Assembly (NCBI GenBank): GCA_964448075.1
Contig: CAYUUR010000002.1
Coordinates: 94,010-158,009 of the forward strand
Length of the DNA stretch: 64,000 bases
Direction: 5' to 3'
Origin: an uncultured Candidatus Saccharibacteria bacterium
Lineage (GTDB): Bacteria; Patescibacteriota; Saccharimonadia; Saccharimonadales; CAYUUR01
Below the pieces are notes generated by a model. That model did no database searches. It saw nothing but the letters and a program-made list of their open reading frames with translations, and had not been told where the DNA came from. Of the stretch, positions 1 through 64,000 are shown piece by piece. Made by a program: the position numbers and the translations under genes. Position 1 is the first letter of the stretch. Every line of letters begins with the position of its first letter.

Positions 1-101
1 AACACCAGTTGCGTTGCGGTTTCGGCGAGCTCTGGGCAGACGTTATCGTCTACAATCTGCTGAGCCAAGTCGTCAAGTTGTTGCTGTTTACTTTGTGCCA
101 T
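1..101 (-). CDS. 5' end of a CDS running off the window start (hypothetical)
   Basis: ATG at 101-99 opens the frame MAQSKQQQLDDLAQQIVDDNVCPELAETATQLV, which stays open to position 1. It is absent from the ORF track only because it is truncated. It overlaps the stop of the 88..309 ORF by 14 nt. Confidence 0.3.
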   Translation of the reverse strand, partial: MAQSKQQQLDDLAQQIVDDNVCPELAETATQLV

Positions 102-309
102 GACGATACGTAAGCGCTCTGTACAGGTTAGTGAGTGAGCCGACGGTAAACACGATGGCGAACAGATATGCCCACATGCTACCCGAGCCAATTGCCCAGG
201 TGGCCGCTGCAAACGCCAGCGCACCCTCGATCATGGCCGAAATGCCATAACCAACACGCGTTTCCTTGATCTGCTTTAGACGCTCGAGCATGTTAGCGCT
301 TTTTGCCAT
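88..309 (-). CDS. small membrane protein, hypothetical
   Basis: 73-aa ORF with two hydrophobic stretches (GISAMIEGALAFAAATWAIG, WAYLFAIVFTVGSL). Co-directional with and overlapping the next small ORF. Confidence 0.5.
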   Translation of the reverse strand: MAKSANMLERLKQIKETRVGYGISAMIEGALAFAAATWAIGSGSMWAYLFAIVFTVGSLTNLYRALTYRHGTK

Positions 310-502
310 GATTCCCTCTGTCCGCTAATACGCCAACGATGAAACCGCTCACCAGCAGCAAAAAGGCTCCTGTGCCAGCATAGCCGTCGTTCTGAATGAC
401 TACGCCAGACTGACCAGACTGGGTTACAAACATAATGCCGTAGTAGCCCGCGACGAGCGCTATTGCCAAAAGGATTATTCTTAGTTTTTTGTTCCGAACC
501 AT
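293..502 (-). CDS. small membrane protein, hypothetical
   Basis: 69-aa ORF with two hydrophobic stretches (LRIILLAIALVAGYYGIMFV, GAFLLLVSGFIVGVLA). Lies 9 nt downstream of the pnp stop. Confidence 0.5.
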   Translation of the reverse strand: MVRNKKLRIILLAIALVAGYYGIMFVTQSGQSGVVIQNDGYAGTGAFLLLVSGFIVGVLADRGNHGKKR

Positions 503-511
503 GGTCCCCCC

Positions 512-2647
512 TTACTTTTCTTTCACTTCCCTTGCGGCGGCTTTCATGCTGAGTTGCAGGCGGCCCTTGTCATCGATCGCGACGAGTTTCACGGTCACTT
601 TGTCGCCTTCTTTAACGACGTCACTCGGTTTGTTGACACGCTCTTCGCTCATTTCTGAAACGTGCACCAAGCCATCTTTGCCTGGCATGATCTGCACAAA
701 CGCACCGAAGTCCATTACGCTCACGACTGGTACATCGACGTAGATCTTGCCAACTTCTGGCTCAGCCGTGATCTGCTGCACCATCTCAATCGCGGCGTCG
801 ATCGACTTCTTGTCTGGGCTTGCAATAAACACCGTGCCGTCGTCTTTGATGTCGATCTCGGCGCCGGTTTCGGCAATGATCTTATTGATCGTTTCGCCAC
901 CTTTACCTATGACTTCGCGAATCTTGTCTGGGTTGATCTGGATTGATTCCACGCGTGGTGCGTACGGACTCAGTTCAGTATTTGGTGCCTTGATTGTTTC
1001 GAGCATGTGCTCAAGGATATGCGCGCGGCCCGTCTTACCCTGCTCCAGGGCTTCCTTTAGAATTGCTACTGGTAGTCCATGTACTTTCATGTCCATCTGC
1101 AGCGCCGTGATACCTTCGGTCGTACCGGTCACCTTAAAGTCCATATCACCGGCAAAGTCTTCAGCATCAGCGATGTCACTCAAGATGTACGGCTTGTCAC
1201 CTTCGATCATCAGCCCCATAGCGATACCGCTAACTGGTCGCTTGAGTGGCACACCAGCGTCCATTAATGCTAAACAGCTCGAGCACGTCGCAGCCATAGA
1301 GGTTGAACCGTTCTGGCTCATAATTTCGGTGACTGAACGAACGGTGTATGGGAACTCGGCTTCGGTTGGGAAAACCGCTGCTAACGCACGCTCTGCGAGA
1401 TAGCCATGGCCAATTTCACGACGGCCTGGGCCCATCAAACGCTTCACTTCACCAACGGTCCAGCCTGGAGCATTGTAGTGATGCAAGTAGCGGCGTTCAC
1501 CTTCACGCTCCATAGTGTCAACCAGTTGCACGTAGCTCAGTGGTGCTAATGTCACGATATTCATCGCTTGCGTCAGACCGCGCGTAAAGATGCTCGAACC
1601 GTGCGCACGTGGCAAAATGCCAATCTCACTGCTCAGCTCGCGTACTTCTGTCAGCTTGCGACCATCTGGACGGATTTGCTTCTCGATAATACCCTTACGA
1701 ACATCCTTGTGAAGCGCCATCGTGAACGCTTCGTGATATTCACTTTTAACATCGGCGTAGTCATCGCCGAGTTTTTCGGCAAAGTGCTCATCCATCTGAT
1801 CACGTAACACGCTGATCAAATCATTACGCTCTGGGTATGGCGCGTGAAGGTTTTCGCCCAGTTTGCCATCAACCCAAGCATCAATGTCTTTTTGAATCTG
1901 CTCATCAGGTAGGGTCAGTTCATATTCTTGCTTCTCGACAGCCAGCTTGTTAACGAGTTCTTCTTGCAGCTTAATGGCTGGCTGCATGGTCTTGTATGCC
2001 CAGTCGAGTGCTTTGACGACTTCTTCTTCGGTTGCTTCGTTGGCGCCGGCCTCTACCATCATGATGCCGTCTTTGGTACCAGCAACGACAAGGTCTAGTT
2101 TGCTGCTTGAAAGCTCCTCAGCGTTCATGAATGCGACGAAATCATCACCCTTCATGCCAACGCGCACACCAGATACAGGTCCTTCAAATGGCGCACCAGT
2201 CAGCATCAGCGCAGTCGAGACTGCAATCATCGCAATCATATCCGGACGAAAGGCTGGATCCATACTGAGAACAGTTGCGATCCCCTGCACTTCGTGACGG
2301 TAGCCTTTTGGCCACAGTGGACGAATCGGACGGTCGATCAGGCGACCAATCAGGATGGCTTCATCTGAAGGACGGCCTTCACGCTTAATAAAACGAGAAC
2401 CGCTGATCTTGCCAGCTGCATACATTTTTTCTTCGTAATCAATGCTGAGTGGGAAGTAGTCAAAACCTTGCACTGGTTTTGCACCCACCATGGCTGTTCC
2501 GAGTACAACCGTGTCGCCGTAACGTACTAATACGCTGGCACTACTACGGAAGCCGACGCGGCCGACTTCAAGTGAAAGCGTCTGTCCGCAGAACTCTGTT
2601 TCTACTTTTGTTATTTCTTTTCCTAGAGGATTAATGGTTGATCCCAT
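512..2647 (-). CDS. pnp: polynucleotide phosphorylase (polyribonucleotide nucleotidyltransferase)
   Basis: Two RNase PH-like halves followed by KH (GKGGETINKIIAETGAEIDI) and S1 (GKIYVDVPVVSVMDFGAFVQIMPGKDGLVHVSEMS) domains. Start placed at ATG 2647 (MGSTINPLGKE), which has GAAAGGAAAA just upstream. The track ORF extends to 2716. Confidence 0.95.
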   Translation of the reverse strand: MGSTINPLGKEITKVETEFCGQTLSLEVGRVGFRSSASVLVRYGDTVVLGTAMVGAKPVQGFDYFPLSIDYEEKMYAAGKISGSRFIKREGRPSDEAILIGRLIDRPIRPLWPKGYRHEVQGIATVLSMDPAFRPDMIAMIAVSTALMLTGAPFEGPVSGVRVGMKGDDFVAFMNAEELSSSKLDLVVAGTKDGIMMVEAGANEATEEEVVKALDWAYKTMQPAIKLQEELVNKLAVEKQEYELTLPDEQIQKDIDAWVDGKLGENLHAPYPERNDLISVLRDQMDEHFAEKLGDDYADVKSEYHEAFTMALHKDVRKGIIEKQIRPDGRKLTEVRELSSEIGILPRAHGSSIFTRGLTQAMNIVTLAPLSYVQLVDTMEREGERRYLHHYNAPGWTVGEVKRLMGPGRREIGHGYLAERALAAVFPTEAEFPYTVRSVTEIMSQNGSTSMAATCSSCLALMDAGVPLKRPVSGIAMGLMIEGDKPYILSDIADAEDFAGDMDFKVTGTTEGITALQMDMKVHGLPVAILKEALEQGKTGRAHILEHMLETIKAPNTELSPYAPRVESIQINPDKIREVIGKGGETINKIIAETGAEIDIKDDGTVFIASPDKKSIDAAIEMVQQITAEPEVGKIYVDVPVVSVMDFGAFVQIMPGKDGLVHVSEMSEERVNKPSDVVKEGDKVTVKLVAIDDKGRLQLSMKAAAREVKEK

Positions 2648-2772
2648 TGTTTTCCTTTCTTCAAGAGTCATCACTGAAGGGCAAATATACGGTGCAGGCC
2701 TTATGCAACCAGCCATATATCTGATTCATCAGCGACGATGTTCTCTTTTAGTGTTAATGTGCACAAGTCTAT

Positions 2773-2797
2773 CTGGCTGTCCGTTTGGGACAGCCGG
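2773..2797 (-). promoter_or_regulatory. GC-rich stem-loop between rpsO and pnp (possible processing/attenuation hairpin)
   Basis: ggctgtcc-gtttg-ggacagcc forms an 8-bp perfect stem, extendable by 2 bp, 16 nt after the rpsO stop. No U-run follows, so it is not a canonical terminator. Its position matches the rpsO-pnp leader hairpin known in E. coli. Confidence 0.4.
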
Positions 2798-2812
2798 ACG
2801 CATCTATGCAGA

Positions 2813-3079
2813 TTAGCGGCGGATGCCGAGTTTTTCTGTGATTGCGAGGTATGATTGACTATCTTTTTTAGCCAAATAACGGAGTAAACGCTTGCGCTTA
2901 CCAACCATTTGCAAGAGTCCACGGCGAGCCATGAAATCTTTCTTGTTGGTCTGAAGGTGTTCAGTAATTTCTTTGATTCGTTCGGTCAAAATACCAATTT
3001 GTACCTCTGGTGAGCCAACGTCAGTTTTGCTAGTCTGTAAGTCCTTGATAACGGCGCTTTTCTTCTCAGTAGTGATCAT
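2813..3079 (-). CDS. rpsO: 30S ribosomal protein S15
   Basis: 88 aa with [29 protein letters not shown]. Classic rpsO-pnp gene order. Confidence 0.95.
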
Positions 3080-3143
3080 ATATTCCTTTATTTACTTAAG
3101 AGTTTGTGATGGCGTTAGCAACAATATACCACACTGGCCTCTG

Positions 3144-3719
3144 TTAAGCAAGACGAACTTTGTGTAAATGGTCGGCACAATCATCACAGAAGCCAACAGT
3201 AGTCGTTTTTGCGAGTACCGTCGTTGTCACGCGACGCATGTCATCAGGGTTATTAACTGCTTCCATGACACAGGCGTTTGAACAATGACCCTCAAAGCGA
3301 GATGTTGCATCGTATTGTGGTTTATCCTCACCCACTAAGCCGACTGCATGACCAGATTCGTGTAATGTCAGTCCAAACAGATCGACACTATCGAGTCGCG
3401 CCGCTGACATAATGAGTGCACCCCCGGCAAAGCGCGACCTTCCATAGCAGTAAGCAATCCTCGCATCAGATGCACCGAGGTCTCTACTGGTCAAATAGAC
3501 ATCAAAAGACCTGTTGTTCCAAGGGGTAACAGATTCTATGACGGCAGAATCTGTCTGCTTGCCATGTTGCGGCAGTAAGTAGTCAAGTTCTGTACGAGTA
3601 ACTTCTGGATGCGCGAGCGCGAGCTGTGGAGTTTGTTCACGAAAAGTGTCTAAAGCAAACTGTACAGCTTCAACGGACTCAGCAGCAACGGCAGTATCTA
3701 CAAAGACTTCCAAACGCAT
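3144..3719 (-). CDS. archaemetzincin-like zinc metallopeptidase (M54-like)
   Basis: HESGHAVG ... GHCSNACVM ... CDDC matches the HExxHxxG / CxxxCxM / CxxC pattern of archaemetzincins. Confidence 0.65.
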   Translation of the reverse strand: MRLEVFVDTAVAAESVEAVQFALDTFREQTPQLALAHPEVTRTELDYLLPQHGKQTDSAVIESVTPWNNRSFDVYLTSRDLGASDARIAYCYGRSRFAGGALIMSAARLDSVDLFGLTLHESGHAVGLVGEDKPQYDATSRFEGHCSNACVMEAVNNPDDMRRVTTTVLAKTTTVGFCDDCADHLHKVRLA

Positions 3720-3746
3720 AATTGCATATTATAACACTTTTTATGC

Positions 3747-5423
3747 TTATTTGTCAATAGTTTGTTGCACGCTCACTGTTTCGCCGCCGAGGTTGCGGGC
3801 AAAGTATGAATCGTGCGATATATAGATGATTGCACCGTTGTAATGCGCCAGCGCGTCCTCCAGCTCTTCTATGCTTGGTAGGTCAAGGTGGTTGGTCGGC
3901 TCATCAAGGATCAACACCTGCGGATTACCAGCCAGCATGTTGATCAGCTGAAAGCGCGCCTTCTGACCACCACTCAGGCGGCTCAGCGGCACTTCCCCAT
4001 CTGTAGCTGGGTTAAACAGGTAGTCCCCGAGCAGTTGCTTGATAAGCGTCTCGCCAATCGGCACGTCTTTGGCCATATAGGCCTGCTCGATAGCCTCGTT
4101 TAGGGTAAGGTGCAGGTATTTCTCAGCAATTTCTTGCTCGTAGATACCAATACGGAGTGCTTTTTCAACAGCGACCGTGCCACCGAATTGTTTACAGGCC
4201 GGTGTTTGATCACGCGCTTTCGCAACAATAGCATTCAGTAAAGTCGATTTACCAGCACCGTTACGTCCATGCAAGCGCAAGCGGTCTTTGGCGCGTAACT
4301 GGAAGGATACGTCCGTAAACAACGGTACTTCCCCGTAACCAAGCCCAAGCTTTGAGACTTCAATCAGCATACGCTCTGAATCTTCATTTCCACCCTTGGT
4401 GTTGACCTTGATGTTGCGTGCTTTGTGCTTTTTATAAGCTTCGCTCATTTTCTCGTTCAGCTCGCCTGCCGAATCACGATCAATCCAGAATGACGGTGTA
4501 TCGATAGCTTCGAGCCGCGCTAGCTCTTCTCTGGCCTGATTCTCTTGGCTTTTAAAGCGATGTATCGTGCCAGGGTCGTTCGCGCGTTCCTTGAGGCGAC
4601 GGAAGCGTATGATGTTTTCTTTGAGGTTAGCGATTCGTCGCTGAGTAACATTGTGTTCGTTGACCTGCGAAACGGTTTTTACCGCATTGATACGCAGGTA
4701 ATCGTCGTAGTTACCAGGGAAACTAATGGCGTGTTCGTCCTTGACCTCAATAATTCGGTCAACCGCCTGGAGTACATCGCGGTCGTGTGTGATAACCACC
4801 ACCGCCTCACGAGCGCTTTTGAACCACTTAACAAAGGCTTTTTTGGCTACATAGTCCATGTGGTTGGTCGGCTCGTCAATCAGGGCTAGGTGTGCGCGAG
4901 CACGCTGTACCTTTACTAGTTCAACCAGACGCTTCTGGCCACCACTGAGCTGCTTGAGCAGACCATTAGCGCGTGTTTCATCAATCTGGTAATCATCAAG
5001 TGCCCGCAAAATCTCGCTCTCAACTTCAAAGTAACCGAGCTGGCCAAAACGGTCGAGCGCTTCGTGATACTTCTGCATTTTGTGGTTGCTTTCAGCCATG
5101 TGCGCCGGATACGTGTCGAGAATATGCTTGAGCTGCGCGTAACTGGGCATGTCGTCGAGCACATACTCCAGCACCGTCTTATCCTCATAACCGTGGTGCT
5201 CCTGCCGTGAACCAATCATAATAGCGCCTTTTTTGAGGCGCACTTCTCCGTCAATGTCGGTGTCCTCACCGGTCATAATGTGCAGCAACGTCGTTTTGCC
5301 GGTACCGTTGCGGCCAACCAGACCGACCTTTTCACCGTCCTGAATTTCAAAATGCAAATCTCGGTACAACACTTTGTTGCCGAACGACTTTTCATTAATA
5401 TCAACCGCTATAACCACAAACAC
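3747..5423 (-). CDS. ABC-F family ATPase (tandem ABC cassettes, no TM domain)
   Basis: Walker A motifs GRNGTGKTT and GRNGAGKST, signatures LSGGQKRL and LSGGQKARF, and a charged inter-domain linker. Confidence 0.9.
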   Translation of the reverse strand: MFVVIAVDINEKSFGNKVLYRDLHFEIQDGEKVGLVGRNGTGKTTLLHIMTGEDTDIDGEVRLKKGAIMIGSRQEHHGYEDKTVLEYVLDDMPSYAQLKHILDTYPAHMAESNHKMQKYHEALDRFGQLGYFEVESEILRALDDYQIDETRANGLLKQLSGGQKRLVELVKVQRARAHLALIDEPTNHMDYVAKKAFVKWFKSAREAVVVITHDRDVLQAVDRIIEVKDEHAISFPGNYDDYLRINAVKTVSQVNEHNVTQRRIANLKENIIRFRRLKERANDPGTIHRFKSQENQAREELARLEAIDTPSFWIDRDSAGELNEKMSEAYKKHKARNIKVNTKGGNEDSERMLIEVSKLGLGYGEVPLFTDVSFQLRAKDRLRLHGRNGAGKSTLLNAIVAKARDQTPACKQFGGTVAVEKALRIGIYEQEIAEKYLHLTLNEAIEQAYMAKDVPIGETLIKQLLGDYLFNPATDGEVPLSRLSGGQKARFQLINMLAGNPQVLILDEPTNHLDLPSIEELEDALAHYNGAIIYISHDSYFARNLGGETVSVQQTIDK

Positions 5424-5442
5424 GCTACTTTCTATTTATAAA

Positions 5443-6123
5443 CTACTGAAGGATAACACTTTTGAGAGATTCTGGTGTCAGATTAGCCATGGCGTGAGCG
5501 TTTTTAATGTCATAGGTTCCAACTTTTATCCGCCTCAAATCAGACATATACGCGCCAGTGGCAAGCATTTCACCGATGTCGCGCACTAAAGAACGAATAT
5601 AGGTACCGCTCGAAACATGGGACGTAAACTTAACAAATGGAAAGTCGTATGACACTTCCGTAATAGCATGGATGGTTACTGTACGTGGCTCCATTTTGAC
5701 TTCCTTACCCGCGCGAGCAAGCTTGTACGCTCGTTGACCGTTCACCTTGATGGCGCTGAAAGCCGGTGGAGTTTGCTGAATCTCACCAACAAAAGACTGT
5801 AAGGTCTGTTTTATTTCCTCAATCTCCGGTCTTCGGTCTCCAGTCTGAGTTTTCTCACCCTCTTCATCATCCGTTGTACTCGTCTCGCCAAGCTTCATCG
5901 TCACTTCATATACTTTGTCGAGTTTAGAGAACTCCTCGGCGCGTTTACAGTAACTTCCCAGGACAACAATCATGAGACCTGTCGCTAATGGGTCGAGTGT
6001 GCCGGTGTGCCCTACTTTGGGCTTCTTGAGCCCCGTTTCACGCTTCACCTGGCCTCGAACCTTAGCCACGACGTCAAAACTCGTCCAGCCTTTTGGCTTA
6101 TCTATAAGCAGAATTCCATCCAT
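5443..6123 (-). CDS. truB: tRNA pseudouridine(55) synthase
   Basis: MDGILLIDKPKGWTSFDVV N-terminus and the GHTGTLDPLATGLMIVVLG catalytic-Asp motif. The start at 6123 has no obvious SD (see findings). Confidence 0.9.
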   Translation of the reverse strand: MDGILLIDKPKGWTSFDVVAKVRGQVKRETGLKKPKVGHTGTLDPLATGLMIVVLGSYCKRAEEFSKLDKVYEVTMKLGETSTTDDEEGEKTQTGDRRPEIEEIKQTLQSFVGEIQQTPPAFSAIKVNGQRAYKLARAGKEVKMEPRTVTIHAITEVSYDFPFVKFTSHVSSGTYIRSLVRDIGEMLATGAYMSDLRRIKVGTYDIKNAHAMANLTPESLKSVILQ

Positions 6124-6145
6124 TAGATTCTACTGTACCACTGAC

Positions 6146-6218
6146 AAGGGAAAAGAGCAGCCCGAGAGACGAATTCATTTCGTCCCCGGCGCGACGAGAA
6201 AAACCGTAGGTTTGTCTC
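6146..6218 (+). repeat. copy 1 of a ~75-nt structured interspersed repeat
   Basis: AAGGGAAAAGAGCAGCC...GACGAA-ttcat-TTCGTC...GAGAAAAACC-gta-GGTTTGTCTC. Alignable end to end with 34697-34771 (reverse complement) and 63165-63241. Confidence 0.85.
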
Positions 6219-6228
6219 TGTTATGAGT

Positions 6229-6278
6229 CTCGTCCAGCCTTTTGGCTTATCTATAAGGAGTAATCCGTCGTAGTTCAT
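6229..6278 (-). pseudogene. displaced truB 5' fragment (ancestral start region)
   Basis: The minus strand reads ATG AAC TAC GAC GGA TTA CTC CTT ATA GAT AAG CCA AAA GGC TGG ACG AG = MNYDGLLLIDKPKGWT. Nucleotides 6229-6257 are identical to 6080-6108 inside truB. It sits 15 nt after the upstream gene's stop, with AAGG about 13 nt upstream. Confidence 0.65.
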
Positions 6279-6293
6279 GACGGACAGTATACC

Positions 6294-8228
6294 TTAGAGC
6301 GGCTGGTTAGGCGGCAATGGTGGCTGCGGACTGCTCATGGTCGGGGGCATAGCCTGTGATGGCATCGGCGGCATCATTGGTGGTGGCACGGGTGGTGGTG
6401 GCGTGGCTGGGCCGCTACTTCCCGAAATATCCTTAGGAGCACTTGGCGGTACAAGATTTGTTGGAACCGTTGATGACACACCGGTGTCGATAATATTTGG
6501 CAAAGGTGGTGCTGGCGAGAACGAAGGCGGGGTTGGCGCACTTGGATTAACAAATGGTTGTGACGCCGATGGCCCAAAGTCGCTATTTACTGATGGCATA
6601 CTCGACTGTAGCGGTTGTGGTGATGTTGCCTGAACAGGAGTTGGTGGTGTGATTGTTGGATTTGGCGGCATACTCATGTCACCACTCGGAGCTGGCGTCG
6701 TGTTGAACGGGTCAGCATTGTTGACCGGGGACGCTGATGGTTTCATATCTGCCCCTGTTGGCGCAACTGAGGGTGATGGCGTATCGCCAAAGGTCGGCAC
6801 AGTAGCCTGTGATGCTGGCTCAGCGGCAGAATCGTGACCAAGATTTAGGTTAACTGGCTGTGCCCCAAGTGCTTGAATTGGCTCAAGATTCTTTTCTGGA
6901 TCACCGCCAACTTCGATAGCCTCATCCACTGCCTCACGGGCGTCTTCTATCTGTTCTTCATGTGACTCTTTATTGTTTTCATCAGAGACTGGCTCATTAC
7001 TGGATGTGTCGTCTGTCTTTTCGTTTGCATTGTTTGAAGCATCTGAAGACTCAGGCAACGGCGCGACTGAAGCTGCCGCAGAACGACTGAGCATACTACC
7101 GTCATCGGTGCGAGGAGCGCCTGCACTCAGCGGATCGGTTGAGGGATCAAGCGACAAATGTTCAGGCACACTATTTGCAGTTAATTTGCCCCCCAGCGTT
7201 GGAGGCTCGAGGGTCATAGTGTTGGCTTTCGGTGGTTCATCAGTTGTTGGCCGAACATTATCAATTGCCGGCCCATTGTCCTCATCTTTTGGCGACAACG
7301 TTTCAGCAGGTTCAGCGTCATCTATCGTCAACGCAATGTCATCATCGTTCGGCTCTGGTAGATCGATCTCTGGTTCGGTTGGCGGCACGGGCTTTTCATC
7401 TTCGACCGGTTTTTCAGGTTCATGCTCAATAGTAAGTTCACCGTCATCTGTCTCAGATGGCTTTTTAACTGTGCTCACTGTCAGGGGTGCGTCAAGCTTA
7501 TTGGCAATCAGTTGCTGGTTGGCGCCTGCCCCCATCAACTCAGAGGCAAGCTTCATGGTTGCAGGGCTCGTCTTCTCATTACTAAAGCGATCCGTTTCGG
7601 CCACAATACCAGTCATCAGTGCAGTAGCTATCTGGTTATCAAAAGCTTCGTGGCTTAATTCTTGCCCAACGAGCGCCATCATTTCGCTCAAACTACTCGC
7701 CTGCAAGTCAACCCAGTTGATAGTGCCAAGACTTCCCTGATCTTTGTTGTTAACCGATATAACAGTGGCGTCGTGCAAGATTCGCCCGTGTGCAACGATG
7801 GCTTGGTCAAGATCTGCTTTCTGATGTACGCCCAACGCCAACACGACATCAACATTGAAATCGCCCTGACTAAAATCTAGGTCTTTATCACTAATACTTG
7901 TTCGATACGGGGTAATGAAGATCTTAACGACAGTATCTTCGACTTTGTAGCGCAGTTTGTCTGCCTTGGATTTATCAAGTGCAATGATAAAATCGCGTAA
8001 CGAATCAGTGTTCTTTTCGAGTGTGTTATCTGGCTGCAAAAACTCCAGTGTCGACGGTACGTCACCACTGAAGACTGCCGCACCACGCTTGCCAACCTTG
8101 TTGAGCAAGAGTGTAAACCCAATACACGCCGCCAATTGATCCACCGTTGGATTGTTGCTGACCGTAACCAACACATTAGTTGCTTCTTTGAGTCGAGCGA
8201 CGAGTGAATCTTTTGCGTTTGGGTCCAT
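6294..8228 (-). CDS. DHH/NrnA-like domain protein with degenerate catalytic motifs and ~400-aa Pro/Ser/Thr/Asp-rich tail
   Basis: The N-terminal ~245 aa align by eye to NrnA-type DHH/DHHA1 (GIVAETDRF vs GIVGDTGRF). However, motif I reads SNNPTVD and the DHH position reads VNNKD. The C-terminal part is low complexity (PPPPVPPPMMPPMP etc.). Confidence 0.65.
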   Translation of the reverse strand: MDPNAKDSLVARLKEATNVLVTVSNNPTVDQLAACIGFTLLLNKVGKRGAAVFSGDVPSTLEFLQPDNTLEKNTDSLRDFIIALDKSKADKLRYKVEDTVVKIFITPYRTSISDKDLDFSQGDFNVDVVLALGVHQKADLDQAIVAHGRILHDATVISVNNKDQGSLGTINWVDLQASSLSEMMALVGQELSHEAFDNQIATALMTGIVAETDRFSNEKTSPATMKLASELMGAGANQQLIANKLDAPLTVSTVKKPSETDDGELTIEHEPEKPVEDEKPVPPTEPEIDLPEPNDDDIALTIDDAEPAETLSPKDEDNGPAIDNVRPTTDEPPKANTMTLEPPTLGGKLTANSVPEHLSLDPSTDPLSAGAPRTDDGSMLSRSAAASVAPLPESSDASNNANEKTDDTSSNEPVSDENNKESHEEQIEDAREAVDEAIEVGGDPEKNLEPIQALGAQPVNLNLGHDSAAEPASQATVPTFGDTPSPSVAPTGADMKPSASPVNNADPFNTTPAPSGDMSMPPNPTITPPTPVQATSPQPLQSSMPSVNSDFGPSASQPFVNPSAPTPPSFSPAPPLPNIIDTGVSSTVPTNLVPPSAPKDISGSSGPATPPPPVPPPMMPPMPSQAMPPTMSSPQPPLPPNQPL

Positions 8229-8306
8229 TGTTTATTCCATAGTTTTTATTTTGGTACCTTTAAGGCGAGATTACCATAGACTGCTTATGTTTGTCCAGTC
8301 TTTTTC

Positions 8307-8335
8307 TTTACAATCCCGCCCCTGTAAGGTATAGT
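8307..8335 (+). promoter_or_regulatory. sigma70-type promoter for rpsT
   Basis: TTTACA, 17-nt spacer, TATAGT, about 42 nt upstream of the ATG. AAGGA RBS at 8366-8370. Confidence 0.55.
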
Positions 8336-8377
8336 AGTCAGTCGATAACCAGCAAACTGTAATGAAAAAGGAACTAC

Positions 8378-8782
8378 ATGCCCATTATCAAATCAGCTAA
8401 GAAGCGCGTACGTGTTGCAAAAAAAGCCGCCGTTCGTAACAGCAAGACCAAGCGAACTCTGCGAACTTCTCTGAAGTCATTCCAAGCAGCCATAACTGGC
8501 GGAAAAGGTATTGATACTGCTCAAGCCGAAGCACAAGCAGCGATCGATACTGCGGTAAAGAAAGGCGTTATTCACAAGAATAAGGCCGCTCGACAGAAGA
8601 AAGCACTTGCCGCAAAAGCTAAGGCTGCCGGTGCAAAGCCAGCTGCTAAGAAAACCAGCAAGCCTGCAAGCAAAACCGCTACTGCAAAAAAGACGACTGC
8701 CAAAGCGCCTGTCAAAAAGGCTGCAGCCAAGAAGCCAGCAGCAAAGAAAACTCCTGCTAAAAAACCAGCCGCCAAGAAATAA
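8378..8782 (+). CDS. rpsT: 30S ribosomal protein S20 with Lys/Ala/Pro-rich C-terminal extension
   Basis: PIIKSAKKRVRVAKKAAVRNSKTKRTLRT ... KGVIHKNKAARQK is the S20 core (~85 aa). It is followed by a 49-aa AKKPAAKK-type tail. Confidence 0.9.
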   Translation: MPIIKSAKKRVRVAKKAAVRNSKTKRTLRTSLKSFQAAITGGKGIDTAQAEAQAAIDTAVKKGVIHKNKAARQKKALAAKAKAAGAKPAAKKTSKPASKTATAKKTTAKAPVKKAAAKKPAAKKTPAKKPAAKK

Positions 8783-8810
8783 CCCGTCACTACAGCCGCT
8801 TAGGCTCACG

Positions 8811-8847
8811 AAAACAACTCTGCTCACTCTCTAAGCAGAGTTGTTTT
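8811..8847. terminator. bidirectional intrinsic terminator between convergent rpsT and holA
   Basis: aaaacaactctgct-cactctcta-agcagagttgttttt: 10-14 bp stem flanked by A-run and T-run. Confidence 0.7.
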
Positions 8848-8855
8848 TATGTCGC

Positions 8856-9779
8856 CTACTTTATCGAGAACGACAACAGTAAATGCTGCATGGCGTCATC
8901 GGCATCAATCGGTTGCGACTTGAGCGCCGTATCGAGCAAAAGCGTCTGACGAACCCACTGCGTAATGCGTTGCATACTGACCTTCTGGGCTACGGAAGAC
9001 GTCTTGCGTACAACAAACGGGTTGAGCTTCGCCTCACGTGCAATTTCTTGTGAATCACGCGTGCCAGCGGCTTTGACTAGCGCCAGAATATGCAACTGCC
9101 AGGCTATCATGCCCAGCATAGCGAGTGGCTCAACACGCTGCGCCCGCTGTTCTGTATACAAACTAAGTACTCGCTGACGATTGCCAGAGAATGCCGCATC
9201 GAGCAACTCAAAAACACTACTTTGGGGCGAATGTTCTGTCATGAGCTCAATTGTTGTCCGCGTGATCTGTTTGTCGTACAAAAGCAGTTTCTCGAGTTCA
9301 TGTGACAGTAGTAATTGGTCAGTACCGACACGCTCAAGCAAATAGCGTGCATCAGACGCGCTCAGGCTCCCCTGCTGCGCCTGCGCCTCCCGAACAAGCC
9401 ACTGCACCAAAGCCGACTCATCAAGCGACTCAAACACCTCTACGTCATCTTGCTTGAGCAGAAACTTGTAGAATGCCGTGCGCTTGTCCGGGTTCGACTC
9501 TGTAATAAGCAGTTCAGTCGTATCTGGCACGTCGGCAAGCAAGGTCTGTAATCGTTCGGCTGCAGCCTTGTTTGCAGAAATGTCTGCAATGACAACCAGG
9601 CGCCGCGCTGTCAAAAATGGTAGCGCAGTGATAATGCCATGCAAGCTCGCCGCCTCCAACTGCGCGCCATCATAACGTTCTACGGCCATTGCATCGTGCT
9701 CAGACACAAAGGCCTGTATTGCCTCGTGGACGGAGCGCTGCATTAACAGTGCATTCTTACCCAAATATACTCGTACCAT
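8856..9779 (-). CDS. holA: DNA polymerase III subunit delta
   Basis: 307 aa with overall delta-subunit layout (YLGKNALL..., ALPFLTARRLVVI, GTDQLLLSHELEKLLLY, VFELLDAAFSGN). Confidence 0.8.
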   Translation of the reverse strand: MVRVYLGKNALLMQRSVHEAIQAFVSEHDAMAVERYDGAQLEAASLHGIITALPFLTARRLVVIADISANKAAAERLQTLLADVPDTTELLITESNPDKRTAFYKFLLKQDDVEVFESLDESALVQWLVREAQAQQGSLSASDARYLLERVGTDQLLLSHELEKLLLYDKQITRTTIELMTEHSPQSSVFELLDAAFSGNRQRVLSLYTEQRAQRVEPLAMLGMIAWQLHILALVKAAGTRDSQEIAREAKLNPFVVRKTSSVAQKVSMQRITQWVRQTLLLDTALKSQPIDADDAMQHLLLSFSIK

Positions 9780-9803
9780 TGTTTCTCTATTCTAGCAGTA
9801 TGT

Positions 9804-10292
9804 TCAGGCTTTTTGAGCACGTTTACGAAGGATTTTGTATAGTTGATGCTGACGAGTAAAGTGAATCGTCTGCATGCCGATGCGTGCTGCGGTGCGATTA
9901 TTGCGCCGAGCGTTATCGATCAATGTACATTCTTCTGGCCGGCGCTGAATGTGGTCAAGAGCGTGACGAAATATCTTTTCACTCGGTTTCCGAGAGCGAA
10001 CCTCAGACGATATCACTATGTGGTCAAATAGATCATCCAGGCCTTGTGCAGTAATCCCCCGGTACATCCAGGGGTGGTAAGAGTTAGAGAAAAAGACCAA
10101 TACATAGTCTGACTTGAGTTGCCGCAAAACCGGTACAACCTCAGGAGCAATTACATCAAGTTTGCGACGCAGATGCAATCTATACGCCAAAACTTCCAGA
10201 CTGTACCAAAAATAGTGCCGATTTGAGATAGTTCCAAAACAATCAATAAGTAAGGCTGGTTTGCGGTTTATAGTTGTTGACACTTTGGACAT
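9804..10292 (-). CDS. HAD-like hydrolase-fold protein (non-canonical motif I)
   Basis: C-terminal ISSEVRSRKPSEKIF...TLIDNARRNNRTAARIGM corresponds to HAD motifs II-IV. Motif I reads LIDCFGT instead of DxDGT. Confidence 0.55.
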   Translation of the reverse strand: MSKVSTTINRKPALLIDCFGTISNRHYFWYSLEVLAYRLHLRRKLDVIAPEVVPVLRQLKSDYVLVFFSNSYHPWMYRGITAQGLDDLFDHIVISSEVRSRKPSEKIFRHALDHIQRRPEECTLIDNARRNNRTAARIGMQTIHFTRQHQLYKILRKRAQKA

Positions 10293-11137
10293 ATATGCGT
10301 TCCTCTTCCGGCTACTTTAAGCTTAATGATCGTAGTTTGGCAACGCGGACAGGCCTGCCCTTCGCGGCGGAATACTTGTGCAAAATCCATATAGCTACCG
10401 CGCTTGCCTTCGGCATTAACGTAATTCTTGTCCGTTGAACCACCCTTCTCAATCGCCAACGTGAGCACGGTTTGAATGGCCTTATGAAGCTCTGTTATTT
10501 TGTTTTTGGAAAGCCCGCTAACTTTTGTTCGCGGATCAACCCGGACGGTAAACAACGACTCATCAGCATATATATTACCTATCCCAGCCAGAACGGTCTG
10601 GTCAAGCAAGGCCGCCTTAATTGTTGTGTTCTTGCGGCGTTGCAACTGCTCATAGAGCAGGTCCGGAGTAAAATCTGTACTCAATGGCTCTGGGCCAACC
10701 TTCTTCATGAAGTCTATGTTGGGCACCTCGGCTGTGGGCATTAGCCGCACCCAGCCAAACTTGCGCTGGTCATTAAAAAACAACTTCGCGCCATTGAGCG
10801 TAAAGGTTACACGGGTGGAATTGTCTGGTAGTTCACCAATCAAGGAGTGGTTGGGGTGCCCTGCCCCAAACCTTTCGCCACCATCTGCACGATAGACAAG
10901 CTGGCCCGTCATCTTTAGGTGGATCACTAATGAATATTTGCTATCCAGTTCGATCAGCAAAACTTTGGCGCGACGAGCAACTGTTACAACACGAGCACCA
11001 ACCAAGAATGCCTGCACATCTGCTGGCGGATTTGGAAAGCTCTTTGGCCAGTCAAAGTCTACGCGCTCAATGACTTTGCTGGGCAATAATTCCTGGAGTC
11101 CTCGTCTAACTGTTTCAACCTCTGGTAACTCTGGCAT
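10268..11137 (-). CDS. mutM: formamidopyrimidine-DNA glycosylase
   Basis: Starts MPELPEVETVRRGL (catalytic Pro2/Glu3). Contains an H2TH region and the C-terminal zinc finger CPRCQTTIIKLKVAGRGTHICPKCQ. The track ORF's 49-aa upstream extension is rejected. Confidence 0.9.
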   Translation of the reverse strand: MPELPEVETVRRGLQELLPSKVIERVDFDWPKSFPNPPADVQAFLVGARVVTVARRAKVLLIELDSKYSLVIHLKMTGQLVYRADGGERFGAGHPNHSLIGELPDNSTRVTFTLNGAKLFFNDQRKFGWVRLMPTAEVPNIDFMKKVGPEPLSTDFTPDLLYEQLQRRKNTTIKAALLDQTVLAGIGNIYADESLFTVRVDPRTKVSGLSKNKITELHKAIQTVLTLAIEKGGSTDKNYVNAEGKRGSYMDFAQVFRREGQACPRCQTTIIKLKVAGRGTHICPKCQQL

Positions 11138-11164
11138 GCCTCTATTGTATGCGATAATAACGAC

Positions 11165-11407
11165 ATGACGAACAGTTTGGCGGACATCCTCGGTAATCGA
11201 AAATTCGACGAACCGGCAGAGATTGGCATTATCAAGACATATGTACGCAAACACCTTCAGTCTGAGGTGTCGGTTTCTGTCCAAGAAAGACAGATCACCA
11301 TTGGCGTGTCTTCTGGTGCGCTGGCCAGTGCCTTGCGCTCACATTTGTACAAACTAGCTCAAGAATGTAACACTACGAAACGACTAGTTATTCGTATCGG
11401 TCAATGA
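11165..11407 (+). CDS. small protein, possibly DUF721/DciA-like
   Basis: 80-aa ORF divergent from mutM across a 27-nt gap. The C-terminal ITIGVSSGALASALRSHLYKLAQECNTTKRLVIRIG resembles the DUF721 pattern. The family call is tentative. Confidence 0.4.
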   Translation: MTNSLADILGNRKFDEPAEIGIIKTYVRKHLQSEVSVSVQERQITIGVSSGALASALRSHLYKLAQECNTTKRLVIRIGQ

Positions 11408-11426
11408 TCGAAGACGCGTTGGAGCC

Positions 11427-11999
11427 CTAAGAAGAAGGCTTGAGCGAGAAGTCGACGTCGTTAACGATATCGCTGTAGTTAGGAATCTGCGCCTGGAACA
11501 GATTCTGCGTATTGGTGACCTGACCACCGTAGGTACCACGTTCACAGGTTGCTGACCACGTGTTAACTACCTCTTCGTTGTTGCTCGTTAACACATAACT
11601 GTAGCGCTTGGCTGTTGGACATACCGATGTAAAATCAAGCTTAGAGCTGCGAACTTTACTAAAGCCGACTTGCTCTAAGCCAGCCAGGAATGCACTGAAC
11701 GCATCTGTCGTGTTTGGAAAAGTTTCTTCACTTATAACTTTGCCGTTGTAGCCCTCTGTAATTGCCACGCTACGGCTCGATGCAGTTACTTGTACGTTTA
11801 CAATACGGTGGTTTTCTTCTGCATTAATGGCGCCACCAGTAGTCATAGTCACTTGAGATTGTGGCTCAGTACTATATTCTGTCAAAGCTTTAACATCAGG
11901 TGCAGGCGTCGAGGTATCATCGCCACCGCGCAAAGCAAGCACGATCACAAATATGATCAAGAGTATGACTCCGAGAACTCCTAAAAAGTATTTCATCAC
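11427..11999 (-). CDS. N-terminally membrane-anchored hypothetical protein
   Basis: MMKYFLGVLGVILLIIFVIVLAL signal-anchor, then a soluble domain. No recognisable motifs. Confidence 0.55.
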   Translation of the reverse strand: MMKYFLGVLGVILLIIFVIVLALRGGDDTSTPAPDVKALTEYSTEPQSQVTMTTGGAINAEENHRIVNVQVTASSRSVAITEGYNGKVISEETFPNTTDAFSAFLAGLEQVGFSKVRSSKLDFTSVCPTAKRYSYVLTSNNEEVVNTWSATCERGTYGGQVTNTQNLFQAQIPNYSDIVNDVDFSLKPSS

Positions 12000-12076
12000 A
12001 CTGTTATTGTATCACAATTGTTGTAAATTTACAATGTTCTGACTACATACGTACGTTTTGCGGATATACTGAAAGT

Positions 12077-12886
12077 ATGGAAAAGGGTTTGGTCGGGATT
12101 TTAAACGCAACACCAGATAGTTTTAGCGATGGCGGTGAATACTTTGACCCTGATAAGGCACTCGATCATGCCCGTGAAATGTTTCACGATGGCGCCAGTT
12201 TTATTGACGTTGGTGCAGAATCAACGAGACCGGGCGCAACACCAATTAGTGTCGAAGAAGAACAGTCAAGGCTCGAGCCAATTGTCTTTGCCTACACGTC
12301 CACCTTCTCAAGAACACTCTCAATTGACACCCAGCACCCCGAGATTATCCGTTGGATTGCCTCAGAAGTTGGCCCTGTCATTATCAATGACGTCACTGCC
12401 TTCAACAACCCAGAAATGATTACTGTGGCGGCCGAGTTTGGGCTGCCGTGCATCGTGAGTCACCTGCCAAATCATTATGGACAGGATATTCAGGCAGCAC
12501 ATCGGGCAGAAAACAAGGTCGACAGTAGCAGCCAGGTTGTCGACGAACTTATGTCGCGCCGGATGGAAATGATTGAGGAGGGCGTCGACAAAGATAACAT
12601 CACACTTGACCCAGGTGTGGGCTTTGGCAAAACGTTTCGACTCAACTGGGAATTGCTTGAGTTTGGACGACTCGTCCCTGGCATCCAAGTGATGATCGGC
12701 GCCTCGCGTAAGAAGTTCCTGGCAACCGACCAAGAAACTGGCCGACCGTTGCCTAACGCAGATGAATTACGCCAAGACCGTAGCTGGTTAGATGAGCGTA
12801 GTGTCTTTGCCGGCAAGATTGCCTTTAGCAACGACGCCACGCTGCTCCGTGTGCACAATGTCGCTGCGCACGCCACGTTGTTCTAA
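12077..12886 (+). CDS. folP: dihydropteroate synthase
   Basis: GILNATPDSFSDGG, DVGAESTRPGA, GASRKKF motifs. Confidence 0.9.
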   Translation: MEKGLVGILNATPDSFSDGGEYFDPDKALDHAREMFHDGASFIDVGAESTRPGATPISVEEEQSRLEPIVFAYTSTFSRTLSIDTQHPEIIRWIASEVGPVIINDVTAFNNPEMITVAAEFGLPCIVSHLPNHYGQDIQAAHRAENKVDSSSQVVDELMSRRMEMIEEGVDKDNITLDPGVGFGKTFRLNWELLEFGRLVPGIQVMIGASRKKFLATDQETGRPLPNADELRQDRSWLDERSVFAGKIAFSNDATLLRVHNVAAHATLF

Positions 12887-13542
12887 GCAGGATTTTGCAG
12901 TGAGAAGAAATGCCAGTCACCGGTTTCGGCATGAGGCCTGACCACATGAGATAGCTGATTGTAGCCGTTATCGGCGATGAGGTCTTCCATTTCTAGAACA
13001 GAGCCGTCTTGATCTAAGAACGATGTGTGTAAGGTGCCGCCCGGTTCAAGAAATGTAGGTGCCTCGTCAAGCAATTGCCTATTCAAGCGTAGGCCTGGGT
13101 CGTGTATTGCTCGTTCGGCGAGTGTGCCGACTGGAGCATCCCGGGATGGCAAGTAGGAAACAATCGTATCAAAACGCCCTGCTATGCCTGCAAACATATC
13201 CGCGCAAACGATATCAACGGCCACATTATGCCGCTGTGCGTTCAGTGCCGTGTTCTGACAGGCACGATCATGAATGTCAGTTGCCACTACCCGCTCTGCA
13301 CCACTGAGCGCGGCGATAATGCCACGTACACCACTGCCACAACCCAGATCCAGGACGCGTTTGCCTTCATACATGGCAATGTTCTTTTTAGTGATGCCGG
13401 TCGTCGACCCAAATGTTGGGTAGGGAGCAAAAACATCACTTAAGACAACCCAGCCTAAGCCCCGATATTGCAGCACTCTATCAACTGGCGCTGGAGCGTC
13501 TTCATAGAGATCATGTAGATGCTCTGGTGCTTGGGTGTTCAA
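12883..13542 (-). CDS. class I SAM-dependent methyltransferase
   Basis: VLDLGCGSGVRGIIAAL (motif I) and VVATDI. Its stop overlaps the folP stop region, and its start overlaps the upstream ORF by 4 nt. Confidence 0.75.
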   Translation of the reverse strand: MNTQAPEHLHDLYEDAPAPVDRVLQYRGLGWVVLSDVFAPYPTFGSTTGITKKNIAMYEGKRVLDLGCGSGVRGIIAALSGAERVVATDIHDRACQNTALNAQRHNVAVDIVCADMFAGIAGRFDTIVSYLPSRDAPVGTLAERAIHDPGLRLNRQLLDEAPTFLEPGGTLHTSFLDQDGSVLEMEDLIADNGYNQLSHVVRPHAETGDWHFFSLQNPA

Positions 13543-14330
13543 TCGTTGCCCCAGTTGAAATAGTGAAAGCCGCTGGCAAGATCATCCGGCAGCACATTTG
13601 CCCGCAGCATAAACGAAGTACGTCCAGGTGCATTTACGACAGCGTGTTCTGGCCGAAAGTCATCATCTGGACCTTCTGGTATGAGACCTGTCGCTCGCAG
13701 CAATGTCAGTGTTCGCGGCCGCGTAGGAACAGTTAAGGTGCTATGTACATCCCAAGACACGACCTCTTCAGCATCGATTTCTGGGTTATAGCGATAGGCT
13801 GCAGGCGTGCGATTCACCACCTGGAAGTCACCTTCTTTCTCAATTGTAGCAATGGCAATTAACCCGTTAAATCGCTTGTTGTCTTTGTGAGGGCTGAGAC
13901 CAACACCTTCAGGTGCACCATAGTATTCATGGTAAGACATTTCATCTGCCGTCCAGTCCACCAACGAGGCAAAAACAGGCGACAAACCTCGAATTAAACG
14001 TTCAACGTCACGACCGAGCTGGCGCATGTGTGGAACATTCTCAACCGGCGTCTGGTCACCCCTGCTCAGTTTGAGAGCAAACACGGTGTGATTCTGCACC
14101 ACCCGCACTCCCCTTGCGTTGACGTACTCGTCACCGGCATCAGTCCAGATAACCCGCGTCGGGTCTTTCATCTCTGCTACGAGCGCTTCGTGGGCTACTG
14201 GGTCAATCGCTTCAGGAATATTGAACACGCCAAAACCCTCGACGCCAAGATATTGACCAATACCCTCAAGCTGCTCTGGCTTGATAGCAAGCGTTTCATA
14301 AGAAGTCGTCCCCATTGCCCTCTCATTCAT
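13539..14330 (-). CDS. putative 2OG-Fe(II) oxygenase-fold protein
   Basis: LSPHKDNK (HxD) ... RPEHAVVNAPGRTSFMLR (distal His and Arg) at spacing typical of the family. Tentative. Confidence 0.45.
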   Translation of the reverse strand: MNERAMGTTSYETLAIKPEQLEGIGQYLGVEGFGVFNIPEAIDPVAHEALVAEMKDPTRVIWTDAGDEYVNARGVRVVQNHTVFALKLSRGDQTPVENVPHMRQLGRDVERLIRGLSPVFASLVDWTADEMSYHEYYGAPEGVGLSPHKDNKRFNGLIAIATIEKEGDFQVVNRTPAAYRYNPEIDAEEVVSWDVHSTLTVPTRPRTLTLLRATGLIPEGPDDDFRPEHAVVNAPGRTSFMLRANVLPDDLASGFHYFNWGND

Positions 14331-14391
14331 ACCTACTATTGTACTTTATTGCACATCCGTCACATAGTGTATCGCAATAACAATACCAGGA

Positions 14392-14958
14392 TTATAGTGA
14401 TCCGGCGTAGACTATGGCTTCGCCGTTTGCGAGTTCTTCGGGGATGATATCGGCAAGTGTTCGGTTGTTGAGTTTTATCTCGTACCCATCGTCAAACGGC
14501 AAGACGAGCGTTTGGTGCACCGCACTGCTCAGGTCAAGTTCATGCGCAACTTCTTGGCCATGCTCAGTCGCTAGCGTTTGTAAAAACGCTTGGGCAACAG
14601 CAAAATCAGGATAGAAGAATTCCATATGCTCTACGCCAACAATCCCTTTACCAAGTTTTTCTGGACGGGGCTCCATGATCTCAACAATCTCAACCTTGCC
14701 AAGACGCCCAATACTGAGGCCACTCATAAGCATGGCTGTTCCTAGGCGTCTTTCGCCCTTACGCACATACGTAATTGCACGGGAAACCGGACGAAATTCC
14801 TCCATAGTCTCAATGAAGTGCTCTCCGTCTCTACATTTAATAGCAATATGGTCTGGCTCAACAAACCACTCGCTCGGTAAGTTATGCTGGGCAATGTAGT
14901 CACTCGCCGCTAAAGCGAAGTCCGCCACCTCTGCCTTAAATTGACTCATACCGGTCAT
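14392..14958 (-). CDS. YecM-like VOC-superfamily protein
   Basis: 188 aa. PDHIAIKC, IVEIMEPRPEKLGKGIVGVEHMEFFYP and IKLNNRTLADII line up with E. coli YecM (ADHISLRC, IVELPWPGEKRYPHEGWEHIEIVLP, IKFHPWSIEEIV). Confidence 0.55.
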   Translation of the reverse strand: MTGMSQFKAEVADFALAASDYIAQHNLPSEWFVEPDHIAIKCRDGEHFIETMEEFRPVSRAITYVRKGERRLGTAMLMSGLSIGRLGKVEIVEIMEPRPEKLGKGIVGVEHMEFFYPDFAVAQAFLQTLATEHGQEVAHELDLSSAVHQTLVLPFDDGYEIKLNNRTLADIIPEELANGEAIVYAGSL

Positions 14959-15374
14959 CTGCTCCCTCCATCCTTAATTGGTAGATGTTCTATTTCGATT
15001 GGTGTCTTTAGTTTTTTTGCTATGTCAGCGAGGTTCAGATCCAGAAATTCATAACTAAAACCTTGCTCGGAGGCTGGAGTCGCATAGACTATTCTGTCTA
15101 TCTCTGCCCAGGCTGCACAGCTGAAGCACATCAAGCATGGCTCGTGGCTGCCATACATAGTGCCACCGTTAAGATTGTGGTTGCCTATCTTTTTGCAGGC
15201 TGCCCTGATCGCAGAAGTCTCGGCATGCAGGGTAGGATCATGTTCTTCGTGAACGTGATTGTGCTCAACAGCAAGCACTTCTCCATTTCTCACAATTACC
15301 GCTCCGAAGTTTCTTGGTGCTTGCTGCTCGTTACCCTTGTCTATTGTCATCTGCAAGTAATCTTGGTCGGTCAT
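14955..15374 (-). CDS. CDA-fold zinc deaminase (TadA/guanine-deaminase-like)
   Basis: HAETSAI ... PCLMCFSCAAWA (H(A)E / PCxxC). Start set at MTDQDY (ATG 15374), forming an ATGA overlap with the upstream stop. Confidence 0.8.
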   Translation of the reverse strand: MTDQDYLQMTIDKGNEQQAPRNFGAVIVRNGEVLAVEHNHVHEEHDPTLHAETSAIRAACKKIGNHNLNGGTMYGSHEPCLMCFSCAAWAEIDRIVYATPASEQGFSYEFLDLNLADIAKKLKTPIEIEHLPIKDGGSR

Positions 15375-15745
15375 AGTTCGCTCCAGGTGCTTACAGGAAA
15401 CAACATATGCATGCCAACTATGTCGCATGCAGCCTCAACTGCCGCAGAGTATTCCGGAGCAACCTGCCGCTGACACAGTATAAAATGCCCGAACTCGTGC
15501 CCTAAAGTCATTAATCGCGCAGCTTCATCCTGTCGTGGGTTGAGATAAATTGTCCGCGCGTCATAAAACAGCTGGCCTTGACCAATAATACTCCGCTCCA
15601 ACACAGCAATACTGTGCATCCGAAGCGTAGCACCAATGTCGATAGCGCCATTGTCAGCAAGCACGGTGTTATCCTGTAGCCACGACTTGATGCCGTGTCT
15701 TGCAAACAATTCTCTGCCCTGTACTACTTCAGAAGGTATCCACAC
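15371..15745 (-). CDS. ImmA/IrrE-family (COG2856-like) metallopeptidase domain protein
   Basis: 124 aa with LGHEFGHFIL (HExxH). GTG start overlaps the polA TAG by 1 nt. Confidence 0.65.
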   Translation of the reverse strand: MWIPSEVVQGRELFARHGIKSWLQDNTVLADNGAIDIGATLRMHSIAVLERSIIGQGQLFYDARTIYLNPRQDEAARLMTLGHEFGHFILCQRQVAPEYSAAVEAACDIVGMHMLFPVSTWSEL

Positions 15746-18417
15746 TAGAGTTCGCCCCAGTTCTTGCCGCTCACGGTATCTACCGTCAGTTTGACCGGCA
15801 ACTTAACCACCCCTTCCATAGTCTCTTTCAGAAGTGCCGCTATACTTTCAACGTCTTTTTCTGGACATTCAACCAGTATGGAGTCATGAATCTGGAGTAA
15901 CATGTCACAGTCTTTGCCGTCTAAGGCCTGTCCGAGCTTCACCATAGCAAGCTTCATAATGTCAGCCGCGCTGCCCTGAAACGGCATATTAACTGCCGCT
16001 CGGTAGGCTGCTTCGCGCACCATGAAGTTTGACGACTTAACATCGGGTGTCGGACGTCGTCGTCCAAAGATTGTTTCGACATACCCCTCCTCGGCTGCCT
16101 GTTTTTTGACCGAGTCAATGTAGCCTTTCAGTTTTGGGCGAACTTCAAAGTATTTTTCTATGAACTCTTTGGCCTGACCATAAGTCATGCCGGTTGCCGC
16201 TACGAGGCCGTGGGCACTTAGCCCGTACATCACGCCAAAGTTAACAACCTTGGCGTCACGTCGCATGTTCTTGCTGACTTCTTCTGGATCATATCCATAT
16301 ACCTCAGCCGCTGTCATAATATGAACATCTACATCGCGATTGAACTGATCAATGAGCTTTTCATCACCACAGAGATACGCCGCCAGGCGTAGTTCAAACT
16401 GTGAGTAATCGGCACTTACGAGCGCCTTGCCTTTGCCGGCTACAAAAGCCGTACGAATATGCCGTCCAAGCTCGGTACGGATTGGGATATTTTGCAGATT
16501 TGGATCAGTACTACTCAGTCGCCCCGTTTGGGCTATTGTTAAGTTAAAGGTCGTGTGCAGGCGCGATTCTTCATCCACCATCGTCGGCAATGTATCAATA
16601 TAGGTATTTTTGAGCTTTGTGACTTCTCTATATTGGGTAATAAGGTCGATGATGGCGTGTTTACCGCGCAATTTGTCGAGTTCGGTTGCGGCCGTTGAAT
16701 ACCCAGTCTTACCACGCTTAATACCTTCTGTTGGCAGCTTCATTTTATCGAACAACACTTCAGCCAATTGGCTTGGACTACTGATATTGAATTCTTGGTT
16801 AGCATGACCATAAATTTGTTGTTCAACATCACTAATAGTGTCGTTGATTTGATGAGAAAACTTCTTTAGGTACGCGGTGTTGAGTTCAATGCCGCGGTAT
16901 TCCATACGAGCAATCACCGGAATAACTGGCCATTCAACATCATGTGCCAACTGAGAGACTTTGGGCATATCTTTGAGCTGTTTTACCTGTTGGTCATAGA
17001 GTGATTTGATGACCGCAATTATTTCTGGCTCCAAGCCCACCAACTCTTCCCCACTAAGGTTTTCGAAACCTGAACCCTCATAACCAAGGTCGGTTTGCGC
17101 CAATTCTGTAATACTCTGAACGCGACGCAAGCTGTCTATCAGGAACGCCCCAACCATAACGTCGTGTTCGACCGTTGGTAGCTCAATGCCGAGTTCGATC
17201 AATATCTTAAGTACATTCTTGACGTCATAGCCGACAAGTTTAGTCTTGCTCAGGAATGACAGCGCTTGCGTGGCCGTGGCGGCATCAATTGACGCGAGGT
17301 CAATGGTGTAGGTATCTTTGCCGTCTAAACTCAGCGCCAGCAAGAGCGGCTTGCGGCCGTGTTTCCCGGCAGTCATGCCATGAACAAAAATATGCTTAGG
17401 TACGCCGAAATCTACAGCCTGTAACTGTTCGGTGGTTGCAATATGGTTCGATTTGCCAACCTTAATACTACTTGGCATATGTACGGCTGCTTGGTCTTCA
17501 GCGCTCATTTGCATTACTTCAGGTAGTTGTCGTACGAGGCTACGGAATTCGAGTCGTTGCAAGATATCACGGATCTTCTCTGGGTCGCAGTTGCTGACAT
17601 CAAGACTTTTGAGATCGAGCTTAATCGGCGCATCCGTCCAGATTGCCGCAATCTTCTTGCTCAAATACGCCAGGTCTCGGCCCGCTTCGAGCTTTTTACG
17701 AAGAGAATCCTTAACGAGTGCGAGATTGTCGTATACACCGTCAAGTGTTTCGTGAGCCTTGAGCAGTTCCAATGCTCCCTTTTCGCCAATACCCGGCACA
17801 CCAGGAATATTGTCTGAGGAGTCGCCCTTGAGGGCTTTAAGATCTAAAAATTGCGTGGCTTTAATGCCGTATTTGGCTTCAAAGCTTTCAGGTGAGTACA
17901 ATTCAATGTTGCTGAGTCCTTTTTTGAGCGCAAAAACATGAATGTGTGGATCAATAAGTTGCAACATGTCCATGTCAGAGGTAATAAGCATAGTTTCTAT
18001 GTCTTGTTTGGCGGCCTGTACAGCTAATGTACCCATAATGTCATCTGCTTCATAATCGTCGAGTTCATAAAGTGGCCAGCCAAATGCTTCGAGTACTTCA
18101 TGAAGGATCGGGATCTGCTCATAAAAATCTGGTGGTGGCGGTTTGCGACCAGCCTTGTATTCTGGATATAACTCTAGGCGCTTGCGGATATTTGTCTTGG
18201 GTTTGTCCCAGGCCACGCAGACATAATCTGGCTTGAGCCGCTTGAGCACCTCAAGTGCCATACTTGAAAAACCAAACACGCCACCGGTCGGCGTACCGTC
18301 TTTCATGCTGAGATTCGGCATGGCGTAGTAACCACGATAAAACACCGACTTACCATCAATAATGGCCAGCTTCTTCTTTTTGGTCGCCTCACTCATACGT
18401 ATAGTATACGCTACCAC
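15745..18417 (-). CDS. polA: DNA polymerase I
   Basis: 5' nuclease (LAIIDGKSVFYRGYYA, GDSSDNIPGVPGIGEKGA), a central exo-like domain, and pol motifs (DYSQFELRLAAYL, RRDAKVVNFGVMYG, QIHDSILVE). The start is either GTG 18417 or ATG 18396. Confidence 0.95.
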   Translation of the reverse strand: MVAYTIRMSEATKKKKLAIIDGKSVFYRGYYAMPNLSMKDGTPTGGVFGFSSMALEVLKRLKPDYVCVAWDKPKTNIRKRLELYPEYKAGRKPPPPDFYEQIPILHEVLEAFGWPLYELDDYEADDIMGTLAVQAAKQDIETMLITSDMDMLQLIDPHIHVFALKKGLSNIELYSPESFEAKYGIKATQFLDLKALKGDSSDNIPGVPGIGEKGALELLKAHETLDGVYDNLALVKDSLRKKLEAGRDLAYLSKKIAAIWTDAPIKLDLKSLDVSNCDPEKIRDILQRLEFRSLVRQLPEVMQMSAEDQAAVHMPSSIKVGKSNHIATTEQLQAVDFGVPKHIFVHGMTAGKHGRKPLLLALSLDGKDTYTIDLASIDAATATQALSFLSKTKLVGYDVKNVLKILIELGIELPTVEHDVMVGAFLIDSLRRVQSITELAQTDLGYEGSGFENLSGEELVGLEPEIIAVIKSLYDQQVKQLKDMPKVSQLAHDVEWPVIPVIARMEYRGIELNTAYLKKFSHQINDTISDVEQQIYGHANQEFNISSPSQLAEVLFDKMKLPTEGIKRGKTGYSTAATELDKLRGKHAIIDLITQYREVTKLKNTYIDTLPTMVDEESRLHTTFNLTIAQTGRLSSTDPNLQNIPIRTELGRHIRTAFVAGKGKALVSADYSQFELRLAAYLCGDEKLIDQFNRDVDVHIMTAAEVYGYDPEEVSKNMRRDAKVVNFGVMYGLSAHGLVAATGMTYGQAKEFIEKYFEVRPKLKGYIDSVKKQAAEEGYVETIFGRRRPTPDVKSSNFMVREAAYRAAVNMPFQGSAADIMKLAMVKLGQALDGKDCDMLLQIHDSILVECPEKDVESIAALLKETMEGVVKLPVKLTVDTVSGKNWGEL

Positions 18418-18674
18418 TACCGGGCGCGGCGTGCCCTAATAATCCTCGTCCGTTGTTTTTCCGATGTCCCGCCCCACACACCATGCTCAATACGATTATC
18501 GAGAGCGTATTCAAGACAGACCTCTCGCACGACACAGGTTGCGCATATTTTCTTTGCTACCTCAACGCCCGCCCTATCATGAGGGAAAAATGTCGCAGGC
18601 GACTCAAACCGGCAAGCACCTTCTTGCATCCATTCAGTATCTCCGACGTGCGTTGGTCGCTCCATATAGCCCAC
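18417..18674 (-). CDS. WhiB-like (Wbl) Fe-S transcriptional regulator
   Basis: 85 aa with C21 ... C44-x2-C47-x5-C53, GVWGGTSEKQR and a basic tail RIIRARRAR. Confidence 0.85.
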   Translation of the reverse strand: MGYMERPTHVGDTEWMQEGACRFESPATFFPHDRAGVEVAKKICATCVVREVCLEYALDNRIEHGVWGGTSEKQRTRIIRARRAR

Positions 18675-18711
18675 AGTCTAGTGCCTCTATCTCAGATTGC
18701 AAGCGTGAGCG

Positions 18712-19287
18712 TTATACGAAGAGAATCGCGCTAGCCACAGAGAAGTAAATAAGAATACTAATGACGTCCTGAAAAATCGTCTTGAACGGCCCGGCACCGA
18801 CGGCAGGATCCTGATGTTCGGTCTGAAACAGCTTGGCGGTAACGAGGGCGACGATTGGCGCCACAGCGACCGATCCTGCCATGGCGATGGCAATCGTGCT
18901 GCTGAGTGAGACGTCCTTGAACCATAGGTAGGTAAAACCAAAGGTAAGGAAACCGAAGACACAGCCAAACAGCACGCCCAAGAAGGATTCTTTCACAAGG
19001 TACGTATGGAAGTAGCCCTTTTTATCAGCTAGGTTGCGTACATATATGGTCTCAGTCTGAGTACCTACCGCATCACTCAAGTACACGATGACAGGTAAAA
19101 AGAATGCCAAGCGCACATCACTTGCCAGCACTGACTCGTAGTTTGAGATTAGTATCGAGGCGCCAAAACCACCTAATAATCCTGCTACTAACCACGGCAA
19201 GCGCAGCTTGAGCAAAAACCCCACCGACTCTTTGAGATCATCGGCCATAATGACCTTTTGCATGTGCTTTTTGGAATGCTTTTTCAT
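18712..19287 (-). CDS. MgtE-type divalent cation transporter, membrane domain only
   Basis: FFLPVIVYLSDAVGTQTETIYVRNL and multiple TM helices. No N-terminal or CBS domains. Confidence 0.65.
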   Translation of the reverse strand: MKKHSKKHMQKVIMADDLKESVGFLLKLRLPWLVAGLLGGFGASILISNYESVLASDVRLAFFLPVIVYLSDAVGTQTETIYVRNLADKKGYFHTYLVKESFLGVLFGCVFGFLTFGFTYLWFKDVSLSSTIAIAMAGSVAVAPIVALVTAKLFQTEHQDPAVGAGPFKTIFQDVISILIYFSVASAILFV

Positions 19288-19358
19288 TATTTACCTCATT
19301 ATACTGCATATGGTTATAGTTCCCTCTTTTGTCGACTTCTCGTATACTAATCAGCGAT

Positions 19359-22112
19359 ATGCCAAAACCAACACCAGACAAACCGTATTATCAACTGTCG
19401 CCCGAACAAACAGTCAGCCGACTTACTACCAATACAGATGGGTTGAGTGCTGACGAAGCCGCCAAGCGGCTCGAAACAAACGGCGCCAACCGCCTGGAGG
19501 ATCTGCACAAAGAAAGCTGGCTGATCAAGTACCTGCGCCAGTTCAAAGACCTTATTATTGTGCTCCTCATCGCCAGCGCTGGTATCTCGTACCTCTTGGG
19601 TGAACATCAAACCGCTATTGCACTCGGGATTGTCATCTTGCTCAACACGGCGCTTGGTTTCCGCCAAGAATACAAAGCGGAGAAAATTATGGAGAGTTTG
19701 GAGCGACTAGTGGTGCCGGCTACCCGCGTGATGCGCGACGGCAAGCTGCAAGAAGGCACCTCCCCAGACCTCGTCGTCGGTGATGTCGTCTATATCGAGG
19801 AGGGCGACTCAGTGCCTGCCGATCTGCGTCTCCTCAGCGAATCACAATTATCATGTAATGACTTCGCGCTGACCGGTGAATCCAACCCATCACGCAAGAC
19901 GATTGAGGCAATCCACGGCAACGTACCGCTCGGCGACCGACACAACATGCTCTATATGGGCACAACTGTAGCGACGGGCCATGGCTATGGCGTGGTGGTG
20001 GCGACGGGCATGCAGACTGAGCTTGGTAGGATTGCCGGTCTGAGTGCCAGCACCAAGAGTGATCAGAGCCCGTTGCAGAAAGAAATGGATAATGTAGCCA
20101 AGCGTGTCACGCAAGCCACTGTGGGTATCTTCTTGTTGCTACTGCTTATTGCAAATAGTAGTGATATTGGTTTTGAGGCGGCCTTTTTGTTTGCGGTGGC
20201 GGTGGCGGCGTCATTGGTACCGCAAGGCTTGCCCGCAGCCATTAGCACTGTTTTGTCGCAAGCTGCTCACAAAATGGTTGACGCCAAAGCACTCGTCAAA
20301 AAGCTCTCTGCCGTCGAAACCCTCGGTGCCACCAGCATTATTTGCACGGACAAGACAGGCACCCTGACTAAGAATCAAATGACGGTCGAACAGCTCTGGA
20401 TTGCCGGCAAAACCTACCACGTCACCGGCGGTGGCTACCAACCCAGCGGACACGTGACGTACAAAGGCAAATCTCTCTCAACTGAAGAACTGAGAGCGCT
20501 CGACACGTTCTTTGCCACTGGTAGCCTGGCCAGCAACGCGCGGATTCATGAGCCAGACAATGAACACCCTGAGTGGTACTGCCTGGGCGATCCGACCGAA
20601 GGCGCCCTCGTTACTTTGGCCGAAAAAGCCAAGCTCGATACCGTAGAACTAGAATCGCTTTATCCTGAGCTCAAACAATTCTCCTTTGATTCTGCTCGTA
20701 AGCGCATGAGTTCCATCCGCACCTACGGAGACAAAAAACTCCCCCACGTCTTTGCCAAAGGCGCCCCAGAAAACATCCTGGAACGCTGTACTCACATATG
20801 GGACAACGGCAAGGTCCGTAAGCTGACCACGACGGACAAAGCAACGATTCTCAAACACAACGAGACGCTGGCTACACAAGCCATGCGCAACCTGGCCTTT
20901 GCCTTCAAGCCGCTCGAGGCCAAAACAAACATCGATAAAATGGATGAAGACGACGCCGAATCCGGCCTGACCCTGCTCGGTATGGTATCGATGATAGATC
21001 CACTGCGCGAAGAAGTGCCAGCCGCCATGCAGGCTGCCCACGAAGCCAATATCCGCATCGCGGTCGTCACGGGCGACTACGCCAGTACAGCCCAGGCAAT
21101 CGCCAAGAAAGCAGGCTTAGGCGTCAGTCACGATATCGTCGTGGTCAGCGGCGAAGAAGTCAAAGCTATGGACGACGCCAAAGTCCTGGAGCTCGCCACC
21201 CGCGGCTCTGTCATCTTCAGCCGTGTCTCACCAGAAGATAAACTCCGTATCGTCGGACTCGTCAAAGACAGCGGCCGGGTCGTGGCCGTGACGGGCGATG
21301 GCATCAACGACGCACCAGCACTCAAACGCGCCGACATCGGTGTCGCCATGGGCGTAACGGGTACCGACGTGGCCAAGCAGTCCAGCGAGATAGTGCTGCT
21401 CGATGACAGCTTCAATACACTCGTCCATGCCGTCCAGCAAGGCCGTACCATCTTCCAAAACATCAAGAAGATTACACTTGTGGCGTTTGTGGCTAACTTC
21501 TCTGAGCTTGTCGTCAACCTAGCTGCACTGATTGCCGTCAGCCTCTACTCTGCCCCGTTGGCACTCACCGTCATGCTGATTATCGCCATCGACCTCATCG
21601 CCGAGCTCTTCCCTATGGTGGCACTCGGTTGGGATAAAGCCGAAGGCGAAGTCATGCGTGAACAACCACGCGATCCAAAAGATCACATCCTGAACAAACA
21701 CACCATCCGTACCATCATGTGGGCTGGCGGCTTAATCGGTATATTGTCATTTGCCAACTTCGCCTTCTTCTTCTGGCGTAATAACCTCGGCTTTTCTGAG
21801 GTCGAACAAGACTCCCTGCTGCAGATGCAAGCTAGCACTCTCACCTATGTCACTATCATGCTCTGCCAGCTGGTCAATATTTTGTTTATGCGCTCTCGTA
21901 AAGGCTTGTTCACCCGTTATCAGCTACATAACAGTAAGTTGCTTATGGCATTTGGCCTATCAATCGCCTCCGTACTCGCCATTGTCTATGCACCGTTCCT
22001 ACAACCATTCTTTGGCAGCGCTTCACTCACTGCAACCGACTGGGCAACAGCTGTCGCTGCCGCCCTCATCTTCGGCTTCATCCGCCAGCTAAGCTACCTC
22101 AAACGGACATAG
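19359..22112 (+). CDS. P-type (P2-like) cation-transporting ATPase
   Basis: ICTDKTGTLTKNQM, TGES, TGDGINDAPALKRADIGVAMG, about 10 TM segments. ATG 19359 chosen; the track ORF begins at TTG 19329. Confidence 0.9.
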   Translation: MPKPTPDKPYYQLSPEQTVSRLTTNTDGLSADEAAKRLETNGANRLEDLHKESWLIKYLRQFKDLIIVLLIASAGISYLLGEHQTAIALGIVILLNTALGFRQEYKAEKIMESLERLVVPATRVMRDGKLQEGTSPDLVVGDVVYIEEGDSVPADLRLLSESQLSCNDFALTGESNPSRKTIEAIHGNVPLGDRHNMLYMGTTVATGHGYGVVVATGMQTELGRIAGLSASTKSDQSPLQKEMDNVAKRVTQATVGIFLLLLLIANSSDIGFEAAFLFAVAVAASLVPQGLPAAISTVLSQAAHKMVDAKALVKKLSAVETLGATSIICTDKTGTLTKNQMTVEQLWIAGKTYHVTGGGYQPSGHVTYKGKSLSTEELRALDTFFATGSLASNARIHEPDNEHPEWYCLGDPTEGALVTLAEKAKLDTVELESLYPELKQFSFDSARKRMSSIRTYGDKKLPHVFAKGAPENILERCTHIWDNGKVRKLTTTDKATILKHNETLATQAMRNLAFAFKPLEAKTNIDKMDEDDAESGLTLLGMVSMIDPLREEVPAAMQAAHEANIRIAVVTGDYASTAQAIAKKAGLGVSHDIVVVSGEEVKAMDDAKVLELATRGSVIFSRVSPEDKLRIVGLVKDSGRVVAVTGDGINDAPALKRADIGVAMGVTGTDVAKQSSEIVLLDDSFNTLVHAVQQGRTIFQNIKKITLVAFVANFSELVVNLAALIAVSLYSAPLALTVMLIIAIDLIAELFPMVALGWDKAEGEVMREQPRDPKDHILNKHTIRTIMWAGGLIGILSFANFAFFFWRNNLGFSEVEQDSLLQMQASTLTYVTIMLCQLVNILFMRSRKGLFTRYQLHNSKLLMAFGLSIASVLAIVYAPFLQPFFGSASLTATDWATAVAAALIFGFIRQLSYLKRT

Positions 22113-22126
22113 CACACGCTAGAGAC

Positions 22127-23110
22127 TTATCGTCTATCAAGCGATTCTTGGAGCTTGCGGAGCTTGGCTGCGAATGAATGAAACTCTCCAGGGATTTGGT
22201 TAGCAGGTGTGTCTGCTGGAATCTTTACCACACCATCTCTGAATGCTTGCGTATCTTGAACCAGTGCGCGTAAAGTCGCGCGCCCATACATACCGACGTC
22301 AAACGATCGTCCATCTTCCCATCCAGCGCGTACCGCGTCGAATGCACGCGCGGCATAGGTACCGCTCGTATCCAGTCCGACACCGGTCGTCTCATCACCA
22401 GTTGCGCGTAATACCCTGCTCACAAACATCATGAGTGCAGCGCTATCCGGCTGGAAACGATACTTTTTGGCGCCCGTTTCATCAACGAAATCCTCACGAT
22501 CAACGCGCAGCAACATAACTGGTTTCTCGTTCACGGTGCCAATCTGTATCAACTGTCCGGTTTCTGCCTCGATGAGTGAATTTTCTGGATCAAGCGCATA
22601 ACCGAATGACATGACCACCGGTGTTTCAAATGCCTCATACCCCTCCAGATTACGCGCCACCAGCTCAGCTACGTCATACTCGGTCAGATCAGTTTCTGTT
22701 CTGTACTTTTCAGCCAGATAGGCCTGCTCATCTGCACCAACCTTACGATTCGCGGAGCCAGCGAAGATGATCGTCTCAGCTGCAGCAGTACCCATGGCAG
22801 CTTCGGCCTCGATCTTCCAGGGCTTACCGCCATCTACGATGCGCACCTCAGCCGTACCTGGCACATCTTGTTCAGCACCAACACCAAATCGAGTTGCGAC
22901 CTCACGCAGCGCCTCGATGTACGGCTCCATAGCTTCATCAAGCACTGCATCAGCCCGGGTTTCGGGCGGCTCAGGAAACACAGTCAGCGGATCCACCTCG
23001 CGGTCCCCTGTCACAATCTCTACTGCATCCCACAGCCATTCCTGACGTTCAGCGATATACGCCTCAACTCGTTCCCTGGCACCCTCATTTGTCTGCGAAA
23101 ACTCACTCAT
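22127..23110 (-). CDS. hypothetical protein (distant paralog of 24504..25466?)
   Basis: 327-aa ORF, acidic. ETIIFAGSANRKV, PVMLLRVD and GLDTSGTYAARAF occur in the same order as QIVVLGGTQRANNV, HIVLLNTP and GFISGNPYLERTA in the other ORF. Confidence 0.55.
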   Translation of the reverse strand: MSEFSQTNEGARERVEAYIAERQEWLWDAVEIVTGDREVDPLTVFPEPPETRADAVLDEAMEPYIEALREVATRFGVGAEQDVPGTAEVRIVDGGKPWKIEAEAAMGTAAAETIIFAGSANRKVGADEQAYLAEKYRTETDLTEYDVAELVARNLEGYEAFETPVVMSFGYALDPENSLIEAETGQLIQIGTVNEKPVMLLRVDREDFVDETGAKKYRFQPDSAALMMFVSRVLRATGDETTGVGLDTSGTYAARAFDAVRAGWEDGRSFDVGMYGRATLRALVQDTQAFRDGVVKIPADTPANQIPGEFHSFAAKLRKLQESLDRR

Positions 23111-23153
23111 TACTCTTACTCCTATTTCGTTACTATTGCCGTAATTGTGCGTA

Positions 23154-23603
23154 TCATGTGACAGCTTCTATATACAATTCATCTTCTATGGCTTTGTTCA
23201 CCATGCGTACGAAGCCGTCTCGACGACGACCTTTCATCGGAAGTTCAAATCGAGTGTTATTGTTTTGAATGCAGGCGTCATTTACACTCCCATCAATCGC
23301 AAGCACCAATCTGTTCGTATTCACACGATCAGTGTCTTCATCAATAAGCACGGTGTCATACAGTGAGACCTCTATCTCATCAGACGGAAGCTTAGTTACA
23401 CGCACGCACGATTCATCATCAAAGCCTATGAATCGCACTACCTCGTCATAGTTTGGATCCTGAAATCCGCCATCAGCGAGCAGTTCATCAAGTCGCTGAT
23501 ACAAAAGTGGATACTTCTGCTCAGCCGTGTGTTCTGGGTTATATTGGGTCATAAAATCATCTCCTTTCAAAGATTCGGCCATATCATACCGTTCATGACT
23601 CAT
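23154..23603 (-). CDS. hypothetical acidic protein
   Basis: 149-aa ORF with no recognisable motif. Confidence 0.5.
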   Translation of the reverse strand: MSHERYDMAESLKGDDFMTQYNPEHTAEQKYPLLYQRLDELLADGGFQDPNYDEVVRFIGFDDESCVRVTKLPSDEIEVSLYDTVLIDEDTDRVNTNRLVLAIDGSVNDACIQNNNTRFELPMKGRRRDGFVRMVNKAIEDELYIEAVT

Positions 23604-23706
23604 TTTGTCAATGTCTTTTCACATAATTTTCTGACTTTATTTCCTTTGTAAGAAACTTCGTGAATTTTGTATTCACATTTTGTGACTATTGTGCTACACT
23701 CGTAGC

Positions 23707-24507
23707 ATGAACAAACTACATGCCGCCGGCCTCAGCGATACAGAGGCCAAAACGTACGAATCCTTACTGTCTCGAGCTGCCTGGCAACCGAGCGAACTTG
23801 CCAAAACTGTCGGTGAATCGCGCACAAATATGTATAAAATTCTTGATAAATTAGTGTCGCTTGGCCTTGCCAAAAAGTTCGATCAAGACAAAAAAATCCA
23901 CTACGCGGCCGTCAATCCAGGCAGATTGCTCGAACTCGCCCATGCCCGCCGTCAGGCTCAGGAGCAGGCCGAAAAGGAGCTTCAGGTTCACTCGCAACAG
24001 CTCATCCGTTCGTACGTCAAAACACATGAGCAGCCCGCAATAACCTACTACCAGGGCAAAGATGAAATGCGCGAGATATTTGATGTGATCGAGAATGCGA
24101 ATGAAGAAATTGTATTCGTGCATACCGTAGCCGGGATTGATTTCTACGGCTTTGACTTCATGCATCAACTACGTATGCGGGCGGTAAAAAGCGGACGGAC
24201 CCGGCGTGGCTTGACCCCTGATACAGCGCTCGCCACTGTTGATTACAAAGAAAAGGATGCGCTCGTTAATCTGACGCGTACCTGGCTCAAAGCAGAAGAT
24301 TACACCGCTCCCGTTGAGTGGGGTGCCTTTGATGACAAACTGTATATCATCTCTTACGGTGAGGATGCGCTTGGTATGGTCATCCAGAATCAGCAAATCG
24401 CTGATGCGTTCAAGCAATTGTTTGCCCTCTTAGAACGCGGGCAGCACGCCTTGCCTGATTACGGCTCATTACCGCTGCTCGCCTCTCGTAAGGGCCGCAC
24501 AGACTAG
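23707..24507 (+). CDS. TrmB-family HTH transcriptional regulator
   Basis: MNKLHAAGLSDTEAKTYESLLSRAAWQPSELAKTVGESRTNMYKILDKLVSLGLA is a TrmB N-terminal wHTH. Start moved to ATG 23707. Confidence 0.8.
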   Translation: MNKLHAAGLSDTEAKTYESLLSRAAWQPSELAKTVGESRTNMYKILDKLVSLGLAKKFDQDKKIHYAAVNPGRLLELAHARRQAQEQAEKELQVHSQQLIRSYVKTHEQPAITYYQGKDEMREIFDVIENANEEIVFVHTVAGIDFYGFDFMHQLRMRAVKSGRTRRGLTPDTALATVDYKEKDALVNLTRTWLKAEDYTAPVEWGAFDDKLYIISYGEDALGMVIQNQQIADAFKQLFALLERGQHALPDYGSLPLLASRKGRTD

Positions 24508-25466
24508 TGCGTCTGGTCTAGATATATATTACGAGCGATCTCACCCAAGAACAGATAGTCCTTATCAGGATCACTGTACGCAGCCGGGCCGGCCGGTATG
24601 AGGTCGATGTCCGCCCGATCATGGTTCGTCAGCACACCCTGGACGACTCGTGCGGTGCGTTCAAGATATGGGTTACCACTGATAAATCCAACTTTCGCGC
24701 CATTTGGTGGCTGGACCTCTTGAAGCCACTGCTCGGTACAAGCTTCTGTGGTGTGACGAGGTTCACCGTTTGGTCGGGCGACAGCTGGTGTATTCAACAG
24801 TACAATGTGAGTGCCGTGCTCTCCCGCAAGCTCATAGCGGCTAACCGGCACTTCGGCGTTACCGAAACGCAAGTGTGCCTTCTGTACACTAAGGTTACCA
24901 AGGTGCTGTAAGGCAGACAGCCGCAACAGTTCTGTTTCGCTCAGCGGCCCAGTGTAGTTTTCGAGCCACGGATTCGTGATGCCTGCTGCCTGAATACCCT
25001 TGAAGCTGTCTGCAACATACGGTGTTTCGAGCCCATCAAACATTGCGCGCTGACCACCCCACAGCACAACGCTACCTTGCTCCGCCAACGACACATCGCC
25101 AGACTGCAGCGCAGCTTCCAAGAATTTCATACGGACATTGTTGGCACGCTGTGTGCCGCCAAGCACCACAATTTGATCATACTCCCTTGACGGCAGCGGC
25201 CAGGCGTCAACCATACCCATCTGCCGGTAGAGTTCACGGGCCTGCTGTGACTGCTCAGAAGTGAACTCCAGTTTGTGTTCTGGCTTGAAGTGATCACCCT
25301 TGACCCAGGGCTGCGTAACCTCAACAACTTTGTCGAGGTCTTCGCTCCAATCAGCCTCCATGCCCAAAACTGTAAACAGCTCATGAAGTTCTGGTTTGTG
25401 GGCATCAAAAAACCGGCCGTCCGTTATGGCCTGTTGTTCATGCTGTTGGCCAGGTGCTGAAATCAT
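24504..25466 (-). CDS. hypothetical protein (Rossmann-like pattern; see 22127..23110)
   Basis: 320-aa ORF containing QIVVLGGTQRANNVRMKF. Overlaps the TrmB gene end by 4 nt (convergent). Confidence 0.55.
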   Translation of the reverse strand: MISAPGQQHEQQAITDGRFFDAHKPELHELFTVLGMEADWSEDLDKVVEVTQPWVKGDHFKPEHKLEFTSEQSQQARELYRQMGMVDAWPLPSREYDQIVVLGGTQRANNVRMKFLEAALQSGDVSLAEQGSVVLWGGQRAMFDGLETPYVADSFKGIQAAGITNPWLENYTGPLSETELLRLSALQHLGNLSVQKAHLRFGNAEVPVSRYELAGEHGTHIVLLNTPAVARPNGEPRHTTEACTEQWLQEVQPPNGAKVGFISGNPYLERTARVVQGVLTNHDRADIDLIPAGPAAYSDPDKDYLFLGEIARNIYLDQTH

Positions 25467-25536
25467 AACCTATATTATAGCATAAGCGTCGTGATTTTTC
25501 AATCTCTAGCCTCTGGTCGGCACATTTATTCTTGTA

Positions 25537-26556
25537 CTATCGAGTTATGGGAGAGACCGTGCGTTTGGTAGCTTTTAGGAGCACACGGCGTTTGCGGGGT
25601 TTGACTTTTTTGGTGTAGACGACGAACGGGTCTTTTTCGATCTGTTCGGCTGTCCATTTGTACATATCATTGGCGGTTTCCAGGGGCACGCGCAGGCGTT
25701 TGGGGATGAAGCGGAGGCCCTTGTCGGCTTCAGCCTGCCACTCTCGGTAGCGTTTGAGCTGTAAATCGATTAACTTCTTGAAGGCTTCGGGGTGCTCGCG
25801 GGCGGTCGCTTCCTTCAGGTCCTTGAGGCCGTATTTCTTGAGGTCAGTGGTCGGAATATACTGCCGGCCAAGCTCATTATCTTCAGCGATATCGCGCACA
25901 AAATTGATCCACTGCATGGCTCTGCCCTGCATCTCGGCCGCGTGCTGAATCGTTCGCTTTTCACGCTCAATCGCTTCTTTGGTGATGTCTGTTTGTTTGG
26001 TTAGACGGTACTGAACGTGCGAGCGAGTGCTTTTGGCCAGGCGTTTGGGTAGCTTCTCTTGCTTGTGGCGGGCTGCCTCGGCTTCCAGATGAAGTACGCG
26101 ACGGATGTTTTTGGCCCGATCAATCCCCATGACGCGCGCCATCATCAGCCCAATCACCTCTGCGGAGCCATAGACGTACTTGAGTGAACTCTCCAAATCA
26201 GCATGTGATCGCGATGCAACGTCTCGCTTCATCGCTTCCAAGAACGCGGGCACCCACTCTGGATCAAACTTGAACTTGCGGCTGACCTGGACAACATTCT
26301 TGACCACGCGGGTGTCGAGCTCGTCCCACTGATGTGTGATGGACTCAAAGTTTGGGTCAGCCATGGCTTTTTTGTAGGCGTCTTCGAGTGCCGTCAGCTT
26401 CTTTGGCTGAGCAGGCCGCGCATCAACATAGTCATCGGCCACACGCACGAAGCTGTAGAGACGGAAGACGTCATGCCGGACTTCTTTTGGGAAAAACCGT
26501 GAGCTGAAGTAATACGTCGTGCTGCCTTGCTTGAATATATCCTTCTCAGTGTTCAT
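25537..26556 (-). CDS. squalene/phytoene synthase family protein
   Basis: GSTTYYFSSRFFP, YSFVRVADDYVD and NFVRDIAEDNELGRQYIP (two Asp-rich motifs). A ~55-60-aa charged insertion lies between them. Confidence 0.85.
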   Translation of the reverse strand: MNTEKDIFKQGSTTYYFSSRFFPKEVRHDVFRLYSFVRVADDYVDARPAQPKKLTALEDAYKKAMADPNFESITHQWDELDTRVVKNVVQVSRKFKFDPEWVPAFLEAMKRDVASRSHADLESSLKYVYGSAEVIGLMMARVMGIDRAKNIRRVLHLEAEAARHKQEKLPKRLAKSTRSHVQYRLTKQTDITKEAIEREKRTIQHAAEMQGRAMQWINFVRDIAEDNELGRQYIPTTDLKKYGLKDLKEATAREHPEAFKKLIDLQLKRYREWQAEADKGLRFIPKRLRVPLETANDMYKWTAEQIEKDPFVVYTKKVKPRKRRVLLKATKRTVSPITR

Positions 26557-27659
26557 GATGTCCGTACCAATAAGTATTCCGCGAGGCCGCGTAAGAATGT
26601 AACACCTTCATCTGACCATCCATTCGTGTCATCATCAAGGCTTTTGAGGGCTTTATTCACATGAACCTCTGCTTGCTCGCGGGCGTAATCATAGGCGCCT
26701 GACTCTACTAAGATGTCTTTGCAGCGTTGGAATTCAGCTTGCGTGAGATTGTGATTACCCAGCATGTGGATGAGGAAGTTTTTGTCGGCTCGCTTGGCGT
26801 GCTCGATGGCGTGCAGCGTCAGAACAGTACGCTTGCCTTCGCGCATGTCATCCATCGGACTTTTGCCGCTCTCAAACTCGCTACCAAATATTCCCAAGAT
26901 ATCGTCAGTGATCTGGAAGGCCCGGCCGGCATGCATGGCATACTCAGTGATGGATTCGAGCGCATGTTCGTCAGCGCCAGCCAGGACCATGCCGACATGC
27001 AACGGATTGAGGAACGTGTAGTGCGCGGTCTTCCACTCAAGCACGCGATCAATATCATCCTTCGTAACTTCAGCACTCACTTCATTCATGATGTCATTGG
27101 TCTGACCGTGGGCGGTGGTAATCATCGTCTGGTTCACCAGTTCAATCACCCGATTACGGACTTCAACCGGTACATCAAGATTAGTAAGCGTCATTTGAGC
27201 GCCATGACAACCCAGGAGCGCAGAATTGAGAGCAATTGCGATGCCAAAGTGCGCCTCTTCATCCGCCAGCCGGTGCGCCCGATGATAGTCACTGAGCATG
27301 ATATGCGCTGTCGGACCACCACGACGTACGACCGAGCGGTCTTGGATGTCATCGATGATTAGAATGTAGGCATGGAGCATTTCGAGCGCCCGGGCCGCTT
27401 CCAAAATCATTGCCTTGTCTTTGCCACCTGACATTTCGTACCCCATCATGACGAGTGCGCCACGAATACGTTTGCCGCCACGCTCGAGAATGCTTGTATA
27501 GGCGTCAGCGGCCAGACGAGCGTAGGCGCCGTAGGTCTTGAAGGTCTCTTGTTTGTTGTGTTTGACGTACTCGGCAATGTCGTCGTCAATCAGCTGCTTA
27601 TACGTGCCAAGCTGTTGTTTGAACAAAAGAATGGCGGATTCATTCGCCTCAGTATGCAT
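26553..27659 (-). CDS. polyprenyl diphosphate synthase (GGPP/FPP synthase family)
   Basis: LIIDDIQDRSVVRRG (first DDxxD) and FQITDDILG (second motif, last Asp replaced by Gly). 4-nt overlap with the downstream synthase gene. Confidence 0.9.
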   Translation of the reverse strand: MHTEANESAILLFKQQLGTYKQLIDDDIAEYVKHNKQETFKTYGAYARLAADAYTSILERGGKRIRGALVMMGYEMSGGKDKAMILEAARALEMLHAYILIIDDIQDRSVVRRGGPTAHIMLSDYHRAHRLADEEAHFGIAIALNSALLGCHGAQMTLTNLDVPVEVRNRVIELVNQTMITTAHGQTNDIMNEVSAEVTKDDIDRVLEWKTAHYTFLNPLHVGMVLAGADEHALESITEYAMHAGRAFQITDDILGIFGSEFESGKSPMDDMREGKRTVLTLHAIEHAKRADKNFLIHMLGNHNLTQAEFQRCKDILVESGAYDYAREQAEVHVNKALKSLDDDTNGWSDEGVTFLRGLAEYLLVRTS

Positions 27660-27676
27660 AGAGTAATTATAGCAGG

Positions 27677-28252
27677 CTAGCCGGCTGCAAACCCGAGGAT
27701 TTTTTCGGCCTCGTCTTTGAATGCTTTGATGTCATTGCCGCTGTTTTCAATAAATACGTCCGCTTTTGCTTTCACGGCGCTGACGTTGAGCGTCGCTTCG
27801 TCCCCTTCCGGGTGCATTTCGCGCGCTTCATCGGCCAAAAATTCTTCATATGACTTGCGATCTTCTACTCTGCCACGATCATTCTTTTGCAAACGGTCAT
27901 ATCTGATTTTCGGATCTGCATCCACCCAGATGACCTCGCCACCAAGCTCATGAACACGGTCCACTTCCCCGGGGTGCCGTAAACTACCGACAATCAAACC
28001 ATTATATTGATCTTTGACCTTCTCAAAATCTTCGATTGCTCTATCGACAATCGCCGCCATGCCGTACTGGCGTCGCCATTCTGCACTCAGCTGCGATTTG
28101 TGGATGCGGTCAGTTGGCAGGCCACGCTTCTCGAGCTCATCACGCAGCATGTCAGTGGCAATGGCGAAGTAAAACTTGTGCCGCTCCACCAGCATCTCGG
28201 CCAAGCTATCCTTGCCCGCCCCATTCGTCCCCGCCAATCCATAAATCTTCAT
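27677..28252 (-). CDS. P-loop nucleotide/nucleoside kinase-like protein
   Basis: MKIYGLAGTNGAGKDSLAEML Walker A. Size and layout resemble small NMP / dephospho-CoA kinase-like proteins. Confidence 0.6.
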   Translation of the reverse strand: MKIYGLAGTNGAGKDSLAEMLVERHKFYFAIATDMLRDELEKRGLPTDRIHKSQLSAEWRRQYGMAAIVDRAIEDFEKVKDQYNGLIVGSLRHPGEVDRVHELGGEVIWVDADPKIRYDRLQKNDRGRVEDRKSYEEFLADEAREMHPEGDEATLNVSAVKAKADVFIENSGNDIKAFKDEAEKILGFAAG

Positions 28253-28300
28253 CGCCTCTATTCTAACCTATCGGGGGTTATTTCTCTATGCTGTTTGCAC

Positions 28301-29041
28301 CTAGCGTATTTCTTCAATGATGACTCGTTGCGGGAGTTCGTCTTTTGCGCCAAGGATTTTGGCAAAACAATAGCTATAGTCTGCTTTGAGCTCTGGCTCA
28401 CCTTCCTCGTTGGCGACAACAAGCAAAGGTGATTCGCCAGTACGCAGTTGTTGAATCTGCTCCGCCACCCATTCAGGCCGCAGCATATGGCTCGTGTCAC
28501 GACCATCCCTGTCCCAAAACGGCGTCGCCATACCAGAAGGTGCTGCGACCAATGTCTTACCGATCCGTCGGTCCAGCGACATACTATTCGCAAATTGTGC
28601 TGCTCCAGCCTTCACTGCCGTGTAAATCGGCTCAAGCTCACGCGGTGTCCATTGTGATGTCGAGGTTATAACGGTCAGTTCTGGTAATTCATCTTGCCGC
28701 TCAATCACCTTTTTGACCGTATAAATCAACCCGTTAAGTCCAATGTTTAACATATCCTCGATGCCCGCAATGCTAATTTCATCAATGTGGCCCTCTTGGT
28801 AAAAACCAGCAGCATAAACCAATGAGTCAATCGGAGCCTTCGGAAGCTGAGCTATAAACCCATCAACCTCAGAATAAAATGCCATATTTGGATCTTCCAG
28901 GTGTAAGTCACGAAAGCTAAAATCATCACCTTGGCTACGCCTATCGTGCCTGCCCGCTACAATTACATGACTGTCCTGACTCGCCTGTCGCGCAATCTCC
29001 AGCCCTAAGCCACTTGTTCCACCGATAATTAGTTCATTCAT
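28301..29041 (-). CDS. SDR family oxidoreductase
   Basis: IIGGTSGLGLEIA and YTAVKAG (YxxxK). ATG 29041 chosen because AAAGGA lies 9 nt upstream. Confidence 0.8.
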   Translation of the reverse strand: MNELIIGGTSGLGLEIARQASQDSHVIVAGRHDRRSQGDDFSFRDLHLEDPNMAFYSEVDGFIAQLPKAPIDSLVYAAGFYQEGHIDEISIAGIEDMLNIGLNGLIYTVKKVIERQDELPELTVITSTSQWTPRELEPIYTAVKAGAAQFANSMSLDRRIGKTLVAAPSGMATPFWDRDGRDTSHMLRPEWVAEQIQQLRTGESPLLVVANEEGEPELKADYSYCFAKILGAKDELPQRVIIEEIR

Positions 29042-29148
29042 TATTATGTATCCTTTCATTAGTTTGACACCGCACTAGTGTATACAACTACAAGCTTGTC
29101 TGCTTGATGCAATTATGATAAAATAATGACGTTTCTAACCTGTTTATC

Positions 29149-30246
29149 ATGATGAGTATACAATTTTGTCCAGGCCGCATGGCGGAAATGAAGCAGCTTA
29201 TCGATAGTTCGACCGATACGGCTGTTGTTGGCATGCCTGGCGTCGGTATCGCAACGTTCTTGATTGAACTCAGCAAACAACCCTATGGACTGATGATTTT
29301 TATCGACGCCCACGTACTGCCCCGCCACACGACTGATGACCTAGCCCGAGCCTTGTTACAAAGACTCGGCCAAGATATCGGCGACATGTCGCCTGATGAA
29401 GTCATCCGAGCTGTCGTTGCACGCCTAAAAGAGGCCTGCCAGCAGCATGAACGAATCGTCATCAGTATTGGCGGTTTTGATCAGCTCCAAGCGGAATTTG
29501 ATAAGGACTTCTTTCATACGCTCATGACTTTTAAGGGTGTCGATAAACAAAAGATCATCTACCTGTTTGGCGTTTGTAGGCGTCTTGATAGTTTCATCAC
29601 AGACAAGATGATCGACACTGACCTTAGGTTCTTTTCATCTGTTTATTACCTGAAACCCTACACACCAGATGATCTCCGCTTCCTCTTGCCAATATATGCA
29701 TCAACTGCAACACTGCAGCACCCAAGACTTAATGAGCTTATAGCGTACAGTGGCGGTAATTTTCAGTTCCTGCGCCTCCTCCTCGCCTCTCAGCGCCAAG
29801 ACAGACCAGTTGATGACCCGTTAATAAAACTGGCTTTTAGCAACATCTATAACTCATTGAGTAGCAAGCAAAAAACCTTGTTGAAGCAAATGGCACAAAA
29901 CGGTTCAAGTGACAAAACTGACGAGTTTCTACAAGGCGTTGGCATAATTATTCCTGACGGAAAGCGCTATAAAATCTTCTGCGAATTATTTGTCGATTGT
30001 GTTCGCGTTTATACGCAACCACGCCTGCCTGCCAAGGAGCAAAAATTATTCCGCTTACTCAAAAGAAACCTCGGCGAAATTGTACACAAAAACGAGATCA
30101 TGGATACATTGTGGCCAGATGGCAGCGGATCAGAGTGGGCATTGAATGCGCTCGTTTACCGCCTGCGTCGCCATCCCGCCTTCCAGTCACAACAGTACTC
30201 TATAGAAAACGCCAAAAAACTCGGCTACATCCTTACCAAAAACTAA
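29149..30246 (+). CDS. AAA-like NTPase domain (degenerate Walker A) fused to C-terminal OmpR/PhoB-type winged-helix DNA-binding domain
   Basis: VVGMPGVGIATFL (Lys of GK[ST] replaced by Ile). C-terminal LPAKEQKLFRLLKRNLGEIVHKNEIMDTLWPDGSGSEWALNALVYRLRR is Trans_reg_C-like. Confidence 0.6.
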   Translation: MMSIQFCPGRMAEMKQLIDSSTDTAVVGMPGVGIATFLIELSKQPYGLMIFIDAHVLPRHTTDDLARALLQRLGQDIGDMSPDEVIRAVVARLKEACQQHERIVISIGGFDQLQAEFDKDFFHTLMTFKGVDKQKIIYLFGVCRRLDSFITDKMIDTDLRFFSSVYYLKPYTPDDLRFLLPIYASTATLQHPRLNELIAYSGGNFQFLRLLLASQRQDRPVDDPLIKLAFSNIYNSLSSKQKTLLKQMAQNGSSDKTDEFLQGVGIIIPDGKRYKIFCELFVDCVRVYTQPRLPAKEQKLFRLLKRNLGEIVHKNEIMDTLWPDGSGSEWALNALVYRLRRHPAFQSQQYSIENAKKLGYILTKN

Positions 30247-30854
30247 ACTCGCAGGAGTCCTAGCTCAATCCAATCAGTGTTTCCAATTGTTTGGTGGCAT
30301 TCGTACTCCAAAGAAAAAGCATCACCTGCCAGCTCTCGTACCGTATCAACATCGTAATAATAGAACATACGGTCACCGAATTTATCCTGCTGCAAGCGCG
30401 GTTCGTACTTCTCACCTTCTTTCAGGGATACAAAGAACACTCCGCCTTTCCGGAGCGCCTTGGCAACTCGCGGAAATAGCTGGGCGTTTTCTTCGCGACT
30501 GAGGTGTAGTAGTGATGCGAACGCAAAAACAACATCAAGATTGTCTGGAAATACGTAATTCTGAGCCGTCTCATTCACAAAGTTAACATCGGGTAACTTC
30601 TGTCTCGCTAGCTTCAAAAGGCCTTTTGACGGCTCAACACCTTCGTACCATGTGACTCGATTAACTATCTCGGCCGCATCTCGCCCATCACCGCAACCAA
30701 TCTCAACTACTCGAAGAGCTGAATTAGCACCAGCCAGATCAATAGCACACTCAATGTCGTCAACACGAGGGCCAATGCCCTTAAAATAATCTGCTAACTG
30801 TTCGGCTGAATCATCGTAGGTTTCGATAGTTTTTGCTGCCCAGTTCTCTGCCAT
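30243..30854 (-). CDS. class I SAM-dependent methyltransferase
   Basis: VVEIGCGDGRDA motif I and DVVFAFASLLH. Confidence 0.8.
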   Translation of the reverse strand: MAENWAAKTIETYDDSAEQLADYFKGIGPRVDDIECAIDLAGANSALRVVEIGCGDGRDAAEIVNRVTWYEGVEPSKGLLKLARQKLPDVNFVNETAQNYVFPDNLDVVFAFASLLHLSREENAQLFPRVAKALRKGGVFFVSLKEGEKYEPRLQQDKFGDRMFYYYDVDTVRELAGDAFSLEYECHQTIGNTDWIELGLLRV

Positions 30855-30863
30855 TGTTGAGTC

Positions 30864-32126
30864 CTACTTTATGTAATCGTGGAGTTTTTTGGAGTCTTTG
30901 TGTTTGCGCAGTTTTGCCAGTGCTTTGGCTTCGATCTGACGGATGCGTTCGCGGGTGACAGAAAACTCTTGGCCAACTTCTTCCAAAGTATGTGATTTGC
31001 CGTCTTCCAGACCAAAACGTAGCTTGAGAATTTTTTGTTCGCGCTCAGTCAGGGCTGAAAGCATGTCTTTGACGTGCTCCTTGAGCAACTGGCCAGTTGC
31101 CGCTTCTTCCGGTGTGACGGTGTCTTCGTCTTCAATGAAGTCACCAAGCACCGAGTCTTCTTCGTCATCGCGGACAGAAGCATCGAGGCTCGAGATATCT
31201 TGCTTGATCTTCATGATGTGCTCAACCTTCTCTACGTCGATCTCCATCTCCTTGGCAATTTCTTCGTTGGTTGGCTCACGGTTCAATTCTTGCGTCAGAC
31301 GACGTTGAGTTCGGAGTAATTTGTTAATGGTCTCAACCATGTGTACAGGAATACGAATCGTGCGCGCTTGGTCGGCAATAGCACGCGTAATGGCCTGACG
31401 AATCCACCAGGTTGCATAGGTCGAGAATTTGAAGCCCTTGTCTGGGTCAAACTTTTCTACCGCACGGAGTAGACCAGTGTTGCCCTCTTGAATCAGGTCA
31501 AGCAGATCGAGTCCTCGGCCCACGTAACGCTTAGCAATAGAAACGACGAGGCGCATGTTAGCTTCCGCCATTTGATCTTTTGGCCGACTCAACTGTGCCG
31601 CTTCAGCGACGAGTTTCTTATAATCTTCTGCTTGCTGTTTTGTTCGGCTGGCAATACCACCGTCTTCATCTTTAAAGGCGGCAAGCTTGGCCTGAACCTT
31701 GCTGAGCTTTGGCTGGTTGGCCACAATCTGCTGGGCGAGGGTGAGCTCTTCTTCTGCAGTCAGTAGTGGAATCTTACCGATTTCACGCAAGTACAAACGG
31801 ACTGAATCGTCTGCAATATCGTCAAGATAAGCCTTGTCATCAAGGACGATCTCTTCCTCTTCTTCGTCTTCTGCCCAGACGTCAGTGAATTCAGCCGCTT
31901 TAGGGTCGGTTGCGCTGACAATGTTGAGGTTGAGGTCGGCGAGCTGCGTGTACAGCGCGTCGAGAACCTCAGTATTCTCAGGCACATCAGGAATCAGTGC
32001 AAAAATATCGCGCTGGTCAAGTTTACCCTCTTTCTTGGCTTGGGCGAGGAGTTTTTTCTGCAGATCTTCAATAGTTACTTCAACGATCTCTTCTGTTTTT
32101 TTAGCTTTCTTGGCTTGCTTGGGCAT
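30864..32126 (-). CDS. rpoD: RNA polymerase sigma factor RpoD (sigma70)
   Basis: Region 2 ([14 protein letters not shown]), region 3, and region 4.2 ([24 protein letters not shown]). Confidence 0.95.
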
Positions 32127-33879
32127 TCACGTCTCCTTCGTTAGACAAATGTAATAAAGCATCGAGTGCTTTGGCTTGAGTGAGTAGTTTTTCTGTTTGT
32201 TCCTCGGTAGCTGCATCACGCAGTTGTTCAGCTATACCGACTTTTACGCGTTTTACGTATTGTTCTATCATGCGGACCTGCAATCGAGCGGCTTCGTAGC
32301 GAAGTTCCAAAATCTCGAGGTTCTGATAGAGCTCTTCAAATATGACTGCCAGCATTTTGACATAATCAGCGATATTATTCAACTCTTTGCTCTCTGGAGA
32401 CTTACCGTCGAACGTCGGATTACGCTGCAAAAAGTCTAACAGCGCCTGAGCATCGGCTTCAGGAAGCATTTCTTGGGTAAGCTTCATAAGGTATTCACGG
32501 GCATTTGGCACCATAAAGGTCAGTGCCAACAGATGGTTTTGGGTGCGTATCGCCTCCGCCTGGCTCAGATCGACTTTGGGTGGAGTCACATTGCGTTTTC
32601 GCGGTGGCGCGCTGACGGTGCCGCGCATCTTTGACTGCATAGCTTCTTTACTCACGCCAATAACTTTGGCGGCTTTTTCCATAAAGTGCTCTTGTTCTAC
32701 CTCATCGTTCAAGCTTTTTATAGTACGCACCATAATCGTACTGAACTCGCGCTTTCCCTGAGCAGTCTGCAAATCAAGCTCACGCTGATAGTGATCCATC
32801 AACCAATCGAGTGCATAGACTGGTTTTTCTACAGCTTGCTGCCATAGTTTTGGGTCTTTCTGAATCAGCTCGTCTGGATCCTTAGCATCATCACCTATCG
32901 GTACCATGCTCAAATTAGCGCCAACTTTGCTGGCAATAGGTATGGCGCGTTCTGTCGCCTGCAATCCAGCGTTATCTTGGTCATACGCCAGCCTTATATC
33001 TGGCGTAAAACGCACTAATGCCTTAAGGTGTTGTTCTGTCATAGCTGTACCCGCGGTCGCAACCGTTTCGGTTACACCAACTTGATGGCTCGCCACTACA
33101 TCCATATTGCCCTCTACTACAACCGCGTACTTTTTCTTGCGGATAGCGTCCTTGGCTAGATGCAAGCCAAAAACGTGCCGTGATTTGTCGTACAACGGCG
33201 ACTGTGGCGTGTTGAGGTACTTTGGAGCGTTTGGAGTGTCCTCTAGTAACCGACCCGTAAAACCAATAACATTGCCGGTCGCATCCATCAGCGGGATCAT
33301 AATTCGCCCCCGGAACATATCGCCAAGCTGTCGACGCTGCGTGCTGAGGCCGCCCTTTTTGAGTTCATCGGCAGTAAAACCCTTACCGAGCAAAAACTTG
33401 GTTAACGCCTCCCCGTTGTTGGGCGCATAGCCAATCCGAAAACTCAGGGCCGTTTTCTTATCGAGCCTTCTTTTTTTGAAGATATACTCAAGCGCGTCTT
33501 GGTGCTTACTGAACTGTACTTGGTAGAACTTAGCGGCAAGATCATGTGCCTGAAGCAAGCGTTCTTTGAGTTGCGTGTTGCCGCCTGATGTACGCTGATA
33601 CTGGCTAAGGTCTACACCAGCCTTGCGGGCCAATTGTTCCAGTGCAGTTTTAAAGTCGATGCCCTCCATCTCCATAACAAAACTAAAGAGGTTGCCACCT
33701 TTGCCAGATGAAAAATCATGCCAAATCTGCTTCTCGGGGCTAATCATCAAACTCGGTGTCTTTTCATTACTAAATGGGCTCAGCGCCTTGAAGTTACGCC
33801 CTGCCCGTTTCAGCTCGACGTATTCACTGGCTACATCCTCGATAGACAACCGGCTCTTAACTTCCTCAACCGCATCCAT
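32101..33879 (-). CDS. dnaG: DNA primase
   Basis: TOPRIM/RNA-pol core ([17 protein letters not shown]). The N-terminal zinc-binding-domain scaffold is present but without Cys/His ligands. dnaG-rpoD order with a 26-nt overlap. Confidence 0.9.
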
Positions 33880-33988
33880 GGTTATAGGGTATAGGTGTTA
33901 GGGGTTAGGGGCAAGCTTTAGGGGTGTGTGTCAGTAGGTTTTTGCGTAACCACCTGCTCTGCGCTAGACCGTAACCATCAAAACCTTT

Positions 33989-34630
33989 ATGATTATGTGT
34001 ATGAATCAAGTTACTCCCCCGGACGGCTCAGACCCGTACGGCTTTATCCTTAACGACCCACCAAAGAAAAAACGCGCCTTGTTGCCCCAGGGCAGCTCCA
34101 AAAAGCAACGATTAATCATTATGGCTGGCGTGGCAATAGCTGCGCTAACGCTGTTTATACTCATTTTTTCGCTTATTTTTGGTAATCGTGGCGACAGCGT
34201 CAAAAACATTAAGATGGTCGCCGCTCAGCAACAAGAGATTATTCGTATCGCACAGTTAGGTGAAAAACAAGCTCGCTCCGCCAAAACACAAAGCTTTGCC
34301 ATCAGTACCAAGCTATCTATCACCAGTTCGCAGCAGCAAGTTTTTGCTTACCTTACCAAGAAAGACCAGATGCCAAAAGGCAAAGAGCTCGGGCTTGCCC
34401 AGAGCAGCAAGAACGACACAATCTTGCAAACAGCCACGGATAACGGCCAGTTTGATGAAGTCTTTGAAGAGACCATGACGACCCTTTTACAGAGTTACCA
34501 GAAGAGTCTATCCAAGTATTACGACAGTGCTTCAAGCGCAACGCAGAAACAACTCCTCCAAGATGCCTACGTCCAGGCCAAACAGCTGACCACTGAGCAA
34601 TCCGCCGAAGATTCTACAACTACACCCTAG
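33989..34630 (+). CDS. single-pass membrane-anchored hypothetical protein
   Basis: LIIMAGVAIAALTLFILIFSLIF TM segment followed by a Q/S-rich helical domain. The start could be ATG 34001. Confidence 0.5.
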   Translation: MIMCMNQVTPPDGSDPYGFILNDPPKKKRALLPQGSSKKQRLIIMAGVAIAALTLFILIFSLIFGNRGDSVKNIKMVAAQQQEIIRIAQLGEKQARSAKTQSFAISTKLSITSSQQQVFAYLTKKDQMPKGKELGLAQSSKNDTILQTATDNGQFDEVFEETMTTLLQSYQKSLSKYYDSASSATQKQLLQDAYVQAKQLTTEQSAEDSTTTP

Positions 34631-34696
34631 CTATTTAGCTACTAAATCATACGAAAGGCGGATGAATCCTTGGATTTCTTCGCGGCTTCGCCTTAT

Positions 34697-34771
34697 GAGA
34701 CAAACCTAGCGGTTTTTCTCATCGCGCGGTGTGTCGAAATAAATTCGTCACGCCGGCTGCTCTTTTCCCTT
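34697..34771 (-). repeat. copy 2 of the ~75-nt structured interspersed repeat
   Basis: The reverse complement reads AAGGGAAAAGAGCAGCC...GACGAAtttatTTCGAC...GAGAAAAACCgctaGGTTTGTCTC. Flanked by 44-bp direct repeats at 34638-34681 and 34776-34819. Confidence 0.85.
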
Positions 34772-35086
34772 GCTCGCTACTAAATCATACGAAAGACGGA
34801 TGAATCCTTGGATTTCTTCCCAGGGGAGCTGACCACTGAGGATGATGGTATTCCAATGTTTTTTGTTGAGATGATACCCGGGCAAGACCGTTTCGTACTT
34901 CTCACGCAAGGTCGTCGCCAATAGCGGATCGCATTTGAGACTAATCCGTACTGGGTTGGTTTTTTCTGGAATGAGCGCGAACATCTTGTCGTTCACTTTG
35001 TATACTGCTACGCCCTCACCAAAAGGATAATCAAGCACCGCGTTTGGCATGCTCAGTAGATATTCCTCTACTGTCTTATGATCCAT
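34748..35086 (-). CDS. MmcQ/YjbR-family protein (3' end altered by repeat insertion)
   Basis: MPNAVLDYPFGEGVAVYKVNDKMFALI ... LNKKHWNTIIL pattern. The last 7 codons (SKGKEQPA) are encoded by the inserted repeat. Confidence 0.75.
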   Translation of the reverse strand: MDHKTVEEYLLSMPNAVLDYPFGEGVAVYKVNDKMFALIPEKTNPVRISLKCDPLLATTLREKYETVLPGYHLNKKHWNTIILSGQLPWEEIQGFIRLSYDLVASKGKEQPA

Positions 35087-35630
35087 TTTTAAACCACTCT
35101 AAATAATGTTGCAGTTCAGCGACGCTTGCCTGTATATCATCAAAAGCGCGGTGAGCGTTGTTCTTCTCAAACACCTCGCCGTACTTGCCCTGCATGACGA
35201 TTTTGAAGCTCGACACATCCAGCATTCGATAATGCAGCTTGAGGTCAAGCTCTGGCATCCATTGTTTGATAAATAACCTGTCGTTATAGATTGAATTGCC
35301 TGCTAAGATTGCTGGCTCACCGTTGAAATGCTTGTCGACCAAGGCAATCAGTTCGTTTTCGACTTCTTTCATAGGCTTAGCATCATCAAGGCCGTTAATG
35401 AAGGCGTCGCGGTTTTCCGGATAATCTTTGTACCAAATGTTGGCTTGCAGACGTTTCACCACGACGTCACGTTTTTGCTTAACGCACGCTTCGTAGCTCT
35501 CAAGGGTCTTAAAGTCAAAATCTGTTATCTCTGCGGCAACTTCTAAGATCACGTCCTTGAGCGGATCAAGACCGGTCATCTCAAGATCAACCCACAATAG
35601 TCTGGTTGGAATCACATCTGCTGTCTTCAT
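35076..35630 (-). CDS. orn: oligoribonuclease (DEDDh 3'-5' exoribonuclease)
   Basis: LLWVDLEMTGLDP, SIYNDRLFI and HRAFDDIQASVAEL. Confidence 0.85.
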   Translation of the reverse strand: MKTADVIPTRLLWVDLEMTGLDPLKDVILEVAAEITDFDFKTLESYEACVKQKRDVVVKRLQANIWYKDYPENRDAFINGLDDAKPMKEVENELIALVDKHFNGEPAILAGNSIYNDRLFIKQWMPELDLKLHYRMLDVSSFKIVMQGKYGEVFEKNNAHRAFDDIQASVAELQHYLEWFKNGS

Positions 35631-35646
35631 TGCCTTACAGTATACC

Positions 35647-36030
35647 TTACTTGGCTTTTTTGAATTCTAGTGCTGCAGAATTGATGCAATAGCGCTGCCC
35701 TGTTGGCTGGTCAGTGGCATCATTGAACACATGCCCAAGGTGACCACCACAGCTTTGACAGACAACTTCAGTACGCTCCATTCCGAGCGAACTATCAGGG
35801 ACGAGCTTAACGTTCCCTTGGCTTACTACGTCATAAAAACTTGGCCACCCACTCCCTGAATCGAATTTGTGTTCGCTACTGAATAACGGTGTGCCGCAGG
35901 CCGCGCATGTATACATTCCTGTGTCCGTGTTATGTAGTAACTCTCCGGTAAACGGCGCTTCTGTCCCTTTTTCGCGCAGTACTTTGTACTGGGCGGGCGT
36001 AAGTTTGTCTTTCCAGTTATCGTCATTCAT
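35647..36030 (-). CDS. msrB: peptide-methionine (R)-S-oxide reductase
   Basis: Starts [29 protein letters not shown]. Contains CAACGTPLF and [12 protein letters not shown] zinc cysteines and the RYCINSAAL catalytic Cys. The track's upstream extension is rejected. Confidence 0.9.
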
Positions 36031-36307
36031 CGTTTTTACCTTTATCTCCCCAGCGCCAGCCAGGTTTTTCGCCTCTTTTATATGATAGGACAACCAGGCA
36101 GAGACAGGTCGATGCGAACCACAGAGCATAAACGAACGTTTCTTGTGTCGTTTCTGGCTCACCACCATAAAACAATAGTGACCCAATCACCAAAACCGAC
36201 ACGAACACCGCTACCGAAAGCCACCCCTGCCAAGATGCTGGCGTCCAACCCCAACCGTAGCGCTTTGCTTGAAACCATAGTTTTTTGTCCTTTGCAGGTT
36301 TGTTCAC
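36023..36307 (-). CDS. small membrane protein, hypothetical
   Basis: 94 aa with two TM stretches. Its stop overlaps the msrB start by 8 nt and its start overlaps the mscL stop by 4 nt. Confidence 0.5.
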
Positions 36308-36711
36308 TTTGGTTTGTCCAGTTTTTCTAGGCGCAATACTTTGTAGACGATATAAATAACCGCCGCTACCATCACAAAACTAATCAGCACATCAATGAAT
36401 GTTCCATACGTAAAGCGTGCTGATTTTGAAGCGATCGTAACCGTGACTGTCTTGCTTGATAGTGAGCCCGACCCCGGCAAAACCAAACCTAATAGTGGAT
36501 TAATAAAGCTCGCAACGAACTGATCAACTAGGGCTTTCACTTGAAGGCCTAGCACCAAACCAATAGCCAGACCAACCACACCTTGCTGACGAATGAACTC
36601 AATGAATCCACTGAAATGCTGACCAGACCGACTTGCCGCAGCACGCTCCTTGATACGTTTCGCGCGCATTTGTGCAGCGGTAAGTTGTGGGGCTTTCTTT
36701 TTTGTTGCCAA
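36304..36711 (-). CDS. mscL: large-conductance mechanosensitive channel
   Basis: FIEFIRQQGVVGLAIGLVLGLQVKALVDQFVASFINPLLG aligns with the MscL TM1 region. There is a ~30-aa basic N-terminal extension. Confidence 0.85.
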   Translation of the reverse strand: MATKKKAPQLTAAQMRAKRIKERAAASRSGQHFSGFIEFIRQQGVVGLAIGLVLGLQVKALVDQFVASFINPLLGLVLPGSGSLSSKTVTVTIASKSARFTYGTFIDVLISFVMVAAVIYIVYKVLRLEKLDKPK

Positions 36712-36720
36712 TGAACGCTC

Positions 36721-37146
36721 CTATCGAACCAATCCCAGAACGGCGCCCATCACCGCCAAAGCAACAACATCACCGCTGGTAGTAATAAGGATATAATCGG
36801 TAGACTTCATCTCGAACAATGTGTGCATGACTTTATTACTCACTACAAAACCAAGTGCCACTAATGCACCCAACAACGCCCCATCAACCACGCCTTCAAG
36901 CGCCAACACATCAAATACGACTGCGAGAGCAACCGCCGATACGAGCACGCTAAGCGCCCCGCCGCCCATAGTTTTGACCATGTTTGGATTCTCAACGTCT
37001 TTTGCGCTTAGGCCAGCGCCCTTCATCCAGCGCTTGCCAAAGACTGCTTGCGAATACCAGATAGCTCCACAAGCAAACGATGCGACTGCGGAAAGCACCA
37101 CCGCCAGCCAGTTTAGTTCCCCTACGTAATCTAAGAGTACATCCAT
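36721..37146 (-). CDS. DUF1761-like membrane protein
   Basis: NWLAVVLSAVASFACGAIWYSQAVFGKRWMKGAGLS pattern, 4 TM. Confidence 0.65.
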   Translation of the reverse strand: MDVLLDYVGELNWLAVVLSAVASFACGAIWYSQAVFGKRWMKGAGLSAKDVENPNMVKTMGGGALSVLVSAVALAVVFDVLALEGVVDGALLGALVALGFVVSNKVMHTLFEMKSTDYILITTSGDVVALAVMGAVLGLVR

Positions 37147-37197
37147 GACTCATTCTCCCTTTAATTTATGCTTTTGATTATACGCTGCCTATGCAAG

Positions 37198-37704
37198 TTA
37201 CGGGACAATTTCTATAACCCCAAGTAGCGCCTCTGCTTTTTTTGCCGGCTCCTTGAACACATAGCCATCACGCTTGAGTACTTTATACTTCTCGTACATG
37301 TGCATGACGCTTTTTAGTTTGCTCCGGTCATATACAAGCCAGATATCCATTTTGTTGTGTTTGTGATCTTTTGGTACCCAAACGTGAAAACCTTTGAGAA
37401 TAAAGAGACTTAGGTATTTGCCTGGTTTAACAACACACACCCTGCCAAAAAAATCGATGTGTTTTTTGTCGATGTTCTCATACCTATCTCCTACTCGGTC
37501 TGGATCATACCGATCAGTGCCGTTCTTGAGTATATCGGCTACGAGCTGAGCCTTGGAGCGATCATGTGCCGATGGGCTGACGGCTCTCAGAACAATTTTT
37601 TGCCCGTTGAAGTTATCAACCAAAGCCTGGTCAATTTTGCGCGCCACCGCATGAACATCAAGATTATTGAGGTCATACTCTGGAATGGCAACCCTAACAC
37701 GCAT
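37198..37704 (-). CDS. hypothetical protein
   Basis: 168-aa ORF. Its start overlaps the argS stop by 1 nt. No motif recognised. Confidence 0.5.
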   Translation of the reverse strand: MRVRVAIPEYDLNNLDVHAVARKIDQALVDNFNGQKIVLRAVSPSAHDRSKAQLVADILKNGTDRYDPDRVGDRYENIDKKHIDFFGRVCVVKPGKYLSLFILKGFHVWVPKDHKHNKMDIWLVYDRSKLKSVMHMYEKYKVLKRDGYVFKEPAKKAEALLGVIEIVP

Positions 37705-39371
37705 TACATTTTCTCTGGCGCAGGAATGTTGAGTAGCTCTAAACCTGTCTTCAATGTATTCGCATATGCCTTCACAAGCATCAATCGCACGGCCTCGCGG
37801 TCATCACCTATTACGCGATTTTGCTCATAGAAACGATTGAATACTTGAGATAATTCATACAGATACGTACAAATATGATGTGGCATAAGGTCGCTGACCG
37901 CCAGATCAACTGCCTCATGATACATGCCAAGCTTACGGACAAGGCTGCGTTCACCGGGCTGTAAGTCATCTGGCTCACCTTTCGTGGCCGATTTCTTAGC
38001 TAGAATCGAACAGGCGCGGGCATGCGCATATTGAAGGTATGGACCGGAGTTACCTTCCAGCGCAATTGATTCTTCGGGATCATAAATCACATCACCGCCG
38101 ATACGGTTTTTGATAAACGCGTAGCGGACTGCTGCCAGTACAGTATCTGTTGTGACATCACGGCCAGATTTTTGGGCGGCTTGCATGGCGGAGTCGAGAA
38201 TATCGGTGGCACGCAGGATGTTGCCTTTGCGTGAGCTCATTTTGACACCACCGGCCAGCTTCACCATGCCGTGCGTGAGGTGCTGCGTACGCTCAACAAC
38301 CTCTGGGTGGAAATTGCTGAGTGCCAGTAATACGACTTTCATATATTCGACGATGTCGTTCCCTGTAATCATGACACTCATGTCAAAGTGATAGTCTTGC
38401 CATTTACGCTGGGCTAGCCCAAGGTCCTTTGCCTCATAGGTCGGCAGGCCTTGTGAGTTCAAAAATACCCGCGTGTGGAGCCCATACGATTCACCATCAA
38501 ATATCACCGCACCATCAGATTTTTTGAACACACCGCGTTCAAGCCCGGCTTCTACGGTCGCAATACCGGGTGGAGTTGTTTCGCTCTCGGGGTAGTATTT
38601 GTCGAATGGCACCATACCGAGTTGGGCATACAGCCGGTCAAACCCGTCGTAACTCCACTGCCGACAAGTCCAGTAGATTTGTGCAAACGGCGATTCGTGA
38701 TCGTCAGTCGCGTGAATTGCATAAATTTGTGCGTTGTAGTCAGTGATTTGTTGTTTGGCTGTGGCATCGTCCTCGAAGGCTGCATTACCCTCAACATAAC
38801 GTGCGCTCACCCAATCCAAATGCTCATCCTCTGGAATTGTTGCTAGCTTTTCAGGATACTCACCGCCTAGCTTTTGTATAATTGCCCACATAGTCATTGC
38901 CACGTGCCGACCAACGTCACCACCGAAGTTAACACGCTTAACATCCGCACCGGCCGCTTCTAGTATCTTGGCAATCGAGTCCCCCACCAGGCTTGTGTAC
39001 AGATGCCCCGCATGGAGCACTTTGAATGGATTCGGATCAGAATACTCTGCCACCACTGTCTTACCCTTAAGTGCTTGCTGAGATATCTCACTGGTCAGCT
39101 GCCACAGAGCTTGGTCGCTGAGTGTTATATTCAAAAACCCAGGACCAGCTACTGCAACACCGGCGATTGAGCCATCATTGTTTTCTTCGGCGTATTCCTT
39201 GAGTTGTTCAGCGATTTCGCGCGGTGATTTCTCAAGTTTGCCAGCCAGTTGCAGCGCTACGTTGGTAGCATAATCACCGAATTGTTCATCGGGACGTGTC
39301 AGTGCTGGCTCAATCGTTACATTGAACAATTCTTCGCACGCTGTAGTGAGTAGCTCCACAAGATAGGTCAT
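37704..39371 (-). CDS. argS: arginine--tRNA ligase
   Basis: NPFKVLHAGHLYTS (HIGH-type) and KMSSRKG. C-terminal anticodon-binding domain ends with M. Confidence 0.95.
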   Translation of the reverse strand: MTYLVELLTTACEELFNVTIEPALTRPDEQFGDYATNVALQLAGKLEKSPREIAEQLKEYAEENNDGSIAGVAVAGPGFLNITLSDQALWQLTSEISQQALKGKTVVAEYSDPNPFKVLHAGHLYTSLVGDSIAKILEAAGADVKRVNFGGDVGRHVAMTMWAIIQKLGGEYPEKLATIPEDEHLDWVSARYVEGNAAFEDDATAKQQITDYNAQIYAIHATDDHESPFAQIYWTCRQWSYDGFDRLYAQLGMVPFDKYYPESETTPPGIATVEAGLERGVFKKSDGAVIFDGESYGLHTRVFLNSQGLPTYEAKDLGLAQRKWQDYHFDMSVMITGNDIVEYMKVVLLALSNFHPEVVERTQHLTHGMVKLAGGVKMSSRKGNILRATDILDSAMQAAQKSGRDVTTDTVLAAVRYAFIKNRIGGDVIYDPEESIALEGNSGPYLQYAHARACSILAKKSATKGEPDDLQPGERSLVRKLGMYHEAVDLAVSDLMPHHICTYLYELSQVFNRFYEQNRVIGDDREAVRLMLVKAYANTLKTGLELLNIPAPEKM

Positions 39372-39392
39372 AACAGATGACAGTATAACAGA

Positions 39393-40076
39393 TTAGTCAC
39401 GGTTATTTTTTACTGCGAGTACGAGTTGATAGATTGACCAGTACACACTACTCAAGAGCAAGAAGAATACAAGCGTGGTTGAGAACGCTTGCGGGTGTTC
39501 TGAGGGGTTAATGAACCGCTCCGACACGTCAAAAAGGAGTCCAAACGGATTGAACAGAATATCCCAGGTGTTCCAGCGCAAGTACCGTCCTAGATAGATC
39601 GCAAATGCACACAAAAGTAATGCCAGTGCTACCAAACCATGCGCGTTCCGGCGCTTGAACCGTACTAATGCAGCTTGATGCATCAGATATAGACTGATAT
39701 ACCCTGCTAAAAAACCACTCCAAATAAATGCCATCATCATGACGACGTCATAGAGCAGGCTAATGTCACCGGTTGAACGTAAGTGGATCAAATCACTGAC
39801 GATATAAAAGCTGTTGGGCAAAAATCCAAGCCAAAGGACTGCTAACAGCACGTTTTGCCAGGCTAGCAGCCGTGTACCTGGCAAGCGCCTAACTAAAAGG
39901 TACGCGAAAGGTAACGGCAAAAAACCCAGAATTAAGTTCCATGGCAAAAACCAAAAGTCGAGATTGCCGGTTGCAAAGAAACGGAGCGTCAGCAAACCTA
40001 TAGCCACACCGCTACTCACACCTAATGCCATGAGTACGCGTTTGTTTTGTTCGTGCTGCTGTTTTGACATAGGCAT
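39393..40076 (-). CDS. DUF1361-like polytopic membrane protein
   Basis: FLPWNLILGFLPLPFAYLL and NSFYIVSDLIHL patterns, about 6 TM. Confidence 0.6.
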   Translation of the reverse strand: MPMSKQQHEQNKRVLMALGVSSGVAIGLLTLRFFATGNLDFWFLPWNLILGFLPLPFAYLLVRRLPGTRLLAWQNVLLAVLWLGFLPNSFYIVSDLIHLRSTGDISLLYDVVMMMAFIWSGFLAGYISLYLMHQAALVRFKRRNAHGLVALALLLCAFAIYLGRYLRWNTWDILFNPFGLLFDVSERFINPSEHPQAFSTTLVFFLLLSSVYWSIYQLVLAVKNNRD

Positions 40077-40132
40077 ATTATAGCAAACAGAGGTCGCAAG
40101 TGTTGCATGCAGTGCGCTATAATGGCTACAAG

Positions 40133-40756
40133 ATGAAAACCGCTTCGCCCATTACCTTCGTGCAAACGACCGTCAAATCCGCCTTCAACCAGCTCGCGCG
40201 TTTATTGAATTTTATAAGCCGCGGAAGACTGCATCCAAACATGGTTACCATGTTTAGTTTTCTCGGTCACGTACCCATTGCAATCTTAATAGCCACCGAT
40301 CACCACATTATCGCCGGTCTCTTACTGATTGTCTTTGGCCTAATGGACACGTTAGATGGTGCCTTGGCGCGCTTGCAGAACCGTGCGAGCAATAAGGGCA
40401 TGTTTCTCGACTCAGTAACTGATCGTATCAAAGAAGTCATGCTCTACGTTGGAATAGCTTACTTCTTTGTGAGCTACCTCGACCCTAAGCTTGCCGTCTG
40501 GGCTGTGGCAGCCTGTGGAATTTCTGTTGCTGTGAGCTATTTGAACGCATGGGGCGAGGTTGTGACTGCCGATTTGCCAAAACTCCATGTCAAAAACAGT
40601 GCCTTTCGGAATGGACTCATGAGTTATGACATCCGTATGTTCTGTCTCGTTGTAGGTCTCCTGTTTGGCGTCTTAGAACAGGCGGTCATCATAGTTGCCG
40701 TGCTTTCTTGTCTTACCGTATTACAGCGCTTCAATAATGTTTACAAGAGGTTGTAG
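40133..40756 (+). CDS. CDP-alcohol phosphatidyltransferase family protein
   Basis: DTLDGALARLQNRASNKGMFLDSVTDRIKE matches D(x)2DG(x)2AR...G(x)3D(x)3D. ATG 40133 is preferred because a perfect TATAAT (40118-40123) lies between it and the GTG 40100 of the track ORF. Confidence 0.8.
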   Translation: MKTASPITFVQTTVKSAFNQLARLLNFISRGRLHPNMVTMFSFLGHVPIAILIATDHHIIAGLLLIVFGLMDTLDGALARLQNRASNKGMFLDSVTDRIKEVMLYVGIAYFFVSYLDPKLAVWAVAACGISVAVSYLNAWGEVVTADLPKLHVKNSAFRNGLMSYDIRMFCLVVGLLFGVLEQAVIIVAVLSCLTVLQRFNNVYKRL

Positions 40757-40759
40757 CCG

Positions 40760-41416
40760 GTGTTTAAAGTAGACCTTCATACGCATTCAAATCTATCGAA
40801 GGATGGCGGTATAACTGAGGCACAATACCGGTATATACTTGAGCAAGGCAACCTAGACTGCATAGCTATCGCTGACCACAACCAGATTGACTTTGCCGTG
40901 CTGCTTCAGCGCTCGCTCGGCAATAAAATAATTGTCGGGGAAGAAATAATGACCAATCGCGGCGAGATTATAGGTCTCTATCTTACGCAGCTCGTCGCAC
41001 CACACCAATCGCCGCTGGATACTGCCAAGGCCATCCGCGCACAAGGTGGTCTCGTCTACATTCCTCACCCATTTGAGACTGTACGTCATGGTCTACAGGA
41101 GTCCGATATGGAAGCAATCAGCGATTACATTGATATCGTTGAGGTCCATAACGGCCGAGCTGTCCTTCAGAACCGCAGCAATAAGGCTCTGTTGTGGTCT
41201 ACTATGCATCAGAAACCATGGGCCGCGAGTAGTGATGCGCATGGCGCCAAAGGACTAGGTAAAACCTACACCATCCTCAAGGAAATGCCAGAACATGCTA
41301 CACTGCTAGACCTCGTCACAAAGGGCCAAGCCATCGTGGCGCGACCGCCAATGAAAACGCTCCTCTACCCTAAATTTAATCGCGTCAAAAAACGACTACA
41401 CAAAGGTTCAAACTAA
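40760..41416 (+). CDS. PHP-domain metal-dependent phosphoesterase
   Basis: GTG start. VDLHTHSNLSKDG, IADHN, YIPHPF and SSDAHG are PHP His/Asp motifs. Confidence 0.8.
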   Translation: MFKVDLHTHSNLSKDGGITEAQYRYILEQGNLDCIAIADHNQIDFAVLLQRSLGNKIIVGEEIMTNRGEIIGLYLTQLVAPHQSPLDTAKAIRAQGGLVYIPHPFETVRHGLQESDMEAISDYIDIVEVHNGRAVLQNRSNKALLWSTMHQKPWAASSDAHGAKGLGKTYTILKEMPEHATLLDLVTKGQAIVARPPMKTLLYPKFNRVKKRLHKGSN

Positions 41417-41964
41417 TGGATACTATCTGGTTTGCTATCTGGTTCTTCCTGCCGGCAGGCGTTGCTAATGCAACACCGGTATTCGCCAACAAGATCCCCG
41501 TGCTTAACCGCTGGAAAACTCCACTTGACTTCGGTAAGTCATACCGTGGCAAACGTATCTTTGGCGCAAACAAAACCTGGCGTGGCTTAGTATTTGGTAG
41601 CTTCATCGGCGCCCTTACAGGTGTACTCATTGCCATCGTCTATCCACCATCTGCGAGCGCTGCTGGCATAGCTCCATTACTTCCAAAGGCAAGTATGGCG
41701 CTGCTTGGCGGCTTACTGGGTCTCGGTGCCTTAAGCGGCGATGCGGTTGAAAGCTTCTTTAAACGACAACAAGGCGTTGCCGCCGGCAGAAGTTGGTTCC
41801 CTTTCGACCAGATTGACTACATTATTGGCGGGTTGTTGCTTTCATCAATTGTGGTGCAGTTATCACTTACCGAATATCTTGTCGTCGCAGTAACCTGGTT
41901 TGTACTACATGTCGTCTCGGCATATATCGGCTACCTACTCAAACTCAAAGACACACCTATCTAG
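41416..41964 (+). CDS. CDP-archaeol synthase (CarS/DUF46) family membrane protein
   Basis: FFLPAGVANATPVFA...PLDFGKSYRGKRIFGANKTWRGLVFG...GDAVESFFKRQ aligns with archaeal CarS. TAATG overlap with the PHP gene. Confidence 0.75.
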   Translation: MDTIWFAIWFFLPAGVANATPVFANKIPVLNRWKTPLDFGKSYRGKRIFGANKTWRGLVFGSFIGALTGVLIAIVYPPSASAAGIAPLLPKASMALLGGLLGLGALSGDAVESFFKRQQGVAAGRSWFPFDQIDYIIGGLLLSSIVVQLSLTEYLVVAVTWFVLHVVSAYIGYLLKLKDTPI

Positions 41965-42368
41965 TTCTGATCTTCTCTCAGTTGTTCAAGCAAATATTCA
42001 GGAGACCCCAAGTAATCATCGATTGCTTCTTGCGCGCCGGGCAAAATGTGCAGTTCGGCATCAGCGCCATTGCCAACCCGACAAACAACCTCACCAAGGC
42101 CGTCGATTATGTCGGCTTGGCCAAACCCTTTTTCGCCTTCTCTATCAATATAATACGTTCTAGCTTCTGAAATGTAATCCAGCAAAAATTCTGGATCGTA
42201 GATATCGCCAGAATCAACCGTCGCCACTGTACCTTCCGCCTGCTTGTCAGTACACACCTCAATAACTTCAGGTGGCTGCCCAGGACTTCCACAGCCGTTT
42301 AATAGCAAGCTTCCCACCGCTACTCCTACACCAAGACTCAGTTTTCGGACATTCAACAGTTCGCTCAT
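41961..42368 (-). CDS. putative lipoprotein, hypothetical
   Basis: Signal peptide with lipobox LLLNGC, acidic mature part. Confidence 0.55.
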   Translation of the reverse strand: MSELLNVRKLSLGVGVAVGSLLLNGCGSPGQPPEVIEVCTDKQAEGTVATVDSGDIYDPEFLLDYISEARTYYIDREGEKGFGQADIIDGLGEVVCRVGNGADAELHILPGAQEAIDDYLGSPEYLLEQLREDQN

Positions 42369-42461
42369 GTAATTTTTCTCCTTGTTACGGGAATATTGAC
42401 ATGCAACCTAGAAAATGGCAAGCATAAGCAAACCTTTCGACTTACCGTTTTCTAAATTCTA

Positions 42462-43262
42462 CTAAACTACTTGTGGTCGTTGGGCACGTGCCACAATGGC
42501 GGCTTGCCAACGGCGCGGTAGAACCCGTGTCAGCTGAGTAGCAAGCTTGTTACGACGTCCATGCACTGCAATGCGCCGACCCCGCTTCATAGCAGCAAAT
42601 CCAAAATGAGCAACTACTTCTGCCGTGGGCAATTTGCCACTAAATATTCCAGCTTTTGAAGCATGTGAGGTTTTTGCAAAGCCTGTTTTGGTCGGGCCAG
42701 GACAGAGCGCTGTCACCGTTACACCGCTGCTTTGCCATTCTTGGCTCAGTGCCTGACTCAGACTCAACACATATGCTTTTGTAGCGTAATACACTGCCAT
42801 ATATGGTCCAGGCAAAAACGCCGCCGTGCTGGCCACATTCATAATCCGGCCTGACTTCTGTTCGACCATATCGGCGCCAAACAGCCGCGCAAGCACCGTC
42901 AATGCAGTAACATTAACTGCAATCATATCCATAGCAACCGCTGGCTGACTCTCAGTAAAGGCTCCGAAATCCCCAAAACCAGCATTGTTTATGAGTATCT
43001 CGACATTACATTTACGTTGCTGGGTCAGTTGATATAACTTCTTAGACGTGTGCTCGTCGGACAAGTCACCACTGAAAACCAAGCTCTTCACGCTGTGCTT
43101 TTTCTCGATTTCGCGGGATAGTCTGCGCAAATCTTGTTCACCGCGACCTGCCAACACAACATGATACCCATCTTGAGCACATTCATGCGCCAAGGCGCGA
43201 CCAATACCGCCGCTTGCTCCGGTAATTACCGCCCATGAGTCCTTTTTAGTCTGTTGTTTCAT
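42462..43262 (-). CDS. SDR family oxidoreductase
   Basis: VITGASGGIGRALA, NNAG and YYATKAY. Confidence 0.85.
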   Translation of the reverse strand: MKQQTKKDSWAVITGASGGIGRALAHECAQDGYHVVLAGRGEQDLRRLSREIEKKHSVKSLVFSGDLSDEHTSKKLYQLTQQRKCNVEILINNAGFGDFGAFTESQPAVAMDMIAVNVTALTVLARLFGADMVEQKSGRIMNVASTAAFLPGPYMAVYYATKAYVLSLSQALSQEWQSSGVTVTALCPGPTKTGFAKTSHASKAGIFSGKLPTAEVVAHFGFAAMKRGRRIAVHGRRNKLATQLTRVLPRRWQAAIVARAQRPQVV

Positions 43263-44299
43263 GTATTGAGTGTTGTTTTGAACTTTTCTATCAGCGCCAC
43301 AGGCGTTGGATCAACGCCATTGAGCAGTGCCAAATAAACACTGACGTAATCACCGAGAGCAATAGCCCAGAGCATCTGCTCGAGGATTGAATCGCCCACC
43401 ACTTTCACCTCAATTGCCGCCGGGCGCATGCCGCTTAATAGCTTACTTGCAACCTCAAAGCGCTTTTGCACCCGCGAATTATCTAGATTCGACCGCAGGT
43501 CGACAACTGCATACGGCTTCTCAACTGGCTGCCCTGTCCAGCCAAGCATTTCGTTGTGGTTAAATTCTGGGTACTGGTTACACCACGCCACATTTTTGGC
43601 GTTTTCGTTCATGTTGATCTTCCATTTGTACGCTACCGGGAAGAGCGCTGGACCACTGTAAATAACGACTGATTTACCCATGAGGTCCTGAGCAATCTGC
43701 TTGGCGTAGTTTTTTTTGCTGGGGACGGTCGGGAGCCATGTTTCGAGCTGCCCTTCAAGCCAGCCAGCAGCTTGATGCAAGGTTTTTATGCTGTCCTGCG
43801 GCACTAAACCAACGTCATGCAACAGCTGCACGAGTGCAGCGAAGTTATAAAACACCGCCATGCGCGGCTGTAACCCAGTAGGAATCTCAAACAATGGATA
43901 CCCCCTGGTCTTTGCTACTTCTGAGAGCTTACCGCCGGCCGCAACAACGACAACCCGCGCGCCTCTAGCCTCAGCAGCCGCCAGAGCTGCCAACGTTTCT
44001 TCCGTGTTACCTGAATAGCTTGAAACGATAAATAATGTGTCTGCGTCAACGTAGCCGGGGATTTCGTAGTTGCGCACCACCTCAAAAGGCACTTGAACTC
44101 CCGGCCAACTCTGCACCATAAGTGCCGCCAATGCCGAACCGCCCATGCCCGCCAATACGACATTGTAAATCGGTTTTTCATCTGCATGTTGTACGAGCTC
44201 CGTATGATAAGCATATAAAAGTTGCTGGCATTGCTTCTGCACAATCCCCAAGGCGTCATGGGTATCACGTTCGTGAATAACTTTCAGGTCATCAAGCAT
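43259..44299 (-). CDS. bifunctional phosphoglucose/phosphomannose isomerase-type SIS protein
   Basis: VVLAGMGGSALAA, SYSGNTEET, and C-terminal pattern typical of archaeal-type PGI/PMI. Confidence 0.75.
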   Translation of the reverse strand: MLDDLKVIHERDTHDALGIVQKQCQQLLYAYHTELVQHADEKPIYNVVLAGMGGSALAALMVQSWPGVQVPFEVVRNYEIPGYVDADTLFIVSSYSGNTEETLAALAAAEARGARVVVVAAGGKLSEVAKTRGYPLFEIPTGLQPRMAVFYNFAALVQLLHDVGLVPQDSIKTLHQAAGWLEGQLETWLPTVPSKKNYAKQIAQDLMGKSVVIYSGPALFPVAYKWKINMNENAKNVAWCNQYPEFNHNEMLGWTGQPVEKPYAVVDLRSNLDNSRVQKRFEVASKLLSGMRPAAIEVKVVGDSILEQMLWAIALGDYVSVYLALLNGVDPTPVALIEKFKTTLNT

Positions 44300-44367
44300 G
44301 GTTTCTCCGGTTTAATACGTCTTTAGTATATGCTATTATACTCCTGAACAAATAATTCTAATGCTTA

Positions 44368-44937
44368 ATGGGGGCGGGTATGTTCGGTCAAGACGACACA
44401 AAAGACGATACACAAAATGGGGCAACCACAATTGAACCAACAACAGATGATACGGCGGCTTTGCCGGTAGCCGATGACGGCGCTGACACTGTATCTGACG
44501 TCGTTCCTTCAGACACCGAGTCAGACGCTACTGAGCTGCCTGTAGCAACAGATGATCAAGAACCGGCAGAAACGTCCGAGGAACCAGAGGCAGCCAGTGT
44601 AACTCCAGTAGAGGTCGAAGAGCCAGTCGCTGACGATACTCCGGCAGAAGCCACTACAGAGACTACCCCACCAGCCAACAATGACGAGCTACTCGAACTC
44701 AAAAAAGAAGCGCTCACCGACCTGGGACCTCTTGTCAGTCATCTAGATCAGACCCCTGAAGAACACTTTAAAACTACCATGATGCTCATCCAAGCAACCG
44801 ACAACGCCACGTTTGTAAAAGAAGCCTACGAAAGCGCTAAGAAGATTGGCGACGACGCTGTTCGCGCCCAAGCACTTCTCGACATCGTCAACGAAATAAA
44901 CTACTTCACCCAACAACACACAGAGACCAAAGAATAG
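44368..44937 (+). CDS. acidic hypothetical protein
   Basis: 189-aa ORF with a D/E/T-rich N-terminal half and a helical C-terminal half. Confidence 0.5.
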   Translation: MGAGMFGQDDTKDDTQNGATTIEPTTDDTAALPVADDGADTVSDVVPSDTESDATELPVATDDQEPAETSEEPEAASVTPVEVEEPVADDTPAEATTETTPPANNDELLELKKEALTDLGPLVSHLDQTPEEHFKTTMMLIQATDNATFVKEAYESAKKIGDDAVRAQALLDIVNEINYFTQQHTETKE

Positions 44938-44941
44938 ACAC

Positions 44942-45319
44942 TTAGGTTGTCTGGAAAACGGTAAAACTTTCTCCACCAGGGGTGAGTCGACGCGTCCGCG
45001 TCACGAGCTCGTTTTGTTGACTCAACAGCTGCGCAAGGTTTTGGTTGAGTGCTCTGAACTCGTTTTCGAGTGAGCCCATACGGTTCTCGAGCGCCATACT
45101 CCTTCGTAGTAATTGCTCGTATTGTATGGTCGTAATACGCGTCCTTTGTTGCTCCATAATTTGTACATAATTAAATACACGGTCACGGGCATGATCTACC
45201 GCCCCTTGAACGTCATTCTTGGTTATGAGCCGTTCGATAACTCGATTCTTTGCTTGATCGACTATCGTCTGGACCTCTTGTTTGCTTACGGTTACTGACA
45301 TATAACTTTTCCTCCACAC
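44942..45319 (-). CDS. coiled-coil hypothetical protein
   Basis: 125-aa ORF with heptad-like Q/L/R-rich sequence. Alternative start at ATG 45301. Confidence 0.45.
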   Translation of the reverse strand: MWRKSYMSVTVSKQEVQTIVDQAKNRVIERLITKNDVQGAVDHARDRVFNYVQIMEQQRTRITTIQYEQLLRRSMALENRMGSLENEFRALNQNLAQLLSQQNELVTRTRRLTPGGESFTVFQTT

Positions 45320-45466
45320 TTAAGTTAGTATGTTTTGGTGTAACCTGTTTGTTTTTACGATTCCCCCCTTCTTAGTTTGTTGACTACTTGCGGTAGTTGC
45401 GCCCTCGAGATTGTTGCAAAGTATTCTCTGATTGTATTATCCGCCTGTCAGCAGCCAAACGCAAGC

Positions 45467-45494
45467 GCGATGCTTCTCTCATGAGGAGCATCGC
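45467..45494. other. perfect stem-loop downstream of 45518..45949
   Basis: gcgatgcttctc-tcat-gaggagcatcgc: 12-bp stem including one G-U pair. No U-run. Confidence 0.4.
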
Positions 45495-45517
45495 AATGTT
45501 TGATTTACTAGTAATGA

Positions 45518-45949
45518 TTATAGGTCGAGGAGTGGGCCGGTACGAGGGATTTCTTCCTCTGTTGGGCCGGTGGTTGGAGTAGTCTCTGTTGCACTCGTCG
45601 AATCATCTGCTGTCGTGGAGTCTGATGGTTGTGACGAGCTTGATGACCCTGCATCTGTAGACGCGTCAGTGCTACTTTTGTCGTCAGTTGTTGGCGTGGT
45701 TCCAGTTGAGGTATTGGCTGAATCGGAGGTTTGTTCAGTTGTGGCAGTATTGTCGTCGTCGAATACGACACGGTACAGTGCACGACCACCGTAAAATACG
45801 GCTAGTACGATAATTACAGTTGCTACAAAGACACCGGCGCCGAGCAACCAAGAAGCACGATTCTTATCGCGTTCTTCGTGGGCGTAGTATTCTTTGATCT
45901 CAGTTGGTACGAGATCGGTCGATTTCTGGCGACGAAACGGTACATTCAT
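45518..45949 (-). CDS. membrane-anchored Ser/Thr/Asp-rich hypothetical protein
   Basis: TM segment WLLGAGVFVATVIIVLAVFYGG followed by a low-complexity STD-rich tail. Confidence 0.5.
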   Translation of the reverse strand: MNVPFRRQKSTDLVPTEIKEYYAHEERDKNRASWLLGAGVFVATVIIVLAVFYGGRALYRVVFDDDNTATTEQTSDSANTSTGTTPTTDDKSSTDASTDAGSSSSSQPSDSTTADDSTSATETTPTTGPTEEEIPRTGPLLDL

Positions 45950-46024
45950 AGTAGCAACTCCTTAAGCTATACATACTGTACTACAATATTGCTCTTTTAT
46001 CAATGTTCCGGTAACTCCGTACAT

Positions 46025-46052
46025 GAAAAGAAGCCCTGTTGGGCTTCTTTTC
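46025..46052. terminator. intrinsic terminator after groEL
   Basis: gaaaagaagccc-tgtt-gggcttcttttc: 9-bp GC-rich stem with flanking A/T runs, 40 nt after the groEL stop. Confidence 0.7.
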
Positions 46053-46091
46053 TGACAGGTCGAATAATTCCGCCATCGGCTAACACATAAG

Positions 46092-47738
46092 CTACATGCC
46101 CATCATGCCGCCGCCCATACCGCCACCAGCTGGCATCGCCGGCTCTTCCTTTGGTACTTCGGCAACAAGCGCACCCATAGTCATGCCAGTGCCGGCTATC
46201 GAGACAGAGTTCTGAATCGCTTCACGGGTTACCCGGACAGGGTCAACCACGCCAGCTGCCTTCATGTCGACGAGCGCTTTAGGGTCATTTACATCAACAC
46301 CTTGGCCGGCTTTGCCATTCTTGACCTGAGGTAGCCACTCATCAGCGTTCAGACCGGCGTTTTCCATCAGGATTCTAAATGGCTTCTCGAGCGCGTTCAC
46401 CAGAAGTTGCTTCCCTGCTGCGACCGAGTCATTGCCATCGACTTTAACTTTGCTGGCAACGTTAACGAGAGTCACGCCACCGCCAGAAACAATCCCTTCT
46501 TCAAGTGCCGCCTTAACAGCCGCAACCGCGTCATCAACCCGGAATTTCTTTTCTTCAATCTCAGTCTCCGTTGCACCACCGACTTTGATAACCGCAACTT
46601 TGCCGCTGAGCGCCGCACGACGCTGATCAAGGTTGTCGCGGTCGTAATCACTGGCAGCTGTTTTGGCCTGCGCGCTAATCTGTGCAATGCGCGCTTTCAA
46701 GTTAGCTGCGCTACCAGCGCCTTCAATAATGGTAGTTTCATCCTTTGTAACCAATACCTTACGAGCACTACCAATAACGTCCATGTCGACGTTCTCAAAG
46801 TCCATGCCTCGGCCGTCAGTAATCACTTGACCACCCGTAAGCACTGCGATATCCTCAAGGATTTCGCTACGACGCTCGCCAAAGGCAGGTGCCTTCACGG
46901 CAATCGTGTTAAAGACGCCTTTGAGCTTGTTGAGCACCAGCGTACCCAACGCTTCACCGTCAACGTCTTCGGCAATCAGCACCAAGTCTTTCTTGCCAGC
47001 TTGCGCTAATTTCTCAAGGAGTGGCAAGAATTCTTGGATTGAGCTAATCTTCTTGTCTGTAATAACAATAGCGGGCTTTTCGGCAATCGCCTCCATGCGC
47101 GTCGTATCAGTTACCATATATGGACTGACAAAGCCGCGGTCAAACGTGAAGCCTTCAACAACTTCTTTTTCGAGATCAAGCCCTTGACCTTCCTCAACCG
47201 TCACCACGCCATCTTTACCAACCTGATCAATCACGTCAGCGATAAGGTTACCAATCTCAGCATCACCTGCTGAGATAGTGGCGACTTCAGCGACGCGTGA
47301 CTTCTTGCTCTTGATGTCTTCGCTCATTTTGCCAAGTTGCGCAATCACATCGTGTGACGCCGCTTCAAGCCCTTTACGGAGTAACATCGGGTTATGACCA
47401 GCAGCAATCAGCTTGTTGGCTTCGTTGAGGATATGATACGTCAGTACGGTCACGGTGGTGGTACCGTCACCAGCCACGTCATTCATTTTGCTGGCGGCTT
47501 GCTTTATAAGCTCTGCACCGACCTTATAACCGAGTGTTTCGTCGTCTTTGTCTTCGATCTCCACGCCTTTTGCTACGGTCACACCATCATGCGTAACTGT
47601 CGGAGCTCCATAACTTTTATCAATCACCACGTTACGGCCTTTTGGCCCCATGGTTGTCTTTACGGCGTTGTACAGAATCTCCGCACCAGCCAAGACTCGG
47701 CGGCGGGCATCGTCATCATAAAATACTTTCTTTGCCAT
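46092..47738 (-). CDS. groEL: chaperonin GroEL
   Basis: AKKVFYDDDARRRV, TTTVTVL, AAVEEGIVSGGG and the C-terminal GGMGGGMMGM. Confidence 0.97.
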   Translation of the reverse strand: MAKKVFYDDDARRRVLAGAEILYNAVKTTMGPKGRNVVIDKSYGAPTVTHDGVTVAKGVEIEDKDDETLGYKVGAELIKQAASKMNDVAGDGTTTVTVLTYHILNEANKLIAAGHNPMLLRKGLEAASHDVIAQLGKMSEDIKSKKSRVAEVATISAGDAEIGNLIADVIDQVGKDGVVTVEEGQGLDLEKEVVEGFTFDRGFVSPYMVTDTTRMEAIAEKPAIVITDKKISSIQEFLPLLEKLAQAGKKDLVLIAEDVDGEALGTLVLNKLKGVFNTIAVKAPAFGERRSEILEDIAVLTGGQVITDGRGMDFENVDMDVIGSARKVLVTKDETTIIEGAGSAANLKARIAQISAQAKTAASDYDRDNLDQRRAALSGKVAVIKVGGATETEIEEKKFRVDDAVAAVKAALEEGIVSGGGVTLVNVASKVKVDGNDSVAAGKQLLVNALEKPFRILMENAGLNADEWLPQVKNGKAGQGVDVNDPKALVDMKAAGVVDPVRVTREAIQNSVSIAGTGMTMGALVAEVPKEEPAMPAGGGMGGGMMGM

Positions 47739-48043
47739 TACTTATCTCCCTTCTTTACAGTCGCGAGTACATCTTCTTCTTTAACCAAGATGTAGGCTTC
47801 GCCGGCCACTGTAACATCTGTTGTGCTGTAGCTTTTGTAGATAATCTGGTCTCCAACTTTTAATTCCATCGGAATTCGTTCATTGTCATCGCCAACCTTG
47901 CCGGGGCCAACTGCTACAACAGTAGCTGTCTTTGGTTTTTCCTGTGCGCTATCTGGTATGTAGAGTCCGCTGGCTGTTTTAGTCTTGGCCTTTTCGGCCT
48001 GCGCAACCACATAGTCGCCGAGTGGCTTAATCGATACACTCAT
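47738..48043 (-). CDS. groES: co-chaperonin GroES
   Basis: IKPLGDYVVAQ ... SGLYIPDSAQEKPKTATVVAVGPG. 1-nt overlap with the groEL start. Confidence 0.95.
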   Translation of the reverse strand: MSVSIKPLGDYVVAQAEKAKTKTASGLYIPDSAQEKPKTATVVAVGPGKVGDDNERIPMELKVGDQIIYKSYSTTDVTVAGEAYILVKEEDVLATVKKGDK

Positions 48044-48076
48044 TACAATCCTCCTTCACTAATTTTCAGTAATGAG

Positions 48077-48103
48077 TTAGCACTTGAATGTGTTGAGTGC
48101 TAA
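48077..48103. promoter_or_regulatory. CIRCE operator (HrcA-binding inverted repeat)
   Basis: TTAGCACTT-N9-GAGTGCTAA lies between the promoter and the AAGGAGG RBS of groES. An additional half-site, AGCACTC (revcomp GAGTGCT), follows 5 nt further at 48109-48115. Confidence 0.85.
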
Positions 48104-48115
48104 CTTTCAGCACTC

Positions 48116-48145
48116 AATATAGCGGACTGCCAAAACCCCTGTCAA
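48116..48145 (-). promoter_or_regulatory. sigma70-type promoter of groES-groEL
   Basis: On the minus strand: TTGACA, 18-nt spacer, TATATT, immediately upstream of CIRCE. The -35 overlaps the stop codon of the upstream gene. Confidence 0.6.
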
Positions 48146-49176
48146 GTTTCTGTTTCGCTGCTCTCGGGTCGATGCTTTGCAAGCTCAAAATATGCTTCAA
48201 TGTCTTCTCTTGATAATTCTTCCAGATACTCACACACCACATCAATCATAATGATCGCTTCTTCCCCGTAGTTCGCAGCAAACCGCAAAGCTGGATGACG
48301 CAAGGTGCTCCGGTAGTTTGACAAGAAAGCCGATCTAAACACTTGGTTGCGTCCTTTTTTATCAAGGCCTTCGAGATAGCCTTCAGCATATAAGGAACCA
48401 ATCAGCACTAATAGATCATTAGTTATCTCTTGCTGCAAAAGCTCTAGGTTCGGCGCCTCAGGCGTGTGTACTAAGACCATTTGCTCAAGGTCAATCGCAC
48501 GTATTACTCCCTTACATGCAGCAAAGTTCTTTATCTGGGCATCTCGATGCACAAACCCGTTGGCATGCAGGCGACCGAGCGTGTAGGCGGCGCGCTCCAG
48601 ACCTTCTAGGTTAGTAATATGCTCAAACATTTTGTCATCTGCAGATTTTTGCCAGTCAATGTTATCAAGGGACGTTACATGTTCTTCGAAGTGCGTCAGA
48701 TAAAAGATATTCCCTTGGTAATCAACGAGGAATCCCAACGGCTTAAACGATTCAATAAATCCAGAGCTATTGATGACTTGCGTTGCTGCGTACTCATGCA
48801 CAGCATACTCAGCCCAGCCCGGATATGGCTTTACCGCGATAGGCATCGTGATGGCTTCGCCATCGTCAAATCCAAGCGTGAGATTGCCAAATTCAACTTC
48901 ATGGTACGACGCTTCACGACCTTCCTTCCATTCCGGAACCTCCACATAAGAGGTAGTACTAATACTTCGCTCATAAGCCCTCATCTCAGCGTTAAATTCG
49001 GGTGAGAACCAGAACTGTGCACCCTGCGTTTGTAGCCCTTCGGCAAGCCCAGGCACACCAAAGAGATTCATGACTGGTGTTTCTACTTCATTCGGGATGA
49101 CCGTGTGTAACGGGGAAAATCCCGGCACAACAAACTCGGGTCGCTCAAAAGGATTAAATTGCTCCATTTGATTCAA
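48142..49176 (-). CDS. protein-kinase-like fold protein (RIO/Kdo/aminoglycoside-kinase-like), hypothetical
   Basis: IAVKPY (VAIK-like Lys), LHANGFVHRDAQIKNF (HRD...N catalytic loop) and IRAIDLE (DFG-equivalent). Confidence 0.5.
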   Translation of the reverse strand: MNQMEQFNPFERPEFVVPGFSPLHTVIPNEVETPVMNLFGVPGLAEGLQTQGAQFWFSPEFNAEMRAYERSISTTSYVEVPEWKEGREASYHEVEFGNLTLGFDDGEAITMPIAVKPYPGWAEYAVHEYAATQVINSSGFIESFKPLGFLVDYQGNIFYLTHFEEHVTSLDNIDWQKSADDKMFEHITNLEGLERAAYTLGRLHANGFVHRDAQIKNFAACKGVIRAIDLEQMVLVHTPEAPNLELLQQEITNDLLVLIGSLYAEGYLEGLDKKGRNQVFRSAFLSNYRSTLRHPALRFAANYGEEAIIMIDVVCEYLEELSREDIEAYFELAKHRPESSETET

Positions 49177-49244
49177 TATTATACTGTTTTTCTACAATAA
49201 ATCAAATGCAGGAGCCTTTGCGTTGTTTGGTACAATAGACCCTA

Positions 49245-50042
49245 ATGACAAAAACAATCCTTATGTGCGCGCCCGAGTTCTTCGACATCGAGTACGAAAT
49301 CAACCCCTGGATGCACACAGACAACCAAGTTGACACCTCGCTAGCAGGCAAACAATGGCAGCAGCTCTACCAAATCTACACTGAAAAGCTGAACTGGGAT
49401 GTGCAACTTATCGACCCAGTGAACCATCTGCCAGACATGGTTTTCACAGCTAATGGCGCTTTGGTCATCGATGGCAAAGTTGCCTTGCCGCGCTTTCGCC
49501 ACCCTGACCGTCAACCAGAGACAGACAAGTTCAAGACATGGTTTGAGGCAGCTGGTTACGATGCATTCCTACTGCCAAAGTACGATTTTGAAGGCGAAGG
49601 CGACGCCCTGCCATGGAACGACAAAATCTTTGTTGGCTACCCTTGGCGTTCAGACCTAGCCTGCCACAAAGAAATAACCGACTTTTTTGACAAAGAGGTT
49701 ATCAGTGTGCAGCTCGCTGACGCTCGTTTCTACCACCTTGATACCTGTCTAACAATTGTTAGCAATGACACAGTAGCGGTCTGGCCCAAGGCCTTTACCA
49801 AAGACAGTCTAGAACTGATACACAAAACAGTCCCTCACGTCATCAACGCCAGCGACGAAGATGCCCTCGCCTACGGACTCAACGCCATGAGCGACGGCAA
49901 GAACATCGTATTATCAGACAAGGCAACCAGCCTGATCGCCAAATACCGCGCCCATGGCATGACCGTACACCCGACTCCGATCAGCGAGTTCAAAAAATCA
50001 GGTGGTGGCGTCAAATGCCTCACCCTTGAACTACGTAGCTAG
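49245..50042 (+). CDS. amidinotransferase-fold protein (DDAH/arginine-deiminase-related)
   Basis: ILMCAPEFFDIEYEINPWM, FYHLDTC and C-terminal SGGGVKCLTLEL (catalytic Cys). Confidence 0.7.
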   Translation: MTKTILMCAPEFFDIEYEINPWMHTDNQVDTSLAGKQWQQLYQIYTEKLNWDVQLIDPVNHLPDMVFTANGALVIDGKVALPRFRHPDRQPETDKFKTWFEAAGYDAFLLPKYDFEGEGDALPWNDKIFVGYPWRSDLACHKEITDFFDKEVISVQLADARFYHLDTCLTIVSNDTVAVWPKAFTKDSLELIHKTVPHVINASDEDALAYGLNAMSDGKNIVLSDKATSLIAKYRAHGMTVHPTPISEFKKSGGGVKCLTLELRS

Positions 50043-50049
50043 TTGATTA

Positions 50050-50745
50050 TTACTTGTGTTTTAAGAAGAGTGTTTGTAGGACGCGTTCTTGGTCTTCGTG
50101 ATCATACAACGCACCAAGTGCAAAGACTGGCTTTTCGTCCATATCACCAAGCTTGACGATAATAGCTCGATTGCTCGTGCCAAGTACGCCTATCTTGTAG
50201 GCTGGCAGTGTTGTGTTGAGACTTCGTGCAGGTTGTACGTCCTTGACTTCACGATTACCGATAGAGATTGAGCGCTGACTACCCCTGCCTGCGAGTACTT
50301 CTTGCCACATAATTGGGATCTTTTCCTTAACGATTGAGTCGACCAGCTTGTCCTTTATACCTTCACGTTGCAGATGTTCAGCAGCGCGGCGAGTAACTGG
50401 GTGGTCGTTGGTAAAATCAACGAAGAGGTATTTGAGCGAAGGTGTGGCAACTTCCGCGACCCGAATCTTTCGCGTTGAATCGTCATTCAGCCAGCCAATC
50501 TTGGCAAAATCAAATTTGAACGGCTGTGTCGGAGTTGTAGCCGTCTCCTGTTGATCCCACAGGCGAGCTCGTGCAATGTATTCATCTGTTTCCGCTTGAA
50601 GCGCTTCTGTCATAGCCAACTCTGCTGCAAGTTCAGCTATCAACGCTTTTTGCTCATCCCGCTCGCGAGTGGTTAGAAGTGGTAGTTCTGCCTCAAGCTC
50701 GCTCAAAAATGCGCGTTCAGGATTTACGGCTTCGTGATCTGTCAT
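50050..50745 (-). CDS. hypothetical protein
   Basis: 231-aa ORF with an N-terminal acidic coiled coil. Last gene of the minus-strand array that starts at 55754. Confidence 0.5.
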   Translation of the reverse strand: MTDHEAVNPERAFLSELEAELPLLTTRERDEQKALIAELAAELAMTEALQAETDEYIARARLWDQQETATTPTQPFKFDFAKIGWLNDDSTRKIRVAEVATPSLKYLFVDFTNDHPVTRRAAEHLQREGIKDKLVDSIVKEKIPIMWQEVLAGRGSQRSISIGNREVKDVQPARSLNTTLPAYKIGVLGTSNRAIIVKLGDMDEKPVFALGALYDHEDQERVLQTLFLKHK

Positions 50746-50766
50746 AATATATATACTATAGCATAT

Positions 50767-51342
50767 CTATGCTTCTGGGTCAATGCTCGGTTGATTCTTT
50801 TTGTTGGGCACTTGTTTGATTATTCTGTGAATCAATTCGCGCTGCCCTGCTATGCGTGCCGCCTCAGCCAGACGCTTGGCGTGCTCTTGGGGCTGACCGA
50901 TCAGACCAGGGTCTGCATCATCGATCTCGTCTAATTCCTCTACCAGCTCTTCATCGAGCTCATCTAGCCATTGTTTAAGCGCGTGGCCGATATGTATAGG
51001 CGTATTATCCTTATCTGGATATGAACTGCGGGCACGATTTTCTCTGAGCTCAATTTCTCGCTCTACAAAGCTATCAACATAGTCGTAAGGCAGTGTGAAC
51101 GGTCCCCAGCCAAAGTAAAAGAACGTAACCTCATGTTCCGGATCGATATCAAGTTGCCAGGCCCGTTCTTCTTCATCAGATATGCTTATGCCACCTTTAC
51201 CACAGTTAGCCTCCATAACGGCATCATCAAACATCGTACGTAAAGCAGGTGCACCCAAACTGTGCACAAGCTGACTGAACACTAATTCGGGTGTTGTTTC
51301 GTACAAACCAAAGCCATGATTCTTCTCTACCATTTCACCCAT
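50767..51342 (-). CDS. hypothetical acidic protein (candidate immunity partner of the upstream EndoU-like protein)
   Basis: 191-aa ORF starting 20 nt after the EndoU-like gene. Very acidic C-terminal half (ELDEELVEELDEIDDAD). Confidence 0.45.
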   Translation of the reverse strand: MGEMVEKNHGFGLYETTPELVFSQLVHSLGAPALRTMFDDAVMEANCGKGGISISDEEERAWQLDIDPEHEVTFFYFGWGPFTLPYDYVDSFVEREIELRENRARSSYPDKDNTPIHIGHALKQWLDELDEELVEELDEIDDADPGLIGQPQEHAKRLAEAARIAGQRELIHRIIKQVPNKKNQPSIDPEA

Positions 51343-51362
51343 TATAACATATTGTAGGGTTA

Positions 51363-52142
51363 TTATAAAGTACGGGCTTGCGAGTCAGTTGCTGTGGTTA
51401 CTTCATGCGTCATAAGGTGTTCACCTGCTTGTTCGTTTGTAAGTCTCATGCGACTTTCTGGCGTTGGTACAGGATAAGCGCTAATGATTTTCTCAGTGTC
51501 TGGGTCAAGAATCATTCGTAGTGTTATCGACGCATGTGCATCAATCAGCGGCGCTTCTCCGTAGACTTCGATCACCTCACCGTGGCTGCTGGCTACACGC
51601 TTTTCACTGGTTACATCACGACTACCGTAGGCTGCTTCAATTGTTTTCAGCACTGCAAGGGAATCATATTCTTTTGGGTACATAACATTCTTGGTGTTAA
51701 TAATTGTTGGTTCATTGGTTTGTGGATCGATATGCCAAGTTTTCTTTGGTTTTCCATTAATGACCACTCGGGCTTTGTAAGGCTCAAATGGCCTTTCGGC
51801 AAATTCACTTCGGGCGCGAGAGTTTGCTCCATCTAGATGAGATCTATCAACATGGGTCAGACCATCAGAAATGCCCGCTTCATCAAGTACCGCCACCGAA
51901 GTTTCATGATGAAAACCCTGAACCATTTTTTCTCCCGTGTCTGATTCCAGCTGTTCACCTACAAGTGCGTGCATTAACCCATCGCGCCCTGTTTCTGAGT
52001 CGTAATAGAACATGTCAATTAATCCAGATTGTTCAGCAAACTCGTAATCTGTACCGAGCAGTGCGCGTAACTTCAGCTCACGCTGCGCATCAACAGGGGT
52101 TTCAAAGTCAATTTGTTGGGGTGGTCGCTCTATGGTTGTCAT
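51363..52142 (-). CDS. bacterial EndoU-like nuclease domain protein
   Basis: The C-terminal 185 aa contain, in order: GFHHETS ... NGKPKKT ... NVMYPKEYDSLAVLKTIEAAYG ... GEVIEVYG ... EKIISAYPV. This follows the pattern G(G)H ... K ... (S)TxFPxxW/Y-s...i..a ... I.TaYP of bacterial EndoU toxin domains. Confidence 0.55.
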   Translation of the reverse strand: MTTIERPPQQIDFETPVDAQRELKLRALLGTDYEFAEQSGLIDMFYYDSETGRDGLMHALVGEQLESDTGEKMVQGFHHETSVAVLDEAGISDGLTHVDRSHLDGANSRARSEFAERPFEPYKARVVINGKPKKTWHIDPQTNEPTIINTKNVMYPKEYDSLAVLKTIEAAYGSRDVTSEKRVASSHGEVIEVYGEAPLIDAHASITLRMILDPDTEKIISAYPVPTPESRMRLTNEQAGEHLMTHEVTTATDSQARTL

Positions 52143-52221
52143 GTGTTTTCGGTTTTTTGTTTAGAGTTAACAGATACATGTTATCATGCTTTTGCTTAAA
52201 TGTCAATTGAGTGAGTTATGC

Positions 52222-53577
52222 TTACTTCTTGAGGGCTTGGCGGGCGGTGGCGACTTCGTCCCAAGGGTGTTCAATGACGCGTTCGGGGTTGTGGTCGTCT
52301 TGTTGCAGGTGTCGGAGTTCAGCGGCCTTAGGGCCATTGCGCAGAATGTCTTTTTCGTGTCCCTTACCCAGCAATATGACCGTGTCACCCTTGTTGGCGC
52401 GCTGCATGGCAAAGGCAATAGCCTCGGTGCGATCATGCACCATGAACAAATCTTTATCCCTAGTTTTGCCTGATTCGGCCGCCCCTTCAGCAATCTGCTC
52501 CATGATCTCTTGACCATCCATATCGCGGTCGTCTTCTTCAGTAATAATAATCTCATCAGCGTACCTACCGGCAATTCGCCCCTGTTCAGCTCGCTTGGAT
52601 TCATCACGTCGGCCAGCTGAGCCAAACAGACAGATCAGCTTGCCTTTCACGACCGGACGCAAATCTTTGAATAACTTCTCGAAGCTGTCTGGCGTGTGTG
52701 CATAATCAATGATAACGTCAAAGTCCTGGCCTTCATCCACACGCGTCATCCGGCCTTCAACGCTCTCAAGCGCAGCAATGCCTTGTTCTATCTGCTCCCT
52801 ATTCAACCCAACGACACGACCAACACCAACCGCCGCCAAAGAATTCGCTACGTTGAAACTACCCGGCAAATGACAGGTAATATCGTAAGTCTCCCCATCA
52901 ACAGAGACTTCATACCTACTGCCCTTCGGCGTCAACTGTATGTTGCTAGCACGTAGATCGCCTGAATCAACACCGTACATAACGGTATTCTTAATAGCGC
53001 TGGCGAAAACCTCTGCATTTGGGTCATCAGCATTTATAACACCAGTTCGCAGGCCTTTATGATTACGGTTAGCGATCTCAAAAAGTTTGCGCTTGGCCGC
53101 CAGGTAGCGCTCAAACGTTTTGTGATAATCCAGGTGTTCGTGTGTGATGTTGGTGAGTACAGCAACACTGTACGGCACACCCCAGACGCGATGCTGTACC
53201 AAAGCATGACTGGTCGTCTCCAACACCAACCATTCGACACCTTCTGAACGCAAATACTTGAGGCGTTTCATGAGTTCTGGCACTCCGACACTCGTCATGT
53301 GCTCGGCTTGTGGTTTGATGTCCATTCCGGCACCAAAGGCCACCGTCGTCATCAGGCCAACCTTGCAGCCGGCTTCATGGAGCATGCGATGCACCAAAAA
53401 AGCCGTCGTCGTCTTACCGTTAGTGCCAGTAATGCCAACTACTTTGAATTTACGCCCCGGAAAACCATGTATTGCATTGAAGAAAACCGCCTCTGCCAAA
53501 TGCCCTACCGGTTCTATCTTTTGGAATACTGACCGAGGAATAAACTTCTTAACAATTTTTCGTGGGTTCATTATCAA
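52222..53577 (-). CDS. Mur ligase family protein (MurE-like UDP-MurNAc-dipeptide amino acid ligase)
   Basis: VVGITGTNGKTTT, TNITHEHLDYH, DYAHTPDS and GSAGRRDESKR. The position of the DAP-specific DNPR motif reads EEDDRD. Confidence 0.85.
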   Translation of the reverse strand: MIMNPRKIVKKFIPRSVFQKIEPVGHLAEAVFFNAIHGFPGRKFKVVGITGTNGKTTTAFLVHRMLHEAGCKVGLMTTVAFGAGMDIKPQAEHMTSVGVPELMKRLKYLRSEGVEWLVLETTSHALVQHRVWGVPYSVAVLTNITHEHLDYHKTFERYLAAKRKLFEIANRNHKGLRTGVINADDPNAEVFASAIKNTVMYGVDSGDLRASNIQLTPKGSRYEVSVDGETYDITCHLPGSFNVANSLAAVGVGRVVGLNREQIEQGIAALESVEGRMTRVDEGQDFDVIIDYAHTPDSFEKLFKDLRPVVKGKLICLFGSAGRRDESKRAEQGRIAGRYADEIIITEEDDRDMDGQEIMEQIAEGAAESGKTRDKDLFMVHDRTEAIAFAMQRANKGDTVILLGKGHEKDILRNGPKAAELRHLQQDDHNPERVIEHPWDEVATARQALKK

Positions 53578-53610
53578 TTAAGTATACAAGTAGACCGCCC
53601 ACAACGAAAC

Positions 53611-54387
53611 TTACCAGTCATCTTGTGATTGCACGGAACCCTCAACTGGACTGTACGACTGCGGGCCAATGGCTATACGTGCTTGCGAACCAAGATAGCG
53701 GCGTTTGTTTGCACTCTCCACGCCAATCATCAGCTGGCTCAACCGTTGTCTGAATTCATCTCTATCATCAAGTGGCAGACTATTCTGGCCATTCAACATA
53801 GAGAATTGTGCCAGAAGCTCGTTAAGGCGGATGGGGTCGTCTTCTAACTCTTTAAGGCCTTCATTATTAAGACCGATTTCTTCTATAACAGACCGGATTT
53901 CAGGTTTACTAAACAGTTCGTCCAGTCCTTTATTAACCCAAGGTTCATATCCCTCTGTGTCATGATCTACACGATACTCTACTGCCTCAGCGGCAATTTC
54001 TCGCGGGAGCAACCATTCATTAGAAAACGCATGACCACCGTTTGCAGCGATCATTGTTTCGACGGGCAAATTACGTGCGTTATAACGTAGCGCAACTTCC
54101 TCTGGTACGTCGACAAATTGATGACGACGATAACTCTCTCCATGGCTTAACTGACGTCCGCCAGCATACCCTTCTGCATCATTGGGGTTATCTGTAAACC
54201 AGCGACCAGCAGTGTCTAAGGCGGTTGATCGCCCGGTAATGTCCTTAATTATCGGACTTCCGGTATCGTCGACAATATCACCTCTGTATAGACGAACATA
54301 CCCTTCTGCCAAGGGCGGAAGCGGAATCTCCGGTTGCGCCATGATCTCGGCAGGAATTTGGACCAGTGCGCTTTCAATCGTACGCAT
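53611..54387 (-). CDS. hypothetical protein with ADP-ribosyltransferase-like (R-S-E type) motif order in the N-terminal ~140 aa
   Basis: VRLYRGD (arom-R-G), RWFTDNPNDAEGYAG (hh-[ST]-x...A..Y/F) and SNEWLLPRE (xE-h-LLP-R, cf. C3 QLEVLLPR). Tentative. Confidence 0.4.
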   Translation of the reverse strand: MRTIESALVQIPAEIMAQPEIPLPPLAEGYVRLYRGDIVDDTGSPIIKDITGRSTALDTAGRWFTDNPNDAEGYAGGRQLSHGESYRRHQFVDVPEEVALRYNARNLPVETMIAANGGHAFSNEWLLPREIAAEAVEYRVDHDTEGYEPWVNKGLDELFSKPEIRSVIEEIGLNNEGLKELEDDPIRLNELLAQFSMLNGQNSLPLDDRDEFRQRLSQLMIGVESANKRRYLGSQARIAIGPQSYSPVEGSVQSQDDW

Positions 54388-54392
54388 AAGCC

Positions 54393-55754
54393 TTACTTGT
54401 TCAACGCTTCCATAAACTCTGCTTCACGATCAGACAAATAGCCACGGAGGTTTGGATGGGCTTCGGCGGTTTGATCAATGGTCAGGCGTACTACATCGAG
54501 CACGGCATCACGATCGTCTTGGCTCACAAGTTGCAGATTACGAGCGAAGTCTTCAGGATAGGTAATCATAATGTTAAGTGTTGAGGCAGCAAGCTCATCA
54601 ACTCCGTCGTAGGGATGGCCCATTGCTTCAGAATCCGCGAGATAGTTGCTTTCTTTTAGTACACGATACAGGCTCAAGTCGCCAATTACATTGCCAAGAG
54701 CAACATTGGCATCATCCATCAGCCCATACATTTCGTCTGGAGCATTGGCTACCGCGCCTTCCTGAGGATTACCAAGTGCCAGCATGTCGCCACGAATCTT
54801 AGCCATACGGCCAATACTGCTGACACTGCATTCCGGTAAAACTTGCTCTATCGATGCATCTGGGCTGGCAGTCTCTGGGGTCGGTTGTAATGTAATCCAG
54901 TCACCGTTACGGACTGAATCAGCCAGTACATCGTAGCGTTGACTAAGCACTGGATCTGGGGCAAGCTCGGAGATCTGTCGCAAAGTTGGTTCTAGGGTCT
55001 GTAAGTTATACTTCACACCTTCCAAGGCTGTGCCACGTAGGTTTGCACACGCACTTGCAAACTGACGCTGTACCTCTGGATTGGCTTCGCCCTTAGACCA
55101 GCTGGAAACTGCTGCGCTACTAAATAATCCATGGCCAACAACCTCGTGGGTCAAGTACTGTTCCATAAACTCTGCATCAATATCCCCAGCGTCTGGCGAT
55201 ATTTCAAAAACTGCTTGTTTATTCTTGACGTCCAGGTAACCGTAAACGTAGCCAGCGTCTCGCTCAATATCTGTACTTTCCCGTTCATCAAGCGCAAACA
55301 CAATCGAATCAACGTTTCCTTTCAACGCTTCTTTAACGGGCTCTTCTAGCGCTGCAACGCGCGCTGAAAACCAGGCTGCATCTTCTTGTTTCATGCCATC
55401 AGGAGAAGTATCGGTCAGGACGAGCCTGTCGTCTTGCAAATCCACGCGCGCAAACGGTGCGTATGACATACTCCCTAGTTCCGTCTCGACATTCATGGTT
55501 GCTTTCTGTTGTGACTCCTCACTCGAGAAGCCCAACCGTGTCGTATCAATGTATAGTGATGCCACCTGTTGAGCCGTTTCGTTGCGCTCGCTCGTAACCT
55601 CGTAAACACCCTCTTGCGTGATATGGGTAGTCGCTGTCGCCTCAGAGCTCGGGGTGACTTCCCCGCCACTTGCACAAGCCGCCAATAAAAGCCCGGCCAT
55701 CGCTGCCGGCACTGCAGTTTGAGTCAACTTTTCTATGTTTTTATGTTCCGACAT
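54393..55754 (-). CDS. lipoprotein with HExxH zincin-like motif
   Basis: Signal peptide with lipobox LLLAAC. YLTHEVVGHGLF motif near residue 210. Confidence 0.55.
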   Translation of the reverse strand: MSEHKNIEKLTQTAVPAAMAGLLLAACASGGEVTPSSEATATTHITQEGVYEVTSERNETAQQVASLYIDTTRLGFSSEESQQKATMNVETELGSMSYAPFARVDLQDDRLVLTDTSPDGMKQEDAAWFSARVAALEEPVKEALKGNVDSIVFALDERESTDIERDAGYVYGYLDVKNKQAVFEISPDAGDIDAEFMEQYLTHEVVGHGLFSSAAVSSWSKGEANPEVQRQFASACANLRGTALEGVKYNLQTLEPTLRQISELAPDPVLSQRYDVLADSVRNGDWITLQPTPETASPDASIEQVLPECSVSSIGRMAKIRGDMLALGNPQEGAVANAPDEMYGLMDDANVALGNVIGDLSLYRVLKESNYLADSEAMGHPYDGVDELAASTLNIMITYPEDFARNLQLVSQDDRDAVLDVVRLTIDQTAEAHPNLRGYLSDREAEFMEALNK

Positions 55755-55826
55755 TACACTATAAACATTAGCATATTATTGCGCATATGGCAATAGACGT
55801 GCTTACTAATCTGGTATGCTATAGGG

Positions 55827-56888
55827 GTGAAAATTCTAGGTATTGAAAGTAGTTGTGACGAGACGAGTGCGGCAGTGGTTGAAGACGGCAAGCGTTTACT
55901 GTCTGTTATGACAGCATCTAGCATGGATCTGCACGCCCAGTACGGCGGCGTCATTCCAGAGGTGGCAGCCCGCAGCCATATCGAGGCAATTACCCCTGTT
56001 ATCAAAGATGCCCTGGCGCAAAGTAAGTGCCAGTGGGCAGATATTGATGCTATTGCCGTCACTTACGGAGCTGGACTTGGTGGATCGCTTTTAGTCGGCG
56101 TCATGACTGCCCGTACGTTGGCAATTACACACAACAAACCACTCTATCCCATTAATCACGTCGAAGCACATGTCTACGCTAACTTCTTAACCGAGTCCTC
56201 CTTACCCGACTACGTCCTACCAGCAAAACAGCCAGAGTTTCCACTTTTAGCCTTAATTGTCAGTGGTGGCCACAGCCAGCTCGTGCTGTTCAGAGATCAT
56301 TTTGATTACACATTACTTGGACAAACCCATGACGACGCCATTGGCGAGGCTTTTGATAAGGTGGCGAAGGTTCTCGGCCTCCCCTACCCCGGCGGCCCAA
56401 GTGTTGGTAAAAAAGCCTTAGACGGCAATGCACATGCATTTACCTTCCCGAAGGCCAAGATGCCTGGCAAGTATGATTTCAGTTTCTCAGGGCCCAAGAC
56501 GGCTGTTTTACGAGCCGCCCAGAGCGCAATTGGCGCAGATCATAGTTTCCCCTCATTTAAGCTTTCAGAGAGGCTCTCTGAGGCGCAGAAGGCCGACATT
56601 GCAGCCAGCTTCCAGCGTATCGCTATTGAAACGGTGGCTGATAAGACGGTTTTGGCTTACGAAGAATTTCAACCAAAGAGCGTGGTCATTGCAGGTGGCG
56701 TCGCGGCCAGCCCAGAACTGCGTCGTCAATTAAGTGAGCGACTCCCCTTGCCTATTGCCTATACCGACCCTAAGCTTTGCACCGATAACGGCGCGATGGT
56801 GGCAACACTTGGCTGCTACCACAAGCTACACAACTCACCTGTAGCTGACCCCTACTCGCTTTCTATAAAGCCTAATCTATCGATGTAA
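55827..56888 (+). CDS. tsaD: tRNA N6-adenosine threonylcarbamoyltransferase
   Basis: GTG start. KILGIESSCDETSAAVV, HIEAI, SGGHSQL and TDNGAMVA. Confidence 0.95.
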   Translation: MKILGIESSCDETSAAVVEDGKRLLSVMTASSMDLHAQYGGVIPEVAARSHIEAITPVIKDALAQSKCQWADIDAIAVTYGAGLGGSLLVGVMTARTLAITHNKPLYPINHVEAHVYANFLTESSLPDYVLPAKQPEFPLLALIVSGGHSQLVLFRDHFDYTLLGQTHDDAIGEAFDKVAKVLGLPYPGGPSVGKKALDGNAHAFTFPKAKMPGKYDFSFSGPKTAVLRAAQSAIGADHSFPSFKLSERLSEAQKADIAASFQRIAIETVADKTVLAYEEFQPKSVVIAGGVAASPELRRQLSERLPLPIAYTDPKLCTDNGAMVATLGCYHKLHNSPVADPYSLSIKPNLSM

Positions 56889-57200
56889 ATCTTCTGGTGG
56901 TCGTAGTGCCATCACCGCGAGTATGTGCTCACCCATTCTTGCGCCATATGGATCACTTTCTCTGATCGCAGCATTGTGGGCGTGTGCTTCAGCACTCAGA
57001 TGGCCGTTATGGTTCGGGAAAACGGCCTGCGTACCATATTCGGCAGCTTCTTGCGCTTGCATAACCTCCAGTCGGCTCATTGTCTCGCCTTCTGTCGTCG
57101 TGACTGGCGCGTACAAATCGCTCACCGCAAACTCACCGATCTTAACGAGCGTCGGAGTGACTATTTCTGGCAGAGACTTCTTAATACTGTCATGATTCAT
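56877..57200 (-). CDS. hypothetical protein
   Basis: 107-aa ORF convergent with tsaD, overlapping it by 12 nt. Confidence 0.4.
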   Translation of the reverse strand: MNHDSIKKSLPEIVTPTLVKIGEFAVSDLYAPVTTTEGETMSRLEVMQAQEAAEYGTQAVFPNHNGHLSAEAHAHNAAIRESDPYGARMGEHILAVMALRPPEDLHR

Positions 57201-57411
57201 AAGATGCTATTCTAGCATGTTGATCGTAGTTTGTCAATATTGATACCTCTGGTAATCTTTGTTATGGTTGTAGTGCAAAAACAAAAAACGTGTCTGACTC
57301 CGCTTGATCAGCAAGCTTGAACCTTACGGAAAACAAAAGCCGGTTATGGGTGTGTAAATGACGGCTCACGGGTGTAGCCTTTGAGATTAATTGTGCAAAA
57401 AGTTCACGTGA

Positions 57412-57441
57412 AACGCTTCTGCTTAACAGGGGTGTTTTTTT
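57412..57441 (+). terminator. terminator-like hairpin in the valS leader (candidate attenuator)
   Basis: aacgcttctg-cttaa-caggggtgtt forms 10 bp including 3 G-U pairs and runs into a T7 tract 29 nt before the valS ATG. No plus-strand gene ends nearby. Confidence 0.45.
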
Positions 57442-57469
57442 AGTTTCAAGTCTGTTACCATTAACAGAT

Positions 57470-60046
57470 ATGAATTTGAACAAAGTCTACACGCCGGGCG
57501 AGTACGAAGCCGACATCTACGCACTCTGGGAGAAAACCGAAAGTTTTGTACCAAAGAACAGGGGAAACGACGCAAATTACAGTATTGTTATGCCGCCACC
57601 CAATGCTAACGCCAATCTGCACATAGGTACCGCTATGACAATCGCGCTGGAAGATATCGCCGCTCGCTATCACCGCATGACAGGGAAGGCGACCCTGCTC
57701 CTGCCAGGAGCGGACCATGCCGGCTTCGAGACCCAGGTTGTCTACGAAAAACAGCTTGCCAAAGAAGGTAAAAGTCGTTTTGACTTCAGTAAAGAAGAAC
57801 TCTACAGCCAGATCTGGGACTTTGTTGCCCAAAACCGCAGCAACTTTGAGACACAATTCCGTAGTGTTGGTGCCAGTTGTGACTGGAGTCGCTACACCTA
57901 TACGCTTGACGACAAGATCGTTAAGAGGGCGTACAAAACATTCAAAAAACTCTGGGACGATGGACTCATCTACAGGGGCGAACGCCTGGTTAATTTTTGC
58001 ACATTCCACGGTACCGCATTTGCCGATATTGAGGTGGAATACCAGACAGAGATGGGGAAGATGTACTACATACACTTTCCACTGGTACCCGTCGCTGGCG
58101 TAACAGATGAGAAAGACCATGTTTTAATTGCAACCACACGCCCAGAAACATTGCTGGGCGATGTTGCAGTCGCGGTACACCCCGATGATAAAAGGTTCAA
58201 ACAATTAGTCGGCCGGACGATCAAAATCCCGCTCGCCGATAGGGAAGTGCCGATCATTGCGGATCAGATGGTCGACCCGAAGTTCGGTACGGGCGCAGTA
58301 AAGATCACCGCTGCGCACGACCCAAATGACTTTGATGTCGCTAAAAATCACAATCTGCCCCTTTTGAGCGTAATCACTGAGGAAGGGAAGATTGGTCACG
58401 ATGCACCTCGCGCATATCACGGACTCACGGTTGAAGATGGTCGCAAGAAAGTCGTTGAAGATGTTGAAAAACTTGGCTTACTCGAAAAAATCGAAGATCA
58501 CGAACACCGTGTTGGCCACTGTTATAAATGCAAAAACGTGCTTCAGCCGATGGTGCGCGACCAGTGGTTTGTTAATATGGAACCGTTGGCACAAAAGGCT
58601 ATTGCCGTCCTGGAAAAGAAAGAAATCACCTTCTATCCTGACACCAAGCGTACGCAGCTTATCACCTACCTCAAAAGCTTACGCGACTGGAATATAAGTC
58701 GCCAGATTGCGTGGGGGATCCCTATTCCGGCGTTTCAGAATGTTGATGAGCCAGACGACTGGATCTTTGATGAACGTGTCGACCAAGAAGTTATACAGGT
58801 AGCAGGCAAGACCTATCACCGCGACCCAGACGTCTTCGACACCTGGTTCAGTAGTTCGAGCTGGCCATATGCCACATTAGACTACCCGGACGGTGAAGAC
58901 TTCAAGAAGTTCTACCCTTTGAGCTTGATGGAAACTGGCGGAGAAATCCTCAACCCTTGGGTCTCACGCATGATCATGCTTGGTCTCTACATAACCGGTG
59001 AAGTTCCGTTTAAGGCAGTTTATATTCATGGTTATGTCATGGCGGAAGATGGCTCCAAGATGAGCAAATCCGTCGGTAATGTTATTGACCCTATGCCAGT
59101 TATTGAAGAGTTTGGTTCTGATGCGTTACGTATGGGAATTATTGCCGGCCGCGCACCGGCCGTTAATCGTGGATATGATCGAGCAAAGGTAGAAGGCGGT
59201 CGCAATTTTGCCAACAAACTATGGAACGTGGCGCGATTCATAGAAAGTGTATTGCCCGCAGACTTCAAGTACGATGGCCCCAAAGCAAAAACACCAGCTG
59301 ATCACTGGGTGTTGAGTAAGTTACAACAGTCTACAGAGGTAATTACTGCTCATCTTGAAAGTTACAGGTTTGCTGAGGCCTACGATGAAGCGTACCGTTT
59401 GCTCTGGGACGATATCGCCGATTGGTACATTGAAGCCTCCAAGGATACTCAAAATCATAGTATGTTAGCTTGCGCGTTGGACACTGTACTGAAACTCGTT
59501 CATCCTTTTGCGCCCTTCGTGACAGAGACAATTTGGCAAACTCTTACATGGACTGGCGATAGTATTCTGGCAGTTGCGCCATGGCCAAAACCAGGAAAAG
59601 CAAGTAAGAAGGATGTCACTGTCTTCGAGAACATCATGAGTATCGTAAGTGAGGCTCGTGCAATATGCACGGCACTCAAAGTTCACAAAGTAACTCTCTA
59701 TCACCTATCAGATCCATTTATCGCTACTCATGCCGCACTTATAAAGCGACTCGCAAAACTCGGTGCCGTTACGGAGGTAGAAGGTGGTCAAGGCGTACAC
59801 CTTACAACCACTAAGCACGCTTGCTGGCTCGACATTGACCGTGAATCGGCCGCTGCATACCGCGAGGAGCTCAAGACAAAAGCCGAGCTACAACAACAGC
59901 GAATCAAACAACTCCAGGGTAGACTGGCAAACAAATCATATGTCGACAATGCACCTGACGCACTGGTTGCAGAAACAAAGCAACAATTGCGTGACGCAGA
60001 AGCCCTCCTGCAACAGATCCAGCAAGAAACCGAACGATTCGCTTAA
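57470..60046 (+). CDS. valS: valine--tRNA ligase
   Basis: PPPNANANLHIGTA (HIGH), an editing-domain insert, KMSKSVGN, and a C-terminal coiled coil. Confidence 0.97.
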   Translation: MNLNKVYTPGEYEADIYALWEKTESFVPKNRGNDANYSIVMPPPNANANLHIGTAMTIALEDIAARYHRMTGKATLLLPGADHAGFETQVVYEKQLAKEGKSRFDFSKEELYSQIWDFVAQNRSNFETQFRSVGASCDWSRYTYTLDDKIVKRAYKTFKKLWDDGLIYRGERLVNFCTFHGTAFADIEVEYQTEMGKMYYIHFPLVPVAGVTDEKDHVLIATTRPETLLGDVAVAVHPDDKRFKQLVGRTIKIPLADREVPIIADQMVDPKFGTGAVKITAAHDPNDFDVAKNHNLPLLSVITEEGKIGHDAPRAYHGLTVEDGRKKVVEDVEKLGLLEKIEDHEHRVGHCYKCKNVLQPMVRDQWFVNMEPLAQKAIAVLEKKEITFYPDTKRTQLITYLKSLRDWNISRQIAWGIPIPAFQNVDEPDDWIFDERVDQEVIQVAGKTYHRDPDVFDTWFSSSSWPYATLDYPDGEDFKKFYPLSLMETGGEILNPWVSRMIMLGLYITGEVPFKAVYIHGYVMAEDGSKMSKSVGNVIDPMPVIEEFGSDALRMGIIAGRAPAVNRGYDRAKVEGGRNFANKLWNVARFIESVLPADFKYDGPKAKTPADHWVLSKLQQSTEVITAHLESYRFAEAYDEAYRLLWDDIADWYIEASKDTQNHSMLACALDTVLKLVHPFAPFVTETIWQTLTWTGDSILAVAPWPKPGKASKKDVTVFENIMSIVSEARAICTALKVHKVTLYHLSDPFIATHAALIKRLAKLGAVTEVEGGQGVHLTTTKHACWLDIDRESAAAYREELKTKAELQQQRIKQLQGRLANKSYVDNAPDALVAETKQQLRDAEALLQQIQQETERFA

Positions 60047-60053
60047 AGATCAT

Positions 60054-60917
60054 TCAGAAGGCGAGAGACAGTTTGATTCGGTCAACACTCTCATGCACAC
60101 GGAAGTCATCTAACCACAGTACATGCCAGCCACAGCGCTCTGCGGCCATGACATTAGTGCGACTGTCATCTACAAGTAAGATCGCACTAGGCGGGACGCC
60201 TGTGGCCTTAGTAGCACTATCAAAGATCTTGGGGTCGGGCTTGATTGCCCCAACTTCTGATGAATCAATAATTGCCGCGTAATCTACATCTGGCAAAAGC
60301 TTCTTTGTGCGCATAATCTCAATGAAGCCCGGCATAATGTTACTCAGAAGCCCAATCTGGTAGTGTTGTGACGCCCAGAGTACCAGCTGATGCATTTGCT
60401 TGATTGGTTCGATGGCTTCAAAGTAGTATTTAGACCAATCAAACGTCTCAGTACCGATGGCCGTTGCCATGGCACGATTGAAGCTTTCGAGCGTCATATC
60501 ACCCTTACATACCGAGTCGTTATAATGCCAGAAAGTCGTCTCAACAACATCAGCGGGTATATGGTAGTCCTTGGCAATATCACTGAAAGCTCGGTGAAAG
60601 AACCGCACCAGACAACCGTTAATGTCAAAATACACAAAGCGAATGCCGGATTTAGAAACCTTTTTGTGCTGTGCGGATGGGGAAGTGTCGTGCCCAATCA
60701 ATACATCCAGTGGCATACTAAGTGTTTCTGCGATGTTCTGTATGGTAAAGATTGAGGGTGATTTGATTGCACCCCGTTCTATCTTGGCAAGTGTAGAGTA
60801 GGCGAGCTTGGCCTTCTGGCAGAGTTGCTGTTGGGTTAGCCCAGCAGCCTGACGGGCACGCTGAATGCGCAAACCCAGACTTACAGACGCCTCGTCGGAC
60901 CCACCATGTACTTCCAT
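60054..60917 (-). CDS. XRE-family HTH domain fused to HAD-like domain
   Basis: N-terminal LRIQRARQAAGLTQQQLCQKAKLAYSTLAKIERG. C-terminal FVYFDINGCLV ... DSSEVGAIKPDPKIF ... LLVDDSRTNVMAAERCGW. Confidence 0.75.
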   Translation of the reverse strand: MEVHGGSDEASVSLGLRIQRARQAAGLTQQQLCQKAKLAYSTLAKIERGAIKSPSIFTIQNIAETLSMPLDVLIGHDTSPSAQHKKVSKSGIRFVYFDINGCLVRFFHRAFSDIAKDYHIPADVVETTFWHYNDSVCKGDMTLESFNRAMATAIGTETFDWSKYYFEAIEPIKQMHQLVLWASQHYQIGLLSNIMPGFIEIMRTKKLLPDVDYAAIIDSSEVGAIKPDPKIFDSATKATGVPPSAILLVDDSRTNVMAAERCGWHVLWLDDFRVHESVDRIKLSLAF

Positions 60918-60979
60918 ATGCCCATATACTACCAGTTTTCGTAAGCTGCTACTAGAGGTATGTAGTACTATCTGGCTAG

Positions 60980-61153
60980 TTATTTCGGTATCATTGCTAA
61001 CACAATAAGCATGACACCTGCCGCTGCAAGACCAGCGACTGCCGCAACAGTTCCGGCACTTCTATTATTACCGCCTGTTCGTCTGTACATTTTGCTGTAC
61101 ACCCAAGTTGCAGCACCTGCACCCATCATCAAAGCAATTAGTCCGTTTCCCAT
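60980..61153 (-). CDS. small (57-aa) membrane protein, hypothetical
   Basis: Translated by hand as MGNGLIALMMGAGAATWVYSKMYRRTGGNNRSAGTVAAVAGLAAAGVMLIVLAMIPK. Two hydrophobic segments. Below the track cutoff and has no clear SD. Confidence 0.4.
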   Translation of the reverse strand: MGNGLIALMMGAGAATWVYSKMYRRTGGNNRSAGTVAAVAGLAAAGVMLIVLAMIPK

Positions 61154-61162
61154 ACCGATATA

Positions 61163-61555
61163 TTACTCTAGTCGTAGTCGATTAGCCATATCAGCGAGCG
61201 CAGTGTGATCGGGTTCGGTCACCGTGTCTTGTTTAGCATGTAGTTCCGCTGGATTATCAAAGGGGATGAGCTGCACATGGGCATGCGGAACGTCTATGCC
61301 AACAACTTTGAGACCAACCCGCTTACCAAGGATACGGTCGAGTTGTAGCATGAGTCGTTTAGTTGTTTTCATGACCGCCTGGTAGGTCTCGTCATCAAGG
61401 TCGTATAACTTATCAATCTGCACCTTCGGTATCACCAGTGTATGCCCAGGCTGAACCGGGTGGATATCGAGGAAGGCGAGCGTCTTAGCGTCTTCATACA
61501 ACTTATGGCAGGGGATTTCGCCCTTAATTATTCTTGTAAATATACTGTCTTGCAT
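61163..61555 (-). CDS. HIT-family (histidine triad) protein
   Basis: IFTRIIKGEIPCHKLYED and VPHAHVQLIPF (HxHxQ-type triad). Confidence 0.9.
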   Translation of the reverse strand: MQDSIFTRIIKGEIPCHKLYEDAKTLAFLDIHPVQPGHTLVIPKVQIDKLYDLDDETYQAVMKTTKRLMLQLDRILGKRVGLKVVGIDVPHAHVQLIPFDNPAELHAKQDTVTEPDHTALADMANRLRLE

Positions 61556-61597
61556 GGATACATTGTAACGTCTTTCGCTTCATGACAGAATAAGCAT

Positions 61598-62638
61598 ATG
61601 CAGACTGCTCGCAGAATAAGCCTCGTCTTGGCCGCGCCACTGCTCTCAATCGCCATATTTCTAGGAGTAACGGCCTGGAGTGTACAAACATACTTTGCCG
61701 ATGGCAACATGCTCAAAGTCTGGTTGTCCGAGAGTGGTATCTACCCGGCGGCACGAACCATGATTGTTACGCAGACTACTGAAGACAATACCATTCAGAT
61801 GAGTACTGACGAGGTCACTTTCAGCGACAAACTCATCGAGCGCTCCTTGAACCGGGCTTTGACAGCCGAATACCTACAATCAGCCGCTGAGCAGTTTATC
61901 GATGGTACATATGCCTGGCTCCGAGGCGATGTAGAGGTGCCTTCGTACAATATAGATGTGACTAGTCTCAAGACTGCCTTTGCTAATGAGGTTGTGGCGA
62001 GCGCCCGTAAACGACTCGCATCACTGCCGCCGTGTGTCTTGCCGGGTCAAGCTACTACCACCGACCCGTTTAAGACCAATTGCAATCCGCCCAAAGAAGT
62101 GACTCAGAAAGAACTGGCGCGGCTCAAGAAGGAAATTACAGCCAGTAAGGACTTTTTGCCAGCGGATATAACCGCCACAACCACCAGCATATCCCAAGCC
62201 TCGCAACCTACTGAGTCAGCGCCGTGGTATCAGGGCGTAGCACACTTTCCGCGGCTATTCCAGCTCACTATGATTGCTCCATATGTGTTTTCTGTTCTGG
62301 CAGTTGTCATGGCTATTGTCATTGTGTTTGCCAGTCAGACTAAGCGCCGTGGCGCAAAGACAATTGCCATTACCACGCTTACCAGTAGCGCTGCTCTGGC
62401 CTTGAGTGCGGGGATATTGTTGTTCATCGTGGACAGATTCAGCATTCCCGTGTCGTCAAGTAACGCAGAGCTGCAGGAGCCGCTTATTGTCCTATTCAAA
62501 TCAATGTCTAATGCTGTCAGTCGCTGGCAGCTCATCACGAGCCTTGTGTTGGTCGTATTGAGTGGACTCGGTCTGTTGGCGCTTCGATTAACGCGTCCCG
62601 GTGTCGTGGCGCCTGTTGGTCAGAAGACTGTTAAATAA
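61598..62638 (+). CDS. polytopic membrane protein, hypothetical
   Basis: 346 aa with an N-terminal TM, a ~200-aa extracytoplasmic part and 3-4 C-terminal TM helices. Confidence 0.55.
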   Translation: MQTARRISLVLAAPLLSIAIFLGVTAWSVQTYFADGNMLKVWLSESGIYPAARTMIVTQTTEDNTIQMSTDEVTFSDKLIERSLNRALTAEYLQSAAEQFIDGTYAWLRGDVEVPSYNIDVTSLKTAFANEVVASARKRLASLPPCVLPGQATTTDPFKTNCNPPKEVTQKELARLKKEITASKDFLPADITATTTSISQASQPTESAPWYQGVAHFPRLFQLTMIAPYVFSVLAVVMAIVIVFASQTKRRGAKTIAITTLTSSAALALSAGILLFIVDRFSIPVSSSNAELQEPLIVLFKSMSNAVSRWQLITSLVLVVLSGLGLLALRLTRPGVVAPVGQKTVK

Positions 62639-62950
62639 ACAGTCGGCGAAAGGGAGGGGTAGCGCACATCGGCAGCCGTCCTCGGAGTAAACTCCTGTGG
62701 GCGGCTTTGATGACCGCACCATCGGTTCAGTATTTACTAAAGTAAATCCGTCCGAGGGTTCAAATCACTCAACAAGATGAAATGCATCAGCGAGCCGAGG
62801 CGTTTCGTCTTGGCGGAAGGGGAGGGATGCGCTTCGCTTGCACGGATTTCACTGCTCGGTACAAGATTCCTGCGCTGCTCAATCCTGTGCGAACCCCTTT
62901 TGCCTTGGGCAAAAGACAGGGTTCGAATCCTTCCCTGTTTCGATAGAAAC

Positions 62951-62980
62951 AAAAAGACCTTGCCAAAGCGAGGTCTTTTT
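62951..62980. terminator. bidirectional intrinsic terminator downstream of tRNA-Ser
   Basis: aaaaagaccttgc-caaa-gcgaggtcttttt: GC-rich 8-bp stem embedded in complementary A5/T5 runs. Confidence 0.65.
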
Positions 62981-62985
62981 CATCC

Positions 62986-63077
62986 TGGCGGAAGGGGAGG
63001 GATTCGAACCCTCGGTATCGGTTGCCCGACACAACTGTTTTCGAGACAGTCCAGTTCAACCACTCCTGCACCCTTCC
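62986..63077 (-). tRNA. tRNA-Ser (anticodon CGA), class II with long variable arm, CCA encoded
   Basis: Folded by hand: acceptor GGAAGGG/CCCTTCC, anticodon arm ACTGT-CTCGAAA-ACAGT, long variable arm, T arm GAGGG-TTCGAAT-CCCTC, discriminator G, CCA. Confidence 0.9.
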
Positions 63078-63164
63078 GTAAGGTAAATCATAGCACAAAT
63101 ACACTAGTATTTTACTCTGTAATATGATAGGATTACCCCTGTTGTATTCGTTTCCATTCTACGG

Positions 63165-63241
63165 AAGGAAAAAGAGCAGCCCGAGAGAAATGTATTTCAT
63201 TTCCCCGGCGCGATGAGAAAAAACCATCAGGGTTTTGTCTC
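63165..63241 (+). repeat. copy 3 of the ~75-nt structured interspersed repeat
   Basis: AAGGAAAAAGAGCAGCC...GAAATG-tattt-CATTTC...GAGAAAAAACC-atcag-GGTTTTGTCTC. Ends 8 nt before tRNA-Arg. Confidence 0.85.
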
Positions 63242-63249
63242 ATTACCTC

Positions 63250-63326
63250 GCACCCGTAGCTCAGCTGGATAGAGCGTTGGCTTGCGGAGCCAAAGGTCGT
63301 AGGTTCGAATCCTGCCGGGTGTACCA
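63250..63326 (+). tRNA. tRNA-Arg (anticodon read as GCG), CCA encoded
   Basis: Folded by hand: acceptor GCACCCG/CGGGTGT, D arm GCTC-AGCTGGATA-GAGC, anticodon arm TTGGC-TTGCGGA-GCCAA, T arm GTAGG-TTCGAAT-CCTGC, A73-CCA. Close to the E. coli tRNA-Arg backbone. Confidence 0.85.
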
Positions 63327-63334
63327 ATCAAAGG

Positions 63335-63357
63335 AGCCATGGAAACATGGCTTTTTT
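63335..63357. terminator. intrinsic terminator after tRNA-Arg
   Basis: agccatg-gaaa-catggct followed by TTTTT, with AAA before it. Confidence 0.7.
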
Positions 63358-63586
63358 GATTGGTTTATTTTGCTGATTTGGTTCTACGACTCGACAGCTT
63401 GCTGGCGAAAGTCGTAGGTTCGGTCATGAGTCTGCTGCCCGAGTGACTCGGCGCACAGATTCATGTGCGTTTTACCCTGCCGGTGGCAGTTCTCAAGGGA
63501 ACCTTCACCTGGCAACTCGTTGCCATGACGGAAGTTTCGGGGACGCGGAACGTGACCGAATCCTGCTGGGGGATGAGAAAACCTTT

Positions 63587-64000
63587 TCAATACCAGAAGT
63601 CTTTGCGGAAGCCAGAATAAAAGCGCAAAAACTGATGTTCTGTCTTTGGCCACACCGAGTAGCGTTTGCCAAAAGGCAGCTCCATGGCGGGCATAAGTGG
63701 GGCTGTGTCTTTAGCAAAGCCCGTTTTAAAGGTATATAGGCCCTTCATGGAACTGGTTTCACGTTCGGCTTCAGGTGGAATGCCTGATAGATCGTATTGT
63801 TTTACGCCTTGGGACTGCATGTCGCGCATTATTTCCCATTGCAGTAATCTCGGGCCCATGAGGTTAGACTTTTGGCGTACAGATCCACCGTCTTTGTACC
63901 ACGCACTCGTCCCGAGTTTGACCACAAAAGCGCCCGCTAACAGATCGGCGTCATGCCAAGCAAAATACAGCATTCCCTGATCTGCTTGCGCAAAAGCGTT
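63587..64000 (-). CDS. FemAB-family peptidoglycan interpeptide-bridge aminoacyltransferase (C-terminal part; 5' end outside window)
   Basis: The frame stays open to position 64000 (NAFAQADQGMLYFAWHD...). AWYKDGGS, GPRLLQWEIMRDMQSQGVKQYDLSGI and GLYTFKTGF match the FemAB C-terminal pattern. Confidence 0.75.
   Translation of the reverse strand, partial: NAFAQADQGMLYFAWHDADLLAGAFVVKLGTSAWYKDGGSVRQKSNLMGPRLLQWEIMRDMQSQGVKQYDLSGIPPEAERETSSMKGLYTFKTGFAKDTAPLMPAMELPFGKRYSVWPKTEHQFLRFYSGFRKDFWY

Follow-up and report, generated by a model that had tools for sequence, protein, structure and literature searches.

A large family of folded 80-95-nt repeats, apparently undescribed, in leaders and cistron junctions of Candidatus Saccharibacteria

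The stretch of Candidatus Saccharibacteria DNA analysed here (64,000 nt, referred to below as the window) carries three copies of a repeat, all of whose sequences were found where an earlier note, made from the letters alone, had placed them. Each unit opens with a single-stranded, purine-rich 5' arm (AAGGGAAAAGAGCAGCC); hairpin 1, which varies, and hairpin 2, which is conserved, follow it, and some units add a small hairpin 3. The copies and the features around the third one are as follows.

6146-6228, + strand: copy 1 (covariance-model match of 91.2 bits; fold), antisense to the local genes; 5' arm 6146-6162, hairpin 1 6163-6189, hairpin 2 6196-6218, tail 6219-6228
34682-34771, - strand: copy 2 (covariance-model match of 90.4 bits; inverted repeat; fold z = -3.07); 5' arm 34771-34755, hairpin 1 about 34754-34727, hairpin 2 34722-34695, hairpin 3 34694-34682
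63123-63133, + strand: -10-like hexamers TATGAT / TAGGAT, recognised by sequence, 32-42 nt upstream of copy 3
63165-63249, + strand: copy 3 (covariance-model match of 79.5 bits; fold z = -4.0; inverted repeats); 5' arm 63165-63181, hairpin 1 63182-63208, hairpin 2 63213-63243, tail 63244-63249
63250-63326, + strand: tRNA-Arg(gcg), found by ARAGORN and Rfam, on the same strand as copy 3

Hairpin 2 of copy 1 reads GAGAAAAACC-gta-GGTTTGTCTC, and hairpin 3 of copy 2 reads GGC-GAA-GCC, followed by GC. Read directly from the letters, the copies take in the slightly shorter spans 6146-6221 (+), 34771-34694 (-) and 63165-63244 (+). The 17-mer occurs exactly three times in the window, against 0.35 occurrences expected even with three mismatches allowed. 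A covariance-model scan, which the earlier note had proposed as a check, recovered the three window copies and found the family in relatives; with filters off it gave only these three matches in the window (79.5-91.2 bits, E-values of 1e-20 to 1e-23), the next best scoring 15.6 bits. Copy 3 occupies the 5' leader of tRNA-Arg and does adjoin the tRNA, as had been claimed: the element ends at 63241/63244 and the tRNA called by ARAGORN and Rfam begins at 63250, with 6 nt between the end of hairpin 2 (63243) and the tRNA. An orthologous arrangement of element and tRNA-Arg is found in L008. The hexamers at 63123-63133 are probably the promoter of a transcript comprising leader, element and tRNA; a simple scan did not call them, and other tRNA-leader copies have the same layout as copy 3 with its upstream -10-like hexamers.

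The earlier note overlooked that copies 1 and 2 are flanked by direct repeats of their targets. Copy 1 lies at the start of truB, where the following features were found.

5443-6123, - strand: working truB gene, whose product begins MDGILLIDKPKGWTSFDVV; the truB genes of relatives start alike
6080-6120, no strand assigned: 41-nt direct repeat, inner copy, which supplies codons 2-15 of the working truB
6121-6145, - strand: new truB start region, with ATG at 6123-6121 and a -10-like TACAGT upstream at 6137-6132
6123-6278, - strand: 51-aa relay ORF, running from the old truB ATG through the element to a stop in a TAATG overlap with the new ATG
6229-6293, - strand: outer repeat (6229-6269) and original truB promoter and start, TATACT followed by ATG at 6278-6276; the product begins MNYDGLLLIDKPKGWT

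The two repeats (6080-6120 and 6229-6269) are 41 nt long and 90% identical. TACAGT may act as the -10 box of the new start; in 12 relatives TATACT or TACACT stands 7-12 nt before the truB ATG. The segment 6121-6145 duplicates the native promoter and start in diverged form, which brings the whole duplication to about 66 nt. The truB loci of 80 relatives (378 kb) contain no copy of the element. Copy 2 lies at the other end of a gene.

34748-35086, - strand: YjbR-family gene (Pfam YjbR match), which runs into the element and ends with ...DLVASKGKEQPA and a stop
34776-34819, - strand: upstream copy of a 44-nt direct repeat, the last 15 codons of the YjbR-family gene
34638-34681, - strand: downstream copy of the 44-nt repeat, which keeps the native end ...SYDLVAK and stop but has lost its translation

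These repeats are identical at 43 of 44 positions (98%). Relatives L212-L216 show an empty site with a single gene end (LVAK or LVAGK, then stop), and YjbR loci with a 91-92% identical protein are likewise empty, with one gene end. Four lineages carry copies at one and the same stop codon of yjbR, which could reflect target specificity, precise loss or the scarcity of permissive sites. For copy 3 no direct repeat was found, and the earlier statement that it has no flanking duplication stands.

The three copies belong to a large family of folded repeats of about 80-95 nt in Saccharibacteria, apparently undescribed. Scanning one genome per species with the 17-mer yielded about 59 full units, all of them in metagenome-assembled genomes of Saccharibacteria, Saccharimonadales or Patescibacteria except for L093 (labelled Nomurabacteria) and two labelled only 'bacterium'; the family is represented in dozens of Saccharibacteria/Saccharimonadales genomes and is confined to Candidatus Saccharibacteria and close Patescibacteria. 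A covariance-model search of the loci gave 74 copies in 64 loci. All alignments derive from a sample anchored on the 17-mer, which makes the 5' arm look more conserved than it is. Ten matches among viral contigs carrying the exact 17-mer were all due to chance (17-20 bits), and no phage link was found. Rfam 15 at gathering thresholds recognised only two tRNAs in the whole window, and E-value scans of copies 2 and 3 returned only noise (at most 16 bits on the element), so that by either kind of scan the unit matches no known Rfam family, a match that the earlier note had named as evidence against its reading. In a full-text literature search no paper turned up that describes a comparable element from Saccharibacteria or CPR bacteria, nor is it mentioned in a 2026 preprint on intergenic features. 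Short stretches that we take to resemble SRP RNA (GGAAGGAAGCAGCC) or the hammerhead core (GAUGAG) do not identify the unit as either, given the lack of Rfam support and the wrong architecture.

The fold of the element is under selection. Hairpin 1 comprises 9-12 bp, is free in sequence (61 distinct sequences) and keeps its pairing; it usually includes a conserved 1x1 mismatch, A.C being the commonest; hairpin 2 comprises 10-12 bp, is conserved in sequence and contains a conserved A.G mismatch; hairpin 3 (3-4 bp) is present in one subfamily and terminates with ...GCCGC, other copies having a 3' tail of 3-15 nt of mixed sequence. The compensatory changes reported earlier are borne out: hairpin 1 is GACGAA-ttcat-TTCGTC in copy 1 and GAAATG-tattt-CATTTC in copy 3, both partners differing in four of the six pairs while every pair is kept, copy 2 has a single mismatch (A.A), and hairpin 2 is present in all three copies with the loops gta, gcta and atcag. 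The covariation proposed from these three sequences extends to the 74-copy alignment, in which 95.5% of pair cells are paired, compared with 81.0 +/- 0.6% in shuffles (none of 500 reached the observed value) and 34-53% in slid controls. Cells changed on both sides number 196, compared with 49 in the shuffles; 16 of the 19 pairs are changed on both sides, one of them occurring as CG in 40 copies, GC in 15, AU in 14 and UA in 2. Hairpin 2 itself is fully recoded in L120-5593, L078-3139 and L075-7873, and the A-runs of the 5' arm and of hairpin 2 vary together. Energetics did not serve to choose the RNA strand: the modelled pairs, with 33 G.U versus 17 A.C on the sense strand, mildly favour the sense strand, whereas minimum free energy (MFE) favours the antisense RNA, the stabler one for 50 of 70 copies, an effect due mainly to the conserved A.C mismatch of hairpin 1, which is G.U on that strand.

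A tRNA begins 2-12 nt downstream of 19 of the 74 copies, in all 19 cases on the same strand, and the copy in L099 adjoins 5S rRNA; most of the others are found at cistron junctions, including those of ribosomal-protein operons, and also at gene 3' ends. In leaders, a -10-like box precedes the copy by 17-38 nt, and the mature 5' end of the tRNA or 5S rRNA follows at 2-12 nt. About 88% of the copies are co-oriented with the flanking genes, about seven are antisense to their own operon, and a -10-like box with a start codon comes after six of the seven antisense copies at junctions. Several species carry the element at the same tRNA-Arg, tRNA-Met and rplC/rplD positions, with hairpin 1 recoded yet paired. 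The earlier note had suggested either a small RNA or a DNA hairpin under selection; the selected fold holds, but not a free-standing small-RNA gene, because copies embedded in leaders, junctions and 3' ends, wedged against a tRNA or 5S rRNA or squeezed in between the stop codon of one gene and the SD/ATG of the next, have no space for a promoter and terminator of their own.

These placements raise the possibility that the element is a host cis-acting RNA module (for processing, stability or protein binding) that functions on the sense strand, its mobility being incidental; it would then act in the 5' leaders of stable RNAs and in the intercistronic regions of highly expressed operons. We consider this possible, though on balance doubtful. 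The co-orientation, the regular spacing of leader copies, the sites shared across species with hairpin 1 recoded and the excess of G.U over A.C on the sense strand all speak for it, and the conserved mismatches (A.C in hairpin 1, A.G in hairpin 2) together with the linked A-runs suggest a specific partner. However, the element is absent from many relatives (e.g. from the 378 kb of truB loci and from the 23S-5S spacer of L006) and is therefore not essential; ribosomes at cistron junctions would translate across it and unfold it; the antisense copies and the folding energies run counter to a sense-strand function; and copies 100% identical to each other in diverged flanks (L048) indicate gene conversion or spread rather than site-by-site selection.

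The opposite strand has to be considered as well, since the element could be a portable intrinsic terminator whose antisense strand is functional (hairpin 2', hairpin 1', then GGCUGCUCUUUUCCCUU), copies in the other orientation being inert passengers. The MFE fold of that strand is a long GC-rich stem ending directly before UCUUUUCCCUU, the 5' arm, which is the most conserved segment, is the complement of the U-tract, and the antisense RNA is the stabler in most copies. About 17 copies follow a gene of the antisense strand, at 0-20 nt (or one duplication) from its stop codon; they include copy 1 (after a 644-aa gene), copy 2 (after a convergent 213-aa gene) and L078-5097, which is placed after murJ and before lepA. 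Nevertheless, we find a terminator unlikely: a terminator scan that detects the one of tRNA-Arg finds none of the three window copies, most copies, including every tRNA-leader and ribosomal-protein copy, face a direction that is useless to any gene, the sequence conservation of hairpin 2 is left unexplained, and the antisense copy of L035 lies within an apparent operon, between a stop codon and an SD+ATG 18 nt away. The likeness to intrinsic terminators covers the antisense GC-rich stem of variable sequence with the conserved U-rich run behind it, and ends with the interruption of this stem, the second, sequence-conserved hairpin that precedes it and the orientation of most copies, which point the other way.

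At cistron junctions the element is accommodated by a relay ORF: from the duplicated start codon this short ORF continues without interruption through the element and terminates where the next gene begins. At least 14 junction copies have such an ATG-started ORF in one frame (M..REKSSQS..LRDEKNR..), ending at the start of the next gene. The shared frame, with ATG and SD upstream, would suit a gene for a small protein of about 35 aa, which as a general explanation we reject as extremely improbable: a start codon or an open frame is missing from the tRNA-leader copies and from many others, the differences in hairpin 1 length are not multiples of three, the ORFs across copies 1 and 2 use other frames or the opposite strand, and the substitutions follow base-pair covariation and are not codon-like.

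The element behaves as a mobile, non-autonomous one. It has been gained at new sites, because close relatives show empty sites, and the gain often comes with a direct duplication of the target of about 12-66 nt, which regenerates the interrupted gene start or end in this gene-dense genome. Scores for flank duplications reached 24 at most in the null set and 30-101 in the observed one; the duplications above the null include those of L078 (53 nt), copy 2 (44 nt), L064 (42 nt), copy 1 (41 nt) and L077 (24 nt), as well as those of about 20 nt in L028, L041 and L033. In total, lengths of 0, 12, 15, 21, 24, 41, 42, 44 and 53 nt were recorded, and more with diverged parts, up to about 66 nt. In L078 the duplication includes the entire stop codon, so rescue of the gene did not require it. 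Microhomology (AAGG/AGGG) is present at the 5' junction in two cases. The ORFs near the copies are housekeeping genes (PolA, a ValRS-type synthetase, TsaD, LepA, MurJ), and no mobilising enzyme was found among the window ORFs scanned. The terminal inverted repeats of an insertion sequence, whose presence would have told against the original interpretation, are missing: there are only internal hairpins, and the ends AAGGGAAAAGAG and ...GTCTCAT are not complementary. A replication-strand bias was rejected: the window has a negative GC skew throughout, but contains copies on either strand.

Several classes of mobile or recombining DNA were considered and set aside. MITEs have terminal inverted repeats and a fixed short target-site duplication, neither of which is present here, and no transposase of a parent IS was found among the ORFs scanned. 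IS200/IS605-type hairpin elements (PATE) do not fit the long duplications at many copies and flanks that share no constant motif. A TR/VR pair of a diversity-generating retroelement was discarded because the flanking repeats differ by C/T, T/A, A/T and C/G and are not adenine-specific, with truB, yjbR, orn and dnaG as neighbours and no reverse transcriptase. An integron attC site (RYYYAAC ... GTTRRRY) disagrees with the 5' end, which is AAGGGAAAAG, and with the lack of a consistent GTTRRRY at the 3' end. Finally, the boxA-like UGCUCUUU in the reverse complement of the 5' arm lies on the wrong strand for most copies, and we take it to be due to chance.

A related reading is that of a DNA-level hairpin moved by a single-strand HUH/Y1 enzyme in the style of REP/RAYT or IS200/IS605 derivatives. 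It would account for a conserved single-stranded flank beside an imperfect hairpin with a conserved mismatch, for a high-copy family in or beside intergenic regions and for a structure kept while the stem sequence is free. However, HUH/Y1 systems make no target duplication and use a fixed tetranucleotide, whereas here duplications range from 0 to about 66 nt with no constant flanking motif; the GTAG/CGTC tag is absent, the orientation tracks transcription rather than replication, and no such enzyme was found among the ORFs scanned. We judge this highly unlikely.

The explanation that we favour, with a probability of roughly 0.55, is that the copies are non-autonomous, structured, interspersed elements of about 80-95 nt, copied by host machinery with variable target duplication. 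The conserved ends and hairpins would be what this host-encoded machinery recognises when copying the element, and the wide, variable duplications and the 5' microhomology would point to templated synthesis at a staggered break, possibly by template switching or target-primed copying. To our knowledge the duplication spectrum matches no characterised bacterial mechanism, and for this reason the copying step can only be inferred; the insertion does not look like that of a classical DDE or HUH transposase. The element is also likely to be strand-asymmetric, since its antisense strand would be read as a GC-rich stem followed by UCUUUU and may resemble a terminator. It would then be clear why operons and leaders retain the element in the other orientation only, and why copies in antisense stand at transcription-unit boundaries, with a promoter following them. 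A simple terminator scan did not call the antisense strand, which counts against this argument about orientation, as does the L035 copy described above. Where orthologous tRNA and ribosomal-protein sites keep the position and fold of the element in different species, a host function could be the reason instead.

A more specific version would make the family a bacterial counterpart of SINEs, in which leader fragments of tRNA or rRNA precursors are copied back at staggered breaks. In this improbable scheme, the 3' end of the fragment would be set by RNase P or by 5S maturation; the copies with hairpin 3 all end with ...GCCGC, the nucleotide abutting 5S rRNA in L099. It would account for duplications of 0 to about 66 nt, for microhomology at the 5' junction and for insertion at landmarks that would be defined by RNA, namely start codons, stop codons and the 5' ends of mature RNAs. 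The idea that a copy in the rRNA spacer is a universal 'master' found no support: the 23S-5S spacer of L006 is empty.

Eukaryotic SINEs and tRNA-targeting retroelements (Ty3, TRE5 of Dictyostelium) resemble the family in being non-autonomous, in the variable-length target duplications, a SINE-like property found here, in occasional 5' microhomology and in a marked association with the region just upstream of tRNA genes. They differ in that the repeats described here have no 3' A-rich or simple-repeat tail, no linked reverse transcriptase and a bacterial host without Pol III, where an RNA intermediate is hypothetical.

Genomes of Saccharibacteria are about 1 Mb in size and thought to be repeat-poor. 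With about three copies per 64 kb here and occurrence in dozens of species, the family is a sizeable unannotated feature of these small genomes, which explains odd annotations such as extra C-terminal tails (...KGKEQPA), duplicated gene starts and small spurious ORFs, and which can serve as a marker of strain-level variation. It also illustrates how an insertion is absorbed in an operon without loss of function, with the help of a target duplication and of a relay ORF that runs up to the next start codon. As long variable duplications fit no characterised bacterial transposition, the family provides a handle on a possibly new route of insertion and may reveal a pathway new to bacteria, in a host phylum that is now genetically tractable.

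We rate the family as a variant among the small structured repeats of bacteria, with new features. Like the RAYT-mobilised REP/BIME elements of Proteobacteria, it consists of short, high-copy, non-coding repeats with an imperfect hairpin and a conserved single-stranded tag, located at gene ends and within operons and co-transcribed with their neighbours. REPs, however, are 20-40-nt palindromes with a 5' GTAG/CGTC tag, whereas here GAGCAGCC precedes the foot of the hairpin, the unit of 80-95 nt has two or three hairpins and a 17-nt arm, and the copies are found in tRNA leaders and just inside gene starts, with long target duplications. We know of no RAYT gene for this family, and none was found among the ORFs scanned. 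With ERIC/IRU, BOX, RUP and Correia (CREE/NEMIS) elements the family shares the character of lineage-specific modular repeats (100-150 nt in those families) that are co-transcribed, form stable RNA folds and may have orientation-dependent effects on termination, processing or expression. A sequence relationship with them is not apparent, and the transposing types among them have terminal inverted repeats and fixed short duplications (TA, 2-9 bp), neither of which is present here.

The Rickettsia palindromic elements (RPEs) are likewise small structured repeats of a reduced genome that are tolerated in or near coding regions and translated, as is the element sequence here in the KGKEQPA tail of YjbR and in the relay ORFs. 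RPEs, however, enter genes in frame and are incorporated into the protein, whereas the insertions described here are found at gene starts, at stop codons and in RNA leaders, with the gene end regenerated by the duplication.

The repeat present in three copies in the window is best described as a non-autonomous, structured, interspersed element. The positions of the copies, as well as every hairpin and loop sequence quoted for them in the earlier note, were found to be correct. The copies span:

6146-6228, plus strand, copy 1
34771-34682, minus strand, copy 2
63165-63249, plus strand, copy 3

The 17-mer AAGGRAAAAGAGCAGCC occurs exactly three times in the window, versus 0.35 occurrences expected even with up to three mismatches. 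A covariance model (CM) made from related copies, run across the whole window with filters off, yielded these three copies only (79.5-91.2 bits; next-best match 15.6 bits), and the predicted fold was recovered in all three, with z-scores of -2.0 to -4.0.

The gene content of the window (truB, dnaG, orn, yjbR, polA, a class-I tRNA synthetase) fits Candidatus Saccharibacteria, and the related element matches all lie within this group as well. A scan for the 17-mer, with one genome per species, retrieved at least 119 loci, among which at least about 59 contain the full unit. The full-unit loci listed are nearly all labelled Saccharibacteria, Saccharimonadales, Saccharimonadia or Patescibacteria, the exceptions being one Nomurabacteria (L093; such handles denote loci from relatives' genomes) and two labelled only "bacterium". 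Matches from other phyla, among those listed, have the 17-mer alone in common, and viral contigs with the exact 17-mer contain it by chance, with no copy of the element. The CM identified 74 copies across 64 of the listed loci of the full-unit group; 9 or 10 of them lack the exact 17-mer, score 40-78 bits and are the tail of older copies expected for a repeat family. The distribution among relatives is patchy, and some genomes (Th196P4bin6) carry at least six copies.

On the sense strand the element comprises:

5' arm: purine-rich, AAGGGAAAAGAGCAGCC
hairpin 1: 9-12 bp, 61 distinct sequences among the copies
junction between hairpins 1 and 2: short, GCGCGA
hairpin 2: (A)UGAGAAAAACC-loop-GGUUUGUCUC(AU), with a conserved A.G mismatch
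3' end: a short tail; one subfamily instead has AUAA and then a hairpin 3 of 3-4 bp

The conserved fold, claimed in the earlier note from compensatory changes among the three copies, is borne out by the family. In the alignment of 74 copies, which was fitted to the CM and is thus biased toward structure, 95.5% of the pair cells are standard, compared to 81.0 +/- 0.6% after shuffling (none of 500 shuffles attained the observed value) and 34-53% when the partners are slid by 1-3 columns. Both sides have changed in 196 cells versus 49 expected, with double changes at 16 of the 19 pairs; one pair is CG in 40 copies, GC in 15, AU in 14 and UA in 2. An independent MAFFT/RNAalifold run gave the same picture. 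Hairpin 2 has been fully recoded in the diverged copies of L120 (GAGAGGGGA/UCCCCUCUC) and L078 (GAGAAACCCC/GGGGUGUCUU). No Rfam 15 family matches the element and no IS terminal inverted repeat was found on it, both having been considered in the earlier note as possible identities of the unit.

Hairpin 1 usually contains a 1x1 mismatch four pairs from the base, which is A.C in 33 of 61 copies and elsewhere C.A, C.C, A.A or A.G; these residues suggest a site that is kept unpaired instead of forming a wobble. In two loci (L070:5451-5536 and L028:7020-7108) a Y-shaped domain, made up of an outer stem with two hairpins, takes the place of hairpin 1, and the two domains covary with each other. The stem of hairpin 3 varies (GGC/GCC, GCG/CGC, AGCG/CGCU, GCCC/GGGC, GGGC/GCCC), and the terminus of this class is always ...GCCGC. 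The A-runs of the 5' arm and of hairpin 2 vary together in length (4/5, 5/6, 2/3): a GGG-A4 arm accompanies A5 in 39 copies (e.g. 63165-63181 with 63213-63243 in the window), GG-A5 accompanies A6 in six of eight copies, GGG-A2 accompanies A3 in L078, and in L120 arm and hairpin 2 form a perfect mirror (GGGGAGAG / GAGAGGGG). L103 and L109 are exceptions. The tracking persists despite hairpin-1 types being shuffled between the classes, both of which occur within one genome. We also noted a further short repeat, some 40 nt long (in order, GGGGNCCCC, an A-run/T-run hairpin and GTGGGG), nested within hairpin 2 in five genomes and located directly before it in a sixth (L110:152-267, L025:5146-5262, L045:1317-1434, L117:3538-3609, L217:761-875, L015:2940-3028), which looks like a small insertion module in its own right.

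As for genomic context, 19 of the 74 copies end 2-12 nt before a tRNA gene, with which they share the strand in every case. A -10-like hexamer lies 17-38 nt upstream of such copies, which would make them part of the 5' leader of the primary transcript. Seven of the cases involve tRNA-Met (elongator and initiator), and the others Gln, Val, Pro, Arg, Ser, Asn, Leu and Tyr. Copy 3 belongs here: tRNA-Arg(gcg), which the earlier note had seen next to it, begins at 63250, 6-8 nt past its end. Behind this tRNA a terminator is called on both strands (63323-63364), which probably also ends the minus-strand gene coming from the right window edge. The copy in L099 occupies the end of the 23S-5S spacer, its hairpin-3-class ...GCCGC terminus coinciding with nucleotide 1 of 5S rRNA, which its final base adjoins; the corresponding spacer of L006 lacks the element. 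Most remaining copies are found at cistron junctions, including rplC/rplD (three species), rplE/rpsN, upstream of rplM, rplM/rpsI, rpsC/rplP and rpmC/rpsQ (ribosomal-protein names were read from the first residues of the products). There, the end of gene A, a Shine-Dalgarno (SD) sequence, an ATG and a few codons precede the element, which is followed by the SD and ATG of gene B. At least 14 junction copies have a duplicated ATG 8, 11, 14, 17 or 20 nt before AAGG, from which a frame (M..REKSSQS..LRDEKNR..) reads across the element to a stop that coincides with the next start or is only a few bases away from it. We infer from this arrangement that such frames serve as relay ORFs preserving translational coupling.

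About 88% of the copies are co-oriented with their neighbours. Replication direction was rejected as the cause, since GC skew is uniform in the window while copies lie on both strands. Seven copies are antisense between co-directional genes (copy 1, L035, L045, L054, L078-5097, L093, L103; one lies between murJ and lepA), and in six of them a -10-like box and a start codon come next in the direction of transcription; they therefore sit at transcription-unit boundaries. About ten further copies, like copy 2, directly follow the stop of a convergent gene. The antisense order is hairpin 2', hairpin 1', then GGCUGCUCUUUUCCCUU, and its minimum free energy (MFE) fold is a long GC-rich stem leading directly into UCUUUU. 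Two signals bear on whether the element acts as RNA or as DNA, and they conflict: modelled pairs on the sense strand include 33 G.U versus 17 A.C, while in 50 of 70 copies it is the antisense RNA that folds more stably, chiefly owing to the conserved A.C mismatch, which turns into G.U there. A consensus terminator scan makes no call on the element. Most simply, one orientation would be polar and would have been purged from operons and leaders, L035 being an exception.

The gain of copies 1 and 2 can be followed by comparison with relatives. All 80 related truB loci (378 kb in total; TruB 44-75% identical) are free of the element and have one truB start, MDGILLIDKPKGWTSFDVV, which a TATACT-like box precedes by 7-12 nt. 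The original promoter and start of the window's truB lie outside copy 1 at 6229-6293 (TATACT, then ATG; product MNYDGLLLIDKPKGWT), and a second set at 6080-6145 comprises a promoter-like box TACAGT, an ATG and the same codons, continuing into truB; hence a stretch of about 66 nt has been duplicated. Its final 29 nt are identical and the remainder has diverged. The 41-nt direct repeat flanking copy 1 (6080-6120 / 6229-6269, 90% identical) was overlooked in the earlier note, as was the 44-nt repeat flanking copy 2 (34776-34819 / 34638-34681, 43/44 identical). In a relay arrangement like that of the junction copies, but on the other strand, a 51-aa ORF runs from the old truB ATG across copy 1 to a TAATG overlap with the new ATG. 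The short distance from the TATACT-like -10 box to the ATG (7-12 nt), seen in L122-L133 and at 6270-6293, implies that truB mRNA may be leaderless or nearly so. The minus-strand ORF at 6294-8228 (644 aa) is rich in proline in its C-terminal half; neither it nor a 346-aa ORF at 61598-62638 (plus strand) has a Pfam match.

In the closest YjbR orthologues (L212-L216, 91-92% protein identity) the gene has just one end, ...LVAK* or ...LVAGK*; the convergent gene is 10-14 nt away, and the gap is empty of the element. Copy 2 splits a 44-nt duplication of this end, and the window yjbR now stops within the element (...DLVASKGKEQPA*). In L217 and L219 this stop codon likewise harbours the element, there without duplication, and the syntenic L057 (YjbR 62% identical) shows a duplication of about 60 nt that has decayed; the yjbR stop is filled in four lineages but empty in the closest relatives. 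L220 contains a different insert of about 480 nt (1822-2306) with repeated GGTTACTTTGG / CCAAAGTAAC motifs at this spot, which suggests that the yjbR/convergent-gene junction is a permissive landing site.

Flank-versus-flank Smith-Waterman comparison gave scores of 30-101 for 11 copies, against a null maximum of 24, which a 12-nt repeat in L054 equals. The duplications include:

L078-3139 (copy at position 3139 of L078): 53 nt
L064: 42 nt, or about 55 nt allowing for a scrambled patch
L077: 24 nt
L028, L041, L033: about 20 nt
L120: 15 nt

None of the 19 tRNA-leader copies has a flank duplication, in agreement with the earlier note for copy 3. The duplication in L078 includes the entire stop codon and therefore was not needed for gene rescue; it must have arisen from insertion itself. 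At the 5' junctions of L064 and copy 2 the target reads AAGG or AGGG, in microhomology with the first bases of the element. A range from none to about 66 nt does not match what is known of DDE, HUH, tyrosine or serine recombinases, and the spectrum looks more like templated insertion at staggered breaks, or like target-primed copying, either of which would be a candidate mechanism. No mobilising enzyme was found, the scanned ORFs near copies being housekeeping genes. The two copies in L048, 552 nt apart, are 100% identical with diverged flanks, and neighbouring copies within one ribosomal-protein operon have a common hairpin-1 variant; therefore gene conversion or local re-copying acts too. 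A more exotic, RNA-templated origin has a low probability, kept alive by the filling of the yjbR stop, the clustering of divergence within duplications, the A-run tracking and the coincidence of GCCGC with the 5S start.

As a non-autonomous interspersed repeat, the element joins REP/BIME, ERIC, BOX, RUP, Correia and RPE among the small bacterial repeats. Unlike these, it has no inverted termini or GTAG tag, consists of an arm with two or three hairpins, prefers the leaders of stable RNAs as well as the first codons or stop codons of genes, and has target duplications spanning none to about 66 nt. No description of it was found in a literature search.

Another duplication was observed to the left of copy 3, beside the following gene:

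62986-63077, minus strand, tRNA-Ser(cga)

A 29-nt direct repeat (90% identical; 62803-63006) duplicates the 3' end of this tRNA 175 nt away. A tRNA-like T-arm fragment (~62915-62940) and a terminator-like hairpin (~62945-62980) lie between the repeats, and the region resembles either the att-type scar left by an integrated element or a tRNA copy in decay.
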